This document shows positions 1 through 64,000 of a DNA stretch of 64,000 bases, piece after piece. A program made the translations under genes and the position numbers. The DNA lies in assembly GCA_043802745.1 (NCBI GenBank), contig JAZDKU010000015.1:1358-65357 (forward strand), read 5' to 3'. Below the pieces are notes generated by a model that saw only the letters and a list, made by a program, of their open reading frames with translations, searched no databases and was not told where the DNA came from. Each line of letters opens with the position of its first letter. Within the stretch, counting starts at the first letter, position 1. The DNA comes from a bacterium (GTDB taxonomy: Bacteria; Patescibacteriota; Minisyncoccia; Minisyncoccales; CG1-02-41-26).

Positions 1-435
1 GCCAAATTTTAATAATGGCTTCAAGCCAATGCCATCCATTAAAACAACGCCTGGTCTTCTTATGGACATAGCTTGAAAAGGATGGGCCGCAATTGCTAGC
101 CCACCCTGTTCGTGAATTTGACGAATTGTTTCTTGGACGGTTTGATGCGACTCAATGGTTTTGTTTAAAAATAAGCCAACAATGTGGCCTTCTTGTGAAT
201 TTATTTCTTCACCCACGATTAAGTCAAACCGATAGCCCATTCCTTGCCAAGCTTTTTTTACTTTTAGGGCATTGTCAATGGAATCGTGATCGGTTAGGGC
301 CACAACATCTAAATCAGTTTTTTCCTCAATATAGCTTAAAAGTTCTTTTGGGTCTCTTTCAATTAAATGCACATGCAAATCAGCTTTGCCCAGCCCAGCC
401 ATCTCTTCAATTTTTTTTAAACTAATCTTTGCCAT
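1..435 (-). CDS. PHP-domain metal-dependent phosphoesterase (start codon in window, C-terminus cut by window edge)
   Basis: Reverse strand translates from ATG (rc of 433-435) as MAKISLKKIEEMAGLGKADLHVHLIERD...VVALTDHDSIDN...LAIAAHPF; DLHVH / HD motifs typical of PHP family; absent from ORF track only because no stop lies in the window. Confidence 0.6.
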   Translation of the reverse strand, partial: MAKISLKKIEEMAGLGKADLHVHLIERDPKELLSYIEEKTDLDVVALTDHDSIDNALKVKKAWQGMGYRFDLIVGEEINSQEGHIVGLFLNKTIESHQTVQETIRQIHEQGGLAIAAHPFQAMSIRRPGVVLMDGIGLKPLLKFG

Positions 436-455
436 AATATAATAATATTATAGCA

Positions 456-1049
456 TTATTTGCCTAAATCACCGACATAATAGCCAGCCAAAAGACTGCT
501 GGCGTATTGTGAGTGAGGCAAGCCAATAAAAGCTTGGGTAGCTTCCTTGCCACAATATGGCGTAATGGTATTTCTTCCTCCAGGATGAGTGCTTAAATAA
601 TTAGCAATAGAATAAACTTTATTATTAATAATAATCCAGCAATCCCCGGCTGTATTGTGTTTGGCTATTTGAATAGTTGTTAGTGTAAGGTCTGCGGTCG
701 AAGTGGCATTAATAGCTGGAGACGGAATTTGTGGGTTCGGTGCATAGTATAAAAAAATACATAAAACCAAGATGGCTGTCCAAATAATTCCAGTTATTAT
801 TTTAAAACTTCTTTTATTAAGCGAGTTGTGCCGTGACAACAAACTTATCGTGCCAGTTAAAGAATGCAAGTAAAACAAAGGAACAAATAAAATTGGCGTT
901 AGCACTAAGTGGATATAACGGCTGGTTGAATAATCAAGCCAAGGGGTTAAAGAAAATTTAACCATTAAAAATCCAGACAACAAAAAAACCAAAGTGGTTA
1001 TTGTTAAAAGCCAGGCTGTAGCCCTTAAAATTTTATAAAAATTAAACAT
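456..1049 (-). CDS. membrane protein with C-terminal cytochrome b5-like heme-binding domain
   Basis: N-terminal ~4 hydrophobic helices; C-terminal DCWIIINNKVYSIANYLSTHPGG matches cyt-b5 HPGG heme-binding signature. Confidence 0.55.
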   Translation of the reverse strand: MFNFYKILRATAWLLTITTLVFLLSGFLMVKFSLTPWLDYSTSRYIHLVLTPILFVPLFYLHSLTGTISLLSRHNSLNKRSFKIITGIIWTAILVLCIFLYYAPNPQIPSPAINATSTADLTLTTIQIAKHNTAGDCWIIINNKVYSIANYLSTHPGGRNTITPYCGKEATQAFIGLPHSQYASSLLAGYYVGDLGK

Positions 1050-1659
1050 CCTTTTCTAATTTCTTGGCAATTCTTTTGGTAATTTCACGATAAAGCAACA
1101 CAGCCAAAAGCGCAGCTCCTAAAAAAATTAGCAACACATAGCCCTTATTGTTAGCATATTGACTAATTGCTGTATAACTAGACCCGAAAAAATATCCTAA
1201 AAAAATAAAAAATAGTGTTTTCGGTATGCTAATCAAAGATGCCACTTTAATAAATCTCTTAAAAGGAAACTTGCTATTGCCAACAATGGCAAGGGCTAGG
1301 GGAGAGGCCACTGGCGATATTTTTATAGCTAAAAGGACTTTTTTGCTATGTTTTTCTAAAAGTTTTTTTAATTTCTCTATTCTTTCCTCTGATAGTCCAA
1401 AATAATGGCCATATTTATTAATCACAGCCAGCCGAGTAAGATATCCTGTAAAATACCAAACAAAATCGCCAACAAGGTCGGCAGCGAAAGCTAGGGAAAA
1501 AATAACAAAAACATTTAAATAGCCCAGAGAAGAAGCAAATGCCGAAGCAATAGTAATGAGCGGGCCCTCAACAACCATTATTAAAAATATTAAAAAATAG
1601 CCATGATGAATGGCCCATTGCAAAGCAAGTGGAAATGTTTGGGGTAAAGTAAAAAACAT
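1042..1659 (-). CDS. DedA/VTT (SNARE-associated) family membrane protein
   Basis: Polytopic membrane protein with VTT-domain-like core (LGYLNVFVIFSLAFAADLVGDFVWYFTGY). Confidence 0.6.
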   Translation of the reverse strand: MFFTLPQTFPLALQWAIHHGYFLIFLIMVVEGPLITIASAFASSLGYLNVFVIFSLAFAADLVGDFVWYFTGYLTRLAVINKYGHYFGLSEERIEKLKKLLEKHSKKVLLAIKISPVASPLALAIVGNSKFPFKRFIKVASLISIPKTLFFIFLGYFFGSSYTAISQYANNKGYVLLIFLGAALLAVLLYREITKRIAKKLEKDV

Positions 1660-1671
1660 ATTGTATTTGCC

Positions 1672-2604
1672 TTAACGTTGCCTATATCTCAAATTTTCAA
1701 CTTTACTCGCCACAGCCACTTTTAGCTTGTGGCTTTCTTTTTTAATTTGATAATCAGCAGAGTCAATTTTTTTGTGAACAAAAGCTATTCTTTCTTGAGC
1801 CTTAGCATAAACAGATGGAGAAGAAATAAAGACAAGCAAAACAACTGAAACAATTAAAAGCGGTTCCAAAATTATTTGGCTAACACGGCTTTCCTTTCTT
1901 ATGGGCTTTAATTTATTAAAATTATTTCTTTTTAAAAAAACTCTTGAAAAAGTGGCCGGGCCATAGCGAAGAATCCAAGAAATTAGCCCATATTTAAATC
2001 CTCGCCCTGATGTTTTAACTAAAAAATAAGAGTCTAATTTTACTGTGCCGAATTCTTTTATTCGTTGAGAAATATCATGTTCCTCGTTTATTTGCAGGCT
2101 AATATTAAAACCGCCAGTTTTTAAAAAACAAGTTTTTCTAACTGCAAAATTAGTTCCAGCTAAATTCCAGCCATTGCTTAGAAATTTATCCAAACAATTA
2201 AAGGCGCGAATAGAAGAAAGAAACCCCATTCTTATAAGAAAAGGCCCGGATGATAAATTATAAAGCCCACCAAAAGCGGCTAAGTTTTTATCTTCTTCAA
2301 ACTCTGTTGCTATGGTCGAAAGCCAATTTTCTGGCACAATAGTGTCAGCGTCAGTGTAAGCAATAATCTCACCTAAAGAAGCAACGGCTCCGGCTTGACG
2401 CGCCGAGCCAGTCCCTCTTTTTGGTTCAAAAACAACTTTTACTCCTGCTTGTTTGGCAATTTGGCTGGTTTTGTCAGTACTATTATTATCAACAACAATT
2501 ATTTCAAAATCGCCTTTAAAATCTTGCTTTTTAAGCGAAGTTAAACAAGCAGGCAAATAATCTTCCTCATTGTAAGCTGGCACAACAACTGAAATTTTCA
2601 TCAT
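1672..2604 (-). CDS. family 2 glycosyltransferase
   Basis: ISVVVPAYNEEDYL...DADTIV motifs (GT-A fold, DXD); C-terminal TM helix. Confidence 0.75.
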   Translation of the reverse strand: MMKISVVVPAYNEEDYLPACLTSLKKQDFKGDFEIIVVDNNSTDKTSQIAKQAGVKVVFEPKRGTGSARQAGAVASLGEIIAYTDADTIVPENWLSTIATEFEEDKNLAAFGGLYNLSSGPFLIRMGFLSSIRAFNCLDKFLSNGWNLAGTNFAVRKTCFLKTGGFNISLQINEEHDISQRIKEFGTVKLDSYFLVKTSGRGFKYGLISWILRYGPATFSRVFLKRNNFNKLKPIRKESRVSQIILEPLLIVSVVLLVFISSPSVYAKAQERIAFVHKKIDSADYQIKKESHKLKVAVASKVENLRYRQR

Positions 2605-2610
2605 CCTGTA

Positions 2611-3690
2611 TTATACCTTATTTTCTGGCATTTTGATAATGTCATTGGGCCAGCCGTATTCAGTCGGGTCAAAACCTTGCCCACAAATCGTATCAATAAG
2701 AGCTACTGACACTTGATAAGGGTCAAAATTTGCAGCAGGTCGCCTATCTTCTAAATAGCCTTTGCCTTTGTTATTTGTTTCCATGGGAATACGGATAGAA
2801 GCGCCTCGGTCAGACACGCCATAGCGAAATTCGTAAATACTGCAAGTTTCATGCTTGCCAGTTAAGCGCTTGTCATTATCAGCGCCATAAACCTGAATAT
2901 GCTGATTATGAAATTTTTTTAATTTTTCACAAGCCTCTAAAATAATTTTAATGCCTCCCTCCTCACGCATAGCTTTGGTAGAAAAATTAGTGTGCCCGCC
3001 TGTGCCATTCCAGTCTCCGGCCATAGGTTTTGGGTCAAGCTTGGCATACATTTCAAAATCCTCCCCATGCCTATATAAAATCCAGCGAGCTAGCCATAAT
3101 TGGTCAGAAGATTCAAGTGGATTTAATGGGCCCACTTGAAACTCCCACTGAGCTGGCATAACTTCAGCGTTAATACCGCAAATAGCCAGGCCAGCTTTTA
3201 AGCAATCTTTCAAATGGGCTTCCACTAATTTTCGGCCATAAACCTCATCACAACCAACCCCGCAATAATAACGGCCCTGGGGGTGAGGAAACCCCTGGGA
3301 AGGCCAGCCAACTGGCCAGTCTTTGCGATAAAGCGTATACTCTTGCTCAAAGCCAAAAATTGGCTCTTGCACTTTATGCTTTTCATAAAGCTCAACCAAT
3401 TTTGAGCGGGTATTGGTTTTATGAGGCGTGCCATCAGGATTTAAAACCTCGCACATTACCAAAATATTATTTTCACCCCGAATTGGGTCAGGTATATAAT
3501 AAACTGGCTTTAAGATGCAATCGCTAAAGTGGCCTTGGGCCTGCTCGGTTGAAGAACCATCAAACCCCCACAAAGGCAAGTCAGCTAAAGATAAAACCGG
3601 ACCGTCAACAATTTTTGTTTTTGAACGAAGTTTGGCGGTTGGCTTTTTACCGTCCATCCAAATGTACTCAGCCATTATTTTGTTTGTCAT
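2611..3690 (-). CDS. glnII: glutamine synthetase, type II (eukaryote-like GSII)
   Basis: N-terminus MAEYIWMDGKKP... (classic GSII AEYIWIDG start), 359 aa, catalytic region conserved. Confidence 0.75.
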   Translation of the reverse strand: MTNKIMAEYIWMDGKKPTAKLRSKTKIVDGPVLSLADLPLWGFDGSSTEQAQGHFSDCILKPVYYIPDPIRGENNILVMCEVLNPDGTPHKTNTRSKLVELYEKHKVQEPIFGFEQEYTLYRKDWPVGWPSQGFPHPQGRYYCGVGCDEVYGRKLVEAHLKDCLKAGLAICGINAEVMPAQWEFQVGPLNPLESSDQLWLARWILYRHGEDFEMYAKLDPKPMAGDWNGTGGHTNFSTKAMREEGGIKIILEACEKLKKFHNQHIQVYGADNDKRLTGKHETCSIYEFRYGVSDRGASIRIPMETNNKGKGYLEDRRPAANFDPYQVSVALIDTICGQGFDPTEYGWPNDIIKMPENKV

Positions 3691-6227
3691 AAAGATAATT
3701 TTAGTTTATTTTTAAATAATTTCAACGCTTCAAACCAAATTAAACTTGCGAATACAGCTAAAATCACAAAAAGATAATCTTTTAAATGTAAGTAAGTTAA
3801 ATGGAAAATATTAGAAAGAAATGGGATATATAACACAGATAACATAGCAAGAAAAGTGCCACCCAAAACAACATACAAAGTTTTGTTTTTAGATGAAATA
3901 ATCTGGATAATATTTTTATTCCACGATAGATTTACAACAATAAGCATTATGTTTGACAGCACCAAAGATACAAACGCCAAAGAGCGAGCCTCAACTTCGG
4001 GCCTACCCGACTTAACAGCAAAGAAAAATACTAAAAACACAGCAACCAATATTCCCAACCCCTGTGCTATGCTTATAAGCACAGTTTTGCGATTAAATAT
4101 GGGCTGATGAATGCCCCTTGGTGGCCTGCTCATAATTTTTTTATCTTCTTTTTCTGCTTCAAAAACAGTTGAACAAGCAGGATCAATAATCAATTCCAAA
4201 AAGGCTACATGAATGGGCATTAAAACCACTGGAAAACCAAAAGCCAGCGGAAGTAGAGACATCCCAGCGATTGGCACATGAACAGCCAAGATATATCCCA
4301 TGGCTCTTTTTAAATTATCATATATTCTTCTGCCCAAACGCACTGCCACAACAATTGAAGAAAAATTATCATCCAGCAAAACCAATGAAGAAGCCTCTCT
4401 GGCCACATCTGTGCCCCGCTCGCCCATAGCAATTCCTATATGAGCGGCTTTTAGGGCAGGGGCGTCATTAACCCCATCGCCTGTCATAGCCACAACCTCG
4501 CCATTAGCCTTTAGCGCATTAACGATTAATAATTTTTGTTCTGGCGCCACTCTAGCAAATATATTATTTGTTTTTATTTTTTCTTTTAATTCATCGCCAC
4601 TCATTTTTTCTAATTCATCGCCACTTATATAATTGTCTGTATCTTTTATGCCTATTTCTTTAGCAATAAACTGGGCTGTTCCAGAATAATCCCCAGTTAT
4701 AACAATCACCCTCATTCCAGCGTTATATGCCTCTTTTACCGAAGCAAAAGCATCCGCTCTTGGGGGATCAATAAACCCAAAGAGCCCGGCAAACTCAAAA
4801 TTTAAATCGTGCTGATTTTTTGGTGGCTCGCCAGCTGAAAAATTTGCCCTAGCTCCCGCTAATATTCGCAAGCCATTTTGAGACATTTCTTTAACTATTT
4901 TTAAAGTTTCTGATTTTTCTTTTTCGCTTGCATGGCACAATTTTAAAATTGCTTCTGGAGCACCTTTCGAAGCAATAACAAAATTATTTTCTGATAGTTG
5001 CCAAACTTGGGAAAAAGCTAGCAAGTCCTTTGATAAAGGATACTCTTTTATTAATTTCCAGCCACTAATCGAGCACTGGCTGTCTTTTAAATGCAGGCCT
5101 TCTGCTCTGTGAAGCTCTTTTTCAATTGGGTCAAAGGGATCTTTTTGGCTTGCTAAAAAACCTACTTCTAAAAGATTGCTGAATTCCTCTGATAATTTGC
5201 TATTTTGAGCAAGCTCATCCACATCTAAAAAAGAACCTTGCGCGTGCAAACTAACAAGTTGCATTTTATTTAGCGTTAAAGTTCCAGTTTTGTCAGCGCA
5301 AAGAACAGTGGCGGCTCCCAAAGTTTCAATAACTGCCGAGCGCCTGGCTAAAACTTTTCTTTTGGAAATACGCCATGCCCCTAAAGTTAAAAATATCAAA
5401 AGCACCAGTGGAAATTCCTCAGGCAAAACTGCCATACCAAGCGTTAAGCCTGCTAAAAATCCCTGGACGATACTCCCCCTTGATAGAATATAAATTAACA
5501 CCACTAAAAGACAAAGAAAAAGAACTATTATGGCCACATAGCGCACTATTCTGGCCGTTTCTTTATGTAAAAGCGTGTCTTCATCTTTTATTGTTTCTAT
5601 GCTTTTACCAATTTTTCCCATTTCTGTATTTATTCCAACTGAAAAGACTTTAACGACCCCTCGGCCACTCACCACCAGCGAGCCAGAGTACACAAACGGC
5701 AAATCATCTCCCCCTGGCCTTTGGTGTTCAAGTTTTCCGTCCCATGGTATTTTTCTTACTGGCATTGACTCCCCGGTAAGAAGCGACTCATCTATTAAAA
5801 GATTTTCGCAAGACAAAACAACTGCGTCTGCTGGAACTCTATCGCCTTCACGAATAATAACAATGTCATTCCTAACCACCTCTCGCCCGGGAACCCTTAT
5901 TTGCTGGCCATCTCTTATTACCAATGCTCGGGGGCTTGATAAATGCTTTAAGGCATCAAGCGTTTTTTCAGTTTTTCGGCTTTGATAAAAAGTAATGCCA
6001 ATAATGACAAACACGCAAAATAAAAGCACCAGAGCATCTCTTGGCTCGCCCATAAAAAGATACACTGCTCCACAGCCAACCAATAATAAAAGCATGGGCT
6101 CTGAAAGAACCCTAACCAGCATAAAAAACCAGCTCTGTTTTTTTTGCGATGGCAACTCGTTGTAACCATCTAATAGCAGAGCTTTTTTTGCCTCCTCCCC
6201 CGAGAGACCTGCGATTTGCTTATCCAT
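3687..6227 (-). CDS. P-type cation-transporting ATPase (Ca2+/Mg2+ type II-like)
   Basis: DKTGTLT phosphorylation motif, TGDGVNDAPAL hinge motif, ~10 TM segments, 846 aa. Confidence 0.9.
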   Translation of the reverse strand: MDKQIAGLSGEEAKKALLLDGYNELPSQKKQSWFFMLVRVLSEPMLLLLVGCGAVYLFMGEPRDALVLLFCVFVIIGITFYQSRKTEKTLDALKHLSSPRALVIRDGQQIRVPGREVVRNDIVIIREGDRVPADAVVLSCENLLIDESLLTGESMPVRKIPWDGKLEHQRPGGDDLPFVYSGSLVVSGRGVVKVFSVGINTEMGKIGKSIETIKDEDTLLHKETARIVRYVAIIVLFLCLLVVLIYILSRGSIVQGFLAGLTLGMAVLPEEFPLVLLIFLTLGAWRISKRKVLARRSAVIETLGAATVLCADKTGTLTLNKMQLVSLHAQGSFLDVDELAQNSKLSEEFSNLLEVGFLASQKDPFDPIEKELHRAEGLHLKDSQCSISGWKLIKEYPLSKDLLAFSQVWQLSENNFVIASKGAPEAILKLCHASEKEKSETLKIVKEMSQNGLRILAGARANFSAGEPPKNQHDLNFEFAGLFGFIDPPRADAFASVKEAYNAGMRVIVITGDYSGTAQFIAKEIGIKDTDNYISGDELEKMSGDELKEKIKTNNIFARVAPEQKLLIVNALKANGEVVAMTGDGVNDAPALKAAHIGIAMGERGTDVAREASSLVLLDDNFSSIVVAVRLGRRIYDNLKRAMGYILAVHVPIAGMSLLPLAFGFPVVLMPIHVAFLELIIDPACSTVFEAEKEDKKIMSRPPRGIHQPIFNRKTVLISIAQGLGILVAVFLVFFFAVKSGRPEVEARSLAFVSLVLSNIMLIVVNLSWNKNIIQIISSKNKTLYVVLGGTFLAMLSVLYIPFLSNIFHLTYLHLKDYLFVILAVFASLIWFEALKLFKNKLKLSL

Positions 6228-6666
6228 AAACCTTATCCTTTAAGTAATTGTCTAAAATTTCAGCGCTTGGAAAAAACAATTTTTCTGGCAAGCTGGTTAG
6301 CTCAAACCATTGCCATTCTGTTATTTCATCTGGCTCCATTACTTTTGCCTCGCCTTGAAAATCTTGGCATAAAAATCCAAGGGTGACAAAATGGGCGTCT
6401 TCCACTCTATCGTTGGCAATACTGATAAATTTTAATGTGTCTTGATTTATAATAATGCTGGTTTCTTCTTCGGTTTCTCTAGCCACAGATTGCTCAAAAC
6501 TTTCTCCAAAATGCATTTTGCCTCCAGGCATTGTCCATGTGCCTTCCCCGTGCAATTCCGAGTCTGCTTTAGCGGCATCCTCGTGCCTCTTGCCCAAAAG
6601 CACTTTATTATTTTTTAAAATAAACACCCCGAACCCCACCCCCACTTTTTTATTTTGTTGCTCCAT
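6220..6666 (-). CDS. NUDIX hydrolase
   Basis: Nudix box GGKMHFGESFEQSVARETEEETS. Confidence 0.8.
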   Translation of the reverse strand: MEQQNKKVGVGFGVFILKNNKVLLGKRHEDAAKADSELHGEGTWTMPGGKMHFGESFEQSVARETEEETSIIINQDTLKFISIANDRVEDAHFVTLGFLCQDFQGEAKVMEPDEITEWQWFELTSLPEKLFFPSAEILDNYLKDKVYG

Positions 6667-6670
6667 ATGT

Positions 6671-7084
6671 TTAAAATAATTTAAAAGAATTATTATTTAA
6701 AATTTCTCTAAAATAAGAACATAAATCTTCCATGCCCCCTAACTCATCTATTGAAAGCCACTTAAATTCTGTGTTCTCGTTTTTATCTAGTTCAACTTGA
6801 CCATCAATTGTCCCAGCATACGTTAAACGCACTATATGCTTACCCGAAACCCTAAAAATATCCTGCGCTCCAATTAATTTTGGGATTTCTATTAAGTCAA
6901 GCTGGGTTTCCTCTTTTACCTCCCTTTTTAAGTTTTCAAATAAGCTTGTGCCTGGCTCAATGCGACCACCCACAATGTCCCAAACACCCGAAGCATTTGG
7001 ATACTTTTCCTTGGAGCGCTTTACTGCTAAATATTTCCCGTCTTTATTCTTTAATAAAATTTTAACGCCTACTTGTAATTCCAT
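6671..7084 (-). CDS. NUDIX hydrolase
   Basis: Nudix box GGRIEPGTSLFENLKREVKEETQL. Confidence 0.8.
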   Translation of the reverse strand: MELQVGVKILLKNKDGKYLAVKRSKEKYPNASGVWDIVGGRIEPGTSLFENLKREVKEETQLDLIEIPKLIGAQDIFRVSGKHIVRLTYAGTIDGQVELDKNENTEFKWLSIDELGGMEDLCSYFREILNNNSFKLF

Positions 7085-7088
7085 AATT

Positions 7089-7865
7089 TTATTTTACACA
7101 ATGAAATATTAAGCCAACTGGGTAGTCTAATTTTTCAGAAAATCTTGGCGCAGCTTTTAACAAAGCCTTTGTTATTTCTGGCTCAAGGACTTTTTTCACC
7201 ACAAAACCGCTTACGGTTAGCTGGTTAAAATAATCTGAAAAAGTTTTTTGAAAATGATCCACCTCAAAGGTTTTTTTATATTTTTCAGCCAACTCTGGCC
7301 TAGCTTTGTTATCAACGCCCATAACATATTTTACATGGCCTCGATAAAAATAATTTTTTAATCCTTTAAATTTTTTTGGCTCAACTCCTATCTGCTCTTG
7401 GGCAAAAGCAAACAAATTCCAAGATGGATGCACTATAGCAAAAGTGAAAATGCCTTTCTTTTTTAAAACTCGAAATGCTTCTTGGATTGGTGTTCTAATA
7501 TTCGCAACTTCATTTAGCATCATTACAGAATAAATAATATCAATAGAATTAGAATTTACCCTCCACTTTCTTGTTGCGTTTTGTTCTAAAAAAGTTATTC
7601 TTTTGTCAGAGCATTTCTCTTTAGCATAATTCAAATTATACTCCGATATGTCCATTAAAATAACTTTTTTAGGCTTTTGGTTAAGAAATTTTTTAGCCAA
7701 ATAGCCATTGCCACAGCCAAGCTCCAAAACAACCTTATTTTCTAAGCTTCCGATAAGCTTAAACATAGCTGGGTCCAAAGCAAACCTTTTATAAACCTCG
7801 CCCGAGTCCCCAGCCCTATCATTCCAATATTCTGCAAACTCCTTATTTTGATAAATCGATTTCAT
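7089..7865 (-). CDS. class I SAM-dependent methyltransferase
   Basis: Motif I VLELGCGNGYLAKKF. Confidence 0.75.
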   Translation of the reverse strand: MKSIYQNKEFAEYWNDRAGDSGEVYKRFALDPAMFKLIGSLENKVVLELGCGNGYLAKKFLNQKPKKVILMDISEYNLNYAKEKCSDKRITFLEQNATRKWRVNSNSIDIIYSVMMLNEVANIRTPIQEAFRVLKKKGIFTFAIVHPSWNLFAFAQEQIGVEPKKFKGLKNYFYRGHVKYVMGVDNKARPELAEKYKKTFEVDHFQKTFSDYFNQLTVSGFVVKKVLEPEITKALLKAAPRFSEKLDYPVGLIFHCVK

Positions 7866-7868
7866 ATT

Positions 7869-8726
7869 TTATAACTGAAAATAATTAAAAATGTCTAATA
7901 TGCCGTTTTCGTCAATATCGCGACCAATACAAGATTTTTCTTTGCCCTTAGTTAAAACTTTATTTTTTAATGCCAAAGAAGCATTGCCCATTGCCCCGCC
8001 ATAACCGCACAACTCGATAAACCCCCAGTCCAGAGGGCTGTCTCCACAACCCAAAATATTCTCCAGGTTAATTCCCAGACCGTCGCTAATATCCAAAGCC
8101 CCCTGTTTTTTATCAACTCCCTTGGCTGTTATTATAGCAAATTGCCAAGGCAAGGCTGAGGGGTGAATCGACCACTGCAAGCTTATAGAAAACATGAAAG
8201 GAAGTAAAACTTTCTCTACCTTGGCCTTGGCTCCTTCATTGGGAACAATAGGCATAATTTTGGTAATTTCGGAGGAGAAAACTTCTTCGGCTAAAGAAAC
8301 GACTATCCGAGGCTCTCTTTTCAAAACTTCTAAATGTTTTGAAAAGATATTCTGGTCCAAGCGATCTTTCTGAACTAAATATGTTTCGCCATCGTAAAAT
8401 TCTGTATAAATATGTTGTTCTAAAAGAGCTTGAATAACTTGAATGGCTATCTGGGTATCAATTAAATACTTGCGAAAAACATACTTACTTTTAGGATTAA
8501 AAATAAAAGCGCCCCCTTCGCTAATATGAATATTGTCTAAATTTGCTTCGTTAATGATTTTTTCTATAGCAAAATATGGCTTGGCTGTGCACAAGCTAAT
8601 TGGCGTGCCATTATTCCTAATCCTCCTTAAGGCCATTATTACCTCTGGATGCGGATCTGGAAAGTTAAAACCCTCCTTAGCCCCCACCAAAACCCCGTCA
8701 ACATCTAAAATTAAAGCTTTTATCAT
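7869..8726 (-). CDS. HAD-IIB (Cof-type) hydrolase/phosphatase
   Basis: N-terminal LILDVDGVLV HAD motif I, Cof-like cap region, C-terminal GDSPLD motif IV-like. Confidence 0.7.
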   Translation of the reverse strand: MIKALILDVDGVLVGAKEGFNFPDPHPEVIMALRRIRNNGTPISLCTAKPYFAIEKIINEANLDNIHISEGGAFIFNPKSKYVFRKYLIDTQIAIQVIQALLEQHIYTEFYDGETYLVQKDRLDQNIFSKHLEVLKREPRIVVSLAEEVFSSEITKIMPIVPNEGAKAKVEKVLLPFMFSISLQWSIHPSALPWQFAIITAKGVDKKQGALDISDGLGINLENILGCGDSPLDWGFIELCGYGGAMGNASLALKNKVLTKGKEKSCIGRDIDENGILDIFNYFQL

Positions 8727-8754
8727 AAATAAGATTAAATATTTGTGAGCCTAT

Positions 8755-9201
8755 CTATTTACTAACAACAATGCAAGAGTTGTTTTTAAATTTATTTATT
8801 TCAGCACAAGCTTCAGCGCTATTATCATAATGCAAATCAATATTATTCTTTTTTATTTCTCTTACTTTATATTCACCTTCTTTCTGCCAAAACTTCTTCC
8901 TAAAAATAACTTCGTCGTAATAATCAATATTATTTCTCTTTAAAAAATAATAGATTATCTTAGCACACCTTTGGTTAGTATAGGTTAAAATAATAATTTT
9001 ATTTCCCTCTATCCTTGACCGCTTCATTAGCTCTATTACCTTCTCATTTCTCTTACAAAAAAACGTATAAGTAAAAATGAACGTTTTAAAATTACTTAGA
9101 AAACAGAAAATGATGTAAAAAAACTTTTTTTTAATCATCTTTCCACCGGTCTTAAAAACAATAATAGTATCGTGCAAATCAAAGCTAATTATTTTGGCCA
9201 T
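8755..9201 (-). CDS. hypothetical protein (weak HAD-like N-terminus)
   Basis: ORF only; FDLHDTII at N-terminus, extremely AT-rich codon usage. Confidence 0.3.
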   Translation of the reverse strand: MAKIISFDLHDTIIVFKTGGKMIKKKFFYIIFCFLSNFKTFIFTYTFFCKRNEKVIELMKRSRIEGNKIIILTYTNQRCAKIIYYFLKRNNIDYYDEVIFRKKFWQKEGEYKVREIKKNNIDLHYDNSAEACAEINKFKNNSCIVVSK

Positions 9202-9216
9202 AAAATTATTAACGCT

Positions 9217-9534
9217 TTAAGCTAGCTCTAAAATAACTACGGAAATTATGCCAACAACAATGCCCGCTATCTGCATGGGGGATAAAGTTTCTTTGAAATA
9301 AAGCCAACTGGCAAAAGAAAGAAAAATTACATTAAAAATAACAATAATCACCGAGGCCACCACAATATTTTTAAATTTAAAGCTCTGGGCTAAAAAAGTT
9401 AGCCCGACCAAATAAGTAGCAAGCCCAATAAAATAAAAAAGATAGCCGTTGGTGCTTACCCATTTTTTCATCAAAATATCCCCAATGGTTAAAATAAGCC
9501 CGCCAATTAGTAAAAGCACAATTGCAATGCTCAT
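9217..9534 (-). CDS. small 4-TM membrane protein (SMR/EamA-like DMT superfamily)
   Basis: 105 aa, four hydrophobic helices, topology typical of small multidrug-resistance-like transporters. Confidence 0.45.
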   Translation of the reverse strand: MSIAIVLLLIGGLILTIGDILMKKWVSTNGYLFYFIGLATYLVGLTFLAQSFKFKNIVVASVIIVIFNVIFLSFASWLYFKETLSPMQIAGIVVGIISVVILELA

Positions 9535-9557
9535 ATGTTTTTAAAAATTTATCTTTG

Positions 9558-9965
9558 TCATTCTTTGATAAAGGGAGAAAAATCTAGTTGGTATTCGGGT
9601 ATGCCAAGCGAAAGCCCGTAGCTTTTTGCTTGGTTGTACTGCTCTTTGCTTGCTCTGTCTATATAAAAAACTTTATCACGAAAAACGATGTAGTGGTGAG
9701 TGTCGTTTTTAAAATCCGCATACCACGAACCCTCGTGGCTATAATCAAGCGATTTGCTAATTTTTTCAGCAACTTCTTTTGCTTTGTCCTCTGAAATTTC
9801 CACCTTATGGAGCGTCCACTGCAAAAGCCAAGGAGTTTTATGTTTCTCCACAACCTGCTCAACCTTAGTGCTTAAAATTTTTACATCCAAAAGCACGCTT
9901 TTATCCTCCAAACTTTCCTCAATAATTGTCCCTTGGTAGTTCATAGGTTTTTTAAAATTTTTCAA
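9558..9965 (-). CDS. hypothetical protein
   Basis: 135-aa ORF, no recognisable motif. Confidence 0.35.
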   Translation of the reverse strand: MKNFKKPMNYQGTIIEESLEDKSVLLDVKILSTKVEQVVEKHKTPWLLQWTLHKVEISEDKAKEVAEKISKSLDYSHEGSWYADFKNDTHHYIVFRDKVFYIDRASKEQYNQAKSYGLSLGIPEYQLDFSPFIKE

Positions 9966-10359
9966 GCGCTTCTATTGCTCCAATAATCCAACTGGTTCTT
10001 AGCTTATCTTTCATGGAATAAATCTCTTCTTTTGTAAACCACCCAACATCAAGTAACTCATCTTTAGGAAAATTTAACTCACCCCCGATTATTTTTGCTT
10101 CAAAAGCGTGCCTAACTGACTCTTTAATGCTGTCCTGCCAAATTCCGATTTTTCTAACTAACTCAACATCATACCCTGTTTCTTCCTTACCCTCTCTAAT
10201 AGCTGCCTCCTCAATAGTTTCGCCAACATCAACTTTGCCAGCCGGCCAATTCCAAAGACCGTACTGTGAGGGCATACTTTCTTGCACTAATAAATATTTA
10301 TCGTCTTGTTTAATTACAACCCCAGCAGCAACATATGTTTTCACAAATTCTTTTTCCAT
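9952..10359 (-). CDS. NUDIX hydrolase (start moved to internal Met MEKEFVK to avoid overlap with tRNA-Ser)
   Basis: Nudix box GKVDVGETIEEAAIREGKEETGYDVE; ORF-track N-terminal extension (to 10470) runs through the tRNA gene. Confidence 0.7.
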   Translation of the reverse strand: MEKEFVKTYVAAGVVIKQDDKYLLVQESMPSQYGLWNWPAGKVDVGETIEEAAIREGKEETGYDVELVRKIGIWQDSIKESVRHAFEAKIIGGELNFPKDELLDVGWFTKEEIYSMKDKLRTSWIIGAIEALEKF

Positions 10360-10382
10360 ATAGCTACTTATAAATTTCTGTG

Positions 10383-10468
10383 CGGAGAGGGGGAGATTCG
10401 AACTCCCGGTGCCTTGCGACACACACGCTTTCCAAGCGTGCGCACTAGACCAACTATGCGACCTCTCC
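10383..10468 (-). tRNA. tRNA-Ser (anticodon GGA), type II with long variable arm
   Basis: rc reads GGAGAGG-TC-GCA..TGC D-arm, anticodon stem CACGC/GCGTG with loop TTGGAAA (anticodon GGA), variable arm GTGTCGCAAGGCAC, T-arm GGGAG TTCGAAT CTCCC, acceptor CCTCTCC + G discriminator. Confidence 0.85.
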
Positions 10469-10496
10469 ATTTATCCAAATACTACTTTAAATTTTT

Positions 10497-10531
10497 AGGC
10501 CGCGCAAGTCCCACTAGAAACAGAGTTTCTA
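10497..10531. terminator. hairpin between htpX 3' end and tRNA-Ser (cccactagaaac-agag-gtttctaacggg)
   Basis: Inverted repeat seen in sequence; shares the GTTAGAAAC/GTTTCTAAC core with the inverted repeat at 50521-50625. Confidence 0.4.
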
Positions 10532-10548
10532 ACGGGATTCGTTCTGAC

Positions 10549-11454
10549 TTATTTGATATCCAGACCTCGTAAAGCAGATACTCTTTCTTCAACAGGAGGG
10601 TGAGTTAAGAATAACTTGGTTAACCAGTTGCCTGCTCGTTTGCCTTTAAACGGAGAATAAATAAATAAATGGGCAGTGGAGTTGTTGGCTTTTCTCATTG
10701 GGCTTGGGTCGCTTGCAATTTTTTCTAAAGCGCTGGCTAACCCCTCGGGGTATCTTGTTAAAAGCGCCCCCGAAGCATCCGCTAAAAACTCTCGCTTGCG
10801 AGAAATAGCCAATTGAATAAGAGTAGCGGCAATTGGCGCTAAAATAGCAGCCACCAAAGTTAAAACCAACATTATAGCTCCAATTTTTGAATCATCATTA
10901 TCTGAACGCAAACCCCCAAACATACTCATGCGCAAAAAGAAATCAGCCATTATAGCCACCACCCCAGCCAAAACCACAATCACGGTTTGTAGTAGCATAT
11001 CTTTATTTTTAATATGGCTTAATTCATGGGCGATAACTCCCTCAACCTCCACTTTATTTAATTTTTGCAACAAACCAGCTGTGACCACTACCACTGCGTG
11101 ATTATAATCCCGACCTGTGGCAAAAGCATTTGGCTGGGCTTCGGGCATGACATAAATTCTTGGCATAGGTAAACCACTAGCTATACAAAGATTTTCCACA
11201 ATATGAAAAAGCTCTCGATTGTCTGCTTCTTGGATTGGCTGGGACTTTGTCATGGCTAAAACTAATTTGTCGCTCCACCAATAACTACTAATGGAACTGA
11301 AAATGCTAAAAAACACAGCAAAATACAAAATGCCAGGGGCATTAAAATATCTTGATAATAACCAACCAAACCCAATTATCACAACCAAAAATACGGTTAT
11401 CAAAAACCAAGTTTTGCGAATATTTGAATCTGCTTGCGTGTATAAAGTAGACAT
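10549..11454 (-). CDS. htpX: HtpX-like M48 zinc metalloprotease
   Basis: HELSHIKNKD (HEXXH) zinc motif, N-terminal TM helices, typical HtpX length. Confidence 0.85.
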   Translation of the reverse strand: MSTLYTQADSNIRKTWFLITVFLVVIIGFGWLLSRYFNAPGILYFAVFFSIFSSISSYWWSDKLVLAMTKSQPIQEADNRELFHIVENLCIASGLPMPRIYVMPEAQPNAFATGRDYNHAVVVVTAGLLQKLNKVEVEGVIAHELSHIKNKDMLLQTVIVVLAGVVAIMADFFLRMSMFGGLRSDNDDSKIGAIMLVLTLVAAILAPIAATLIQLAISRKREFLADASGALLTRYPEGLASALEKIASDPSPMRKANNSTAHLFIYSPFKGKRAGNWLTKLFLTHPPVEERVSALRGLDIK

Positions 11455-11530
11455 AAAAAAGTGATTGAGTCATTGAGTGACTAAGTGATTAAATTACTTA
11501 ATCTCTTAATAACTTGATGACTAATTCTTA
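11449..11530. promoter_or_regulatory. 5' leader/promoter module of htpX; first 44 nt (including ATG TCT) identical to rsmI leader at 32351-32394
   Basis: agacataaaaaagtgattgagtcattgagtgactaagtgattaa identical at both loci; further ~40 nt diverged but homologous (cttaat..cttgatgact). Confidence 0.5.
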
Positions 11531-11537
11531 ACTTGTT

Positions 11538-13253
11538 TTACCATGAGCCTCCGCCTCCGCCACCGAAGCCACCTCCAGAAAAACCGCCACTAAATCCGCT
11601 ACCATCCTTTCCGCCCCCTGGCTGACTTGCTAAAGCTCCGCCAATACCAGCTAGGGATTTGTTTAAAGATTCTGAAAAGTTAACCGGACTAAAGTATGTT
11701 CCATAAACCGCGCCTTCATACCAAGTTGGCGGTGTTTTATAAATCCCTTCAAATGCTTTGGCCCATTTTTTTGTACAGCCAAATATAATGGCATAGGGCA
11801 AGAACTTTTCAAAAATATTTTCTTTTTCCTGAAATTGCGCCCGATATTTTTCTGCCCTGGTGATGTATTCTTTAAACCCTAAAATATGCCACATCATCTC
11901 TGTGCCCTTTTTACTCTTCTTTGGCATAAGGGCGCCAAATATAATAAATAAGAATGCGCAAGTTATTATAATAAAAGCATACCATCCATTTAAATTTCTT
12001 ACAAAAGGAATAAATATTGAAAGAACTTTAATAAGAATAAAAGATCCTATCAAAAGCCCCATACCAATTCCTATAAATGTTGATTTTGCCTTTTCTGGAT
12101 CAGAAACAAAATAATCGTCAAGCACCATTTCTGTTGAGACATTTTCTTTTATCTCTTTAAACTCCTCATAAAATTTTTGACGCAATGAAGAAACCGCCAC
12201 TTCGCTCTTTTGAACGAATAACTTAGAAAGCAAGGTCCATTCAAAAGGCTCTAGTGTTTTGTCCATTACATAATCTTTTTGTTTAATAAATGTCCAGTCC
12301 TTGGTTTTGCCAATAAATTTCTTTTGCTCTGTTTCTTTTATCTTTATGTATCCCTTAACCGCCAAATCAATAATTGTAGCCGACAAATCGATGTAGGTGG
12401 TTTTTTGTTTTAAAATATATGATACCTCTATTGGGCGGAGCTCGTTTGGCAAGTCATATTGCACCATAATAGATCTGTGCAACTTTATATCTCTACCCTT
12501 TTTCCACCAAACAGAAAATAAGTAAACAAACATTAAAACCGGTATAATAAGCGGCCAGTACTTTTTAGCAGAATCTGTTATTTTTTCTATTGTGCTTGGC
12601 GGGCTAACCACGCCCTTTGGCCAGCCGAATACCACGGTTAGACCCTCTCCTTCATCCAGCAAGCGAGTAGTTCGGAAATGAGCTGTTCCATCAAAAGAAT
12701 ATTGACAATCTTCTCTTGTTGAACCAAACTGCCCCACATAACATTTTAAATTTTTTTCTCCTAAAAAATCTTCTACTTGCGGAAAATTAATGTTTATCAA
12801 AACGCCTTCGATTGGCACAGGCCAATTATTGCCAGTTACATTCCAATAAAACTCGTCGTGGTCGGGCAAAAACTTTACAGCACCCTTAACTAAATAAGTG
12901 ATGATGTATTGATGCTCCCCAGTAATTGTTTGGTTGGCATCGCCGATTTTTACTCTAATATTATCGCCTGTTTTTGACAAATCGTATTTATACTTATTGC
13001 CATTTTCATCAACCACACTTTTCACATCAACGTTAATATCTTTTGTATAAATATCCCGGTAGATGCCGTGCCTGTACTCTGTGCCAAAATCATAAAAAAT
13101 ATCCTCGGTTATTAAAACCGAACTATTCTTCTGAATTTGCGCCTGCACATCATAGCTATTTATTTTTTCTTGTGCCAAAGCAAAGCTACCAATAAACAAA
13201 GCTATTAAAAAAATAAATAAAAATACTTTAACTTGAAAATTTCTTTTTACCAT
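11538..13253 (-). CDS. DUF2207-family membrane protein with Gly-rich C-terminal tail
   Basis: Signal peptide, large extracytoplasmic domain, TM helices near C-terminus, tail GGGKDGSGFSGGFSGGGFGGGGGGSW typical of DUF2207; start moved to MVKRNF because upstream ORF extension runs through terminator hairpin. Confidence 0.6.
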   Translation of the reverse strand: MVKRNFQVKVFLFIFLIALFIGSFALAQEKINSYDVQAQIQKNSSVLITEDIFYDFGTEYRHGIYRDIYTKDINVDVKSVVDENGNKYKYDLSKTGDNIRVKIGDANQTITGEHQYIITYLVKGAVKFLPDHDEFYWNVTGNNWPVPIEGVLININFPQVEDFLGEKNLKCYVGQFGSTREDCQYSFDGTAHFRTTRLLDEGEGLTVVFGWPKGVVSPPSTIEKITDSAKKYWPLIIPVLMFVYLFSVWWKKGRDIKLHRSIMVQYDLPNELRPIEVSYILKQKTTYIDLSATIIDLAVKGYIKIKETEQKKFIGKTKDWTFIKQKDYVMDKTLEPFEWTLLSKLFVQKSEVAVSSLRQKFYEEFKEIKENVSTEMVLDDYFVSDPEKAKSTFIGIGMGLLIGSFILIKVLSIFIPFVRNLNGWYAFIIITCAFLFIIFGALMPKKSKKGTEMMWHILGFKEYITRAEKYRAQFQEKENIFEKFLPYAIIFGCTKKWAKAFEGIYKTPPTWYEGAVYGTYFSPVNFSESLNKSLAGIGGALASQPGGGKDGSGFSGGFSGGGFGGGGGGSW

Positions 13254-13267
13254 AAGACGAAAACAGG

Positions 13268-13302
13268 CCCAACCTAACAGCTTGCTGGGTTGGGCCAAAG
13301 CG
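13268..13302 (-). terminator. rho-independent terminator of lemA
   Basis: ggcccaacc..ggttgggcc perfect stem immediately after lemA stop, followed (minus strand) by T-rich tract. Confidence 0.6.
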
Positions 13303-13311
13303 AGCTGTTAA

Positions 13312-13887
13312 TTAAAACTTAACTTGAGGGGCTTGTTTTTCGCTAGGTTCTTGTATTTCAAAAAGATCCATCTTTTTGAAGCCAAATATCTTGGCTGCAA
13401 TATTAGAAGGAAAACTCTCAATTTTAATGGCTAAGTCCCGCACATTAGCATTGTAAAACCTGCGAGCAGCCTGAACCTTATCTTCAGTATCAGTTAATTC
13501 TCTTTGTAATTCTAAAAAGTTAACTGAAGCCTTTAAGTCTGGATAATTTTCGGAAACAGCAAACAACGACTTTAAAGTGCCCGCCAAAACGTTTTCTGCT
13601 TGGGCTTTATCAGTCACACCTTGAGCGCCCATGGCATTTGCTCTAGCTTGAGTGACTTTTTCAAACAGCTCTCGCTCATGTGTGGCATAACCTTTAACTA
13701 TATTTACTAAGTTTGGAATCAAATCGTACCTTCTTTTTAACTGAACATCAATATCAGCCCAGGCCTCTTTGGCTCTGTTTTTTAAACTCACCAAGCTATT
13801 ATAGAAAACAACCATAATAGCTACGAACAACACAATAACACCTAAAATTATTAACATTGTCATACTTTTGTTAAAGCCCGAAACCAT
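13312..13887 (-). CDS. lemA: LemA family protein
   Basis: N-terminal TM then conserved LemA core (NSLVSLKNRAKEAWADIDVQLKRRYDLIPNLV). Confidence 0.8.
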   Translation of the reverse strand: MVSGFNKSMTMLIILGVIVLFVAIMVVFYNSLVSLKNRAKEAWADIDVQLKRRYDLIPNLVNIVKGYATHERELFEKVTQARANAMGAQGVTDKAQAENVLAGTLKSLFAVSENYPDLKASVNFLELQRELTDTEDKVQAARRFYNANVRDLAIKIESFPSNIAAKIFGFKKMDLFEIQEPSEKQAPQVKF

Positions 13888-13926
13888 AAACCAGAATGCC
13901 GAACAAATACAAAAATATTTAAGTAT

Positions 13927-13950
13927 TTTTCGGATTTCGGATTTCGGATT
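13927..13950. repeat. tandem heptamer (ATTTCGG)x3, intergenic
   Basis: tttcggatttcggatttcgg; same unit recurs at 16345-16372 and inside uvrA. Confidence 0.7.
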
Positions 13951-13957
13951 TTTTTAA

Positions 13958-14491
13958 TTATTTTGGTAAGTTGGCAATAAAGATTGCCAAGGCAGGGTGC
14001 TGAACCAATAACTTATCGTTGAATAATTTTACCACTGCCATAAAATCATCAACTTCTTCTTTAAACGTTTCCGGACCCACAAAAACTTCCCTGCCCTCTT
14101 GGGCCAAACTTCTTAAATAATGGCACAAAATTTCATCAGTTTTCTTTTGTTTTAAATAACTGATTATTTTTTTAAACTCTCCTCTGTCAAGAAAAACCCC
14201 GTGGCAAAAATCACAAATATCAACCTTTATTGTCGAATGGTTGTAATTTACCTCATAAAGCGGGACTGCATCAACCGGACAAATCTTAGCTGTTTTACCC
14301 ATATGAAATTTTGTGGCCTCGTTCCACAAATCAACATCAAGCCATTGCAATGATTTATCAGCTTGGTCTTTGGCTTGCCTTAGCTCATCTTCTGAAAACC
14401 AAACTCCCAAGCACCTTGAGCAATAGTCAACATTGATGTTATAAAACATCGCTTTTTTCATTTCTTCACCTTGATGCGTTGGACATTTCAT
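13958..14491 (-). CDS. double zinc-ribbon (zf-TFIIB-like) domain protein
   Basis: Two CPxx...CxxC modules (CPTHQ..CSRCLGVWF; CPVDA..CDFCHGVFLD) each followed by an acidic/helical segment. Confidence 0.45.
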   Translation of the reverse strand: MKCPTHQGEEMKKAMFYNINVDYCSRCLGVWFSEDELRQAKDQADKSLQWLDVDLWNEATKFHMGKTAKICPVDAVPLYEVNYNHSTIKVDICDFCHGVFLDRGEFKKIISYLKQKKTDEILCHYLRSLAQEGREVFVGPETFKEEVDDFMAVVKLFNDKLLVQHPALAIFIANLPK

Positions 14492-14536
14492 ACGATTGTA
14501 TTATAACAAAAAATTGTCTCAAAATCAATTGTAAAA

Positions 14537-14575
14537 CAAAACCGCTCCGACAAGCTTGTCGGAGCGGTTTTGTTT
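14537..14575. terminator. bidirectional rho-independent terminator downstream of groEL
   Basis: aaaaccgctccgacaagcttgtcggagcggtttt: 11-bp perfect stem flanked by A-run and T-run. Confidence 0.8.
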
Positions 14576-14582
14576 TGCTTGA

Positions 14583-14608
14583 TTCCTAATTCCTAATTCT
14601 TAATTCTT
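14583..14608. repeat. tandem heptamer (TAATTCY)x4 just 3' of groEL stop
   Basis: ttcctaattcctaattcttaattcttg. Confidence 0.7.
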
Positions 14609-14612
14609 GTGT

Positions 14613-16292
<1,680 letters not shown>

Positions 16293-16344
16293 CTAAACCA
16301 GAATTCCTAATAAATGCCTAAATGCCTAATTCCCAATTTTTCGG

Positions 16345-16372
16345 ATTTCGGATTTCGAGCTTCGGGTTTTAA
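16345..16372. repeat. tandem heptamer (ATTTCGG)x3 in groES-groEL spacer
   Basis: tttcggatttcggatttcgagcttcgg. Confidence 0.65.
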
Positions 16373-16377
16373 TGATT

Positions 16378-16668
16378 TTATTCTAAAATCGCCAAAATAT
16401 CTTCTTCTTTGACAATTAAACACTCCTTATCGCCAACTTTTATTTTTGTAATACCATAGGGCTTAGAAAATAAAATTTTGTCGCCTACTTTTACAGCCAC
16501 AGGGACTTTCTCGCCTTTTACTGTTTTTCCCGGGCCAACCGCCATAACTTTGGCTTCCTCTGGCCCTTCTCTGTCTGAATTTTGAGGCACAAAAAAACCA
16601 GAATCGGTTTTTTCTTTGGCCAAAACTGGCTCAATTAACACATGATCAGATAATGGTTTGATAGTCAT
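16378..16668 (-). CDS. groS: co-chaperonin GroES (Cpn10)
   Basis: 96 aa, MTIKPLSDHVLIEPV..., classic GroES. Confidence 0.95.
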   Translation of the reverse strand: MTIKPLSDHVLIEPVLAKEKTDSGFFVPQNSDREGPEEAKVMAVGPGKTVKGEKVPVAVKVGDKILFSKPYGITKIKVGDKECLIVKEEDILAILE

Positions 16669-16845
16669 ATTTTTTTAATTTTTTTCTTAGTATTTATATT
16701 CTACTCTAATCCCAGTCCTCGTCAATATCAATAGTTATTAAAATTAAGCGGAAAATCTTGACTTCACCAACTTTTTGTTTTTTAATAGTAGTCATAAATT
16801 TATTCCCTGCTTAATATGAACAGCTTACTCCTTCCCCAAATCTTG

Positions 16846-19722
16846 TCAACTCCCTGCGCTACCTCGCAAATATTTTCCTGTCCAGCTGGTTTTGTTTTGG
16901 CTAATTTGTGTTGGTGTGCCTTCAGCTACAATCTGTCCGCCTTTTTCTCCGCTATCTGGGCCCAAGTCAACAATCCAATCAGCCTGATTAGCCAAATCCA
17001 TATTATGTTCAATAATAATTACTGTATTACCCTTATCAACTAAGGCTTTTAAAACAAACAAAAGCTTGTTTGTATCGTCTGGATGCAAGCCAGTGGTTGG
17101 CTCATCAAGAATATATAATGTTTTACCCGTAGATTTCTTTGACAGCTCAGTGGCTAATTTTATCCTTTGCGCTTCCCCGCCCGACAAAGAAGTAGCTGAC
17201 TGGCCAAGCTCAACATAAGAAAGCCCAACCTCGCTTAATGTTTGTAATTTTTGACTTAAAACTGGTATGTTTTTGAAAAACTCCAAGGCCTCCTCAACTG
17301 TCATATTTAAAACATCAGCAATTGATTTTCCTTTGTAATCCACCTCCAAAGTCTCTCGATTATATCTTTTGCCATGGCATTCCTGACACTGCACAAAAAC
17401 ATCAGGCAAAAAATACATTTCAATCTTTTTTACGCCTTGGCCTTCACATGCCTCGCATCTACCACCCCTAACATTAAAACTAAACCTGCCCAATTTAAAA
17501 CCTCGAACTCTTGCTTCTTTTGTTTTAGCAAAAATATCTCTAATATAATTGAAAGCGCCCGTATAGGTGGCTGGATTGCTACGAGGCGTGCGACCAATCG
17601 GGGATTGGTCAACCAGAACAACTTTGTCTAAAAACTCTGTACCCAAAATGCTATCGTGCAGGCCAATAATATCTTTTGACCGATAAAACTTTTGATACAA
17701 GGCTTTAGCCAAAATATCATTAATCAAGCTACTCTTGCCAGACCCCGAAACCCCTGTCACGCAGACAAATTTACCAAGCGGAATTTTAACATCAATATTT
17801 TTTAAATTATTCTCCTTCGCCCCTTTTATTTCTAAGTATCTTTGTTTTGAAATTTGATTTTTTGAATTTTGGGTTTGTTTAGAGTTTAAGATTTCGGATT
17901 TAGAATTTCTGGCAGAAATTATTTTTCTGCCAGAGAGGTATTCACCTGTAAGAGTCCTCGAGCTTAACAATTGTTTCGGCGTTCCCTCAAAAATAACCCT
18001 ACCCCCGTGCTTGCCAGCTCCAGGGCCAATATCAATAATCCAATCAGCTGATTTAACTGTTAAAGGATCGTGCTCAACCACAATCACTGAATTACCAACA
18101 TCTCTTAATTCCTTTAAAGTTACAATTAGCTTACTCTGGTCTCTGGGGTGCAAGCCAACTGATGGCTCGTCTAAAATATATAAAACCCCAGTTAGTTTTG
18201 AACCAATTTGCGTGGCTAATCTTGCTCTTTGCTCTTCCCCGCCCGACAATGTTTCAGTTTCTCTGGATAGGGTTAAATAATCCAAGCCCACGGAAACCAA
18301 AAACCCCAAACGGCTAACGATTTCTTTAATTAAAGGCTGGGCTATTTTTAAATGTTCTTGAGAAAAGTTTTTTGTTAAATTTTCAAAAAACTTTTTAGCT
18401 TCAATTGACGGCATATCTGAAACATCAGCAACTGATTTACCAGCAATTTTTACGGCCAGAGATTCTTTGTTCAGGCGCTTGCCTTGACATTTTTCACACA
18501 CACGAGAAACCATGTAGCGCTGGATTTCTTCCTTAGCCCAATCAGAATCTGTTGCCCAATATCGCCTTTGCAAATTAGTGATTACTCCTTCAAACCCTTC
18601 GCTATTGCCGTATAAAATTAAATCCAAAATTTCTGGCCTTAAATTTTTAATTGGCTCATCAAGAGAAAATTTATACTCATCCGCCAAATCAGACAAAACA
18701 CTAAAATAATAACCCTGCCTGCCAACCTTATGGCTGGCTCTAGCCCAAGGAAAAATCGCACCCTCTGCAATAGAAAGATTCTTATTGGGAATAACTAAGT
18801 CTGGAGAAACTTCTAATTTTTTACCAAGTCCTTGGCAATTCTTGCAAGCTCCAAAAGGCGAGTTAAAAGAAAATAATCTTGGCTCAATTTCTGGCAAAGA
18901 AACTTCGCAATAATCGCAAGCAAAGTGTTCACTAAAGATTAAATCTGCTGATTTAATCTTTTGATTCATGGTTGATGATTCATGACTCACGATGACTGCT
19001 CCATTGCCAAGTCGCAAGGCAATTTCTAAAGAATCAACTAACCGAGATTTCTCTAAGTCTTTATCTAAAACTAATCTGTCAACCACGATTTCAATGCTGT
19101 GCTTTTTCTGCCTGTCCAAATCTCTTTCTACTGCTTCGTCTAATCGTTGAATAACTCCATCAATTCGCGCTCGCACAAACCCGGCTTTTTGCGCTTCTAC
19201 TAAAACTGCTTTGTGCTCGCCTTTTTTGGCTTTAACAGCCGGACCTAAAATATTAATTTCGCTGTTCTTTGGCAGGCTCAAAATATTTTTAACGATTTGG
19301 TCGATTGTTTGTTTTTTTACTTCACGGTTGCAATTTGGGCAATAGGGCGTGCCTACTCGACTAAACAAAACTCTCAAATAATCGTAAATTTCAGTCATTG
19401 TGCCCACTGTGGACCTTGGATTGTGAGATGATTTTCTTTGGTCTATAGAAATGGCTGGGGAGATGCCTTCTATTTTATCAACATCTGGTTTTTGCATCAC
19501 GCCTAAAAACTGGCGAGCATAAGAGGATAAACTTTCCACATATCTTCTTTGGCCTTCAGCATACAAAGTATCAAAAGCCAAACTGGATTTGCCCGAGCCA
19601 GAAACGCCAGTGATAACCACGAGCTTGTTTTTGGGAATGTCCAAATCAATATTTTTCAAATTGTGCACTCTCGCCCCGCGTATGGAAATATAATTTTGTG
19701 GATTTTTTATTTTTGTTGCCAT
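16846..19722 (-). CDS. uvrA: excinuclease ABC subunit A (UvrA)
   Basis: Two ABC ATPase halves (GVSGSGKSSL x2), zinc-finger CxxC modules, signature LSGGE; start taken at MATKIKNPQNYISIRGARVHNLKNI. Confidence 0.95.
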   Translation of the reverse strand: MATKIKNPQNYISIRGARVHNLKNIDLDIPKNKLVVITGVSGSGKSSLAFDTLYAEGQRRYVESLSSYARQFLGVMQKPDVDKIEGISPAISIDQRKSSHNPRSTVGTMTEIYDYLRVLFSRVGTPYCPNCNREVKKQTIDQIVKNILSLPKNSEINILGPAVKAKKGEHKAVLVEAQKAGFVRARIDGVIQRLDEAVERDLDRQKKHSIEIVVDRLVLDKDLEKSRLVDSLEIALRLGNGAVIVSHESSTMNQKIKSADLIFSEHFACDYCEVSLPEIEPRLFSFNSPFGACKNCQGLGKKLEVSPDLVIPNKNLSIAEGAIFPWARASHKVGRQGYYFSVLSDLADEYKFSLDEPIKNLRPEILDLILYGNSEGFEGVITNLQRRYWATDSDWAKEEIQRYMVSRVCEKCQGKRLNKESLAVKIAGKSVADVSDMPSIEAKKFFENLTKNFSQEHLKIAQPLIKEIVSRLGFLVSVGLDYLTLSRETETLSGGEEQRARLATQIGSKLTGVLYILDEPSVGLHPRDQSKLIVTLKELRDVGNSVIVVEHDPLTVKSADWIIDIGPGAGKHGGRVIFEGTPKQLLSSRTLTGEYLSGRKIISARNSKSEILNSKQTQNSKNQISKQRYLEIKGAKENNLKNIDVKIPLGKFVCVTGVSGSGKSSLINDILAKALYQKFYRSKDIIGLHDSILGTEFLDKVVLVDQSPIGRTPRSNPATYTGAFNYIRDIFAKTKEARVRGFKLGRFSFNVRGGRCEACEGQGVKKIEMYFLPDVFVQCQECHGKRYNRETLEVDYKGKSIADVLNMTVEEALEFFKNIPVLSQKLQTLSEVGLSYVELGQSATSLSGGEAQRIKLATELSKKSTGKTLYILDEPTTGLHPDDTNKLLFVLKALVDKGNTVIIIEHNMDLANQADWIVDLGPDSGEKGGQIVAEGTPTQISQNKTSWTGKYLRGSAGS
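17861..17935. repeat. in-frame insertion in uvrA inter-domain linker: degenerate TTTGAAA/GATTTCG heptamers plus 11-bp perfect hairpin (tctggcagaaa/tttctgccaga)
   Basis: Seen in sequence; encodes SKSEILNSKQTQNSKNQISKQ within UvrA. Confidence 0.6.
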
Positions 19723-19778
19723 AGAAATATGCATTATAACCCATTTTCACCCAAAAGAAAAGCAACCGGGGTGAACTC

Positions 19779-20288
19779 TTAATCCAGTTGCTTATTTCTT
19801 CCATTTATTTCGTCGAAAAATTCCCTAACTGATAAAAGAGTACAGTTAGACAATCTTTTCTTATTAATAAATCTCAATATGTTCATCCTTGCTTCTGAAT
19901 CATCAGTCACAAGGACCATATTTTTAAAATACCTTGCCCTCTTGAGAGCGTCTAACAAATAGCCGTCTGCTCCTGTTCTGCTCCCTCCATTTGGGCAGAA
20001 AACAAGAAAAAAACTTCCGTGTTTCTTTCTCTCTGTTTCAGTTACATTGCTTGAGTCAGCGGCAATTTCCACAAGAAAATCGCCATAAGCCGAGCTACTT
20101 ATGATTCTCTCTCCAAGAGAGTGTAGAGCTTCTGTTAAATGGCCGTTTTGCTCTCTAATCCTCCTATCTCTGAAAGCCACATTAAATGCGTCGACTATCA
20201 CTATCTCGTGGCAAACATCGGGATTAAATTTTCTCTTCTTTTTATCCAATAAAATCACCTCTCTCCTTATTGGATTTTTAATACGCAA
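19779..20288 (-). CDS. NYN/PIN-like nuclease domain protein (YacP/LabA-like)
   Basis: IVIVDAFNVAF... and acidic residues spaced as in NYN domains; weak. Confidence 0.4.
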   Translation of the reverse strand: MRIKNPIRREVILLDKKKRKFNPDVCHEIVIVDAFNVAFRDRRIREQNGHLTEALHSLGERIISSSAYGDFLVEIAADSSNVTETERKKHGSFFLVFCPNGGSRTGADGYLLDALKRARYFKNMVLVTDDSEARMNILRFINKKRLSNCTLLSVREFFDEINGRNKQLD

Positions 20289-20364
20289 TTAAAAAAAGAT
20301 TACTCCAAATATTAGAAAAATACAAGTTTTGGGAAAAATAAAGAAAGTATGATACATTAAATTT

Positions 20365-21252
20365 ATGGAGAGGTTTTTGAATAATTTTCCAATAGGACAG
20401 ATCGATATAAAAAATTCTTATTTTCCCAAGGCGTTGAGAAATTTAGCGGGAATGCCAGAGGTTTTATATTACAGGGGCAATATCAAAATTTTAAATGAAA
20501 AATGCTTTGCCATTGTGGGCACGAGAAAGCCAACAGATTATGGCAAATCAGTTGCTTTATCTTTTAGCAATGGGCTTGCTGAATCTGGACTAACAATTGT
20601 TTCTGGCCTGGCCTTGGGCATTGATAGCTTAGCTCACCAGTGCGCTATTGATAAAAATGCTTTAACCATAGCGGTTTTGGGCTCTGGTCTAGACGAGCCA
20701 TGCTTTTACCCTGCAGAAAACTTAAAATTAGCCAAACAAATTTTAGAAAAAAATGGCTGTTTAGTTTCAGAATATCCATCTGGCACAAAAGGCGCTCTCT
20801 ATACTTTCCCGCAAAGAAACCGTATAATAGCAGGGTTGTCACTTGGAGCCTTAGTGGTGGAAGCAAAAATAAAATCTGGTGCTTTGATTACAGCCAGCTA
20901 TGCCAAGCAATATAAAAAACCTGTTTTTGCCATACCAAATAGCATTTACACCCAAACTTCCAAGGGCTGTAATTTTTTAATAAAAAACGGAGCCAAGCTG
21001 GTTGAATCGCCAAATGAAATCCTAGAAGTCCTTGGTTTAAAACAAAAAATAGAAACACAAGACCTTTTTGGCACAAGCCAAGAAAAAATAATAGCTGAAG
21101 TTCTAAAAAACGGCCCCTTACACATTGACACTATAATTGAAAAAACAAAAATGCCATCTCAGGCAATATCTGGAATTATCTGTATAATGGAATTAGAAAA
21201 TAAAATTAAAAACCTAGGCGCAAACACATATGCAATCATTAATAATAGTTGA
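20365..21252 (+). CDS. dprA: DNA processing protein DprA (Smf)
   Basis: AIVGTRKPTDYGKSVALSFSNGLAESGLTIVSGLALGIDSLAHQ Rossmann-like DprA core. Confidence 0.9.
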   Translation: MERFLNNFPIGQIDIKNSYFPKALRNLAGMPEVLYYRGNIKILNEKCFAIVGTRKPTDYGKSVALSFSNGLAESGLTIVSGLALGIDSLAHQCAIDKNALTIAVLGSGLDEPCFYPAENLKLAKQILEKNGCLVSEYPSGTKGALYTFPQRNRIIAGLSLGALVVEAKIKSGALITASYAKQYKKPVFAIPNSIYTQTSKGCNFLIKNGAKLVESPNEILEVLGLKQKIETQDLFGTSQEKIIAEVLKNGPLHIDTIIEKTKMPSQAISGIICIMELENKIKNLGANTYAIINNS

Positions 21253-23380
21253 AAGCCCGACAAAGGCGAAAACCCTGCAAGGGTTTCTTGACAAAAATTA
21301 CAATGTTATCTCTTCTTTTGGTCATGTGAGAGATTTGCCAAAAAGTGTTTTGGGTGTGGATGTTGAAAAAAACTTTGAAGTGAAGTATATCGTGCCAATT
21401 AAAGCCAAACCAAAGGTGAAGATCTTAAAAGAAGAGGCTAAAAAATCTGATGAAATTATACTAGCAACCGACGAAGACCGCGAAGGAGAAGCAATTGCCT
21501 GGCACTTATCTGAAGTTTTAAAGCTAGAAAACCCAAAAAGAATTGCTTTTCACGAAATAACAAAAACAGCTATTGAAGAAGCGTTAAAAAACCCGCGAAA
21601 AATAGATATGAATTTAGTAAACGCCCAGCAATCAAGAAGAGTTTTGGACAGATTGGTTGGCTACAAGCTTTCTCCTTTTTTATGGAAAAAAATAATGCGA
21701 GGGTTGTCAGCGGGCCGAGTGCAGTCAGTGGCTATGCGCTTAATTTGCGCAAGAGAAGACGAAATCAAAAAATTTATCCCCCAAGAGTACTGGTCCATTG
21801 AGGCATTGCTTGACCGCTTCCGCCCCACCCCTCGGCCCCAAGCCGAGGAGTGGGGCGGTTTCCGAGCAAATTTGATTGGCGTTGAAATAAAAAACAAAGC
21901 TCAAGCTGATAAAATTTTGCAGGAATTAGATGGGGCGCAATACATTGTTGAAAGCATTGAGAAAAAAGAAACAATCAGAAACCCCCAAGCCCCCTTCACC
22001 ACCAGCACTCTCCAACAAACATCTTCAAGCAAGCTAGGCTATGGAGCAAAAAGAACCATGATGATTGCCCAAAAGCTTTATGAAAAAGGTCATATTACCT
22101 ATCATCGTACCGATTCCTTAAACCTAAATATGCAAAGCCAAGAAATAGCCAAGCAGTTTATAATTAACTCTTTTGGTGAAAAATATTGGCCAGGAGATTA
22201 TAGAAAGTTTAAAACAAAATCAAAATCAGCCCAAGAAGCCCATGAGGCCATCCGGCCAACTCATCCTGAAAACGATCCTGATAGCTTTAAAAAATCAGCT
22301 AAGCCAACCCCAGACGAATCAAAGCTTTACACTTTAATTTGGCAAAGATTTATAGCTAGTCAAATGAGCCAGGCTATTTTTGACACTTGCTCAATTGACA
22401 TAAAAGCCCATTCGGCAAGCTCAGGGCAGGCCCCTTCGAATTCCTCAGGACAGGCTTATACATTTAGGGCTAATGGCCAAACCTTAAAATTTGATGGGTT
22501 TTTGAAAGTTTATCCTGTTAAGTTTGAAGAAACAGATTTGCCCAACTTGGATAAGGGCGAAGTTCTTGAGTTAAAAGACTTACTCTCAAATCAACATTTT
22601 ACCCAACCCCCGGCCAGATATTCAGAAGCAACATTAATAAAAGTTTTAGAAAAAGAAGGCATTGGCCGACCATCAACATATGCCCCAACGCTAAGCACAA
22701 TTCAACAGAGAAACTACACCGAGAAAGACGAAAACAAAAAGCTAAAACCAACCCAAATTGGCATAATGGTTGACACGATGCTTTTAGCGAACTTTCCCCA
22801 GATTGTAGATATTCAATTTACTGCTAAAATGGAGAAAGAGTTCGATGAGGTAGCTAATGGAAAAGACACTTTTCAACAAACCTTAAAAGATTTTTATATG
22901 CCATTTGAAAAAATTTTAAAAGACAAAGAAAAAACCGTGGAAAAATTAGATCTCACAGAAAAAACCGATAAAATATGCCCAGAATGTAAAAACCCAATGG
23001 TGCTACGGATGGGCAGGTTTGGAAAGTTTTATGCGTGCAGTAAGTTTCCAGAGTGTAAACATACAGAGCCAATAAAAAAACCAACTCTTGGAATTGAGTG
23101 CCCAAAATGCGGTCTAGGTCAAATAACTGAAAAAACAACAAAAACCAAAAAAATATTTTACGGTTGCTCAAATTGGCCCAAGTGCGACTTTGCTTTATGG
23201 GATAAACCAGTTAATCAATTCTGCCCGGATTGCAAGTCTATAATGATAGAAACAAAACCTGCCCGCAATGCTTCCAGCATAGCTGATGCAGGCGGGAGTA
23301 AAGTAATAAAATGCCCAAGTAAAACCTGCCCATCAATTATCAATGCAAAAGAAAATAAAAAACTTAAAAAGGAAACTTAA
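21230..23380 (+). CDS. topA: DNA topoisomerase I
   Basis: MQSLIIVESPTKAKT..., TOPRIM, active-site Tyr region, C-terminal zinc ribbons (CPECKNPM.., CPKCG.., CPDCK..). Confidence 0.95.
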   Translation: MQSLIIVESPTKAKTLQGFLDKNYNVISSFGHVRDLPKSVLGVDVEKNFEVKYIVPIKAKPKVKILKEEAKKSDEIILATDEDREGEAIAWHLSEVLKLENPKRIAFHEITKTAIEEALKNPRKIDMNLVNAQQSRRVLDRLVGYKLSPFLWKKIMRGLSAGRVQSVAMRLICAREDEIKKFIPQEYWSIEALLDRFRPTPRPQAEEWGGFRANLIGVEIKNKAQADKILQELDGAQYIVESIEKKETIRNPQAPFTTSTLQQTSSSKLGYGAKRTMMIAQKLYEKGHITYHRTDSLNLNMQSQEIAKQFIINSFGEKYWPGDYRKFKTKSKSAQEAHEAIRPTHPENDPDSFKKSAKPTPDESKLYTLIWQRFIASQMSQAIFDTCSIDIKAHSASSGQAPSNSSGQAYTFRANGQTLKFDGFLKVYPVKFEETDLPNLDKGEVLELKDLLSNQHFTQPPARYSEATLIKVLEKEGIGRPSTYAPTLSTIQQRNYTEKDENKKLKPTQIGIMVDTMLLANFPQIVDIQFTAKMEKEFDEVANGKDTFQQTLKDFYMPFEKILKDKEKTVEKLDLTEKTDKICPECKNPMVLRMGRFGKFYACSKFPECKHTEPIKKPTLGIECPKCGLGQITEKTTKTKKIFYGCSNWPKCDFALWDKPVNQFCPDCKSIMIETKPARNASSIADAGGSKVIKCPSKTCPSIINAKENKKLKKET
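21820..21858. repeat. GC-rich near-palindromic element inserted in-frame in topA (encodes RPTPRPQAEEWGG)
   Basis: ccgccccacccctcggccccaagccgaggagtggggcgg; 35 nt identical to copy in metG (29873-29911). Confidence 0.85.
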
Positions 23381-25115
23381 CTCCCCGGAGTTATTTGAAG
23401 AAATAATTCAGCTTGCAAAAGAAGAAATTTTTAGGCCTATTTTAAGCGATGAAAAAATCGCTAAAAACAAGGCTTTTTTGTTTAACCATGCCATAAAAAC
23501 CGGGGAAATACTAAGCGAAATAAACTCATCAAAAGAAACTATTTTAGCTGGAATACTTTACCAGCTCAAAGATTTAGTTTTTCCAAAATCAATCACCCAA
23601 GAAAGCCAACAAAACGAAATCTTTGACATTATAACTTTAACAAAAAAGCTTAGAGATTCTTTTGGTTTTTTCAAAGAGCCAAAAATGAAATCTATTAAAG
23701 ACTGGCAAAAAGTTCTTTTTGATGAGCAATCAGAAAATTTAAGAAAGTCATTTTTTGCTTTAGCTAAAGACCTCCAACCCATCTTGGTTTTAATAGCCGA
23801 CTCTTTGGACGAAATAGAGAGTATGGCAAGATATTACAACAAAAACCAACAAAAAAACCAGGCCATCATTGCTTTGGAAATTATGGCGCCTTTATGCTAT
23901 GCCCTTGGTATGGAAAACTTGAAAGTAAGGTTTGAAGATGCTGCCTTTCCCATTCTCTATCCCAAAGAATACGGGTGGTTAATCAAAAACTTCACCGACG
24001 ACAGAACAGAAATAAGGGCCTACACTGAAAAGATAAAACCAAAAGTTAAAAAAATTCTTCAAGATAAAGGCCTAACAAAAGTTGAAATCTTTTCCCGAGC
24101 AAAGGGCTTATTTTCGCTTTATCAAAAACTCTTAAGACACGACATGGATTTTAGCCAAATTTACGACGTAGTGGCTGTTCGGGTTTTAGTTGAAACAGCG
24201 GACGATTGTTATAAAGCCTTGGGTTTTTTGCACCAAATTTTTCAGCCCCTACCAAACAGAACAAAAGACTATATTGGCAATCCAAAAAACAATGGCTATC
24301 GGGCAATCCACACCACTGTTACTGGCCCAGAAAATAAAACATTTGAAATCCAAATAAAAACAATGCAAATGCACCAAGAAGCTGAGTTTGGTATTGCTGC
24401 TCACTTGGGATATAAGGGAAAGATAAACTCAAAAGCTTATAAACAATTTTTTTGGCTTGATAAAATTCGCCAATGGAAGGCTGAAGCAACAACAATGGAT
24501 GGTCTTTCAAAAGATATTAAAAAGGGGTTGTTTAAAGATTTAATTTTTGTTTCAACGCCAAAAGGCGACCTTATCAACCTGCCAAAAGACGCAACCCCGG
24601 TTGACTTTGCCTATGCTGTTCATTCAGATATCGGCGACCATTGCGAAGGCGCCTTGGTTAATCAAAAAATGGTACCCTTAAATTATAAACTGCAAAACAA
24701 TGACCATATAGAAATTTTGACTAGCAAGAACCACTCTCCTTCAGAAAAATGGCTAAGTTTTGTTAAGACACAAAAAGCTAAAAGCAAAATCAGCAAATTT
24801 TTAGAGCAGTCATTGGGCCAACCCGCTCAATCAATGGCTAAGGCAACTGTTTCAGCTATTACAGAAAAGGTTAGCCTTATTAAAAAAATTATTCCTAGCC
24901 GCTTTATCAAGACACCAAAAATTTTAATTGGCGGAGAACAAGGGATTGCCTTTAAGCTAACTATGTGTTGCCACCCCAAACTAGGTGATAAAATTTCAGC
25001 TTTCATAACCCAGGGAGGAGGCGCTTCTGTTCATAAAGAAACCTGCTTTAACTTAATCGAATTAAAACAAAAATGGCCCGAACGAATCGTGCCAGCTTCT
25101 TGGGTTAGTTCTTGA
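23343..25115 (+). CDS. RelA/SpoT-family (p)ppGpp synthetase with TGS domain
   Basis: Synthetase motif YRAIHTTVTGPENKTFEIQIKTMQMH..AEFGIAAH; TGS segment IFVSTPKGDLINLPKDATPVDFAYAVHSDIG. Confidence 0.85.
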   Translation: MQKKIKNLKRKLNSPELFEEIIQLAKEEIFRPILSDEKIAKNKAFLFNHAIKTGEILSEINSSKETILAGILYQLKDLVFPKSITQESQQNEIFDIITLTKKLRDSFGFFKEPKMKSIKDWQKVLFDEQSENLRKSFFALAKDLQPILVLIADSLDEIESMARYYNKNQQKNQAIIALEIMAPLCYALGMENLKVRFEDAAFPILYPKEYGWLIKNFTDDRTEIRAYTEKIKPKVKKILQDKGLTKVEIFSRAKGLFSLYQKLLRHDMDFSQIYDVVAVRVLVETADDCYKALGFLHQIFQPLPNRTKDYIGNPKNNGYRAIHTTVTGPENKTFEIQIKTMQMHQEAEFGIAAHLGYKGKINSKAYKQFFWLDKIRQWKAEATTMDGLSKDIKKGLFKDLIFVSTPKGDLINLPKDATPVDFAYAVHSDIGDHCEGALVNQKMVPLNYKLQNNDHIEILTSKNHSPSEKWLSFVKTQKAKSKISKFLEQSLGQPAQSMAKATVSAITEKVSLIKKIIPSRFIKTPKILIGGEQGIAFKLTMCCHPKLGDKISAFITQGGGASVHKETCFNLIELKQKWPERIVPASWVSS

Positions 25116-25152
25116 AATTACCCCCAAAATCTGCAATACTAAAAAACAACAA

Positions 25153-25238
25153 GCCGAGGTGATGGAACTGGCTAGACATGTAGGTCTCAAAAACCTATGG
25201 CCGAAAGGCCGTGAGGGTTCGACTCCCTCTCTCGGCAC
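25153..25238 (+). tRNA. tRNA-Leu (anticodon CAA), type II
   Basis: Acceptor GCCGAGG/TCTCGGC, D-stem ATG/CAT, anticodon stem TAGGT/ACCTA loop CTCAAAA, variable arm GGCCGAAAGGCC, T-arm GAGGG TTCGACT CCCTC. Confidence 0.85.
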
Positions 25239-25255
25239 ATAAACAAAATAAAAAA

Positions 25256-25302
25256 GGGCAGACCTCCAAAAAACTTGAGCTCAGTTCTGGGGAGGTCTGC
25301 CC
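25256..25302. terminator. bidirectional terminator (gggcagacctcc ... ggaggtctgccc) between tRNA-Leu and convergent nucleotidyltransferase gene
   Basis: 12-bp perfect stem, A-run 5' and T-run 3'. Confidence 0.75.
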
Positions 25303-26055
25303 TTATTTATTTTGTTCGTTGAGGAAGTTTTCTACTTTGGCGATGTCGTCAGGGTTGCCAAAGTCTAGCCAATAATCCTCGAGCATTTTTACTTTTACTT
25401 TGCCCTCTTTTGCCAACAAAGTAACCGCGTCAGTTAACTCGTATTCTCCTCTTGGAGATAAACAAACTTGAGAAAGTTTTTCAAAAACTTCGGGCGTAAA
25501 CTTATAAATCCCCTTGTTAACCAAATTGCCAACATATTCTTTTGGCTTTTCTATAATCTCTTTTAAGTGGCCCTTGTCATCGATTATTAAAACCCCATAT
25601 TTTTCTGGATTTTCAGCCACAGAAGCGCCAATATAATTATAGACATCATCAATAGCCATTGATTTTAAATCGCGCACAGAAAATAAATTATCCCCATAAA
25701 TGGAAATAAAGCTTTCATTACCAACGAAATCTTTAATGCATTTCATTGGGCATAAAGTGCCATATTCTTTTTCTTTTGGGCCCAAAATCTTAAATTGATC
25801 AACCAGCTGGATTTTAATATCATTTTTATTATTACTAGAGCAATGCTCCAAATATTCCTTAGCAAACCTTTCCATTAATTCAGCAAAAAAGCCAACTACT
25901 AAGATAAAATCTTTGTAGCCAGCTTCAATTAAATTATCGAGCAAATAAGCCAAAAATGGCCTTTGCTTTACACAGATTAAGGACTTGGGCTTATCTTTGC
26001 AAAGCTCTTTCATCCTTGTGCCCTGGCCGGCTGCTGCAATAACAACTTTCATCAT
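25303..26055 (-). CDS. sugar-phosphate nucleotidyltransferase (NTP_transferase family)
   Basis: N-terminal AAGQGTRM (GxGTRx) motif. Confidence 0.75.
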   Translation of the reverse strand: MMKVVIAAAGQGTRMKELCKDKPKSLICVKQRPFLAYLLDNLIEAGYKDFILVVGFFAELMERFAKEYLEHCSSNNKNDIKIQLVDQFKILGPKEKEYGTLCPMKCIKDFVGNESFISIYGDNLFSVRDLKSMAIDDVYNYIGASVAENPEKYGVLIIDDKGHLKEIIEKPKEYVGNLVNKGIYKFTPEVFEKLSQVCLSPRGEYELTDAVTLLAKEGKVKVKMLEDYWLDFGNPDDIAKVENFLNEQNK

Positions 26056-26076
26056 ATGTTAGAACCCCTTAACGAG

Positions 26077-26106
26077 CCTGTATAATTTTTAATAAAATTA
26101 TACAGG
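26077..26106. promoter_or_regulatory. perfect 12-bp-arm palindrome containing TATAAT in both orientations, 22 nt upstream of nucleotidyltransferase start
   Basis: cctgtataattt-ttaata-aaattatacagg. Confidence 0.4.
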
Positions 26107-26237
26107 AGAGTTTAGGGGGTATTACACCCTGTGAAGTAAAATTTGAGTACAAATTTTAATTTTAAATTTATTAAAATTTAAAATTACTTCACGGGGTAGT
26201 GATTTTACTACTAAATTTTTGATTAGGCCTCAAAAAT

Positions 26238-28730
26238 TTATTGAAAATCTACTACGAAATTTATTAGTTTATTTTGCACGAAAACAACCTTTTTAATTGT
26301 TTGGCCTTTCAGCCATTTATTTATCTTTTCATCCTGTTTGGCAATTTCTAAAGCTTGCCCTTGACTTGCTTCTGCTTCAACTTCCACAACTCCTCTGGCT
26401 TTGCCATTGATTTGCACCACTATCTTCACCCTATCTTCAAAAAGCCACTCTTCTTCTGGTTTTGACCATTGTTCTAAAAATATACTATCATTATTTCCTA
26501 ACCGATGCCACAATTCCTCTGCTATATGGGGGGCAAACGGCGAAACAATAATCAAAAATCTTTCTAAATCTTTTTTAGACAGAAAACCTTCCTGCAAATC
26601 TTTTTGAGTCCACCATAATCCGATAAAACCCATCAAACAACTAATTGCCGTATTAAACTTCATTTGCTCAATGTCCTCTGAAACTTTTTTAATTCTCAAT
26701 TCAAGCGATACCTTCAGCTCTCTAAATTTTATTTCTTTGGGAAATTCTTTTGAAAGAGAGTCGTTAACCAACAACCATATTCTTTCTAAAAATTTTCGCG
26801 CACCAATTATAGCTTCTGTATTCCATGCGATTGCTTGGTCAAAGGGCCCCATAAACATTTCGTAAATTCTTAAAGTATCAGCTCCATATTCTTTCACAAT
26901 ATCATCAGGATTTATCACGTTGCCCTTACTCTTGCTCATTTTCACCCCCCCCTCCGCCAAAATTAACCCCACATTACGCAATTTTAAAAACGGCTCATCA
27001 AAACTAATTAAACCCTTTCTAAAAAGAGCTTTAGTAAAAAACCGAGCATATAAAAGATGCAAAACCGCATGCTCTGCTCCCCCCACATATAAATCTACTG
27101 GTAGCCAATATTTAATTTTTTCTAAGCCAGCAAACTCATTTTTATTTTGATAATCAAGATAACGAAAAAAATACCAAGACGAGCAAACAAAAGTGTCCAT
27201 TGTATCAGATTCTCGCTTTGCTTGTCCGCCGCATTGCGGGCATTTAACATTATGAAAATCCTTAGACTTTGTTAGGGGCGACTCGCCTGTTGGCACAAAA
27301 TCAACATCTGTTGGTAATAACACTGGCAAATCTTTTTCTAACACAGCTTGCTCCCCGCATTTGTCGCAATAAATAATAGGAATAGGGGCGCCCCAATATC
27401 TTTGCCTAGAAACCAGCCAATCCCGCATCCTATAATTTACTTTTTTCTCAGCTATTTTTTTACTAGCCAGCCACTGCCCAATACTTTCTATAGCTTCATT
27501 CGAGGCAATCCCATTAAATTGTTCTGAATTTGTTAAAATGCCTTCTTCTTCCCAACACTCTGCCTCTAATCTAACGCAATCCTTCTTACCCATAGCAAAA
27601 TCAACAGCATTAACTAAAGTAGCGCTCAACTCTGGTGGCAGAATAACCTTTGGACAGGGCAACCCATACTTTTTTGCAAACTCAAAGTCACGAGCGTCGT
27701 GAGCTGGCACAGCCATAATAGCGCCAGTGCCATAGCCAGACAAAACATAGTCAGCCACAAAAATCGGAATTTCTTTTCCATTGGCTGGGTTTATGGCCAT
27801 AATACCTTCTAGTTTTACACCTGTCTTATCCCTAACATCTGCCTGCCTATCTCTCTCGCTTTTTTTCTTTGCTACTTCAACATACTCTTTCACCTCCTTT
27901 AGATTTAAGATTTTAGATTTAAGATTTAAGATTATTTCATGTTCTGGAGCCACCACTAAATAAGTGCACCCGAATATAGTATCAATTCTTGTTGTGAACA
28001 CATTTATTTCAAATCTTGAATCATGAATCTTGAATCTTATTTCATGCCCAGTGCTTTTTCCAATCCAATTTTTTTGCATTATTTTAATTGGTTCTGGCCA
28101 ATCAATTTTGTCCAAGCCAGCCAAAAGCTCTTCGTTAAAATCCGTAATTTTAAAAAACCACTGCTCTAAATCTTTTTGGCTAACCTCGCTACTGCACCTT
28201 TCACACTTGCCATCTTGGGCTTGCTCATTAGCTAAAACTGTTTGGCAAGAATCGCACCAATTAACAGAGGCTTTGGCTTTATACGCCCAACCATTTTTAT
28301 AAAGAAAAAGAAAAAACCATTGTGTCCATTTGTAATATTCGGGACTTGAAGTGTCTATTTCTCTTTCCCAATCATAAGAAAATCCTAATGACTTAATTTG
28401 TTCTTTAAAATAAGCTATATTTTTGTGCGTGCTTTCGTTTGGGTGGACTTTAGTTTTAATAGCATAGTTTTCTGCTGGCAAGCCAAAAGCATCCCAACCA
28501 ATTGGATGGAGCACATTAAAACCGCTCATCCGCTTATATCGAGAAATAATATCAGTGGCTGTATATCCCTTTGGGTGGCCCACATGCAAACCAGCCCCGG
28601 AAGGATAGGGAAACATATCCAAACAATAAAACTTAGCTTTGTTGCCAAAATCCTCAGCCTTATTTAACCCTTGCTCTTCCCAAAACTTTTGCCATTTGGA
28701 TTCAATTTTATCTGGCTCGTAATTATTCAT
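26238..28730 (-). CDS. leuS: leucyl-tRNA synthetase
   Basis: HVGHPKGY (HIGH), KMSKSKGN, CP1 editing domain. Confidence 0.95.
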   Translation of the reverse strand: MNNYEPDKIESKWQKFWEEQGLNKAEDFGNKAKFYCLDMFPYPSGAGLHVGHPKGYTATDIISRYKRMSGFNVLHPIGWDAFGLPAENYAIKTKVHPNESTHKNIAYFKEQIKSLGFSYDWEREIDTSSPEYYKWTQWFFLFLYKNGWAYKAKASVNWCDSCQTVLANEQAQDGKCERCSSEVSQKDLEQWFFKITDFNEELLAGLDKIDWPEPIKIMQKNWIGKSTGHEIRFKIHDSRFEINVFTTRIDTIFGCTYLVVAPEHEIILNLKSKILNLKEVKEYVEVAKKKSERDRQADVRDKTGVKLEGIMAINPANGKEIPIFVADYVLSGYGTGAIMAVPAHDARDFEFAKKYGLPCPKVILPPELSATLVNAVDFAMGKKDCVRLEAECWEEEGILTNSEQFNGIASNEAIESIGQWLASKKIAEKKVNYRMRDWLVSRQRYWGAPIPIIYCDKCGEQAVLEKDLPVLLPTDVDFVPTGESPLTKSKDFHNVKCPQCGGQAKRESDTMDTFVCSSWYFFRYLDYQNKNEFAGLEKIKYWLPVDLYVGGAEHAVLHLLYARFFTKALFRKGLISFDEPFLKLRNVGLILAEGGVKMSKSKGNVINPDDIVKEYGADTLRIYEMFMGPFDQAIAWNTEAIIGARKFLERIWLLVNDSLSKEFPKEIKFRELKVSLELRIKKVSEDIEQMKFNTAISCLMGFIGLWWTQKDLQEGFLSKKDLERFLIIVSPFAPHIAEELWHRLGNNDSIFLEQWSKPEEEWLFEDRVKIVVQINGKARGVVEVEAEASQGQALEIAKQDEKINKWLKGQTIKKVVFVQNKLINFVVDFQ
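27901..27935. repeat. in-frame (AGATTTA)x5 heptamer array in leuS ending ...atttcatg
   Basis: Encodes HEIILNLKSKILNLKE. Confidence 0.8.
28012..28039. repeat. in-frame (AATCTTG)x4 heptamer array in leuS ending ...atttcatg
   Basis: Encodes HEIRFKIHDSRFEI; paralogous to the array at 27901. Confidence 0.8.
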
Positions 28731-29568
28731 AGTTCAATTTAAACAAATTTTTAGCGTTTTGGGTAGTGGTTTGAGCAATTTTCTCCAAACTTTCGCCTCT
28801 TATTTCGGCAATTTTTTGAGCAATGTATTTTACAAAAATCGGTTCATCGCGATCTTGCTGGCCGCCTTCGCCTTGCGGGCTAAGGCGTGCAGAAGGCGGG
28901 CAAAGAAACGGGCAATCTGTTTCCAAAAGCATTCTTTCCAGAGGCATTTTTTTAATTGTTTCTGCTAAATCCATTTTGAAAATAATTCCATTAAAGCCTA
29001 AATAAAAGCCGAGCCCCATATACTGTTGTGCCTCCTCCCAGCTCCCTGTAAAACAATGCACTACACCCCTCCCCCCTCCTAATTCATAATTCTTAATTCT
29101 TAATTCTTCTAGCAGGTCTTGATGGGCTTTTCGGCAATGTAGGATTACAGGCAAATTTAATTCTTTTGCCAAATCTAATTGTTTTAAAAAAACTTGTTTT
29201 TGCTTGTCTTTAAAAATTCTGGCCTTTTCTTTTCCTTTTGGCTCGTTCCAATAATCCAAACCAATTTCTCCTATAGCCACCACTCCCTTTTCTTTGGCTA
29301 ACTCTCTGTATTTTTCAATATCTAATTCTTCTAGTCTATCCTCGTCTAATTGACTTAAGTCAATAACGCAATTGATTGGATGCAAGCCAACAGAAGCAAA
29401 AACACCCTCTTTATGTTGTTGGGCTATTTTCACGGCTAATTGCGAGGTTTTATAGTTTGAGGAAGCGTTTATTATCCAAGTATCTTGCTCTAGGCTTTTT
29501 TTTATAACCTCATCCCTGTCCTCGTCAAACGCCTTAAAATTCAAATGGCTGTGGGTATCAATTAGCAT
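28723..29568 (-). CDS. tatD: TatD-family metal-dependent hydrolase/DNase
   Basis: MLIDTHSHLNF..., conserved His/Glu/Asp metal ligands. Confidence 0.85.
   Translation of the reverse strand: MLIDTHSHLNFKAFDEDRDEVIKKSLEQDTWIINASSNYKTSQLAVKIAQQHKEGVFASVGLHPINCVIDLSQLDEDRLEELDIEKYRELAKEKGVVAIGEIGLDYWNEPKGKEKARIFKDKQKQVFLKQLDLAKELNLPVILHCRKAHQDLLEELRIKNYELGGGRGVVHCFTGSWEEAQQYMGLGFYLGFNGIIFKMDLAETIKKMPLERMLLETDCPFLCPPSARLSPQGEGGQQDRDEPIFVKYIAQKIAEIRGESLEKIAQTTTQNAKNLFKLNYE
29078..29108. repeat. 31-nt element cctaattcataattcttaattcttaattctt in-frame in tatD (encodes ELRIKNYELG); identical copy in ileS at 43119-43149
   Basis: Exact identity seen in sequence. Confidence 0.85.
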
Positions 29569-29569
29569 A

Positions 29570-31015
29570 TTAGGCTAGTCTTGGAAACAAAGGTTCGCTT
29601 TTGTTGGTTTTTATTTGTTCTAAAATTTTCTCTGAAGTTTGGGGCATAAAGGGCGCAAGCATCTCAGCGATGCTACAAATAACAAATAACAAATAACAAA
29701 TAACTTTTTCATTTTTAGTTTTTAGTTTTTCATTTCCTTCTTCCCATGGCTTTTCTGTGGCCATTATTTTATCGCAAACCCCGATCAACTCCCAAACAGC
29801 TCCCAAGGCCTCGTCAATTTTTAAATCTTTAAGCGCTATATTGTACTTATCTTTTGCCTGTTTCACCTCGCTTCCGCCCCACTCCTCGGCTTGGGGCCGA
29901 GGGGTGGGACGTAGTGCCTTGTATTTACTTGCAAGAGTTACAACTCTAGCAACCAAATTACCAAGGCCGCTAGCCAAGTCTGAATTATATTTTTCATCCA
30001 AGCGAACAAGCGAAACATCTCCGTCATTGCCAAAGGGAAATTGGGTTAAAAGTAAATACCTAGTAGCATCAACACCATATTTGTCTATTAAATCATTGGG
30101 GTCAACCACATTGCCGATTGTTTTGGACATTTTTTGGCCATCAATAGTGAAATAACCATGGCAAAAAACCTGTTTTGGCAACTGGTCAACAGCGTCTTCG
30201 CCATAATAAGCTAGCAACAAGGCTGGCCACATAATACAATGAAATTTTAGAATATCACGGCCGACTAATTGCAAGTCCATTGGCCAAAATTCAGTTTTGC
30301 CTAAATTCTGCAGAGCAGTCCAATAATTAAGCAAAGCGTCTACCCACACATAAATTGTCTGGCTTTCCTCCCATGGCAACTTAATGCCCCAAGAAACGCT
30401 TTTACGAGAAATAGAAATATCGTCAAGCCCCTGCTTTATCACGCCCAAAACCTCGCTTTTAGCATTTTCTGGCATTATTAAAATTTTATCTTGTTCTATT
30501 AGTTCTTGAATCTTTGGCAATAATTGCCTTAACTTAAAAAACCAATTCTCTTCAGCCACGTCTTGGGGCTCACATTTATGGTCTGGGCATTTGCCCTCAA
30601 CCAGATCTTTATCAGTCACAAACTTTTCACAACCCACACAATACTTGCCCGCATACTCGCCCTCATAAACAAAACCATTATTTTTTAATACTGTTAAAAA
30701 TTCCTGCACTTTTTCCTCGTGCGGTTTGTCCGTGGTGCGAATAAAGTATGAGTAGTCAATGTTTAAATTTTCCCAAGCTTTTTTAAATAAATCTGAAACT
30801 TCATCGCAAAATTCTTTTGGGGTTTTGTTGGCTTTTTGGCTAGCTTCAAAAATTTTAGCCCCATGCTCATCAGTGCCTGTTAGGAAAAAGACCTCTTTAC
30901 CGCCTATCTTATGATAGCGAGTCAAAACATCAACTGCCAAAGTAGTATAGGCATGGCCCAGATGTGGGCGTGAGTTCACATAATATATTGGGGTGGTTAA
31001 GTAAATTTTATTCAT
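29570..31015 (-). CDS. metG: methionyl-tRNA synthetase
   Basis: PIYYVNSRPHLGHAYTT (HIGH region), KMSKT, zinc-knuckle CVGCEKF..CPDHKC. Confidence 0.95.
   Translation of the reverse strand: MNKIYLTTPIYYVNSRPHLGHAYTTLAVDVLTRYHKIGGKEVFFLTGTDEHGAKIFEASQKANKTPKEFCDEVSDLFKKAWENLNIDYSYFIRTTDKPHEEKVQEFLTVLKNNGFVYEGEYAGKYCVGCEKFVTDKDLVEGKCPDHKCEPQDVAEENWFFKLRQLLPKIQELIEQDKILIMPENAKSEVLGVIKQGLDDISISRKSVSWGIKLPWEESQTIYVWVDALLNYWTALQNLGKTEFWPMDLQLVGRDILKFHCIMWPALLLAYYGEDAVDQLPKQVFCHGYFTIDGQKMSKTIGNVVDPNDLIDKYGVDATRYLLLTQFPFGNDGDVSLVRLDEKYNSDLASGLGNLVARVVTLASKYKALRPTPRPQAEEWGGSEVKQAKDKYNIALKDLKIDEALGAVWELIGVCDKIMATEKPWEEGNEKLKTKNEKVICYLLFVICSIAEMLAPFMPQTSEKILEQIKTNKSEPLFPRLA
29674..29732. repeat. adjacent in-frame heptamer arrays (CAAATAA)x4 and (TTTTTAG/TTTTTCA)x4 in metG C-terminal region
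   Basis: Encodes KLKTKNEKVICYLLFVICSI. Confidence 0.75.
29873..29911. repeat. GC-rich near-palindromic element in-frame in metG (encodes RPTPRPQAEEWGG), same coding orientation as topA copy
   Basis: rc reads cgtcccacccctcggccccaagccgaggagtggggcgg. Confidence 0.85.
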
Positions 31016-31137
31016 AAATCTACTCTACCACACTTCTCCCCAAATTTTAACCTTGACAAACCCACTAATAATTGTGTAGTATTAAATAATTTTAAAACTC
31101 TCTACCAAATATTTTTTATTTACAGGAGGTTTCGAAA

Positions 31138-31572
31138 ATGTCAAAAAAACTTTTTGTTCTTTTTTTATTTTTCTTTATCTCTTCTACAACGGTCCAACCC
31201 CTAGCTCTAAAGGATTTTAATAGGCTCCCCGAGAATAAAAAAGCAGAAGCTTATTCAAAGTTATCTTTTAAGGACAGAGCGATCGCCTATGAAAAATGGT
31301 TAGGGGAATTAAAGTCCAAAATATCTTACGAAGGCGACCTTCCCTTAACCCCAGTTTCCTTAGTAGAAAAAACAGAGAAAAAAAAGACGGGAGTAAGCGA
31401 AGAAAGGGTGGAAGCAAGCATAATTCCTATAATGCCTGCCCCATCTTCCGCGGACAGCTCCGAGAGCCCCCTTATTTTATACCTCGTTGTATTAATATTC
31501 CTTCTCGCCATGACCATATCTATGGGCACATGGATAAGAAGGAGGTTCTGGGTTGGCTACCATAGGAGATGA
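31138..31572 (+). CDS. hypothetical secreted/membrane-anchored protein (signal peptide, C-terminal TM + RRR tail)
   Basis: Good RBS aggaggt 8 nt upstream; MSKKLFVLFLFFFISSTTV signal; GC-richer than surroundings. Confidence 0.5.
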   Translation: MSKKLFVLFLFFFISSTTVQPLALKDFNRLPENKKAEAYSKLSFKDRAIAYEKWLGELKSKISYEGDLPLTPVSLVEKTEKKKTGVSEERVEASIIPIMPAPSSADSSESPLILYLVVLIFLLAMTISMGTWIRRRFWVGYHRR

Positions 31573-31585
31573 CCCAGAAAAAACA

Positions 31586-31650
31586 GCAATTCAGCGGTCG
31601 ATTATTTCACAGGTAATCTACTAATCGATTGCTGTTTTGCTTTTTTACAG
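31586..31650. terminator. bidirectional stem-loop terminator between convergent genes
   Basis: aaaacagcaat..tcgatt / aatcga ttgctgtttt followed by gctttttt. Confidence 0.5.
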
Positions 31651-31657
31651 AACAATT

Positions 31658-32356
31658 TTATGCGCTAATTTTATTAACTGCTACGACGAATTCTCCTTTT
31701 AGGGGGGATTTTTTTATTGCTTCAATAACTTCGTTGAGAGAGCCGCGGTAGATGGTTTCAAACTTTTTAGTTAGTTCTCTACCCACCACTATTTGCGTTT
31801 TATCTTCTATTCCTGATTCCTGAACCATAAATCCTAATTCATTGAGCGTCTTTATGATGCGATAAGGAGATTCAAAAAATATCACTGAGTGCTTTGAGTT
31901 TATAATTTCTTCAAAAAATTGCTTTCTTTTTTTCTTAATTGGCGGAAAGCCTAGAAACAAAAACTTGTCCATAGGAAACCCGCAAACACTAGCTATAGCT
32001 GTTAATGCCGACGGTCCGGGAATTGGCTCTATTCTAACTTTATCACTCAATGACTTAATGACTTCCCCAACAAGCTGACTGCCTGGGTCAGATATTCCCG
32101 GCGTGCCAGCATCTGAAATTAAAGCTAGATTTTTCCCGTCTTGTAACAAACCTAAAATATAATCAACCTTATCTAACTTAGAATGCTGATGATAAGAAAT
32201 CATTGGCTTTTTAATGCCAAAACGAGTGAGCATTTTTTGGCTCACCCGCGTGTCTTCACATAAAATATAATCAACAGATTTTAAGGTATCCAAGACCCTT
32301 TGGGAAATATCGCTTAAATTCCCAATAGGCGTTCCCACCACATACAAAACAGACAT
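31658..32356 (-). CDS. rsmI: 16S rRNA (cytidine1402-2'-O)-methyltransferase RsmI
   Basis: MSVLYVVGTPIGNLSDIS..., tetrapyrrole-methylase fold. Confidence 0.85.
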   Translation of the reverse strand: MSVLYVVGTPIGNLSDISQRVLDTLKSVDYILCEDTRVSQKMLTRFGIKKPMISYHQHSKLDKVDYILGLLQDGKNLALISDAGTPGISDPGSQLVGEVIKSLSDKVRIEPIPGPSALTAIASVCGFPMDKFLFLGFPPIKKKRKQFFEEIINSKHSVIFFESPYRIIKTLNELGFMVQESGIEDKTQIVVGRELTKKFETIYRGSLNEVIEAIKKSPLKGEFVVAVNKISA

Positions 32357-32430
32357 AAAAAAGTGATTGAGTCATTGAGTGACTAAGTGATTAAGCTTCT
32401 TAATCACTTGATGACTTGATGACTTAGTGA
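32351..32430. promoter_or_regulatory. 5' leader/promoter module of rsmI, 44 nt identical to htpX leader
   Basis: See 11449-11530. Confidence 0.5.
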
Positions 32431-33474
32431 CTACCCCTCAGCTTGTTCTGGTAACTCGTGCCTTTGGCGTTTTAATAAATAATCTTTAACAATTTCAAAA
32501 ACCACCCCAGCCAAAGGAATACCAAGTATTGCCCCAGCCGCCCCCCATAACTCCCCGCCAATAGCAAAGGCCACCAACACCAAAACAGGAGACAAACCAA
32601 TAAGTTTTTTAAATATAATAGGAAATAAAATATGGTTTTCTATTTGCTGAATAATAAAGAAGGCTAAAATCACAAAAACTGCCTGGGGAAAAGAAATTAA
32701 AGAAACAACCGAGAATAAAGCAACCCCAGCCACCAATGGCCCGATAAACGGTAGCAAATCCAACACCCCAGCAATAAGGGCTAAAATAAAAGCATACTTT
32801 ACATTTAAAATCATTAAAATAACATACATACCCACCCCAACAAAAGCAATGCCAATCAAGCGGGTAACAAACCAGCCGCTTACTTTCTTTTTTGAGCGCC
32901 TCCACAAGCCAAATAAGTATTCTTTGTATTGGGGGGGTGAAAAAGCGCTAAGAATCTTTTCCACAAAATGCCGCTCTAAAGATATAAAAAATGCCATGGC
33001 CACCACCAGAGCTGTTGAGGCTGCCCCGCCAAAAATACTGGCCAACGCATTGGTAAAGCTCCCCCCAGCGCTGCTTAAGCTTGTTTGCAGGCTACCCATA
33101 AAAACCTTGCTGTTTTTGAAAGAAGTAATCCCCAATTTTTCGAAAAACGGCGAGATCTTTTTTAAGTAAGCTGGCAAATTAGCCACAAACTCTTGAATTT
33201 CATAAAGTAAAATAGGGGCTGTTTTATAAATAAAAAACCCAAGCAAAGCAAAAAACCCAAGGTATAAAACACTGGTAGAAACAATGCGAGGCACCTTTCT
33301 TTTTTGCAAGCCATCAATAGCAAAATTAAACAAAATAGAAATAACCAAGGCAAAAATAAACCAAATAATAATATCTTTCAATATATACAAGACATACAAA
33401 CCCACCACCAAAAGCGTGAGCTTGGCAGCTGATTGCCAATCTAAATGCAAATTGTAAATTTCTTTTTCTTTCAT
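32431..33474 (-). CDS. AI-2E family transporter (PerM/UPF0118 permease)
   Basis: ~8 TM, 347 aa, conserved C-terminal GIPLAGVVF region. Confidence 0.7.
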   Translation of the reverse strand: MKEKEIYNLHLDWQSAAKLTLLVVGLYVLYILKDIIIWFIFALVISILFNFAIDGLQKRKVPRIVSTSVLYLGFFALLGFFIYKTAPILLYEIQEFVANLPAYLKKISPFFEKLGITSFKNSKVFMGSLQTSLSSAGGSFTNALASIFGGAASTALVVAMAFFISLERHFVEKILSAFSPPQYKEYLFGLWRRSKKKVSGWFVTRLIGIAFVGVGMYVILMILNVKYAFILALIAGVLDLLPFIGPLVAGVALFSVVSLISFPQAVFVILAFFIIQQIENHILFPIIFKKLIGLSPVLVLVAFAIGGELWGAAGAILGIPLAGVVFEIVKDYLLKRQRHELPEQAEG

Positions 33475-34766
33475 ACTCTCATTAACTTTTGCAATTGGTT
33501 TTCGTTTTTATGCGGACCAATAATTGATAGATTTAAGCTTTGTTTCTTGAAGATTTCTTTGGCTAGAGCCCTAACTTCGCTTGCTTTTACTTTATCAATT
33601 TTGGCACACTCATCTTTTAATGTCAAAATCTTGCCCGTTAAAAGTTCTTGGCCAGCATAAAAAGAAGCTAGAGCATCCGAACTCTCCAAGCTCAAAGTTA
33701 AATTTCCTTTTAAATAATCTTTGGCTTTTTTAAGCTCGCTTTCTGCCACAGTTACTTGAGCTAAATTTTTATATTCTTTTAAAATCATGGCAATAGCTTT
33801 AGCTAAAGCAGTGTGGGGCACTCCAGCTTGAGTAACCAAATAACCGCTATCAGTAAAACTTTCCGCATCTGTTTTAATATAATAAGCCAATCCATTTTTT
33901 TCCCGCACCTTAATGAAAAGTCGAGAGCTCATATTGCCCCCCAAGATAGTGGCCAATACTTCTTGCACATAAATTTTAGGACTAAACAAATCAAAAGCCC
34001 TAACCCCTAAGCAAAAATGAGTTTGGTCTGTTTCTTTAAACTTTAAATGCATTTGTGGCTCTTTTTGCCCCTCAACAACCCTTATTTTCCCTTCTGGTCT
34101 TTGCTTGTTGATAACTCTAAACTTTCTTTTGATGTCTTCTGTCATTTTAACTTGGTTAAAATTACCAGAAACGCAAACAATTGTATTGCTGGCAGAATAA
34201 TGGTTTTTAATATAATCAATAAAATCTTTTCTTTGAACTTTTTTTAAATTATCTTTAGTACCTATAATTTCCCAGCCAGCTGGCTGGTCACCATACAAGA
34301 GCGTTTCAAATAAATCTCTTATATGCCTCACTGGCGTATCTAAATACATATTTAACTCTTCAATAATAACGCCTCGCTCTTTCTCTATTTCTTTGCTATC
34401 AATTTTAGAGTTTAAAAAAATATCTGAAACCCAATCCAAGGCCAAATCAGTATGTTTGGAATCAACTTTAGCAAAATAGCCAGTGTATTCTTTGCTGGTA
34501 AAAGCATTGTAAAAACCGCCCACCCTATCTAAGGTTTCAGAAATTGCCAAAGTGTTTGGCCTTTTTTTTGTGCCTTTAAAAAACATATGCTCCACAAAAT
34601 GAGAAATGCCATTATTCTTCTTATTTTCATACTTACTGCCAGCCCCTACCACAGCCAAAACCGTAACAGCTTGAGTGTTTTTATTGGGCACCAACATTAT
34701 ACGCAAACCATTATCTAAAATTATTTTTTTATACATAGAATTAATTTTCAATTTACGAATTTTCAA
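33471..34766 (-). CDS. M16-family (insulinase/pitrilysin-like) zinc peptidase
   Basis: Inverted zinc motif HFVEHMFFKGT (HxxEH). Confidence 0.85.
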   Translation of the reverse strand: MKIRKLKINSMYKKIILDNGLRIMLVPNKNTQAVTVLAVVGAGSKYENKKNNGISHFVEHMFFKGTKKRPNTLAISETLDRVGGFYNAFTSKEYTGYFAKVDSKHTDLALDWVSDIFLNSKIDSKEIEKERGVIIEELNMYLDTPVRHIRDLFETLLYGDQPAGWEIIGTKDNLKKVQRKDFIDYIKNHYSASNTIVCVSGNFNQVKMTEDIKRKFRVINKQRPEGKIRVVEGQKEPQMHLKFKETDQTHFCLGVRAFDLFSPKIYVQEVLATILGGNMSSRLFIKVREKNGLAYYIKTDAESFTDSGYLVTQAGVPHTALAKAIAMILKEYKNLAQVTVAESELKKAKDYLKGNLTLSLESSDALASFYAGQELLTGKILTLKDECAKIDKVKASEVRALAKEIFKKQSLNLSIIGPHKNENQLQKLMRV

Positions 34767-34776
34767 TTTTCAAATA
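34744..34776. repeat. AATTTTC heptamer element at prmC 3' end / M16 peptidase 5' end; near-identical to element inside recO (41930-41976)
   Basis: aattttcaatttacgaattttcaattttcaaa vs recO aattttcaatttacaattttcaattttcaaa. Confidence 0.7.
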
Positions 34777-35502
34777 TCGCCATTTGCCGAATTGGTCCTT
34801 GTTAAAATTATATTTCTGGTACCCAAATTTCTTTAAAAGTTTTTCAATCTCTTTTTTTTGATTATAGCCAAATTCTAAATAAATAACACCTTCTGGGGCT
34901 AAATAATTTTTAGCTTGGCTTAAAAACTTTTTTATAAAAAATAAACCTCTATCTTTTGCGAATAAGGCCTGCTTTGGTTCAAAATTCAAAACCGACTTCT
35001 GCACTTTACTCTTCTCGCCAAGCCCAATATACGGAGGATTAGCTAAAATTACATCATATTTGCTGCTGAAGTTTGACTTCAGCAGCCCTTCAAAGACATT
35101 GGATTTTATAACACGGTACCTTTTTTTATCAATTCCATTCAGTTTTAAATTAAACCGAATTTGCTTTAAACAATTATCATCAATATCCGCAAAATCGCAA
35201 TGGCTATTAGGAGCATTCTTTAAAACCGCAATCCCACAACACCCAGAACCCGCGAATATATCTAAATATTTACACCGGTCTGACCGGTGTAAACTTATCG
35301 CTTCGCCAACCCAGTACTCTGTCTCATCTCTTGGGATAAGTGGCTTGTAGCGCAAATCAATTTTACAAGCCAAAAAATTCTTGTGGCTAATCACATAATC
35401 CACTGGTTCACCTTTTTCCAACCGAGTTATATCCTTTTTCGCCTTATCCGTCAACCGCCCCCCATATTTCTCATTTAACAGCCAAACCACCTCTTGTTTC
35501 AT
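34753..35502 (-). CDS. prmC: release-factor glutamine N5-methyltransferase PrmC (HemK)
   Basis: NPPY motif (ILANPPYIG), SAM-binding motif I. Confidence 0.85.
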   Translation of the reverse strand: MKQEVVWLLNEKYGGRLTDKAKKDITRLEKGEPVDYVISHKNFLACKIDLRYKPLIPRDETEYWVGEAISLHRSDRCKYLDIFAGSGCCGIAVLKNAPNSHCDFADIDDNCLKQIRFNLKLNGIDKKRYRVIKSNVFEGLLKSNFSSKYDVILANPPYIGLGEKSKVQKSVLNFEPKQALFAKDRGLFFIKKFLSQAKNYLAPEGVIYLEFGYNQKKEIEKLLKKFGYQKYNFNKDQFGKWRYLKIENS

Positions 35503-36236
35503 AGTTTTTTAGATATAAACCAAAACCATTTTTTGAAGCTTTCGGATAAATCCTTATCTTTCAAAATAAAAATAGTAGCATCATCTTTCATTTTTGCCAA
35601 TGTAACTCCCGAAAACATAACCGTATAACTGCCAAATATTAATAGGGCAGAATTAGTAGAACACTCCTTCGGAAAAAACTTATGTGGCAAAGAATAATAT
35701 TTCAAAATATCTTGCCCCTTGCTCCTCACTTCAATATCAAAAATACAATGGAATTTAATGCCCTTTATTTTCGCTTCCTTAAAAAATTGCTCGCTAAACA
35801 GCCTGATTCGCTGGTCAAACCATATTAATTTTCCACCGATGAAGTAAACATCTTCACCCAACCTTAAAATTTCCCTCATATAATTTTTTAACCCATTGAT
35901 ACCCCTGTAAATATACGCTCCCTGGCCCTCTTTTCTAGACTGATATTTTTCTTTCAATGTCGGCAAAATATTTAATAATTTTACCTCTTTTTCTTTCATA
36001 ATCTCAACAAGCCTGTCGGGATTTATCGGACAGTAAACGCTTTCCTTATCGCTTAGTATAGAAAAAACAAAGCCCTTTTCGTTAAGGCGTTTAATTGCGT
36101 CGTAAACATTTCGCCTATGAATGCTAGTTTTATTGGTTATTGCGCTTACCCCAGCCTCTCCCAACTCCAAAAGAGCCTCGTATATCTTTGCTTCGTTTGA
36201 TGACAAACCAAATTCTTGTAAAATTTTTGTAACCAT
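35499..36236 (-). CDS. TrmB-like HTH transcriptional regulator
   Basis: N-terminal winged helix LSSNEAKIYEALLELGEAGVSAITNKTSIHRRNVYDAIKRLNEKGFV. Confidence 0.65.
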   Translation of the reverse strand: MVTKILQEFGLSSNEAKIYEALLELGEAGVSAITNKTSIHRRNVYDAIKRLNEKGFVFSILSDKESVYCPINPDRLVEIMKEKEVKLLNILPTLKEKYQSRKEGQGAYIYRGINGLKNYMREILRLGEDVYFIGGKLIWFDQRIRLFSEQFFKEAKIKGIKFHCIFDIEVRSKGQDILKYYSLPHKFFPKECSTNSALLIFGSYTVMFSGVTLAKMKDDATIFILKDKDLSESFKKWFWFISKKL

Positions 36237-36402
36237 AAATAAATTTTTAATTCAAGCAAAGCATACACCCTTACCCAAAAACCGTCAAGGTAGCTACCGT
36301 CACCACAGGGCTTTCTTGACTACTCTAAAAACCGAAGCGTAAGCTTGGAGTTGATACAGATGTTTAAAAACTAAATTTCTAAAACACAATGGAGGTAAAA
36401 AA

Positions 36403-37536
36403 ATGAATAACCCTTTATCAGTAAAAATTGAGAACAGGATATTTGTGACCGACTCATCGGAATCGAACGACGAAAAGTATGAGAAACCATTACTAAAGCT
36501 TTTTGAAGATATTAATACAGATATTTGCGAGGGGTCACATCTTTTACGACTAGATCCAGAGAACGCGGATAATCAATCTATTTATAAAGCCTATGGGATA
36601 GACATTGATTATCTGCAAACTAAAACCCACGAGTTTGAAAAGTGGGTTTTTAATGCTGTTTTTTGCTCCATAGTTGCCAGTTCAAGTGGAAAAAAAGCCA
36701 AAAATAACATCAGCAACCCACAAAAAATGCTGACTATGGAATTGATTAAGACAGACCTTCCAAGATTAGACAATAATCAGTTCATAATGTTAGGCTACCA
36801 ACAAAGCCAAAAAATACCAAAAGAGCTAATAACCGATTTACAACAGCAGTATAAAAACGCTGTTAACCATATGGTAAGAATGTGGATGATGTGGCTAGAA
36901 AAGCTAGTGGAAGCAAAGCACATCGGATTAACTCAATGGCCACACAAAGATTCAGCCTCTTGCCTTTTTTATTTTTTCCGTAAATCTCAAGGGGAAAAAA
37001 CCAGTGAAGTAGAGAAAAAAACTACTCTCAAATCAGTAGTCAAGGAAGAAGTTTCAAAGACTATAAATACTACTTCCATAATTAATGAAAGGCATGTACA
37101 TCATCTGGTTGAGGCAAAAATCTCAAGCTTGTCGGATTACCAGAAAATACCGAGATTTGTAAGATTTTTTTTGAATTCTACCCCAAAGTGGATCAAAAAA
37201 TACCTTATGGTTATAGATGGAGTGGCAACAATGGAAGAAATAGACAAAATTGAGAACATAGGCGAAATCTCTGAAGTTGTTGTCAACCGCAAAAGGTCTC
37301 TGTTTCTGCCCGACCCTGCCGTTACATTTGGCCCTTTCGTATTGACAGCTTGGAATTCAAAAGATTTTAAGGAAGAGCCACACGATCCATTTCCTATCCA
37401 CTTTGTCAATGTCAAGCTACGAAAAAGATTGGTGTATTTCCTTACATTACCACTCTCTTTTATCTTTTTAGCGTTAACTATTTTATCACTTGTATACCCA
37501 GCAATACCCCAATGGATAATTGAGTTATTCCGCTAA
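36403..37536 (+). CDS. hypothetical protein with C-terminal TM helix (orphan)
   Basis: Strong RBS ggaggt; 377 aa; no recognisable motif; one of few plus-strand genes. Confidence 0.5.
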   Translation: MNNPLSVKIENRIFVTDSSESNDEKYEKPLLKLFEDINTDICEGSHLLRLDPENADNQSIYKAYGIDIDYLQTKTHEFEKWVFNAVFCSIVASSSGKKAKNNISNPQKMLTMELIKTDLPRLDNNQFIMLGYQQSQKIPKELITDLQQQYKNAVNHMVRMWMMWLEKLVEAKHIGLTQWPHKDSASCLFYFFRKSQGEKTSEVEKKTTLKSVVKEEVSKTINTTSIINERHVHHLVEAKISSLSDYQKIPRFVRFFLNSTPKWIKKYLMVIDGVATMEEIDKIENIGEISEVVVNRKRSLFLPDPAVTFGPFVLTAWNSKDFKEEPHDPFPIHFVNVKLRKRLVYFLTLPLSFIFLALTILSLVYPAIPQWIIELFR

Positions 37537-37540
37537 TTTA

Positions 37541-37581
37541 AATTCCCGCAACTATTAGAACTATTAGTAGTTACGGGAATT
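37541..37581 (+). terminator. hairpin downstream of 36403-37536 (aattcccgcaa ... ttacgggaatt) with 24-nt loop carrying direct repeat actattag x2
   Basis: Seen in sequence, followed by ttctatt. Confidence 0.4.
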
Positions 37582-37711
37582 TTCTATTAGTAAAAGATAA
37601 AAATACTAGAACAAATTATTCAATTCTGAGACGGTCGTCGCAAAAGTGAATAAAATTAATACACATTAAAATCAAAAATCCTCCCTCGATAATCTTAGGA
37701 GAATTCTTGAT

Positions 37712-37810
37712 GCGGAGGTCGGTGGAGTCGGACCACATCCCGCAAAGCGGGACCAATCGGTTATCAATCGATGATCAGATCCGTCTGATTTCGGCCTCCC
37801 GCACCTCCGC
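37712..37810. ncRNA. candidate structured RNA of unknown identity (GC-rich closed stem gcggaggt...acctccgc, internal hairpin cccgc-aaa-gcggg)
   Basis: GC-rich island in AT-rich 400-nt convergent intergenic gap; no match I can recognise to SRP, RNase P or 6S consensus. Confidence 0.3.
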
Positions 37811-37836
37811 AATTTAATTTTATATTTTTTAAAAAC

Positions 37837-37872
37837 AAAAGCAACATCTTCATTTCTGCAGATGTTGCTTTT
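37837..37872. terminator. bidirectional terminator (aaaagcaacatc ... gatgttgctttt)
   Basis: 9-bp stem flanked by A- and T-runs; terminates rlmE (minus) side. Confidence 0.6.
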
Positions 37873-37939
37873 GGTTCCGTTAACGGGTATGTGACATCGA
37901 TTGATAACCATTTACATTATAGCAAAAATATCAATTGTG

Positions 37940-38545
37940 TCAAGATTTTCGCTGTGGAGAAAAGCCTTTGGCGATGAGGTAAAATTCTTTGCTACCGCGC
38001 CGGACGGCTTGGGGGCGGTATCTTTTGACCATTTGAAAATGTTTTTTTACTTCTTTAACAAAATTATCAGTACCCGGCCCCTCAAAAATCTTGCAAACAA
38101 AATTGCCATTTTTCGCTAAAACTTTTATAGCAATCTCCAAAGCTCTTTGGGTTAGCTCCAAACAATTAGCCACATCTAATTCTAAAAGCCCAGTAGTGTT
38201 TGGAGCCATATCCGAAACCACTGCATTATATTTATCCTTTAAAAAATCGCTATCAAAAAAATCTTCAGCTAAAACATCTTTTTTAATAAAAATAGTATTG
38301 TTTAATGGCTTGGTGTTTAAATCTAAAATATCTACAGCCACCAGCCTGCCAGTCATTGAAATTTTATTACCAATATACAAAAGCCAAGAACCCGGAGCCG
38401 CTCCCAAATCTAAAACAAAAAAGCCTTTTTGTAAAAGCTTAAACTTTTCATCTACCTCTTTTAGCTTGTATACCGAACGAGCTGGATAACCCTCTTCCCT
38501 AGCTTTTTGCGTTAAAAAATCTTTTTTGCTAAATTCTCTTTTCAT
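37940..38545 (-). CDS. rlmE: 23S rRNA (uridine2552-2'-O)-methyltransferase RlmE/FtsJ
   Basis: RSVYKLKEVDEKFKLLQKGFFVLDLGAAPGSW. Confidence 0.85.
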   Translation of the reverse strand: MKREFSKKDFLTQKAREEGYPARSVYKLKEVDEKFKLLQKGFFVLDLGAAPGSWLLYIGNKISMTGRLVAVDILDLNTKPLNNTIFIKKDVLAEDFFDSDFLKDKYNAVVSDMAPNTTGLLELDVANCLELTQRALEIAIKVLAKNGNFVCKIFEGPGTDNFVKEVKKHFQMVKRYRPQAVRRGSKEFYLIAKGFSPQRKS

Positions 38546-38548
38546 CTA

Positions 38549-39925
38549 TTACTTTAATTTATCTTGCAAGATATTTTTTATCTCGCTAATTTTTATTCTT
38601 TCTTGTTTCATGGTATCTCTATCGCGCAAAGTTACAGTGTCATCTGCGAGAGTATCAAAATCAATTGTTAGGCAAAATGGCGTTCCCACCTCATCTTGCC
38701 TTCTATATCTTTTGCCAATGTTTCCCGAATCATCAAATTCAACCATAAAATCTTTTTTCAATTCATTAAAAATAATTTTGGCTTTTTCAACCAATTCTGG
38801 CTTATTGGCTAATAACGGAAAAATGGCAGCTTTAATAGGCGCTAACTTAGCTGGAAATTTTAAAACTGTTCGAATTTCTCCGGCCTCTGTTTGCTCTTCA
38901 TTATAAACTTCGGTTAAAACAGCTAGCATTGTTCGGCCCACCCCAACAGAGGACTCAATAATATGGGGCACATATTTTTCTTTAGTTTTTGGGTCAGTAT
39001 AATCCAATATTACACCAGAAAATTTGCTATGCTGGGATAAATCATAATCGCTTCTAGCGTGAATGCCTTCTAATTCTTTAAAGCCGAATGGAAAATTATA
39101 CTCAATATCATAAGCCTCTTTAGCGTAAAAAACTAGATTTTCGTGCTTGTGCCATTTTAAATTTTTCTCGCTAATGCCAAGATTTAAATAATACTGCCAC
39201 CTAACCTGCCTTAATTTTTCATACTCCTCCATCTCGCCTTTTGGTGAGCAAAAATACTGCATTTCCATTTGTTCAAACTCGCGAGTGCGAAAAATAAACT
39301 GGCGGGCAGTTATTTCATTACGAAAAGCCTTGCCAATTTGGGCAATGCCAAAAGGAATTTGCACTCTGGCTGAATCTAAAACGTTTAAATAGTTAACATA
39401 AATTCCCTGGCAAGTTTCACCTCGCAAATAAACGGGTTCGCGAGTCCAGTCATCGGTAAAATTTCCCAAATTAGCTTTAACCAACAAATTAAACTTTCTA
39501 ACTTTTGTCCAGTCGATCTTTTGGCAGTTCGGGCATTTTATTTTGGCTTTGTGCTCGTCAAATAGTTTGTTAATTTCTTCTTCTGTCATTTTCTCATCAG
39601 CAAAAACATCAATACTTTCAAGCAAGTGGTCCACCCTCAAACGGCTGTGGCACTTTTTACATTCAGTTAACGGGTCAGCAAACCCGCCCACATGGCCAGA
39701 GGCTTCCCAAATTTTTGGATGCATAAAAATAGCAGAGTCAAGCCCAACAATATCCTCTCTTTCTTGAACCATGGCTTTCCACCATTCTTTCTTTATATTA
39801 TTGGCTAGCTCAACACCATACGGCCCTAAGTCATAAATAGCTGAAAATCCTCCGTAAATTTCCGAGCTAGCAAAAATAAAACCCCGCCTCTTGCACAAAG
39901 ATATAATATTTTGCATTAAATCCAT
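38549..39925 (-). CDS. glyQS: glycyl-tRNA synthetase, homodimeric (eukaryote/archaeal-like class II)
   Basis: MDLMQNIISLCKRRGFIFASSEIYGGFSAIYDLGPYGVELANN..., class II motifs 1-3. Confidence 0.9.
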   Translation of the reverse strand: MDLMQNIISLCKRRGFIFASSEIYGGFSAIYDLGPYGVELANNIKKEWWKAMVQEREDIVGLDSAIFMHPKIWEASGHVGGFADPLTECKKCHSRLRVDHLLESIDVFADEKMTEEEINKLFDEHKAKIKCPNCQKIDWTKVRKFNLLVKANLGNFTDDWTREPVYLRGETCQGIYVNYLNVLDSARVQIPFGIAQIGKAFRNEITARQFIFRTREFEQMEMQYFCSPKGEMEEYEKLRQVRWQYYLNLGISEKNLKWHKHENLVFYAKEAYDIEYNFPFGFKELEGIHARSDYDLSQHSKFSGVILDYTDPKTKEKYVPHIIESSVGVGRTMLAVLTEVYNEEQTEAGEIRTVLKFPAKLAPIKAAIFPLLANKPELVEKAKIIFNELKKDFMVEFDDSGNIGKRYRRQDEVGTPFCLTIDFDTLADDTVTLRDRDTMKQERIKISEIKNILQDKLK

Positions 39926-39929
39926 AGTT

Positions 39930-41579
39930 TTATTTTACTATTCCGCTATCGCCATCAACTGAATCGTCGTGGGGCAAGGAAGTATCTTCTGCTTCTGATC
40001 TTTCTGCTATAGCATTGCCAGCAAAACTATCTTCAGCTGTTAACTGGGCTTCGCCAATTAGCAAAGCCACCGAGCCAACCTGTGAGCTATCGGGAACTAA
40101 TTCGATTTGAAAAGCCAAAGTATAGGGAGAATCAAACCCTTGAAAAGCTCTTATGTCGCCTATTGACCAAACTACCTCTCGAGAAGCTGAGTCAAAAGTA
40201 AAAGAAGCTCCTTGTGGATTTGTTTGGCCGGTCAGCCTAACATTAGCTGGCAAAACTGCTTTTACTTTTGCGTTAGTCAAACCATTCCAATAATTTTTAA
40301 TTTGCCAGAAAACAGTGTAGTCCGTGCTTGTGCCAACTTGCGGAGGAATTGGCCCTTTGGCGGTAAAAGCATCGTCTTGATACATAACTTTTTGACTAAA
40401 GTCTATTTTGCCTTGCAGTTTTGTTTCAAAAGCTTTTTCCACTCCGCTTAAAGAAACAGTGTTTCTCAAAATAGGGCTTTCAACCCTTCGGCTAAAAGAA
40501 GTGTCTTTTGTTTTTACCCAAAACTCTACTTTGCCCTCCTCGCTAGCATCTAAAAATCTTAAGCTTTGCACATCTTGCCAATCAAAGATAATCGAGTTGT
40601 CTCCTTGGCCAATGCTTCCGTTTTCTGTTTTTAAGCTATTAAGATCAAAAAAATCGCTGTTTAATTTTACTAAAAGAAATTTTTTCTCCAAAGCAGTTGC
40701 CCCAATATTTTTAAAATAAACTTCATAATGAAGCAAACTTCCAACCCTCATAGATCCGGCTTGGGAGCCATTAACCATTTGAGATATGAAAACAGACGGC
40801 TCGGAAATTTCTATAGACCCTGTCACTTCTTTTAAGGCCATGAAGCCCTTGTCTTTTATAATGCCAATTTGGGCTTTAAAAATTTTTCGCTCGCCTTGCG
40901 TTCCGTTCAACAATCCTTGAATGTTAACCCTGCCACCATTAGCTTGCGTTAGGGTGGGCAAAGACCACTCGGCCACATCCATGCCTTTTGGCTTAGCACT
41001 TTGAAAGGTAAAGCCCGAAGGATAAAACATCTTTAGCCTTAAATTTTCTAAAGGAAAGTTAATATTGGAAAAATAGTTAACTGTAAAACCCAAATCTCCC
41101 CCTTGCTCGGCCTTAACTGGCAAATCAAATTCTAAGGTTAAGGGCACAAAACTTATCTTAGTTGTTAGGTTGGTGTTTGACTCGTATCTTGATTTTAAAT
41201 TTTTAGGGTTATAAAAAAGAGATGCTTTAGCCTGAAGTGTATCATTTTCTTTGCCAATAACTATGGCTTTAAACACTGCTGTTCGCTCTTCTCCGGGATA
41301 AATATCTTCTAGTTTTTTAGTAATTCTTTGTTCAGTATCTTCAATGGGGGAAGCATTGCCCGGATATTCAAAAATAAGCTCAGCTGACTCAAGCCTTACT
41401 TTGCCATTATTTTTAAATTTAACTGTGTAATCAATTTCATCGCCAGCTTGAACTTGTTCTGGACCCAAAATTTCAAGCTTTAAAGCTTCTTTGGAATAGA
41501 TGTTTCCTCGCCAATACCAAAAAGCAATGGCTGCCAAAAAAGCCATGGCTAAAAGAAAAAAGGTTAAGAATTTCCTCAT
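39930..41579 (-). CDS. hypothetical membrane-anchored extracellular protein (repeated beta-sandwich-like segments)
   Basis: N-terminal TM MRKFLTFFLLAMAFLAAIAFWYW, 549 aa. Confidence 0.45.
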   Translation of the reverse strand: MRKFLTFFLLAMAFLAAIAFWYWRGNIYSKEALKLEILGPEQVQAGDEIDYTVKFKNNGKVRLESAELIFEYPGNASPIEDTEQRITKKLEDIYPGEERTAVFKAIVIGKENDTLQAKASLFYNPKNLKSRYESNTNLTTKISFVPLTLEFDLPVKAEQGGDLGFTVNYFSNINFPLENLRLKMFYPSGFTFQSAKPKGMDVAEWSLPTLTQANGGRVNIQGLLNGTQGERKIFKAQIGIIKDKGFMALKEVTGSIEISEPSVFISQMVNGSQAGSMRVGSLLHYEVYFKNIGATALEKKFLLVKLNSDFFDLNSLKTENGSIGQGDNSIIFDWQDVQSLRFLDASEEGKVEFWVKTKDTSFSRRVESPILRNTVSLSGVEKAFETKLQGKIDFSQKVMYQDDAFTAKGPIPPQVGTSTDYTVFWQIKNYWNGLTNAKVKAVLPANVRLTGQTNPQGASFTFDSASREVVWSIGDIRAFQGFDSPYTLAFQIELVPDSSQVGSVALLIGEAQLTAEDSFAGNAIAERSEAEDTSLPHDDSVDGDSGIVK

Positions 41580-41608
41580 ATTTTATAAAAATTATTTATG
41601 CTTCTATA

Positions 41609-42331
41609 TTACCCTTTTTCCACTAAAAAATCAAAGTATGCAGTAAAAGCCTGGTTTAGATTTTGCAAATCTTTTTCCAAAATATTTAATCTCTCTACTT
41701 TCTCAATTGGCTCTTTGATAAAAAATCTTATAAGCTTCACCGCCCCCACTGTGATTTCCTGAGCAGGAAAATCACAGCACTTCCCGCATATCACTCCTCC
41801 GTGCTCTGGTGATAAAAAAAATATCTCTGGCAAAAGTTTTTTAGCGCAAACAGGGCAAGTGTAGAGCTCAGGAGAATAACCTAAAATCGCCAATAGGTTC
41901 CAGGCAAAGTGGTAATAAATAATTTTCAATTTACAATTTTCAATTTTCAAACAATTTTCAATTTTTTGAAATACTCCAAACAGTAAATTCCAAACGTTTT
42001 CATCGCTTTGTTCTTTTATTGTCAAGCGACACATGATTTCAGAGATTTTAATTATCAAAGAAAGCGCTCCTGGATTTTTTCTTGTTTCTGAAAACTTGTC
42101 AGTTATAATGGCATCAGTTAGAGTTTTTTGTTTTTTGCCTTGGATAAATTCGAGTTCAATAAAATAAAAAACATCAATGCCTGCTCTTAATTTTGATGTT
42201 ATTTTACGAATTGCCCTACCAACCACTTCTATCTTGCCAAAGTCCTGTGTGTATAAAATAAAAATCTGGTCTGCCTCCCCAGAATCTCTTTTAGATAAAA
42301 CAATTCCTTTTGTTCGATAATGCTGATGCAT
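41609..42331 (-). CDS. recO: DNA repair protein RecO
   Basis: N-terminal OB fold (TKGIVLSKRDSGEADQIFILYT), C-terminal CxxC...CxxC zinc finger. Confidence 0.8.
   Translation of the reverse strand: MHQHYRTKGIVLSKRDSGEADQIFILYTQDFGKIEVVGRAIRKITSKLRAGIDVFYFIELEFIQGKKQKTLTDAIITDKFSETRKNPGALSLIIKISEIMCRLTIKEQSDENVWNLLFGVFQKIENCLKIENCKLKIIYYHFAWNLLAILGYSPELYTCPVCAKKLLPEIFFLSPEHGGVICGKCCDFPAQEITVGAVKLIRFFIKEPIEKVERLNILEKDLQNLNQAFTAYFDFLVEKG
41930..41976. repeat. in-frame (AATTTTC)n heptamer array in recO (encodes KIENCLKIENCKLKII)
   Basis: Seen in sequence. Confidence 0.75.
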
Positions 42332-42332
42332 A

Positions 42333-42752
42333 CTAAAGGCCTGTTTTCTTTTTTAAATAATTATATTTCTGCAGAGCGTCAAACTTTTCTTGCGAGGGCT
42401 TGTAGGCCTTGCCTTTTTGCTCTAAATCGCGCATTGTTTCTTGCAGAGCTTTTCTACTAACATACTCGCCAAATTTTTCTTTAGGAAAAAGACTCTCAGC
42501 CAAAGCTTTTCTTTTGGCTCGGCTTGAATAGCTACCTCGAATGCCCGCCTTCCAGCCAGTTTGAGGAATTCTATCTTTATCAAGAGTGATTTTTTTAACC
42601 AAATCATTCCGCTTAACAAAATCCCTTCTACCTGAAAAAAATATTTTTTTATCAAGCTTTTTAAAACCAACCCTCTTGGGTCTTGCTTCCCCAGTTGAAC
42701 TTAAACCAAAAAATTTAGGAATTCTATCTAATATAGACATAGCGCTAACCAA
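42333..42752 (-). CDS. hypothetical basic protein
   Basis: 139 aa, Lys/Arg-rich, no motif recognised; overlaps ileS 3' end by 25 nt. Confidence 0.4.
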   Translation of the reverse strand: MVSAMSILDRIPKFFGLSSTGEARPKRVGFKKLDKKIFFSGRRDFVKRNDLVKKITLDKDRIPQTGWKAGIRGSYSSRAKRKALAESLFPKEKFGEYVSRKALQETMRDLEQKGKAYKPSQEKFDALQKYNYLKKKTGL

Positions 42753-45673
42753 ATTACTTTCCCATCTATTTTAAATTCTGACTGGGCTAAGAATTCTCCT
42801 TCTTTATTTTTGTTTTCTTTTATTTCTTTTGAGCGAGTGGTTGATAAAATTTCGGCTTTGTTTTTATCAAAAATTTTCTCTAAACTCTTTTCAGCAGAGT
42901 AACTAATAACAATATTTGTGTCGTTTGGCGTTAGCCCGGCTTGTTTGCGCAAGCTTTGGATATTTCTAATAATTTCCCGCACTGTGCCCTCTTCTTTTAA
43001 CTCCTCGGTCATAGTAGTGTCCAGCTCAACCCCACCAGTAATATCATCGCTAAACAAAACCTCTTTAACATTGACCTCATCTTTAATTAATTCCAAAAAT
43101 TCTTTTTTCCCCTTTATTCCTAATTCATAATTCTTAATTCTTAATTCTTTTAAGGCTTGTCTCACCCCAATACCAAGCTCGGCTCTTTTGGCCAAAACCA
43201 AAGAAACAACATCCCTAACCTCCTGCATATCTTTTTCTAATTTTTCATCAATAAGTTTCTTATCCACTTTAGGCCAATCGCACAGATGAACCGACCGAGG
43301 GCAGCCCTCGGGGTAGCACCCCGAGGGCTGCCCTCGGGACACTAACTGCTGATAAATATCTTCAGCTAAAAATGGCATAAAAGGAGTGGTAAGTTTGGCA
43401 ATAGTTATTAAAACATCATAAAAAGTTTGCTCTGCTTCTTGAAATCTTTTGCGCGATCTTCGCACATACCAAAGCGACAAATCATTAATCCAAAAATTTT
43501 CAATAGCCAACGTGGCTTTCATTACGTCAAATTTATCTAAGCTATCTGTTGCCTCTTTTATTAAATTATTTAATTTTGAAATTATCCATCTATCTAAAAC
43601 ATTCTTGATTCTTGATTCTTGATTCTTGATTCTTGATTCTGACGCGTATGTTAAAAAGAAGGTTACGCAATTTGTTAAAGTTAAGATTTTTCTTTCAGTT
43701 TCTTTGGCCACATTATAGCCAAACCTCATATTGTTGGCTGGATTTTGTACCACATACATCCATCTCATCACGTCAGCTCCGATTTTTTCTACTGCCTCGT
43801 CAAACCAAATAGCATTGCCTTTTGACTTGTGCATTTCCTCGCCCTTTTCATCCACTACTGAAGCAAACCCTAATAAATTCTTAAACGGCATTTCATTTTC
43901 CAAAACTTGGCTCATCACCAACAAAACATAAAACCAATTTTTAAATTGACCGGGAAAACTCTCGCACACTAAATCAGCTGGGAACCATTTGTCCCACTCT
44001 CCTTTATTATTATGAAAATAGCCGGGAATGGTTGAAAATGGCACAATACCCGCATCCAGCCATGGAGTACCAACATCTAAAATTCTTGGCACAACTTCAC
44101 TGCACTTTGAGCATTTTATCTTTACTGAATCAATCCAAGGCCGATGAAGTGAATTTCCCTCGAATTCTTTCCAACCCTCCACTGCCCTTTCTTTTAATTC
44201 TCCCATTGAGCCAATAACATCAAAATTTTTACACTTAGAGCATTCATAAATCGGCAGGGCCAAACCCCAATATCTTTTTTTAGATATTAGCCAATCGCGC
44301 ATATTCAGGAGCCAATCAAGCTCTCTTTCTAAGCAAAAACCAGGAACCCAGTTTATTTTTCTGGCAATAGTCATTAGTGGTGCTTTTAGATAATCCATAG
44401 CAATATACCACTCATCAACCAAGCGAAAAATTAACTCACTTTTACATCTCCAGCAAGTTGGATACCTGTGTTTATAATCTTCTATTTTATAAACTAAGTT
44501 ATTGGTTTTTAATCTTTCAAAAATAAGCTCACGAACAAACTCTTCGCCCACAAAATGCCCGGTTAAAGCATCAAAGCCTTCGGCGTATTTACTTTCATCG
44601 TTAGTTGGATTAACAACTGGCAAGCCTTGTTCTTTCCCTAAAGCAAAATCTTCCTGGCCACACCCTGGGGCAGAGTGCACAACTCCAGTGCCCTCTTCTT
44701 GCGTTACATCTTTCCATAAAATAACTTTGTGCTCATAACTTTTTAAAGCCTCCCTTACAGCGGGCAATTCATCAAAAAGCCCAGTATATCTCTTGCCTTC
44801 AAGCGCCCTACCTTCAAATACTTCCAAAATTTGACCATTTTCAATTAAACTAGCTTTGTCTTTTAATAAGATATAAATTTCGCCAGTTTTTGGGTCAGCT
44901 ACTTTAGCATAAATCAAATCCGGATGAACTGATAAAAAAACATTGGCCACTAATGTCCATGGAGTGGTTGTCCAGGCTAAAAAATATGTTTCATTTTCGC
45001 CCATAACTGGCAGTTTAAAATAAATAGCCTTATGGGTTATTTCTTTATATTCCTCAGTTAAAATTTCGTGCTGGGAAATAGCAGTGCCACATCTCGGACA
45101 CCAAGGCACCACATCATGGCCTTTGTATAAAAGCCCTTTTTCTTTACACCTCTTCAGGAAATGCCAAATAGCGTAATTATTTTCTGGGGACATTGTGTAA
45201 TACGAATGGCTTTGCTCCATCCACTCGCCTTTTTCATCAAAATCTGTTTGCCAGTTGCCCCAATCCCGCAACATGCCCAATCTTATGGACTGCTCGGTTT
45301 GGATTTTTGAATATTTATGCACCCGCTCCTTACATTTGTTGACAAAATTAGCAATGCCGTATCTTTCAATGTCCTTTTTGTTGCGAAAGCCAAGTTCTTT
45401 TTCCACTTCTACTTCCACCCAAAGCCCTTGGCAATCAAAACCATTTTGGAAGCGCTCGCTATAGCCTTGCATGGCCCTATACCGCTGAAATAAGTCTTTG
45501 TAAGTCCTGCCCCAAGCATGATGAACGCCCATGGGGTTATTAGCAGTTATCGGACCATCTAAAAAACTCCAAGGCTTTCCTTTTTTATTTTTCTCTTTCA
45601 GTTTTTCTAAAAGTTTTATATCCTCCCAAAACTTTAAAGTTTCCTTTTCTTTTTTTACAAAATCATTTTCCAT
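42728..45673 (-). CDS. ileS: isoleucyl-tRNA synthetase
   Basis: HIGH-region (PITANNPMGVHHAWGRTYKD), KMSKSKGN, CP1 editing domain, 981 aa. Confidence 0.95.
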   Translation of the reverse strand: MENDFVKKEKETLKFWEDIKLLEKLKEKNKKGKPWSFLDGPITANNPMGVHHAWGRTYKDLFQRYRAMQGYSERFQNGFDCQGLWVEVEVEKELGFRNKKDIERYGIANFVNKCKERVHKYSKIQTEQSIRLGMLRDWGNWQTDFDEKGEWMEQSHSYYTMSPENNYAIWHFLKRCKEKGLLYKGHDVVPWCPRCGTAISQHEILTEEYKEITHKAIYFKLPVMGENETYFLAWTTTPWTLVANVFLSVHPDLIYAKVADPKTGEIYILLKDKASLIENGQILEVFEGRALEGKRYTGLFDELPAVREALKSYEHKVILWKDVTQEEGTGVVHSAPGCGQEDFALGKEQGLPVVNPTNDESKYAEGFDALTGHFVGEEFVRELIFERLKTNNLVYKIEDYKHRYPTCWRCKSELIFRLVDEWYIAMDYLKAPLMTIARKINWVPGFCLERELDWLLNMRDWLISKKRYWGLALPIYECSKCKNFDVIGSMGELKERAVEGWKEFEGNSLHRPWIDSVKIKCSKCSEVVPRILDVGTPWLDAGIVPFSTIPGYFHNNKGEWDKWFPADLVCESFPGQFKNWFYVLLVMSQVLENEMPFKNLLGFASVVDEKGEEMHKSKGNAIWFDEAVEKIGADVMRWMYVVQNPANNMRFGYNVAKETERKILTLTNCVTFFLTYASESRIKNQESRIKNVLDRWIISKLNNLIKEATDSLDKFDVMKATLAIENFWINDLSLWYVRRSRKRFQEAEQTFYDVLITIAKLTTPFMPFLAEDIYQQLVSRGQPSGCYPEGCPRSVHLCDWPKVDKKLIDEKLEKDMQEVRDVVSLVLAKRAELGIGVRQALKELRIKNYELGIKGKKEFLELIKDEVNVKEVLFSDDITGGVELDTTMTEELKEEGTVREIIRNIQSLRKQAGLTPNDTNIVISYSAEKSLEKIFDKNKAEILSTTRSKEIKENKNKEGEFLAQSEFKIDGKVIWLALCLY
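43119..43149. repeat. 31-nt element identical to tatD copy, in-frame in ileS (ELRIKNYELG)
   Basis: cctaattcataattcttaattcttaattctt. Confidence 0.85.
43295..43337. repeat. 43-nt GC-rich perfect palindrome (20-bp arms, 3-nt loop; each arm itself a hairpin) in-frame in ileS
   Basis: ccgagggcagccctcggggt-agc-accccgagggctgccctcgg; encodes SRGQPSGCYPEGCPRSV. Confidence 0.85.
43603..43642. repeat. in-frame (TTGATTC)x6 heptamer array in ileS (encodes ESRIKNQESRIKN)
   Basis: Seen in sequence. Confidence 0.8.
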
Positions 45674-45686
45674 GAATTTTACTTTA

Positions 45687-46283
45687 TCACTTTACGAACG
45701 GATTTTCCATATCAAAAATAATAAGCGGAGTCTGGTTGTTAATTTTTGCTTCATCAATGCCATATTCGCCATACTTTTTTGTATAAATCAGACTAACAGC
45801 GCAAAATAACGCTTGCGAATAGTCAAAGCCTAATTTTTCTGAAACTTCTTTGGTTTCTTGTTCGCTTGGGCCTTCAACTTCCACAAACGGCTCTAAAAAT
45901 GGCCATTCATCAATACAAATTTCAGTTTCAGCCATCTGCCAAACTTCTCTTTTGCTTTCTTGACGAGCTTTTTCCTTGCAGCCCAATTCTTTTAAAAACT
46001 CAACTCCATTTTCAAGGCTATCAATTTTTAAACAAATTTCTTTTTGCTCATCTATTTTTATAGCTCCGCCCCGCCCAACAATTTTAAAACTCATGGTAAT
46101 TTTATCGCCCTCATCTCTAACCCTAGCAAAAGCTCCTGGCCTATCATATCCTTCGGGCAAATGAAAAACGCACCGCTTCATTACAACTTCTGGCTTAACC
46201 AAAACCGCCCCAACCTGTTTGAGTTTTTCTCTAACCTCATCCTTATTAATATTTACGAATGTCGCCTCATACTCCGTCTGCAT
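45687..46283 (-). CDS. CYTH-domain protein (CyaB/thiamine-triphosphatase-like)
   Basis: N-terminal EYEATF (ExExK-like), RVRDEGD, paired EVEGP acidic motifs. Confidence 0.55.
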   Translation of the reverse strand: MQTEYEATFVNINKDEVREKLKQVGAVLVKPEVVMKRCVFHLPEGYDRPGAFARVRDEGDKITMSFKIVGRGGAIKIDEQKEICLKIDSLENGVEFLKELGCKEKARQESKREVWQMAETEICIDEWPFLEPFVEVEGPSEQETKEVSEKLGFDYSQALFCAVSLIYTKKYGEYGIDEAKINNQTPLIIFDMENPFVK

Positions 46284-46287
46284 AAAT

Positions 46288-47046
46288 TTATTTTAATTTA
46301 AAAATAAAACCGTTACGACTCCAAAACCATAGGGGTGGGTGCAGATCGATAGGGGCAATGCCGCTACCAGCCAACAGCTCGCGCCATTTCTGGGAAATTT
46401 GGTCTTTAGAGAGTTTTTTCGCTTCATCTTCGGTTATAACCCCAAGTATAATTGAGCATTTCGTGATGTGGGTATCAGGGGCTATTTCGATAAACTCTTT
46501 ATTTTTTAAATCAATTCCACCATAAGTGCTCATTACAAAACCCCAATAATTAAAAATTTTCGGACCAGACAAATATGGAAAATCTTTTTTAAATCTTCCT
46601 TGGATTATATTCTTAACTTCTGAAAAATCATTATTAGCCCCCTGAAAAAAATCTATAAACGATCCCCAGTTTTTAAAAATTGTTTGGCTAATTTTTTGCC
46701 AAATCTCTGGGTGCTTGTTAGGTTGTAAGGCTAATTTATGCTTTATCAAATTTTCTCGCAAATCCGCTTGACTCATTGCTGCAACTCTAGCCAAAGAAAA
46801 AACTTTTTTTGTTGCTTCATCATTATAAGTTATCAGGGCTGCCTGCCAAAGCTTATAACTATCTCTTTGATAATTCAGGGCCATTGGCAAAGTAAAGTAT
46901 GCTAATTTTTCCTCTGTTTGATTTTTTGAAAAACCAGGATTTGTGTCTTCTGGCATTATTGTTTGCCCTAGCCTGCCATCTCTATACGCCTCCAACAAAA
47001 TCCTGCAATTGCCCACAACTCTTTCTTTTTTAAAAACATTTCTCAT
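46288..47046 (-). CDS. hypothetical protein (possibly AGOG-like DNA glycosylase; weak)
   Basis: 252 aa, helical; impression only. Confidence 0.3.
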   Translation of the reverse strand: MRNVFKKERVVGNCRILLEAYRDGRLGQTIMPEDTNPGFSKNQTEEKLAYFTLPMALNYQRDSYKLWQAALITYNDEATKKVFSLARVAAMSQADLRENLIKHKLALQPNKHPEIWQKISQTIFKNWGSFIDFFQGANNDFSEVKNIIQGRFKKDFPYLSGPKIFNYWGFVMSTYGGIDLKNKEFIEIAPDTHITKCSIILGVITEDEAKKLSKDQISQKWRELLAGSGIAPIDLHPPLWFWSRNGFIFKLK

Positions 47047-47053
47047 TTAAAAA

Positions 47054-47635
47054 TTATTCTAAAGAAGCATTGGTTACGCTCACTAATTCAAATTTATCTC
47101 CTGTTTTCTCAATTTCAAATAAAGCGCAATCGCGTAGCTCTTTTATTTCTCCCCATTTAAAAAACTCTCTAAACAAGCACCTAATTGGCCCGCCATGGCT
47201 AACCACAGCAATAACATCATAATTTCGGTTGGCAAGCTCTAAAAAAGCATTTGTGATTCTTTCTGTGAAATGTTCGTAGGTTTCTGCCCCCTCGATAGTA
47301 TTTTTATAGCTTTTTAACAGCTCCGCTTCTTGCGGATATTTTTCTCTTGCTTCGCTTTTTAACATGCCTGTCAAAATACCATAAGTGTTCCTTTCTCTTA
47401 TATTATTTATAACCTCTATCTCGCAACTTAAAGAATTTGTTAGTATTTCAGAAGTTTCCTTGGCTCTATTCAAAGAGCTTGAAAAAATTATCTCTATACT
47501 TTTCCCCTCCAGTTTACTGGCTAAGGTTTTGGCTTGCTCTGCTCCCTTCTCTGTCAAACTATCATTATAATCACCCCCATATCTATCTTCAACGTCTCCA
47601 ATTGTTTGGCCATGCCGGCATAAAAATATTCTCAT
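47054..47635 (-). CDS. histidine phosphatase family protein (phosphoglycerate-mutase-like)
   Basis: MRIFLCRHGQT RHG catalytic motif. Confidence 0.8.
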   Translation of the reverse strand: MRIFLCRHGQTIGDVEDRYGGDYNDSLTEKGAEQAKTLASKLEGKSIEIIFSSSLNRAKETSEILTNSLSCEIEVINNIRERNTYGILTGMLKSEAREKYPQEAELLKSYKNTIEGAETYEHFTERITNAFLELANRNYDVIAVVSHGGPIRCLFREFFKWGEIKELRDCALFEIEKTGDKFELVSVTNASLE

Positions 47636-47639
47636 AAAT

Positions 47640-49292
47640 TTACATTTTAGTAGGGGATTCGATGCCTAGGATAGTTAGGCTGTTTTTTATTACGTAGCCA
47701 ACAGCGGACGTTAAGGCCAAGCGGAATTGTTTTTGTTCTTTGGTGTCTGCTTTTAAAATTGAAATTTCATTATAAAACAAATTAAAGCTTTGCGATAAGT
47801 CAAAAGCATAATTGCAAATAAGATTAGGTGAAAAAGTAACAACAGCCTGCTCAATTATTTCTTGAAAATGTAAAAGCTTTTTCAAGAGTATTTTCTCAAT
47901 TTCCTGCAAGCCACTAAAATCAATTTTGGTAATTTTGACAGTAGTCGGGCTACCGTTATATTTTTCCAAAACGCTTTGGGTACGAGCAAAAGCATATTGC
48001 AAATATGGCCCGGAATTGCCCTTTAAGTTTAAAATTTTATCCCAGTCAAAAACAATATCTCTTGAATGGTGCTGGCTTAAATCATTGTATTTAACCGCCC
48101 CAATGCCAACTTGTTTGGCTAGCTCTTTGTTTTTTTCACCAGAAAGATCTTCGGCTTTGTCGATAGCCTCTTGCAAAACATCTTCTAGGTGCACGGTATC
48201 GCCTCGCCGAGTTGAAAACTTGCCAGTCTTACTGCGCATCAAACCGTGGACAATATGCTCAAATTTCACATCTTGAATCCAACCAAGTAAATCAACTGTT
48301 TTAAATAACTGCTTAAAATAAAGCGACTGGTCAACTCCAACCTCGTAGGCAATAATATTGGGCTTCCATTTTTCTAATCTGTATTTAATAGTGGCCAAGT
48401 CTCTTAAAAAATAAGTAGTGGCACCATCGGATTTCATCAGCACCAAACCTGGAAAAACATTATTTTCAAATTCCACTACCCAAGCGCCCTCGCTCTGCTT
48501 TGTTAAATTTTTCTTTTTCATTTCTTCAAAAATACTTTGCATTTTATCTAAATAAAAACTTTCGCCCAAAGCATTATCAATTTTAACACCAAGCAAATTA
48601 TAAATTCTATCAAACTCTTTTAAAGAAATTTCCTTGCAAGCCTGCCAAATTTCTTTAGCTTTTTTATCACCGTCTTCTAATTTTTTAAACCAAGCCCGAG
48701 CCTCGTCATTCAGAGCTGGGTTTATTTCTGCCTCTTTATGAAACTCTACATAAAGCTGTTCTAATTTTTCTATATTTAACTCCCCAATTCTTAATTCTTG
48801 ATTCTTAATTCCTAATTCTATTTTATAAATCAGTTTCCCGAATTGTGTGCCCCAATCTCCCAAATGGTTATCGCCAATAGTTTTATAGCCCAAAAATTTA
48901 TATAAATTATAAATCGCTTGGCCAATAATCGTGGAGCGCAAGTGGCCAATGCCAAATGGCTTGGCAATATTTGGACCAGAATAATCAATAACAATAGTTT
49001 TGCCATGGCCGACTTGCGAGGAGCCGTATTTCTCTTTTTGTTTTAAAATCTGCTTTAAATTTTCCAAAAAATACTCTGGCTTTAAGAAAAAATTTATAAA
49101 CCCATTGACAACTTCTACTTTTTCGAATAAAGGGCTTGCTTTTAATTTATCAGCAATTTCTTGGCTGTTTAACTTTTCTTTAATTGCCACATTAGTAGAA
49201 AAATCTCCAAAACTAAAATTATCCGGCATATCCACCACCGCTTTTTTATTGATTGTCTTTTCAATTAAATTTTCTATCTCTTGTTTTAACAT
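47640..49292 (-). CDS. argS: arginyl-tRNA synthetase
   Basis: PNIAKPFGIGHLRS (HIGH-like), C-terminal DALR anticodon-binding domain. Confidence 0.9.
   Translation of the reverse strand: MLKQEIENLIEKTINKKAVVDMPDNFSFGDFSTNVAIKEKLNSQEIADKLKASPLFEKVEVVNGFINFFLKPEYFLENLKQILKQKEKYGSSQVGHGKTIVIDYSGPNIAKPFGIGHLRSTIIGQAIYNLYKFLGYKTIGDNHLGDWGTQFGKLIYKIELGIKNQELRIGELNIEKLEQLYVEFHKEAEINPALNDEARAWFKKLEDGDKKAKEIWQACKEISLKEFDRIYNLLGVKIDNALGESFYLDKMQSIFEEMKKKNLTKQSEGAWVVEFENNVFPGLVLMKSDGATTYFLRDLATIKYRLEKWKPNIIAYEVGVDQSLYFKQLFKTVDLLGWIQDVKFEHIVHGLMRSKTGKFSTRRGDTVHLEDVLQEAIDKAEDLSGEKNKELAKQVGIGAVKYNDLSQHHSRDIVFDWDKILNLKGNSGPYLQYAFARTQSVLEKYNGSPTTVKITKIDFSGLQEIEKILLKKLLHFQEIIEQAVVTFSPNLICNYAFDLSQSFNLFYNEISILKADTKEQKQFRLALTSAVGYVIKNSLTILGIESPTKM
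48786..48820. repeat. in-frame (TAATTCT)x5 heptamer array in argS
   Basis: caattcttaattcttgattcttaattcctaattct encodes KNQELRIGELN. Confidence 0.8.
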
Positions 49293-49355
49293 ACTTGTGC
49301 TGAGCTTGCCGAAGCATTCTTTATATTATCGTATTTTCTGCTAAAATCAAAGAAT

Positions 49356-49802
49356 ATGGAACAAACATTGGCAGAAAATAGAAAAGCGTTTTTTGACTAT
49401 GAAATAATAGAAAAGTATCAAGCAGGCATTATTTTAAACGGTCAAGAAGTGAAGTCGATTAAAAACGGACGAATTAGCTTGGCAGGAAGTTTTGTTGTTT
49501 TAAAAGATAACGAGGTTTTTTTATTAAACGCTGATGTGCCACCTTACCAGCCAAACAATATCTATGGAGAATACGAAGCAAAACGCTCTCGCAAACTGCT
49601 TTTGCAAAAATCAGAAATAAATGAACTTGTTGGCAAAACCAAGCAAAAAGGGTTGACTATGGTGCCCCTAAAAGTGTATAATCACAAGGGTAAAGTAAAG
49701 ATAGAGTTTGCCCTATGTAAGGGCAAGCGCAAAGCCGACAAGCGAGAAAAAATAAAGACCAGGGAAGCTGATAGAGAAATACAAAGAGTGTTAAAATATT
49801 AA
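49356..49802 (+). CDS. smpB: SsrA-binding protein SmpB
   Basis: NRKAFFDYEIIEKYQAGIILNGQEVKSIKNG aligns with SmpB core (NKRARHEYFIEE..GWEVKSLRAGK). Confidence 0.9.
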   Translation: MEQTLAENRKAFFDYEIIEKYQAGIILNGQEVKSIKNGRISLAGSFVVLKDNEVFLLNADVPPYQPNNIYGEYEAKRSRKLLLQKSEINELVGKTKQKGLTMVPLKVYNHKGKVKIEFALCKGKRKADKREKIKTREADREIQRVLKY

Positions 49803-49806
49803 GAGT

Positions 49807-50058
49807 ATGTTTTACACTTATGTAATAAAAAGTAAAAAAGATAGTAAATTATATGTTGGGCATACAAACGACTTAGTAGCGAGAATAAAAGAACATAATA
49901 ATGGATTTGTTAAGTCAACGAAATCGAGAAAACCTTTCAAGCTACTTTACTATGAAGCTTGTAATATTTTAGAGGACGCAATAAAAAGAGAAAAATCATT
50001 AAAAACTGGATTTGGAAGAAGATATCTTAAACAAAGATTAAGTGATATAAATGTTTAA
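49807..50058 (+). CDS. GIY-YIG nuclease family protein
   Basis: YTYVIKS..LYVGHTNDLVARIKEHN (GIY-YIG). Confidence 0.8.
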   Translation: MFYTYVIKSKKDSKLYVGHTNDLVARIKEHNNGFVKSTKSRKPFKLLYYEACNILEDAIKREKSLKTGFGRRYLKQRLSDINV

Positions 50059-50103
50059 GCTTCGCCCATAGCATTTCGCTTGAAAAAAGCTACCTCGTCG
50101 TAA

Positions 50104-50161
50104 GCGGGCCCGCCCGCATCGCTACGCGAGCAAGCTCGCTTGCGAAGCGTTGCGGGCGGGG
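50104..50161. repeat. GC-rich hairpin (cccgcccgca ... tgcgggcggg) abutting tmRNA 5' end
   Basis: 10-bp stem enclosing GC-rich loop; terminator of GIY-YIG gene or member of GC-palindrome family. Confidence 0.5.
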
Positions 50162-50523
50162 ATGACAGCTTTGACAATTATGGCTTATTTAATAAGCAAG
50201 CCGAGCTCCAAAATCTCGCAAAACTTTTGGAAAACCATAAGTGCTACATACACCTATGAACCAGCTTACGCATTAGCATAAGCCTGTCTAGCCTTTAAGG
50301 CTGGGCCATCTCGCCTGTTGATTCCTAATAAACAGGACGGGGTGACAAATTATTAGGATTGGCAAATAGCCCTCCCAAACTATTTGCTGAAAAATTTGGG
50401 ATCGAAGCTTAAAATTTTTGTTATTTTTATATTTTGGGCTTTTAAACTTTTAAAATAACTAAGCTTGTAGTATTGTTAAGTAAATCGTTTTTGGACGAGA
50501 GTTCAATCTCTCCATCTCCACCC
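50158..50523 (+). ncRNA. ssrA: tmRNA (ssrA), predicted tag (A)ATYTYEPAYALA*
   Basis: 5' GGGGATG pairs with 3' CATCTCC; 3' end GGACGAGAGTTCAATCTCTC-CATCTCC-A matches tmRNA T-arm/acceptor; 5' ACAGCTTTGAC resembles conserved D-analog UUCGAC; in-frame GCT(50243)...GCA TTA GCA TAA(50279-81) ~86 nt from 5' end; smpB immediately upstream. Confidence 0.6.
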
Positions 50524-50625
50524 CGTTAGAAACTGCTATTTATTTATAACAGTTTGTAAAAATAGAAAAATTAAGCAACTCCGAAACGAAACTAGAAATC
50601 CATACAGTTTCTAACGGGGTCCACC
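50521..50625 (+). promoter_or_regulatory. 15-bp perfect long-range inverted repeat (ccccgttagaaactg ... cagtttctaacgggg) enclosing ~75 nt of infC leader; candidate L20/IF3 autoregulatory leader
   Basis: 3' arm contains the only G-rich SD-like sequence (acgggg) upstream of infC start. Confidence 0.4.
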
Positions 50626-50637
50626 ACAATAAATTTC

Positions 50638-51150
50638 TTGCAAAAAAGAATTTTAATCAACAATCAAATAAAAGCTCCTAATGTTCGTTTGATTAACGAA
50701 AAAGGAGAAATGCTTGGCATTGTTACCTTGCAGCAGGCATTAATAAAAGCCCATGAGGCAAATCTGGATTTAATAGAAATATCGGAAAAAACTGTTCCGC
50801 CAATTTGCAAAATTTCTGATTATGGAAAATTTTCCTATCAGCAAGGCAAAAAAGAAAAAAAAATGAGCAAGGGCCAAAAAGCTGGGGAGATAAAGGGCAT
50901 AAGGCTAAGCTTTGCCATTTCACCCCATGATATAGAAACAAGATCAAAAGCTGTTGAAAAATTTTTAAAAACCGGGTATAAAGTAAGAGTTGAAATGGTG
51001 CTACGGGGCAGAGAAAAGGGCTTGGCTGAATTTGCCAAACAAAAATTATTAAAATTTTTAGATGTTCTTCGGGCCACCACTCCTATTAAAATTGAAAGGG
51101 AGTTAAAGATGGAGGCAAGAGGATGGACGATGATTATTACAAAACTATGA
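50638..51150 (+). CDS. infC: translation initiation factor IF-3 (non-AUG start: TTG at 50638 or ATA at 50629)
   Basis: INNQIKAPNVRLINEKGEMLGIV..DLIEIS..PPICKI..KVRVEMVLRGRE matches IF3; no in-frame ATG after upstream TAG at 50593. Confidence 0.9.
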   Translation: MQKRILINNQIKAPNVRLINEKGEMLGIVTLQQALIKAHEANLDLIEISEKTVPPICKISDYGKFSYQQGKKEKKMSKGQKAGEIKGIRLSFAISPHDIETRSKAVEKFLKTGYKVRVEMVLRGREKGLAEFAKQKLLKFLDVLRATTPIKIERELKMEARGWTMIITKL

Positions 51151-51338
51151 AAACAAGAAAGGCCTTGATGAAGAGGTTTAAAATTACGAAAAACGGAAAG
51201 GTTTTAAGAAAGGTTGGTGGACAAAATCACTACCGAGCTAAAAAAACCGGCAAACAAATTCGCCAAAAGCGAAACTGGATTGCGTTGCACCCAAGTATTG
51301 TGAAAAGAATAAAGAAGGCCGGGCTTAAATTAAGATAA
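51147..51338 (+). CDS. rpmI: 50S ribosomal protein L35
   Basis: [43 protein letters not shown]; start at internal Met overlapping infC stop (ATGA). Confidence 0.85.
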
Positions 51339-51342
51339 ATTT

Positions 51343-51690
51343 ATGGTAAGAATAAAAAGAGGAACAATCGCCCATAAGCGCAGACGACATTTGTTGGAAA
51401 ATACAAAGGGTTTTAAATGGGGTAGAAAATCAAAATTCAGCCAGGCCAAACAAGCCATGCAAAAGGCCTGGACTTATGCCTATCGAGATAGAAAGAAAAA
51501 CAAATCCAACCGCCGGGCTTTGTGGCAAATAAACATTAACGCAGCTGTTAGGCATTTTGGCCTTTCATACAGCAAGTTTATTGCTGGCCTAAAAAAGAAT
51601 GGCATTGAGCTTGATAGAAAGGTTTTAGCCCAACTAGCCAAAGACCAACCTGAAATTTTTGAAAAAATCGTTGAGAAAGCTAAATCCTAG
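51343..51690 (+). CDS. rplT: 50S ribosomal protein L20
   Basis: [32 protein letters not shown]... Confidence 0.9.
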
Positions 51691-51724
51691 ATTTACGATT
51701 CAAGATTCATGATTCAAGAATAGA
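51691..51724. repeat. intergenic (GATTCAW)x4 heptamer array
   Basis: gatttacgattcaagattcatgattcaagaatag. Confidence 0.65.
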
Positions 51725-51740
51725 AAATTATAATTAAAAG

Positions 51741-51777
51741 CTCCCCGGCCCATCCGCCAACTGGCGGAGCCAGGGAG
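51741..51777 (+). terminator. rho-independent terminator of infC-rpmI-rplT operon
   Basis: ctccccggcccatccgccaactggcggagccagggag followed by tttt; core ccgccaactggcgg recurs at 59521-59540. Confidence 0.7.
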
Positions 51778-51822
51778 TTTTAGTTTAAGTTATTTAGTAA
51801 ATTTAAAAGTTGCCAAAATTTA

Positions 51823-52758
51823 TTATTGAAATGGCATCGTAAATTTAAAAGAATCGACCATACTTTGAAAAACTTTTTTCGCTTGCGTGCCGTTATAGGT
51901 TATACAAAACAATAAATATTTATTGCCATCAAAAAAGCAATAACCTCCGTCTGGCCCGCCTAAATCAGCCCAGCCCCCTATTTTCACCGCATCAAAGCCA
52001 GCCACAGCGTAGTCACGGGTTATCTGTATGCCGCCGAGATATTTTACAGCGTCTGATAGTGAAGAAGTGGCGTTTAATGTCCTTATATAATATCCAGAAA
52101 CGACAATAGTATTTTCCAAGCTATCGCTTGGAGTAAAAATGGTTTTATAAGATGATATTTGAGCGCTTGGATCATCGACTCTGTTAATATCATACAGCCT
52201 CCAAGTAGTGGGAAAATTAATGCTAAAATTATAGTTTTTGTTATCATACGCTAACCAGCCCTCAGAGTACTTGCTGGTGGTGTATGTTGTACAATCTTTC
52301 GGGCAATTGCACTGATTTTCGCCCTTGCCACAGACCCCATTACCACAAGCCGCACAAGTATTTTTCACTGGATCCATCGCCAAACTACTCAAGAAGTCTG
52401 GTAGACAACTATAACTAATTGAACCATCTGCATTTTTCCATATATCATAACCAGATACGATTAAATTTAACCCTGAACAGCAAATAGAACCGTCTTTCCA
52501 TCTCTCTCCCTCTTTTACGCAATTGCCTTGGCTTACGGCGTTATCGGATTGATCATTTTTTTGAAGCATTTGTTTCTGCAACGAAGTTATTTGCTGTTGC
52601 AAAGAATCGGCTATTTGATTGGCAGTATTCCTTTGCCACAATAAAACACCAACTAATGCGATTACTAAAACTAACAAGATAACTGGCCAAAGGGGCTTGA
52701 TGCTTTTTTGGCTTAGCTGTTGAGCCGAACTTGGCTGACTAAAATTTTGTTGGTCCAT
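51823..52758 (-). CDS. hypothetical Cys-rich membrane-anchored extracellular protein
   Basis: Start moved to MDQQNF (upstream ORF extension overlaps neighbour); N-terminal TM PLWPVILLVLVIALVGVLLW; CxxCGNGxC motifs resembling giant protein 55219-59481. Confidence 0.5.
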   Translation of the reverse strand: MDQQNFSQPSSAQQLSQKSIKPLWPVILLVLVIALVGVLLWQRNTANQIADSLQQQITSLQKQMLQKNDQSDNAVSQGNCVKEGERWKDGSICCSGLNLIVSGYDIWKNADGSISYSCLPDFLSSLAMDPVKNTCAACGNGVCGKGENQCNCPKDCTTYTTSKYSEGWLAYDNKNYNFSINFPTTWRLYDINRVDDPSAQISSYKTIFTPSDSLENTIVVSGYYIRTLNATSSLSDAVKYLGGIQITRDYAVAGFDAVKIGGWADLGGPDGGYCFFDGNKYLLFCITYNGTQAKKVFQSMVDSFKFTMPFQ

Positions 52759-52774
52759 ATGATTTGATTGCTTG

Positions 52775-53563
52775 TTAAAACGCCCTAAAAGAAAGAAGAA
52801 TTTTTTGCAATAATTTATCAGCATCAATATCAGAAATCGCATTTGGGCCTGTTGGGTCAGTCCGTAAGTAGCCTAAATAAAAATTATTATTATTCATTGT
52901 TGGCATACTAAAGCATGCGTAACGGATTCCGTCCGAACATCGGTCTAACAATGGCTTCGGATGAGATCTTTTATACTCAGAGGCACATTGATCATCTTGC
53001 CTAATAGCAGAAGTAATTTTTGAGCCATCGCCATTAATTTTATAATCTATATTACAGTATTCCATGCCAAATCCTAAGGGATTAGCATACAAAACAAATT
53101 TTATTTGGCTTGTTGGAAAAGAGTTATTAAAAAATTCTATATTTTGAAACGCAATAGTATCTTGCGTGGTTGTTGGCAGGGTATTCTTTATACCCCACTG
53201 CTCGGGGTAACTTATTTCAAAACCGTAAGCTTCATTTCTGTAAGTCTGGGTAAGGGGATACTTTTCCTCCTTGTCTTGCACGGTAATCTTGATTTCTTTG
53301 CTTTTAATGAGAGTACTTACCTGATTCGCAACGTAAGCAATTTTTCCTTGGAGTTTGCTAATTATTGAACCAGATGACTTATTTTGCCAAAAGTAAACTC
53401 CTCCCCCAACAATTATAGCTGTAAAAATCATTAGCATCACCACCCAAAATGGTCGCACACCTGTTCTGTTTGGTTCGGAATTTATAATAACATTCGGCTG
53501 TTCTTCTTCTAGATGCTCCGCATCTAATTGATCAGTAAATTGATTTTCAAACCTTTGTCCCAT
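52775..53563 (-). CDS. hypothetical single-pass membrane-anchored extracellular protein
   Basis: TM FWVVMLMIFTAIIVGGGVYFW after acidic cytoplasmic N-tail. Confidence 0.5.
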   Translation of the reverse strand: MGQRFENQFTDQLDAEHLEEEQPNVIINSEPNRTGVRPFWVVMLMIFTAIIVGGGVYFWQNKSSGSIISKLQGKIAYVANQVSTLIKSKEIKITVQDKEEKYPLTQTYRNEAYGFEISYPEQWGIKNTLPTTTQDTIAFQNIEFFNNSFPTSQIKFVLYANPLGFGMEYCNIDYKINGDGSKITSAIRQDDQCASEYKRSHPKPLLDRCSDGIRYACFSMPTMNNNNFYLGYLRTDPTGPNAISDIDADKLLQKILLSFRAF

Positions 53564-53568
53564 ATGAT

Positions 53569-54576
53569 TTATTCCACTACCAGCTCTGGCTGGTAGTATT
53601 TATTTAATCTTACTTTTTCTAACACAACATTGTCAATTTTTTTATTTTTTATTTCTACTCGCAAAAGCCCGCCTTCCATTGTTTCTTTAGAAAAATACTG
53701 GTCAAAAACAAAATTGCCCAAAGAATAAGCAATCCAACCATTATTATATTTTTCTAATGGCTCAACCACATGCGGATGATGACCAATTATTAAATCCGCT
53801 CCTGAATCAATGGCCATTTTACCAAACTCTTTTTGAAAAGCGTTAGACAATGGCTGATATTCTGTTCCTGCGTGAATTGAAACAGCCAAAATATCAACCT
53901 GCTTTTTACTTTGGCTAATTATCTCTTTTATTTTAGAAAAATCTTCACCAACCCAAGCCATGCCAATTTTGCCGTCCCCAACTTTCCAGCTATTTGGGCT
54001 AAAATTTTCAAACCCTAAAAAACCAACTTTAGTTCCTTGAATTTCTTTTATTCTCAAACTAAATGCTTCCTGCTCGTTTAGCCCTGCCCCAACATAGTCA
54101 ATGCCAGCTTTTTGCAAATTAGCCATTGTATCAGCTAGAGCCACAGCTTGATAATCAAACATATGATTATTAGCAATTGACAAAATATCAAAGCCAGCAT
54201 TTTTTAAAGCCAAAGTTGAAGTTGGAGAAAATCGAAAAGAATAAATACTGCCAACCTTAATACCACGGCTTGAAATTGGCCCCTCTAAATTGCCAAAAAG
54301 AATATCAGCCTGACTTAAATAATCTTTTATATTAGCAAAAGCAAAGTTAAAATCACCTTTACCATATTTATCAATCATATACTTAACAGCCCTCTCAAGC
54401 ATAATATCCCCCACAGCCATTAAAATAATCGGCTGGGTATCTTTTGCGAGGCCAGCGGGACTAATATTTGCAGACAAAATAGAAACTTCTGATTTTTTTG
54501 CATAAATAAAAAAACCAGCCACCAAAAAACACGCTCCAAATAGAATCCAAAATATTAGGGCTAAAAATCTTTTCAT
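53569..54576 (-). CDS. CapA/PgsA-family metallophosphatase (poly-gamma-glutamate capsule biosynthesis-like)
   Basis: N-terminal TM, calcineurin-like phosphoesterase motifs (GDIMLER, NLEGP, GHHPH). Confidence 0.75.
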   Translation of the reverse strand: MKRFLALIFWILFGACFLVAGFFIYAKKSEVSILSANISPAGLAKDTQPIILMAVGDIMLERAVKYMIDKYGKGDFNFAFANIKDYLSQADILFGNLEGPISSRGIKVGSIYSFRFSPTSTLALKNAGFDILSIANNHMFDYQAVALADTMANLQKAGIDYVGAGLNEQEAFSLRIKEIQGTKVGFLGFENFSPNSWKVGDGKIGMAWVGEDFSKIKEIISQSKKQVDILAVSIHAGTEYQPLSNAFQKEFGKMAIDSGADLIIGHHPHVVEPLEKYNNGWIAYSLGNFVFDQYFSKETMEGGLLRVEIKNKKIDNVVLEKVRLNKYYQPELVVE

Positions 54577-54721
54577 TAAAACACTTTAGAAGAAATAAAC
54601 CACATAAGCAATATGCCCCCAATACCAATAAGCACCCAAGTCAAGCTAATCTTTTGAGGTGGCTCTACTGGAATTGGCGTTTGCTCTTGAGTGGGCGGTT
54701 GATTTGTGTTTTGTTCTGCTG

Positions 54722-55222
54722 TTACCATAAAAATGATTTTAAAATAGAAATAAATGCCTTAGCAAATAAGAAAATGGCTAAGCCAATGGAGGCCCAAATA
54801 ATTATTTGCTTGCCTTTGGTTGACCTTTTTGAGTCCCCGGCCGCCGTGAGCATATAAAACGCGCCAAGTAAAATCATCAAAGGCGCCACCACCAAGGCTA
54901 TAACCAATGCCCAATTTGAAACTTTATTAACAAGGTCTTTAATTTCTTTATTAGAAGAAAAAGAACAATAAGTAATTTTATTAGGATCTTTGCATTGACC
55001 ATAGTCACCCGAAAAGATCGGCTTGTCATCCGTGCCACCTTGTTTGCATGGATTATCACCATCGCTTTTGGACCCCACACAATCAGCACCACTTATGCAG
55101 TTAGTTTTTACACAACAAGGATAGCAAATCCCCTGATTTCCAGCTTTGGCAAAATTAGACCAAAAGCTAAAAACTAAAACTGCTAATAAAATTACTGAAT
55201 AAAATTTTAGTACTTTTTTCAT
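54722..55222 (-). CDS. small secreted Cys-rich protein with conserved C-terminal two-helix membrane module (paralogous to C-terminus of 55219-59481)
   Basis: Signal peptide; 12 Cys in ~90 aa; C-terminal LVIALVVAPLMILLGAFYMLTAAGDSKRSTKGKQIIIWASIGLAIFLFAKAFISIL. Confidence 0.6.
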   Translation of the reverse strand: MKKVLKFYSVILLAVLVFSFWSNFAKAGNQGICYPCCVKTNCISGADCVGSKSDGDNPCKQGGTDDKPIFSGDYGQCKDPNKITYCSFSSNKEIKDLVNKVSNWALVIALVVAPLMILLGAFYMLTAAGDSKRSTKGKQIIIWASIGLAIFLFAKAFISILKSFLW

Positions 55223-58200
55223 TTTAGGACCGAGGTGATGATAGAGATAAACGCTTTAGCAGTTAAAATAACAGCCAAGCCAATTATTGCCCAAGTAAGA
55301 ATTGTCTTGCCTTTAGTTGAGCGAGCTGGCTCCCCGGCGGCTGTTAACATATAAAACCCACCAAGCAAAATCATTAACGGCGCAATAACCAAAGCCAGAT
55401 AAAACAACCACTTTGCTAAAGAATTAATCAAGCACTCAAAGCTAGTGTGAGTTGTTATTGGGCAAAAAGCAATCTGCCCAATTGGCATACACTGCCCAGA
55501 AGCAGGCTCTGTTTTGTTTGAACACTCTAACGAGGCATTACATTGATCCTTAGGCGTTGCAGTATCCTTGCATGGACCACAAAACTCCATCTCCTTCGGC
55601 GCTGAATCACACTCATCTTTTTTTGCCGGAAGAACATCGCCATCAGCGGCTATGGCCACATTTGAGAAGTGGGTGGTTTGGGCAGTGAGGGTTTGGGTTG
55701 TTGGGTTCACAACAGTGTCTTTTAAAATTTCGTAGTTATTAGTAATGGCGCTGAAAAGAACAATGCGCAAGGCCTTTTCCTGCTCATCATTTAAACCCAA
55801 ACCGCTTTTGCTATATTTTGTAACAACTGTAATTTGCTTGGAAAAGTTATGAATTTCCTCGCCCTTGAGCGTCTTAATAGAAACATGAAACATAAAAGGG
55901 CCTAGCAAATTTGTATTGCTTGATGATTGCACCGAGAAAAACGGCGCTTTGTTAGCAAAATCAGGATCATTTTTTGGCATTGACTCTATGGCCACAGCCA
56001 CGTCTTCGGTAAAAGTGTTTGGGCTTATGATTAATTTTATACTCAAATTTGTTTTACTCATTTCCACTGTACCCCCTTCAGCTGGCTTTATAATCTTCCC
56101 GCTAGGAACCGGGGTGATCGGTGTAATTGGGATAACTGGAGTTGAACAATCTCCGGGCACAAATGTTTTCTTATTGCATTGAGCCATACATGCATTGGCA
56201 TAAACTACGCCATCACTCCCGCATACTTTGTCACTGCCCGAACAAGCAAACTCGCATTGAGCTTTATTAAAACAATTATTGCCAAAAACACCAAGAAATC
56301 CTTTGGTAAAAATACAATCCGGACCAAAAGCAAGGCATTCTTTTTCATCACAAACATTCAAAATTCCGTTTCCGCAATCCAAGCAAGTAGCTGTTGCACA
56401 TTTGCATTGGCCATCACTCCCGCACACTTGCTTCTGGCCACTCGCACACATGGGTGTACAATCTGCATCACTAGAACATTTATAAGGTAACACCGACCCC
56501 CCTTGGCACTCACATTGCTGTTTATAACATGTTGGATTCTTGCCCCCAGAGCAAGGAAAACTTGCACATTCTTTGTTTTGTTTGCAAGTAACAACATCTT
56601 TGGAGCTACTTAACAAATGAAAATTAGCGGATACATCATAAACATTGCTTCGAGAAGCCAACTTTATTTCAGCATCTTTATAGCCAGACGCCCCCCTAAC
56701 AACCGCTGTATAGCTATGCTCTGGAGAAAAGGTTAGAGCCGGTATAGTACATTTTCCTCGCGGGTCGCTGGTTACACAGCTTGCCACTTGACTGCCTTTG
56801 TCAAGAATAGAAACCGAAATTCCTGGCAAGTCCTCGCTAGTATAATTATCATCAACATGAACAAGAATTCTTTTTTGTAATGTATTATTTAAGCAAAAAC
56901 ATTCTTTTGGTTTTATGGTTGTGCCATAGATATCTTTTACTTCGCAAATTGGTGTTTGGTCTGCTTGGCAAGTTATTGTTTTAGTGCATTCTGAATCTTG
57001 AGAGCAAGTTAAATTTTTACAAAAACATTTTTTATCAGCGCCACAAGCTGGCTCTGTTATTTTTGTTTCATTGTTTGGACAGGTTGTGAGATAACCACAG
57101 TCATCTTTTGTGTTGCAGGGTTTGGCGCAAAAAACGCAATAATTACCGCCTTGCTTATCGCAAAAAGAATCACTTAAAAATTGATGCGAAACTTTATCAG
57201 CTTGGCCACAAACCGTGTCAAGACCGTCTTCTTTGGCGCAAAAACCGCCAAAAGTAGAGGACATATTAGGACAATTAATTAAACAAGCGCCATCATAACA
57301 ACCAGCTGGGCAAGCAGTTACCTTTGGCCAGCCATTACAATCATATTGCGCCACAGATGGTCCTTCTAATGAGGGAATATAAGAGAAAGAGGCATTAGTT
57401 ATACAATGGTCAATTATTGAGTTAAACCCGCCAGTAGCTAGCGCCGTTATATACCTTACCGCCCCCTTGGTATATTCATCTCCTCCATCAGTTCGCGAGC
57501 AATAAGGCGAGGGGCTCCCCTGCACTTTTGTCATTTTAGCCACTAATTTAACTGTGACATCACTATTATTTATTTCAAAGTCAGTAAAACATCCTCCAGG
57601 CTCATCCCAGCAAAACTGATAATCAATTATATAGGCTCGGTATTCTCCGTTTGGCAGTGAAAAAACGCATTTTTGAGGCGGGTTAATGGCAAAGCATTCT
57701 TGTTGAGGCAAGGCCTGGCTTTCGCCTTTTTTAACAATACCCACACGAACTCCCCAAGAATCATTCAAATCAATAGTTGCCTTAAATGCTGTTTGCGTGT
57801 TTTTATAAAGCGCTATTTGCACAGGAGCCATATTTAAAACAGCATCAAAATTTACTGTATTGTTTGTAAAAAATCCTTGAGCAGAAACTTGGGTAGAGTA
57901 ATTTTGCGTAGGAAAAGCTTCTGTATTATAGCCAAGGGGTATTAATTCATTAGTAAGGCAAGAGCCGTTTTGGTCAGTCACGCAAGAACCAACTTGCTTT
58001 TGCTGGCTGTCAAAAACTTTTATATTTGCTTGAGAAACTGCTTGGCCATTATCAGTTGTAATTTTAAAAGAAATTTTTTGCTCGGTGACAGCTGGAACAC
58101 AAGAGCAAGTGCGTTTTTGCTTATCGCACTTAGCAAGATAATCACTGCTTGCGCAACCATTAGTAGTGGCGCACTCTTGGTCATTGGCACAACCACCAGG

Positions 58201-59481
58201 AGAACATTTCCCGCCAACTATGTAAGAGCTAAAAAGACAGTGTGGGTCTATAGCAAAGCACTCATTTTTATCGCAAAGATTAAAAATTCCATTGCCACAG
58301 TCCGGACATTTTTTTATTTGCGCTAGAGCAGGCACCACATTAAAATATCCGTCGCTTATATCTTTGCCGGCCTGGCCACCAAACTGCGTTGTCTCGGTGA
58401 TGATAATTCTTAAATTGTCCGTTGGTTTCCAAATGCCGTTTGATGTAAAAAAATCGCTTTGTATTTCCCATGGGTAGGACATACTTGTGCCTCCTTGGTC
58501 TAGGGCGCCTTTTACTGGCTTATTGCTGTTTGTGGCTATAATTTTATAGGCCTGGGGAGATGTTTGGTCAACATAATCATAATTCCAAATGGCAATACTA
58601 ATTAAACTGTCAGGATTTTGAGTTTTCCATTTGATTTGATACAACTGACCTGCTTGCCAGCTTTCCCCGCCATTAGGAGATGAAACTGTAAGTCCAGCAG
58701 AAGGAACAAATTCCCCTCCCGAGCCTCCTCCTAGATTACCGCTAGGCAATGGCAGGCCACAAGCACTTTGTTTATAAATTAATGTATCAAAAGGCGGACA
58801 ATTGCCCGAACAACATTGGCTATGAGAGCTACAAAAAGTACCAAGCCCTAAGCATGGTTTACAAAAATAATTAACACAAACATTGGGCGAGCAACAATCA
58901 GAGCTAAGCACACAAGAATCATTGGCAACCTTGCAACCTGAAATTATGGGGTCTGGCTTGCAGATATTATCCTTTGGGTCGCAAATATATGGCGAGCAAC
59001 AATTATTTTTTATATCACCAGGGACACAGCCCTGACCAATATTAAAACATACCTTTGAATCTGGACATTGAGGTGGCACAGATGGCCCGCTATCAACACA
59101 CTTATTGCCACAACAATTTTTTGACGCGCATTGCGCGCTCTCTGTGCAATAATCCCCCAAAACAAACTCGCCTGGCTTGTTTTTAACGCAACGGTATTCG
59201 TTTGGAGTGCCGATGAAAAGGTATTCATAACCACAGCATGTATTAAACCCGTGTAAATAAGATTCCCCTGGAATAGTGTCACAACATTTTTTAATAGTAT
59301 TATCTCCGAAGACTAAACATCTATCTGATGTGTTGCAACAACTATTAGAGTCTAAACAAGCTTCTCCTTTTGCTACACAATTAGATTGAGCTTTAACAGT
59401 AAATCCGTGGGCTAAATAAAAAGCTGAACCTAAAAAAATTAGTCCAGCGATAATTAAAAACCATTTTTGTTTTTGCGCCAT
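55219..59481 (-). CDS. giant (1420 aa) secreted Cys-rich multidomain surface protein with Kazal-like domain and C-terminal two-helix membrane module
   Basis: Start taken at MAQKQKW (signal peptide; upstream extension runs through terminator hairpin); >120 Cys; CGSDGVVYANACMAQC Kazal signature; SSPNGGESWQAGQLYQIKW beta-sandwich motif; CarbopepD_reg-like ISFKITTDNGQAVSQANIKVFD; C-terminal LVIAPLMILLGGFYMLTAAGEPARSTKGKTILTWAIIGLAVILTAKAFISII. Confidence 0.7.
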   Translation of the reverse strand: MAQKQKWFLIIAGLIFLGSAFYLAHGFTVKAQSNCVAKGEACLDSNSCCNTSDRCLVFGDNTIKKCCDTIPGESYLHGFNTCCGYEYLFIGTPNEYRCVKNKPGEFVLGDYCTESAQCASKNCCGNKCVDSGPSVPPQCPDSKVCFNIGQGCVPGDIKNNCCSPYICDPKDNICKPDPIISGCKVANDSCVLSSDCCSPNVCVNYFCKPCLGLGTFCSSHSQCCSGNCPPFDTLIYKQSACGLPLPSGNLGGGSGGEFVPSAGLTVSSPNGGESWQAGQLYQIKWKTQNPDSLISIAIWNYDYVDQTSPQAYKIIATNSNKPVKGALDQGGTSMSYPWEIQSDFFTSNGIWKPTDNLRIIITETTQFGGQAGKDISDGYFNVVPALAQIKKCPDCGNGIFNLCDKNECFAIDPHCLFSSYIVGGKCSPGGCANDQECATTNGCASSDYLAKCDKQKRTCSCVPAVTEQKISFKITTDNGQAVSQANIKVFDSQQKQVGSCVTDQNGSCLTNELIPLGYNTEAFPTQNYSTQVSAQGFFTNNTVNFDAVLNMAPVQIALYKNTQTAFKATIDLNDSWGVRVGIVKKGESQALPQQECFAINPPQKCVFSLPNGEYRAYIIDYQFCWDEPGGCFTDFEINNSDVTVKLVAKMTKVQGSPSPYCSRTDGGDEYTKGAVRYITALATGGFNSIIDHCITNASFSYIPSLEGPSVAQYDCNGWPKVTACPAGCYDGACLINCPNMSSTFGGFCAKEDGLDTVCGQADKVSHQFLSDSFCDKQGGNYCVFCAKPCNTKDDCGYLTTCPNNETKITEPACGADKKCFCKNLTCSQDSECTKTITCQADQTPICEVKDIYGTTIKPKECFCLNNTLQKRILVHVDDNYTSEDLPGISVSILDKGSQVASCVTSDPRGKCTIPALTFSPEHSYTAVVRGASGYKDAEIKLASRSNVYDVSANFHLLSSSKDVVTCKQNKECASFPCSGGKNPTCYKQQCECQGGSVLPYKCSSDADCTPMCASGQKQVCGSDGQCKCATATCLDCGNGILNVCDEKECLAFGPDCIFTKGFLGVFGNNCFNKAQCEFACSGSDKVCGSDGVVYANACMAQCNKKTFVPGDCSTPVIPITPITPVPSGKIIKPAEGGTVEMSKTNLSIKLIISPNTFTEDVAVAIESMPKNDPDFANKAPFFSVQSSSNTNLLGPFMFHVSIKTLKGEEIHNFSKQITVVTKYSKSGLGLNDEQEKALRIVLFSAITNNYEILKDTVVNPTTQTLTAQTTHFSNVAIAADGDVLPAKKDECDSAPKEMEFCGPCKDTATPKDQCNASLECSNKTEPASGQCMPIGQIAFCPITTHTSFECLINSLAKWLFYLALVIAPLMILLGGFYMLTAAGEPARSTKGKTILTWAIIGLAVILTAKAFISIITSVLK

Positions 59482-59505
59482 ATTTTTTAAAAAATTATTC
59501 CCACA

Positions 59506-59555
59506 GACCCCACTCCTCCGCTCCGCCAACTGGCGGACGGCGGAGGGGTGGGGTC
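59506..59555 (-). terminator. GC-rich hairpin terminator after methyltransferase gene (gaccccactcctccgc ... gcggaggggtggggtc)
   Basis: 16-bp stem abutting stop codon; shares CCCCACYCCTC core with topA/metG in-frame element. Confidence 0.6.
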
Positions 59556-60084
59556 AAGTGCTGTTTATAAACAAAAGCCCGTAGTGATAACCGCTAGTTT
59601 CAATTTTTTTCTCCAAAACAAAATCTTGTTCTTCGGCAATCTCTTGAACGCGACCCGCAGAAACACGGCTTTCTTGCATGGGTCCAAAAGGCGATTCCAT
59701 ATCCCACTCAATTACTAAAACTTTTCCGCTTTGTTTTAAAACTCTTTTTGCTTCTTTAAAAACCGCGCTTTTGTCATCAATTTGAAATAAAAGATTTGTC
59801 ATTAGCACAATATCACAAGAATTATTTTCTATTTGCTTTATGCCTCTTTCAATATCAGCTAAAACTTTTTTAATATTATTTATGCCTTGCAGGTTCGCCT
59901 TGCTCATCAATGCTGACAATGCGTTTTCTTGCACATCAACAGCATAGACAACACCGTCTTCTAATTTGCTGGCCAAAGGAATCACCCATCCGCCCGAGCC
60001 ACAACCAAAATCAGCTGCTATCATATCTTTTTCAAGCGCTAATTGATTTAAAATTTCATTTGGATCTAAAAACCCTGTTGGCAT
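59554..60084 (-). CDS. class I SAM-dependent methyltransferase
   Basis: DFGCGSGGWVIPLA motif I. Confidence 0.75.
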   Translation of the reverse strand: MPTGFLDPNEILNQLALEKDMIAADFGCGSGGWVIPLASKLEDGVVYAVDVQENALSALMSKANLQGINNIKKVLADIERGIKQIENNSCDIVLMTNLLFQIDDKSAVFKEAKRVLKQSGKVLVIEWDMESPFGPMQESRVSAGRVQEIAEEQDFVLEKKIETSGYHYGLLFINST

Positions 60085-60086
60085 AA

Positions 60087-62570
60087 TTATTCTTCTTCTT
60101 TTTCATCGTTTAGGCAGATGGCCGAGGCAACTTTGTCGCCTGATTTTAATTTCATTATTCTCACCCCAGAGGAAGCCCGACCAATAACGGAAATGGTTTT
60201 TATCTCGCTCTTAATTACTTGGCCCTTAGTTGAAATAACAATTAAGTCAGCATCTTCTTCAGATAAAACTTTTGAAAAAACAATGTTTCCATTTTTTTCT
60301 GTTATTTTAGCGGCCTTTATGCCCGAGCCACCTCTTTTTTGCAATCTATATTCTTCAAGTTTTGTTCTCTTGCCATAACCGTTTTCAGTAATTATTAAAA
60401 GATGGTTTTTCCCATCAATTTTTGGCTTTATATCGTCCATAACAATAATTTCGTCGTTCTTACCAAGCCTCATGCCATGCACCCCAGAGGAGCCCCTGCC
60501 CATTGGCCGAACATCCGCATTTTTAAATCTAATTGATTGACCCAATTTAGAAATCATTATTATCTCGTCATTTTTATCAATAATCTTAGCGGATTTTAAA
60601 GAATCGCCTGGCTGTAATTTAATAGCCAAAAGCCCATTCTTTCTTACATTTTTAAAAGCAGACAACTCTGTCTTTTTTATTATACCATTTTTTGTAGCCA
60701 TTACTAAAAACTTTCCCGTGTCCACCTCATCTTGCTTGCTATATGGAATAAGGCTTAAAATTTTCTCATTTTGCGATATTTCCAAAAAGTTTAAAAGCCC
60801 CCTGCCTTTTGTAGCCCGACCCATTTCTGGAATTTCCCAAACAAAACACTGGAAAACCTTCCCAGAATCGGAAAAAAATAAAAGCTTGTCTAGGGTATTG
60901 CCGGTGGTAAGGTGGTCAACAGTGTCTTCGTCAGACACGTCAATGCCAGTAACCCCTTGCCCGCCTCGTTTCTGAATTTTATAAACAGACGGCTTAAACC
61001 GTTTTATAAACCCCCCTTGGGTTAAAATAATAATCGCCTCCTCTTTGGGAATTAAATCCTCGTCGCCAATCTCGCCCAACTTGCCTGCCACAACTTTTGT
61101 TCTTCTTGCGTCTTGGTGCTTTTCTAGAACTTCTTTTAACTCTTTTTTAACAACTTCTTTTAATTTTTTTGGGTTTTCTAAAATAACTAAAAGCTCTTTT
61201 ATTTTTTCTTCAATAGCTTTTAGCTCTTGCTCAACTTTATCTCTTTCAAGCTTGGCTAAACTTTGCAAACGCATTTCCAAAATAGCGGTTGCTTGAATGG
61301 CTGACAATTTAAATTTTTTTTGTAAATTTATATGAGCTGCATCTTTACTTTCTGACTGCCTGATTGTTTTTATAACCTCATCAATGTTTTTTAAGGCAAT
61401 CATCAAACCCTCTAAAATATGGGCTCTTTCCTTGGCTTTAGCTAAGTCAAACTTTGTGCGCCTAATAACCACTTCTTGCTTGTGCTTTAGGTAAAAAGAC
61501 AAAACATCAGCCAATGATAAAACTCTTGGCTGAATCCCATCCACCAAAGCCAGCATATTTAAATGAAATGTTTTTTGCAGGTCAGTGTATTTATATAAAG
61601 CATTCAAAACTTTATTAGGAAAAGCTTCTTTTTTTAAATCAATAACAATGCGCATGCCTTCTCGGTCAGACTCGTCTCTGATGTCTTTAACTCCGTCTAT
61701 TCTTTTATCTTCAACCAACTTAGCAAACTGGATGACCAGAGAAGATTTTTGCACTTGATAAGGAATCTCGGTGATAACAATTTGTGAAGCGCCTTTTTTA
61801 TTCTCAATAATTTCCGCCTTGCCTCGCGTTAAAATTGGCCCCTTACCTTGAGAGTAAGCGGAAATAATTTCTTTTTTACTATAAATAATTCCACCAGTTG
61901 GAAAATCAGGGCCTTTAACAAATTGAAATAAATCTTCAGTTGTGGCCTCTGGATTATCAACTAAATGAATTGTGGCCTCCAAAACTTCTCCGGCATTGTG
62001 GGGCGGAATACTCGTGGCCATGCCAACCGCAATTCCAAAAGAACCGTTTAATAAAAGTTGAGGCACAGGAGATGGCAAAACAGCTGGCTCTTTTCTGGTG
62101 GCATCGTAGTTTGAAACAAAATTAACTGTTTCTTTTTCAATATCATTTAGCATTTCCTCTCCCGCCGAAGAAAGCTTACACTCTGTGTATCGCATGGCAG
62201 CCGCTCCATCACCATCAATACTGCCCCAATTCCCTTGGCCTTTAACTAATGTATAGCGCAAAGAAAAATCTTGGGCCATTCTTACTAAAGAATCATACAC
62301 TGCCACATCCCCATGCGGGTGGTATTTTCCCAAAACTTCTCCCACAACCGTGGCCGACTTTCTAAATTTTGCCGTGGACCGTAAACCCATATCGTACATA
62401 GCAAACAAAATCCTTCGGTGAACCGGTTTTAAGCCGTCCCGCACATCGGGCAAAGCCCGGGAAACAATAACCGACATTGCATAATCCAAATAGCAATTTT
62501 TTATTTCTTCGGTAATTTCTCGGTCTTTGATATATCCAATTTCTTGCAATGGTTGTTCTTTTTCTGGCAT
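60087..62570 (-). CDS. gyrA: DNA gyrase subunit A
   Basis: [33 protein letters not shown], active-site Tyr region, C-terminal beta-pinwheel repeats. Confidence 0.95.
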
Positions 62571-62594
62571 GAATTAAAAGTTTATAGTTTATAG

Positions 62595-62891
62595 TTAGTA
62601 GTTAATAGTAGACGAAGCAGTAGAAGTTGAAATTGTCTCGTCTAAAGTGGTTGTGCCAACTAGGCTTTCTATCATTTGGGTTATTTCTTGATTTGTTTGG
62701 TCAGTTATTTGCGTTGCCTCTTTGGCTTTATCAATAGCGCCCAAAGTATTTAGCCCCAAACCAACGTCAATGCCCTGACTAGCAAACTTATCCATTCTTG
62801 CTCTGGCATTATGACCAATAATAAAAGCCAACGGCACAGCAATTGCCATCAAAACCACCCCTGTTAAAATTATTTTCCAAATTTTTTCCAT
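62595..62891 (-). CDS. hypothetical small membrane-anchored protein
   Basis: 98 aa, N-terminal TM ILTGVVLMAIAVPLAFIIG. Confidence 0.4.
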   Translation of the reverse strand: MEKIWKIILTGVVLMAIAVPLAFIIGHNARARMDKFASQGIDVGLGLNTLGAIDKAKEATQITDQTNQEITQMIESLVGTTTLDETISTSTASSTINY

Positions 62892-62893
62892 AA

Positions 62894-63556
62894 TTACGGA
62901 GCAAGTAAAATAATCTTCATTTCGTCGTCTTCGCTTGGTAGGTCTTTTTGGGTTATTTTTGCTTTTGGCAAAGGCTCGATGGCTTCACTGCCCATTTCTT
63001 TTAAAAATTTAGAAACATCATCTAACTCAACTTTTAGGCCCGGTATTTTATAATGCATTGGAATAACAATGCCTGGCTCTATTTGAGCAATAATTTCAGT
63101 GGCGTCTTTAGCATTAATAGTGTAAGTGCCACCAACCGGAATTATTAAAATATCAACATTGCCCAAATCCTCAACCTGCTGACTTGTTAATTCTTTCTGC
63201 CCCAAGTCGCTTAAAAATCCAATCTTCATTCCTTCTGCCATAATAGTGAACATTATCACCGACCCCCTTTCTTTGCCATTAGCGTTGTCGTGAAAAGCGG
63301 GAATAGCTTTGATAAAAGCATCTTTTATTTCATATTCTCCAGGAGTGTCAACAACAAAAGGACTTCCTCCCACAGCCCTGTGGTTTGAGTGATCTTTGTG
63401 GCCGTGACTGATCAAAACAACATCCCCCTCGGTTTTAGGAAATTTTAAGCCAATAAAGTCTGCTTCAAAGGGGTCAATAATAACTTTGGTTTCCCCGTCT
63501 TTACGGTTTTTAACTATAATTTCAAAAAAAGATTGTCCGTGCCAAGTAATATTCAT
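62894..63556 (-). CDS. MBL-fold metallo-hydrolase
   Basis: VLISHGHKDHSNH (HxHxDH) motif. Confidence 0.8.
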   Translation of the reverse strand: MNITWHGQSFFEIIVKNRKDGETKVIIDPFEADFIGLKFPKTEGDVVLISHGHKDHSNHRAVGGSPFVVDTPGEYEIKDAFIKAIPAFHDNANGKERGSVIMFTIMAEGMKIGFLSDLGQKELTSQQVEDLGNVDILIIPVGGTYTINAKDATEIIAQIEPGIVIPMHYKIPGLKVELDDVSKFLKEMGSEAIEPLPKAKITQKDLPSEDDEMKIILLAP

Positions 63557-63667
63557 AAATTATTTATTTATATTATCAAAATACAATCACTCTTGCAACA
63601 ATGTAAGTTTTCGGGTATATTAAACAAGACGCGAAAGCGTTTCGGAAAAAGAATAGTTAATTATTTA

Positions 63668-64000
63668 TGATAGCGAAAACAATAAAAAAGATAAAAACAG
63701 AAATTATCTGCCCGCCAAAAGTAGGGGAAATTGTTGATGGCACAATTATCAACCGAGCCAAAAGCGCCCTATATGTCGACTTAGGCTCAAAAGGAATCGG
63801 CGTTATTTATGGTAAAGAGTTTTTTGACTCAAAGGCAGCTTTAAAAAACTTAAAACCAGGCGACGCAATTTCCACCAAGTTGATTGGCCTGGAAACAGAA
63901 GATGGCCTAAGAGAACTCTCAATGGTAGGAGCCAACCAAGAAATGGCTTGGAAAGAATTAGAAGAAGCAAAAGAAAAGCAAAGTATTTTTGAGGCAACCA
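63668..64000 (+). CDS. rpsA: 30S ribosomal protein S1 (N-terminal part; continues past window end)
   Basis: MIAKTIKKIKTEIICPPKVGEIVDGTIINRAKSALYVDLGSKGIGVIYGKEF.. S1-domain pattern; not in ORF track (no stop). Confidence 0.55.

Follow-up and report, generated by a model that had tools for sequence, protein, structure and literature searches.

In a patescibacterial genome, two neighboring genes encode secreted Cys-rich proteins of very different size that end in the same hydrophobic two-helix module. What is this module, and what does it do at the end of both proteins? In the window (the whole 64,000-nt stretch of DNA analyzed), the minus strand carries two overlapping open reading frames (ORFs), 54722..55222 (166 aa; hereinafter designated the small gene) and 55219..59529 (1,436 codons; hereinafter designated the giant gene). 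The stop and start codons at their boundary overlap by 4 nt (ATGA), and the two genes are therefore assigned to one operon. The giant ORF is open up to TTG 59529, and its start is likely ATG 59481, as in an 88%-identical homologue (P0001), giving a gene at 55219..59481 and a protein of 1,420 aa that comprises a signal peptide, an adhesin ectodomain, a GAIN/ZU5-like domain, a Cys-rich knob and a pilin hairpin. The small protein consists of a signal peptide (aa 1-27), a Cys-rich knob (aa 28-90) and a pilin hairpin (aa 91-166); a protein identical to it (P0020) bears the NCBI name 'MAG: pilin [bacterium]'. By hydropathy, both proteins start with a hydrophobic segment resembling a Sec-type signal peptide, after which come ..AKA↓G and ..VKA↓Q. 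Measured against L014, dN/dS is 0.38 for the small gene and 0.126 (1,407 codons) for the giant gene, falling to 0.036 in the module of the latter. Judged from the ratios for the giant (0.13) and its module (0.036), both genes are functional.

A pilin unit shared by the two proteins

The C-terminal module common to both proteins aligns without gaps at 50/91 identities (55%), with a BLASTP E-value of 3e-30 under composition-based statistics. Over the last 65 codons, the small and giant genes are 66% identical in amino acids and 68% in nucleotides, matching the ~65% and ~70% given in the first-pass annotation. The old duplication proposed there also holds up: across the 91-codon module the third-position identity is 45%, and only 24 of the 49 codons specifying a shared residue are identical, so that the module pair is, by these measures of divergence, an old duplication. 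The same is true of the proposed order of signal peptide, helix, basic loop and helix. Hydropathy places two hydrophobic helices at both C-termini, the AlphaFold2 (AF2) model of the small protein has helices at residues 94-126 and 131-165 (block-mean pLDDT 80-92 over residues 101-166), and the inter-helix loop has a net charge of +3 in the small protein (DSKRSTKGKQI) and +2 in the giant. The module occupies 54725..54952 in the small gene and 55222..55449 (aa 1345-1420) in the giant gene, both on the minus strand, and neither a 2-sequence HMM nor a 255-instance family HMM detects further copies in the 64-kb window. It carries a conserved motif, APLMILLGxFYxLTAAGDP...GK, and alignments show that the giant's module is near-identical in the L001 and L010 giants, in which the ectodomains barely align.

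Both modules match the Pfam family PF18895 (T4SS_pilin), at 45.5 bits for the small protein and 40.8 bits for the giant (45.9 bits for its C-terminal 73 aa) against a gathering threshold of 26.6, and cover positions 2-71 and 4-71 of the 71-position profile. The PF04956 (TrbC/VirB2) profile finds the right region of the window proteins (residues 92-159 to profile positions 35-96) at a score of 15.1 bits (E 0.027), below its cut-off of 27.9. All 144 close relatives match PF18895 and 56/144 also match PF04956 (best E 6.9e-26), which transitively supports homology to TrbC/VirB2 and the hairpin likeness noted at first pass. A type IV pilin leader (G↓F(T/S)LIE with a single N-terminal helix) is absent from both N-termini, as judged by regular expression and reading; a profile search finds no solved pilin, and the model of the small protein has no significant Foldseek match, the best pilin being 8dfu at E 2.7.

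A profile built from the module has 22,097 matches among cluster representatives, as expected from the earlier suggestion that further proteins with different ectodomains would carry it. Among the best 150 matches, 96 contain a single module, which lies at the extreme C-terminus (≤10 aa from the end) in 92 of the 96, and 19/96 are at least 300 aa long. The part ahead of the module ranges continuously from ~20 to 1,467 aa, the ectodomains borne by relatives are unrelated to one another (CARDB, TIG, fn3 and Ig-like, for example), and some proteins contain 2-8 tandem modules. Most of the best matches are stand-alone pilins of 105-200 aa with a signal peptide only, indicating that the module is a functional core and not a tag on cargo.

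The module is thus a known VirB2-like pilin domain of Patescibacteria, by itself ordinary and already annotated. PF18895/VirB2-like pilins occur together with VirB4 in 1,948 Patescibacteria assemblies, the pilin gene adjoining virB4 in 1,135 of them, and 441 tandem 'VirB2 arrays' of 2-11 genes were published in 2025 (Quinonero-Coronel et al. 2025, PMC12102498); the clade VirB4 is carried by 2,407 assemblies of the 3,035-genome dataset (PMC12102498). For Ca. Southlakia epibionticum, such an array has proved essential (Wang et al. 2023, PMC10633639; PMC12857230). No pilus has been seen in any Patescibacterium, pilus assembly being called a possibility (PMC12857230), and the survey of Patescibacteria type IV secretion systems (T4SSs) reports no adhesins such as PrgB (PMC12102498).

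Homology between the two window proteins extends upstream of the hairpin through the Cys-rich knob. An orthologue of the small pilin (P0022) aligns with the C-terminus of the giant at 50% over 124 aa; for the C-terminus of the L010 giant, the alignment takes in the complete mature small protein, at 48% over 161 aa. The earlier description of the ectodomains as unrelated consequently does not hold in full. The knob of the small pilin (54953..55141, minus strand), which AF2 models at low confidence and which aligns with the membrane-proximal knob of the giants, is fast-evolving, with a dN/dS of 0.56 for signal peptide and knob together (the first 67 aligned codons) compared with 0.21 in the module; its homologous counterpart in the giant spans aa 1291-1344 (55450..55611, minus strand). 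From these alignments the shared unit appears to be the entire mature small pilin, knob and hairpin together, and the giant to be an ectodomain joined to a complete pilin unit, an arrangement that appears new.

A GAIN/ZU5-like domain ahead of the giant's pilin unit

Just upstream of the pilin unit, the giant contains a membrane-proximal β-sandwich (aa ~1129-1280; 55642..56097, minus strand) to which the AF2 model and its Foldseek matches assign a GAIN/ZU5 ('MAIN'-like) fold. The AF2 model of this stalk, built on a 6-sequence alignment, has block-mean pLDDT values of 77-92 except in one low-confidence loop (fragment residues ~51-70). Searched against the PDB with Foldseek, it retrieves the ZU5 domains of ankyrin (3ud2, 3.6e-6) and UNC5b (3g5b, 8e-4) and the GAIN domains of CD97 (9mqr, 1.7e-4) and BAI3 (4dlo, 1e-3), all at probabilities of 0.99-1.0. 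The stalk sequence itself matches 0 Pfam families, gives 0 matches in a profile search against the PDB and finds nothing in a word-indexed protein search.

Alignment and model place a predicted autoproteolysis site at codons H1271-F1272-S1273 (55663..55671, minus strand), with the cut between F and S. All 8 distinct homologues aligned have H and F at the first two positions and either S or T at the third; in the model, the motif falls within the turn that connects the final two strands (E144-151 and E154-160). Among the fetched proteins, the stalk HMM matches every pilin fusion of at least 823 aa, each with HF[ST], and the distance from this motif to the C-terminus in the large fusions, 93-176 aa, is that of an ordinary mature pilin. 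The HMM has no match among fetched proteins of 262-782 aa, and a motif scan of 16 mid-size fusions in this range found no HxS/T at the corresponding position, implying that cleavage is not required for fusion. The processing that the giant's sequence does suggest is by a self-cleaving GAIN/ZU5-like domain just upstream of the pilin unit, with cleavage predicted from model and motif between F1272 and S1273; its presence there appears new.

The same motif at the same position is experimentally cleaved in bacterial MAIN domains, and the resulting fragments stay associated (Brogan and Rudner, bioRxiv 10.64898/2026.05.12.724683). MAIN domains are microbial GAIN domains within the ZU5/GPS/Nup98 autopeptidase superfamily (Zhang et al. 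2012, PMC3482391). The giant resembles MAIN proteins in its large size, its β-sandwich, the placement of H-F-S/T before the last strand and the order of its parts, which runs from signal peptide through adhesion domains and autoproteolytic domain to surface anchor. By contrast, the anchors reported for MAIN proteins are a sortase signal, cell-wall-binding domains or SLH, whereas that of the giant is a VirB2-like pilin hairpin; MAIN cleavage is experimental, whereas cleavage of the giant is predicted, in a stalk that matches no Pfam model. Term searches find no mention of Patescibacteria or pilins in the MAIN paper, and none of pilin fusions or gyrA in the text of PMC12102498; the combination of adhesin, self-cleaving joint and VirB2-like pilin is one that we have not found described.

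The ectodomain itself (~1,100 aa; 56098..59388, minus strand) is of adhesin type, with a Cys-knot array, a Kre9/KNH-like Ig domain, two CxDCGNG modules, two CarboxypepD_reg-like domains and a Kazal-type inhibitor-like domain. The last of these (aa 1076-1112; 56146..56256, minus strand) scores 28.5 bits with Kazal_2 against a cut-off of 22.8 when scanned alone, and has the six-Cys pattern by regular expression. The 1,436-codon ORF encodes 111 Cys, and the ectodomain is a mosaic that is poorly conserved between lineages. In L022 and L025, adjacent separate genes encode the pilin and a protein made up of the same blocks as the ectodomain (E 1e-18 and 4e-16). In L015, an 80%-identical ectodomain cassette without a pilin is followed by two genes whose products have leaders resembling those of type IV pilins (GFTLIELL-type) at the N-terminus; the first product exceeds the threshold for the N_methyl motif, and the second has a sub-threshold match. 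From these gene arrangements, we regard adhesin and filament subunit as functionally coupled.

The gyrA-methyltransferase slot

Upstream of the giant gene on the same strand lie a gene for a class I SAM methyltransferase of 176 aa (59554..60084), assigned by Pfam and belonging to no specific NCBIfam family, and gyrA (60087..62570), recognized by its translation and by synteny in related contigs, which anchors the slot. A methyltransferase homologue is found directly upstream of the first pilin in 52/55 metagenome loci, and gyrA in 29/29 loci with at least 3.8 kb of upstream sequence; apart from the gyrA anchor, the methyltransferase is the only conserved neighbor. Gene order across divergent lineages thus points to a conserved gyrA-methyltransferase-pilin slot, which appears new. 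Between the methyltransferase stop codon and the giant's ATG lies a GC-rich hairpin (59508..59553, minus strand; dG -46.9 kcal/mol, z -7.3) that is unique in the window and absent from 98 loci.

A Pfam scan of 40 ORFs in the 64-kb window identified no T4SS component, and precomputed Pfam annotation showed no T4SS gene in the 10-kb flanks of the related contigs inspected; the screen of the 80 metagenome loci comprised the pilin module, gyrA, the methyltransferase, Lactamase_B_3 and PGA_cap only. A link to T4SS thus comes from family homology and published statistics, not from this genome. The locus is like the published Patescibacteria VirB2 arrays in its PF18895 membership, its signal peptides and C-terminal hairpins, its tandem low-identity paralogues and its host group. 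By their description, published arrays consist of small proteins, and many adjoin virB4, whereas the present array sits in the gyrA-methyltransferase slot with no T4SS gene in view and, unlike them, includes a 1,420-aa precursor with adhesin domains and a GAIN-like domain.

A candidate adhesin-pilin and its alternatives

The reading we favor, at a probability of roughly 55%, is that the locus encodes a two-member array of VirB2-like pilins (PF18895) assembled by a T4SS, in which the small protein is the bulk pilin and the giant a self-cleaving adhesin-pilin. After export, the hairpin would insert with its basic loop on the cytoplasmic side and its two ends exposed outside, and the GAIN-like domain would cut itself between F1272 and S1273, yielding a 148-aa pilin-sized fragment whose retained last β-strand would hold the 1,241-aa adhesin fragment non-covalently. 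Pilin units would then be extracted from the membrane and polymerized by the VirB4-type T4SS that most Patescibacteria encode elsewhere. The small protein would be the bulk subunit, and the processed giant, rare or placed at the tip, would display a host-binding adhesin able to detach. Both cleavage and pilus assembly are steps that we infer. In an F pilus the loop of the pilin points into the lumen and the two termini are on the outside (PMC5018250), a geometry in which anything appended to the N-terminus would face outward. More speculatively, the joint left by self-cleavage at H-F↓S, a normal-sized VirB2-like pilin holding a detachable 1,241-aa Cys-rich adhesin on a shared β-strand, might act as a force-sensitive joint of the GAIN/MAIN type; the giant might be the host-recognition adhesin absent from the T4SS survey, and the slot a fast-changing host-range locus with a methyltransferase that possibly acts on pilins.

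Two-domain pilus adhesins are known from other systems, namely the FimH/PapG-type lectin-plus-pilin proteins and type IV minor pilins with large extra domains (TcpB/CofB). These likewise combine a pilin polymerization module with a large binding domain, adjoining the gene of the bulk subunit; their folds and machines are unrelated to those considered here, and their adhesin is covalently attached, whereas the joint of the giant is predicted to self-cleave. With the VirB2/TrbC/TraA pilins of F, T, RP4 and R388 pili, the window proteins share two long hydrophobic helices, a short basic loop and a cleaved leader. They differ in scoring below the PF04956 threshold, in having no sequence match or significant fold match to solved pilins and in lacking any evident C-terminal tail for trimming or cyclization; classical pilins also have no large N-terminal domain of the kind present in the giant. 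Unlike the hosts of classical pilins, Patescibacteria have no outer membrane (PMC12102498).

It is also possible, if doubtful, that the gyrA-linked PF18895 hairpin does not polymerize, having lost or never had this capacity, and is a membrane anchor only. The hairpin would then need no T4SS and serve to fix Cys-rich surface proteins to the cytoplasmic membrane in a cell that has no second membrane, and the GAIN-like domain would let the giant adhesin shed, as proposed for wall-anchored MAIN proteins. Such a role would fit the absence of T4SS genes from the window and the inspected 10-kb flanks, a slot that appears co-oriented with housekeeping gyrA and tightly packed behind it, and the MAIN architecture, whose terminal cell-surface anchor the hairpin could represent in another form. 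A helical pilus is, moreover, hard to reconcile with a 1,241-aa appendage, and proteins with 2-8 modules resemble polytopic membrane proteins more than filament subunits. An anchor role sits poorly, however, with the predominance of bare 105-200-aa modules among the best profile matches, which have nothing to anchor, and with a conservation that exceeds the need of a plain anchor (dN/dS 0.036 and near-identity between giants with barely alignable ectodomains). The family also overlaps TrbC/VirB2, and published arrays adjoin virB4 and are essential. In Rickettsiales-type systems, virB2 paralogues located away from the other vir genes are normal.

The first-pass annotation had instead suggested that the module is a C-terminal sorting signal, possibly processed by a dedicated sortase- or exosortase-like enzyme, a proposal that we now regard as very improbable. 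Sortase, exosortase and rhombosortase signals do resemble the module in lying at the C-terminus of diverse secreted proteins, as it does in 92/96 single-module matches and on many unrelated ectodomains, and in having a hydrophobic segment followed by basic residues; the methyltransferase, moreover, is a conserved neighbor gene. Yet the last 110 aa of either protein contain no LPXTG, PEP or GlyGly motif, the module has two helices instead of one in a hairpin unit of 75-90 aa that mostly occurs alone, without cargo, and its family is homologous to VirB2 pilins. No cognate enzyme gene accompanies it: the 40 window ORFs scanned have no sortase, exosortase or rhombosortase Pfam match, and the neighbor encodes a SAM methyltransferase of generic type, in whose sequence no transmembrane segment was noted, rather than a peptidase or transpeptidase. 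A composition-driven likeness of generic hydrophobic hairpins without common descent or function, for which weak sub-threshold Pfam matches to the two-TM families Saf_2TM, DUF2165 and DUF6112 might speak, is refuted by the composition-corrected BLASTP E-value, the conserved motif, the above-threshold Pfam scores and the syntenic orthologues in divergent lineages.

A large fraction of the uncultured bacteria belongs to the Patescibacteria, whose cultivated members all grow in attachment to other microbes. A T4SS and a pilin array are essential in the one species tested (PMC10633639), yet no pilus has been seen and no PrgB-like adhesin was found in the survey. A pilin gene that includes a giant adhesin, with a probable self-cleaving GAIN-like domain as the joint, is a testable candidate for how a host is recognized, held and released. 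With the giant, the recently described MAIN domains of bacteria would gain a further type of anchor; should the fusion prove to be a membrane anchor only, the lesson would be that some PF18895 "pilins" are not subunits of a pilus.

Two adjacent genes with a shared C-terminal pilin module

The small pilin gene (54722..55222, – strand; 166 aa) follows a giant ORF of 1,436 codons (55219..59529, – strand) whose stop overlaps the start of the small gene (ATGA), indicating that the two genes form one operon. The most likely start of the giant is the ATG at 59481, in agreement with its 88%-identical homologue P0001, giving a 1,420-aa protein that begins MAQKQKWF. Each protein starts with a signal-peptide-like segment (…AKA|G and …VKA|Q, respectively) and ends in two hydrophobic helices. 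Their last 91 residues align without gaps at 55% identity (BLASTP E 3e-30), and identity over the last 65 codons is 66% for protein and 68% for DNA, confirming the ~65% identical tails that the first-pass annotation had noticed on two Cys-rich proteins. Its view that the module duplication is old also holds, since third-position identity over the 91-codon module is 45%. The topology it proposed, a helix, a basic loop and a helix after a signal peptide, is reproduced by the AlphaFold2 model of the small protein, in which the tail forms a hairpin of two helices, 94-126 and 131-165 (block-mean pLDDT 80-92 over 101-166). The inter-helix loop has a net charge of +3 in the small protein and +2 in the giant, consistent with both ends lying outside.

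The claim that the two ectodomains are unrelated can stand only upstream of the Cys-rich knob, the segment just N-terminal of the module, because homology extends through the knob and the shared unit exceeds ~65 aa. Over 124 aa that include the knob, the giant C-terminus is 50% identical to P0022, the small-pilin orthologue, and the entire mature small protein aligns with the C-terminus of another giant, from the related locus L010, at 48% over 161 aa. These knob-plus-hairpin alignments indicate that the giant ends in a complete small-pilin-like unit, with the ectodomain attached in front of it.

The 64-kb window holds only these two copies of the module, with no further copy detected there even by an HMM trained on 255 family instances. 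A scan of a collection of genome contigs with the small protein gave a single locus. Relative to the related locus L014, dN/dS is 0.126 for the giant (dS 0.52) and 0.036 for its pilin module; for the small gene it is 0.38 over the whole length, 0.56 in the signal peptide and knob, and 0.21 in the module. By these ratios both are real genes under constraint. Promoter-like sites across the operon occur at chance level (17 vs 12.9 expected), and terminator-like sites at about twice expectation, none placed so as to aid interpretation. Between the methyltransferase stop and the giant ATG lies a very stable GC-rich hairpin (59508..59553, – strand; dG -46.9 kcal/mol, z -7.3, against a 37% GC genome), which has no second copy in the window, is absent from all 98 related loci, and may act in termination, attenuation or RNA stabilisation.

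The likeness of the hairpin to VirB2/TrbC pilins, noted in the first-pass annotation, is now supported by family assignment. Both the small protein (45.5 bits) and the giant (40.8 bits) exceed the curated Pfam cut-off of 26.6 bits for PF18895 (T4SS_pilin); PF04956 (TrbC/VirB2) reaches only 15 bits on the window proteins. The NCBI entry identical to the small protein is named "MAG: pilin [bacterium]". A module profile matches 22,097 cluster representatives (E ≤ 1e-3), extending the module far beyond these two proteins. Among its best matches, all 144 that were scanned belong to PF18895 and 56 of the 144 also match PF04956 (best E 6.9e-26), which links the PF18895 family to the classical VirB2/TrbC pilins. 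The same profile found only chance membrane-protein matches among PDB sequences, Foldseek with the small-protein model returned generic helical hairpins and nothing significant, and the NCBIfam entry NF045849 (Mycoplasma ICE 'pilin-like conjugal transfer protein') was sub-threshold (25 bits vs 40). A type IV pilin identity was rejected because neither protein has a class III pilin leader.

VirB2-like pilins have previously been called by PF18895 in 1,948 VirB4-bearing Patescibacteria assemblies, in 1,135 of which virB4 adjoins the pilin gene, and tandem "VirB2 arrays" of 2-11 genes each were counted (n=441) (PMC12102498). In Ca. Southlakia epibionticum such an array proved essential (PMC10633639), and reviews treat a pilus in single-membrane Patescibacteria as an open possibility (PMC12857230). 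Neither the module as such nor the arrays are new, and the small gene already carries an annotation.

The giant ectodomain and its putative self-cleaving joint

The giant ORF encodes 111 Cys, and its ectodomain comprises, in order, a Cys-knot array, a Kre9/KNH-like Ig domain, two CxDCGNG modules, two CarboxypepD_reg-like domains and a Kazal-type, serine-protease-inhibitor-like domain (56146..56256, – strand). The last has a six-Cys pattern, VCGSDGVVYANAC, and scores 28.5 bits against a cut-off of 22.8 when scanned alone. A related giant, P0138, has an Antistasin match; protease-inhibitor-type knots are unusual on a bacterial surface protein. A 549-aa probable surface protein elsewhere in the window (39930..41579, – strand) carries repeats of the DUF11, DUF7619 and DUF7507 types and lacks a pilin module.

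The ~300 residues before the C-terminus are kept among the giants, and the remaining ectodomains barely align. Within this region, AlphaFold2 models aa ~1129-1280 as a beta-sandwich, hereafter the stalk (block-mean pLDDT 77-92 except one low-confidence loop). Foldseek against the PDB matched the stalk model, each time with a probability of 0.99-1.0, to the ZU5 domains of ankyrin (3ud2, E 3.6e-6) and UNC5b (3g5b, E 8e-4) and to the GAIN domains of CD97 (9mqr, E 1.7e-4), BAI3 (4dlo, E 1e-3) and CELSR1 (8vy2, E 2.8e-3). ZU5 and GAIN domains form one autopeptidase superfamily (PMC3482391). Their bacterial relatives, microbial GAIN (MAIN) domains, have been shown to cut themselves at an H-F|S site located in the turn that precedes the last strand, and the two fragments remain together. 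They occur in proteins in which a signal peptide and adhesion or enzyme domains precede the MAIN domain and a surface anchor follows it (bioRxiv 10.64898/2026.05.12.724683).

In our model, H1271-F1272-S1273 occupies precisely the turn that joins the last two strands. The stalk alignment has only six invariant columns, H and F among them, and the third residue is always S/T. A stalk HMM matches every pilin fusion of at least 823 aa among those examined, one of them outside its training set, and HF[ST] lies 93-176 aa from the C-terminus in each stalk-bearing fusion. None of the 262-782 aa fusions fetched is matched by the HMM, and the 16 that were scanned for the motif lack HxS/T at the corresponding position. 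Pfam, PDB profile and word-indexed protein searches returned no match for the stalk by sequence, and its proposed link to GAIN/ZU5 is one of fold and motif. The modelled joint is probably self-cleaving; the predicted cut would yield Q32-F1272 (1,241 aa) and S1273-K1420 (148 aa), the latter to be compared with the 139-aa mature small pilin.

The gyrA-linked slot and related adhesin cassettes

The operon belongs to a conserved pilin slot (54722..63556, – strand) found also at the related loci L001, L005, L008, L010, L011, L012, L014, L016, L017 and L019-L098. The order in every context retrieved is Lactamase_B_3, a small TM ORF (most loci), gyrA, a class I SAM methyltransferase and the pilin gene or genes. 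Slot content varies widely, from 1 to 8 PF18895 genes encoding 105 to 1,719 aa: the pilin-module proteins have 1,420 and 166 aa in the window, 1,407 and 143 aa in L014, 1,556 and 169 aa in L001, 1,719 and 151 aa in L010, 109 and 142 aa in L005, 150 and 823 aa in L016, and 726, 143 and 205 aa in L017, with single proteins of 1,529 aa in L011 and 159 aa in L008. L012 carries an array of eight pilin genes, one of which (L012:10001-11821) has 7 tandem modules. In 80 metagenome loci found by module pattern, the usual content is a pair of ~108 and ~140 aa, and the giant corresponds in position to the first, ~108-aa pilin of this pair.

gyrA is present in all 29 metagenome loci with at least 3.8 kb of upstream sequence. 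A methyltransferase homologue lies directly upstream of the pilins in 52 of the 55 loci with enough upstream sequence (median gap ~20 nt), its stop overlapping the pilin start in L011. The enzyme was rejected as a dedicated pilin partner, being generic and without a specific NCBIfam family; its co-occurrence with the pilins is inseparable from plain synteny with gyrA and is only a lead. The gyrA genes of L006, L007 and L017 (1,276-1,296 aa) contain an intein with a LAGLIDADG endonuclease (Intein_splicing and LAGLIDADG_3 Pfam matches), and the L010 ORF at the gyrA position, judged by length alone, is similarly long (1,223 aa); the window gyrA (60087..62570, 827 aa) has no intein.

Two further arrangements hint that adhesin and filament subunit belong together. 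At L025:216-3432 and L022:45-2366, a Cys-rich protein, at least 870 aa long, shares its building blocks with the window ectodomain (BLASTP E 1e-18 and 4e-16): three Kazal domains (Kazal_2), one Kre9/KNH Ig domain and CxDCG modules. Its stop is followed after 4 nt by a giant-type pilin of 199-204 aa, which carries a signal peptide of its own and is acidic in its N-terminal region; a small-type pilin comes next. Simple fission at the HFS site was rejected for this split, as the stalk HMM misses the separate ectodomain protein. At L015:1-5250 (GCA_038061395.1), an 80%-identical copy of giant ectodomain aa ~320-1125 has no pilin module and ends in Ig/PKD domains (Ig_Rha78A_N, PKD). Two genes with type IV pilin-like (GFTLIELL-type) N-terminal leaders come after it; N_methyl passes the Pfam threshold in the first gene and is sub-threshold in the second. 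The same adhesin cassette is thus paired there with a different filament system.

Between PGA_cap and L20/L35/IF3, the window encodes two N-terminally anchored secreted proteins (51823..53563, – strand), of which a 339-aa protein is Cys-rich with a CAACGNGVCG motif recalling the CxDCGNG modules of the giant; relatives have an AbiEii/DUF6922 toxin-antitoxin pair there instead (cf. L001:12453-13330). On the + strand (49356..50523), smpB (49356-49802), a small GIY-YIG ORF (49807-50058) and tmRNA (50158-50523; Rfam 139.6 bits) form a row, and the GIY-YIG gene between smpB and its RNA partner resembles a small mobile endonuclease insertion.

Pilus subunit, membrane anchor or sorting signal

The window carries housekeeping genes and has ~37% GC. 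No T4SS component was found among the 40 window ORFs scanned, nor any T4SS gene in the annotated flanks of related contigs inspected by Pfam, a set distinct from the 80 metagenome loci. In a published dataset of 3,035 genomes, 2,407 assemblies have the clade VirB4 (PMC12102498), so a T4SS is likely encoded elsewhere in this genome.

We surveyed the best 150 of the 22,097 module-profile matches, of which 96 have a single module and 54 have 2-8 in tandem. The latter 'poly-pilins' (P0045, P0046, P0048, P0058, P0074 and others) carry PF18895 modules of ~85-110 aa each. Within this set, the module lies at most 10 aa from the C-terminus in 92 of the 96 single-module proteins, and the preceding sequence ranges continuously from ~20 aa (signal peptide only) to 1,467 aa, with 62 of the 96 below 200 aa. 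By this comparison the module is the ancestral functional unit, onto which ectodomains were added.

The main alternative is that the gyrA-linked subfamily serves as a membrane anchor only, the GAIN-like joint shedding the adhesin from the cell surface. The lack of T4SS genes nearby and the tandem multi-module proteins would suit such a role. The module is strongly conserved, however, and many copies occur bare, both of which speak against an anchor-only role, and we consider it rather unlikely. The first-pass annotation had instead read the tail as a dedicated sorting or anchoring tag, possibly recognised by an unknown processing system. Neither protein contains an LPXTG, PEP or GlyGly motif and no sortase or exosortase Pfam match occurs among the 40 window ORFs, leaving a sortase-like C-terminal tag unsupported and highly improbable. 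Chance similarity of hydrophobic hairpins is more remote still at a BLASTP E of 3e-30, and both are effectively excluded.

The literature searched contains no description of a giant GAIN/MAIN-type adhesin precursor that ends in a VirB2-like pilin, of a pilin hairpin as the anchor of a MAIN protein, or of a conserved gyrA-methyltransferase-pilin slot. The reading we prefer, to which as a whole we assign a probability of about 0.55, is one of export, hairpin insertion, self-cleavage of the giant and use of the pilin units by a T4SS. Both proteins would be exported by Sec and lose their leaders, the hairpins would insert with both ends outside, and the giant would cut itself at F1272|S1273. Both pilin termini face outward in F pili (PMC5018250), so an N-terminal appendage would be exposed. 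A T4SS encoded elsewhere would then use the pilin units, with the small pilin as the bulk subunit and the processed giant as a rare or tip subunit bearing a detachable adhesin.
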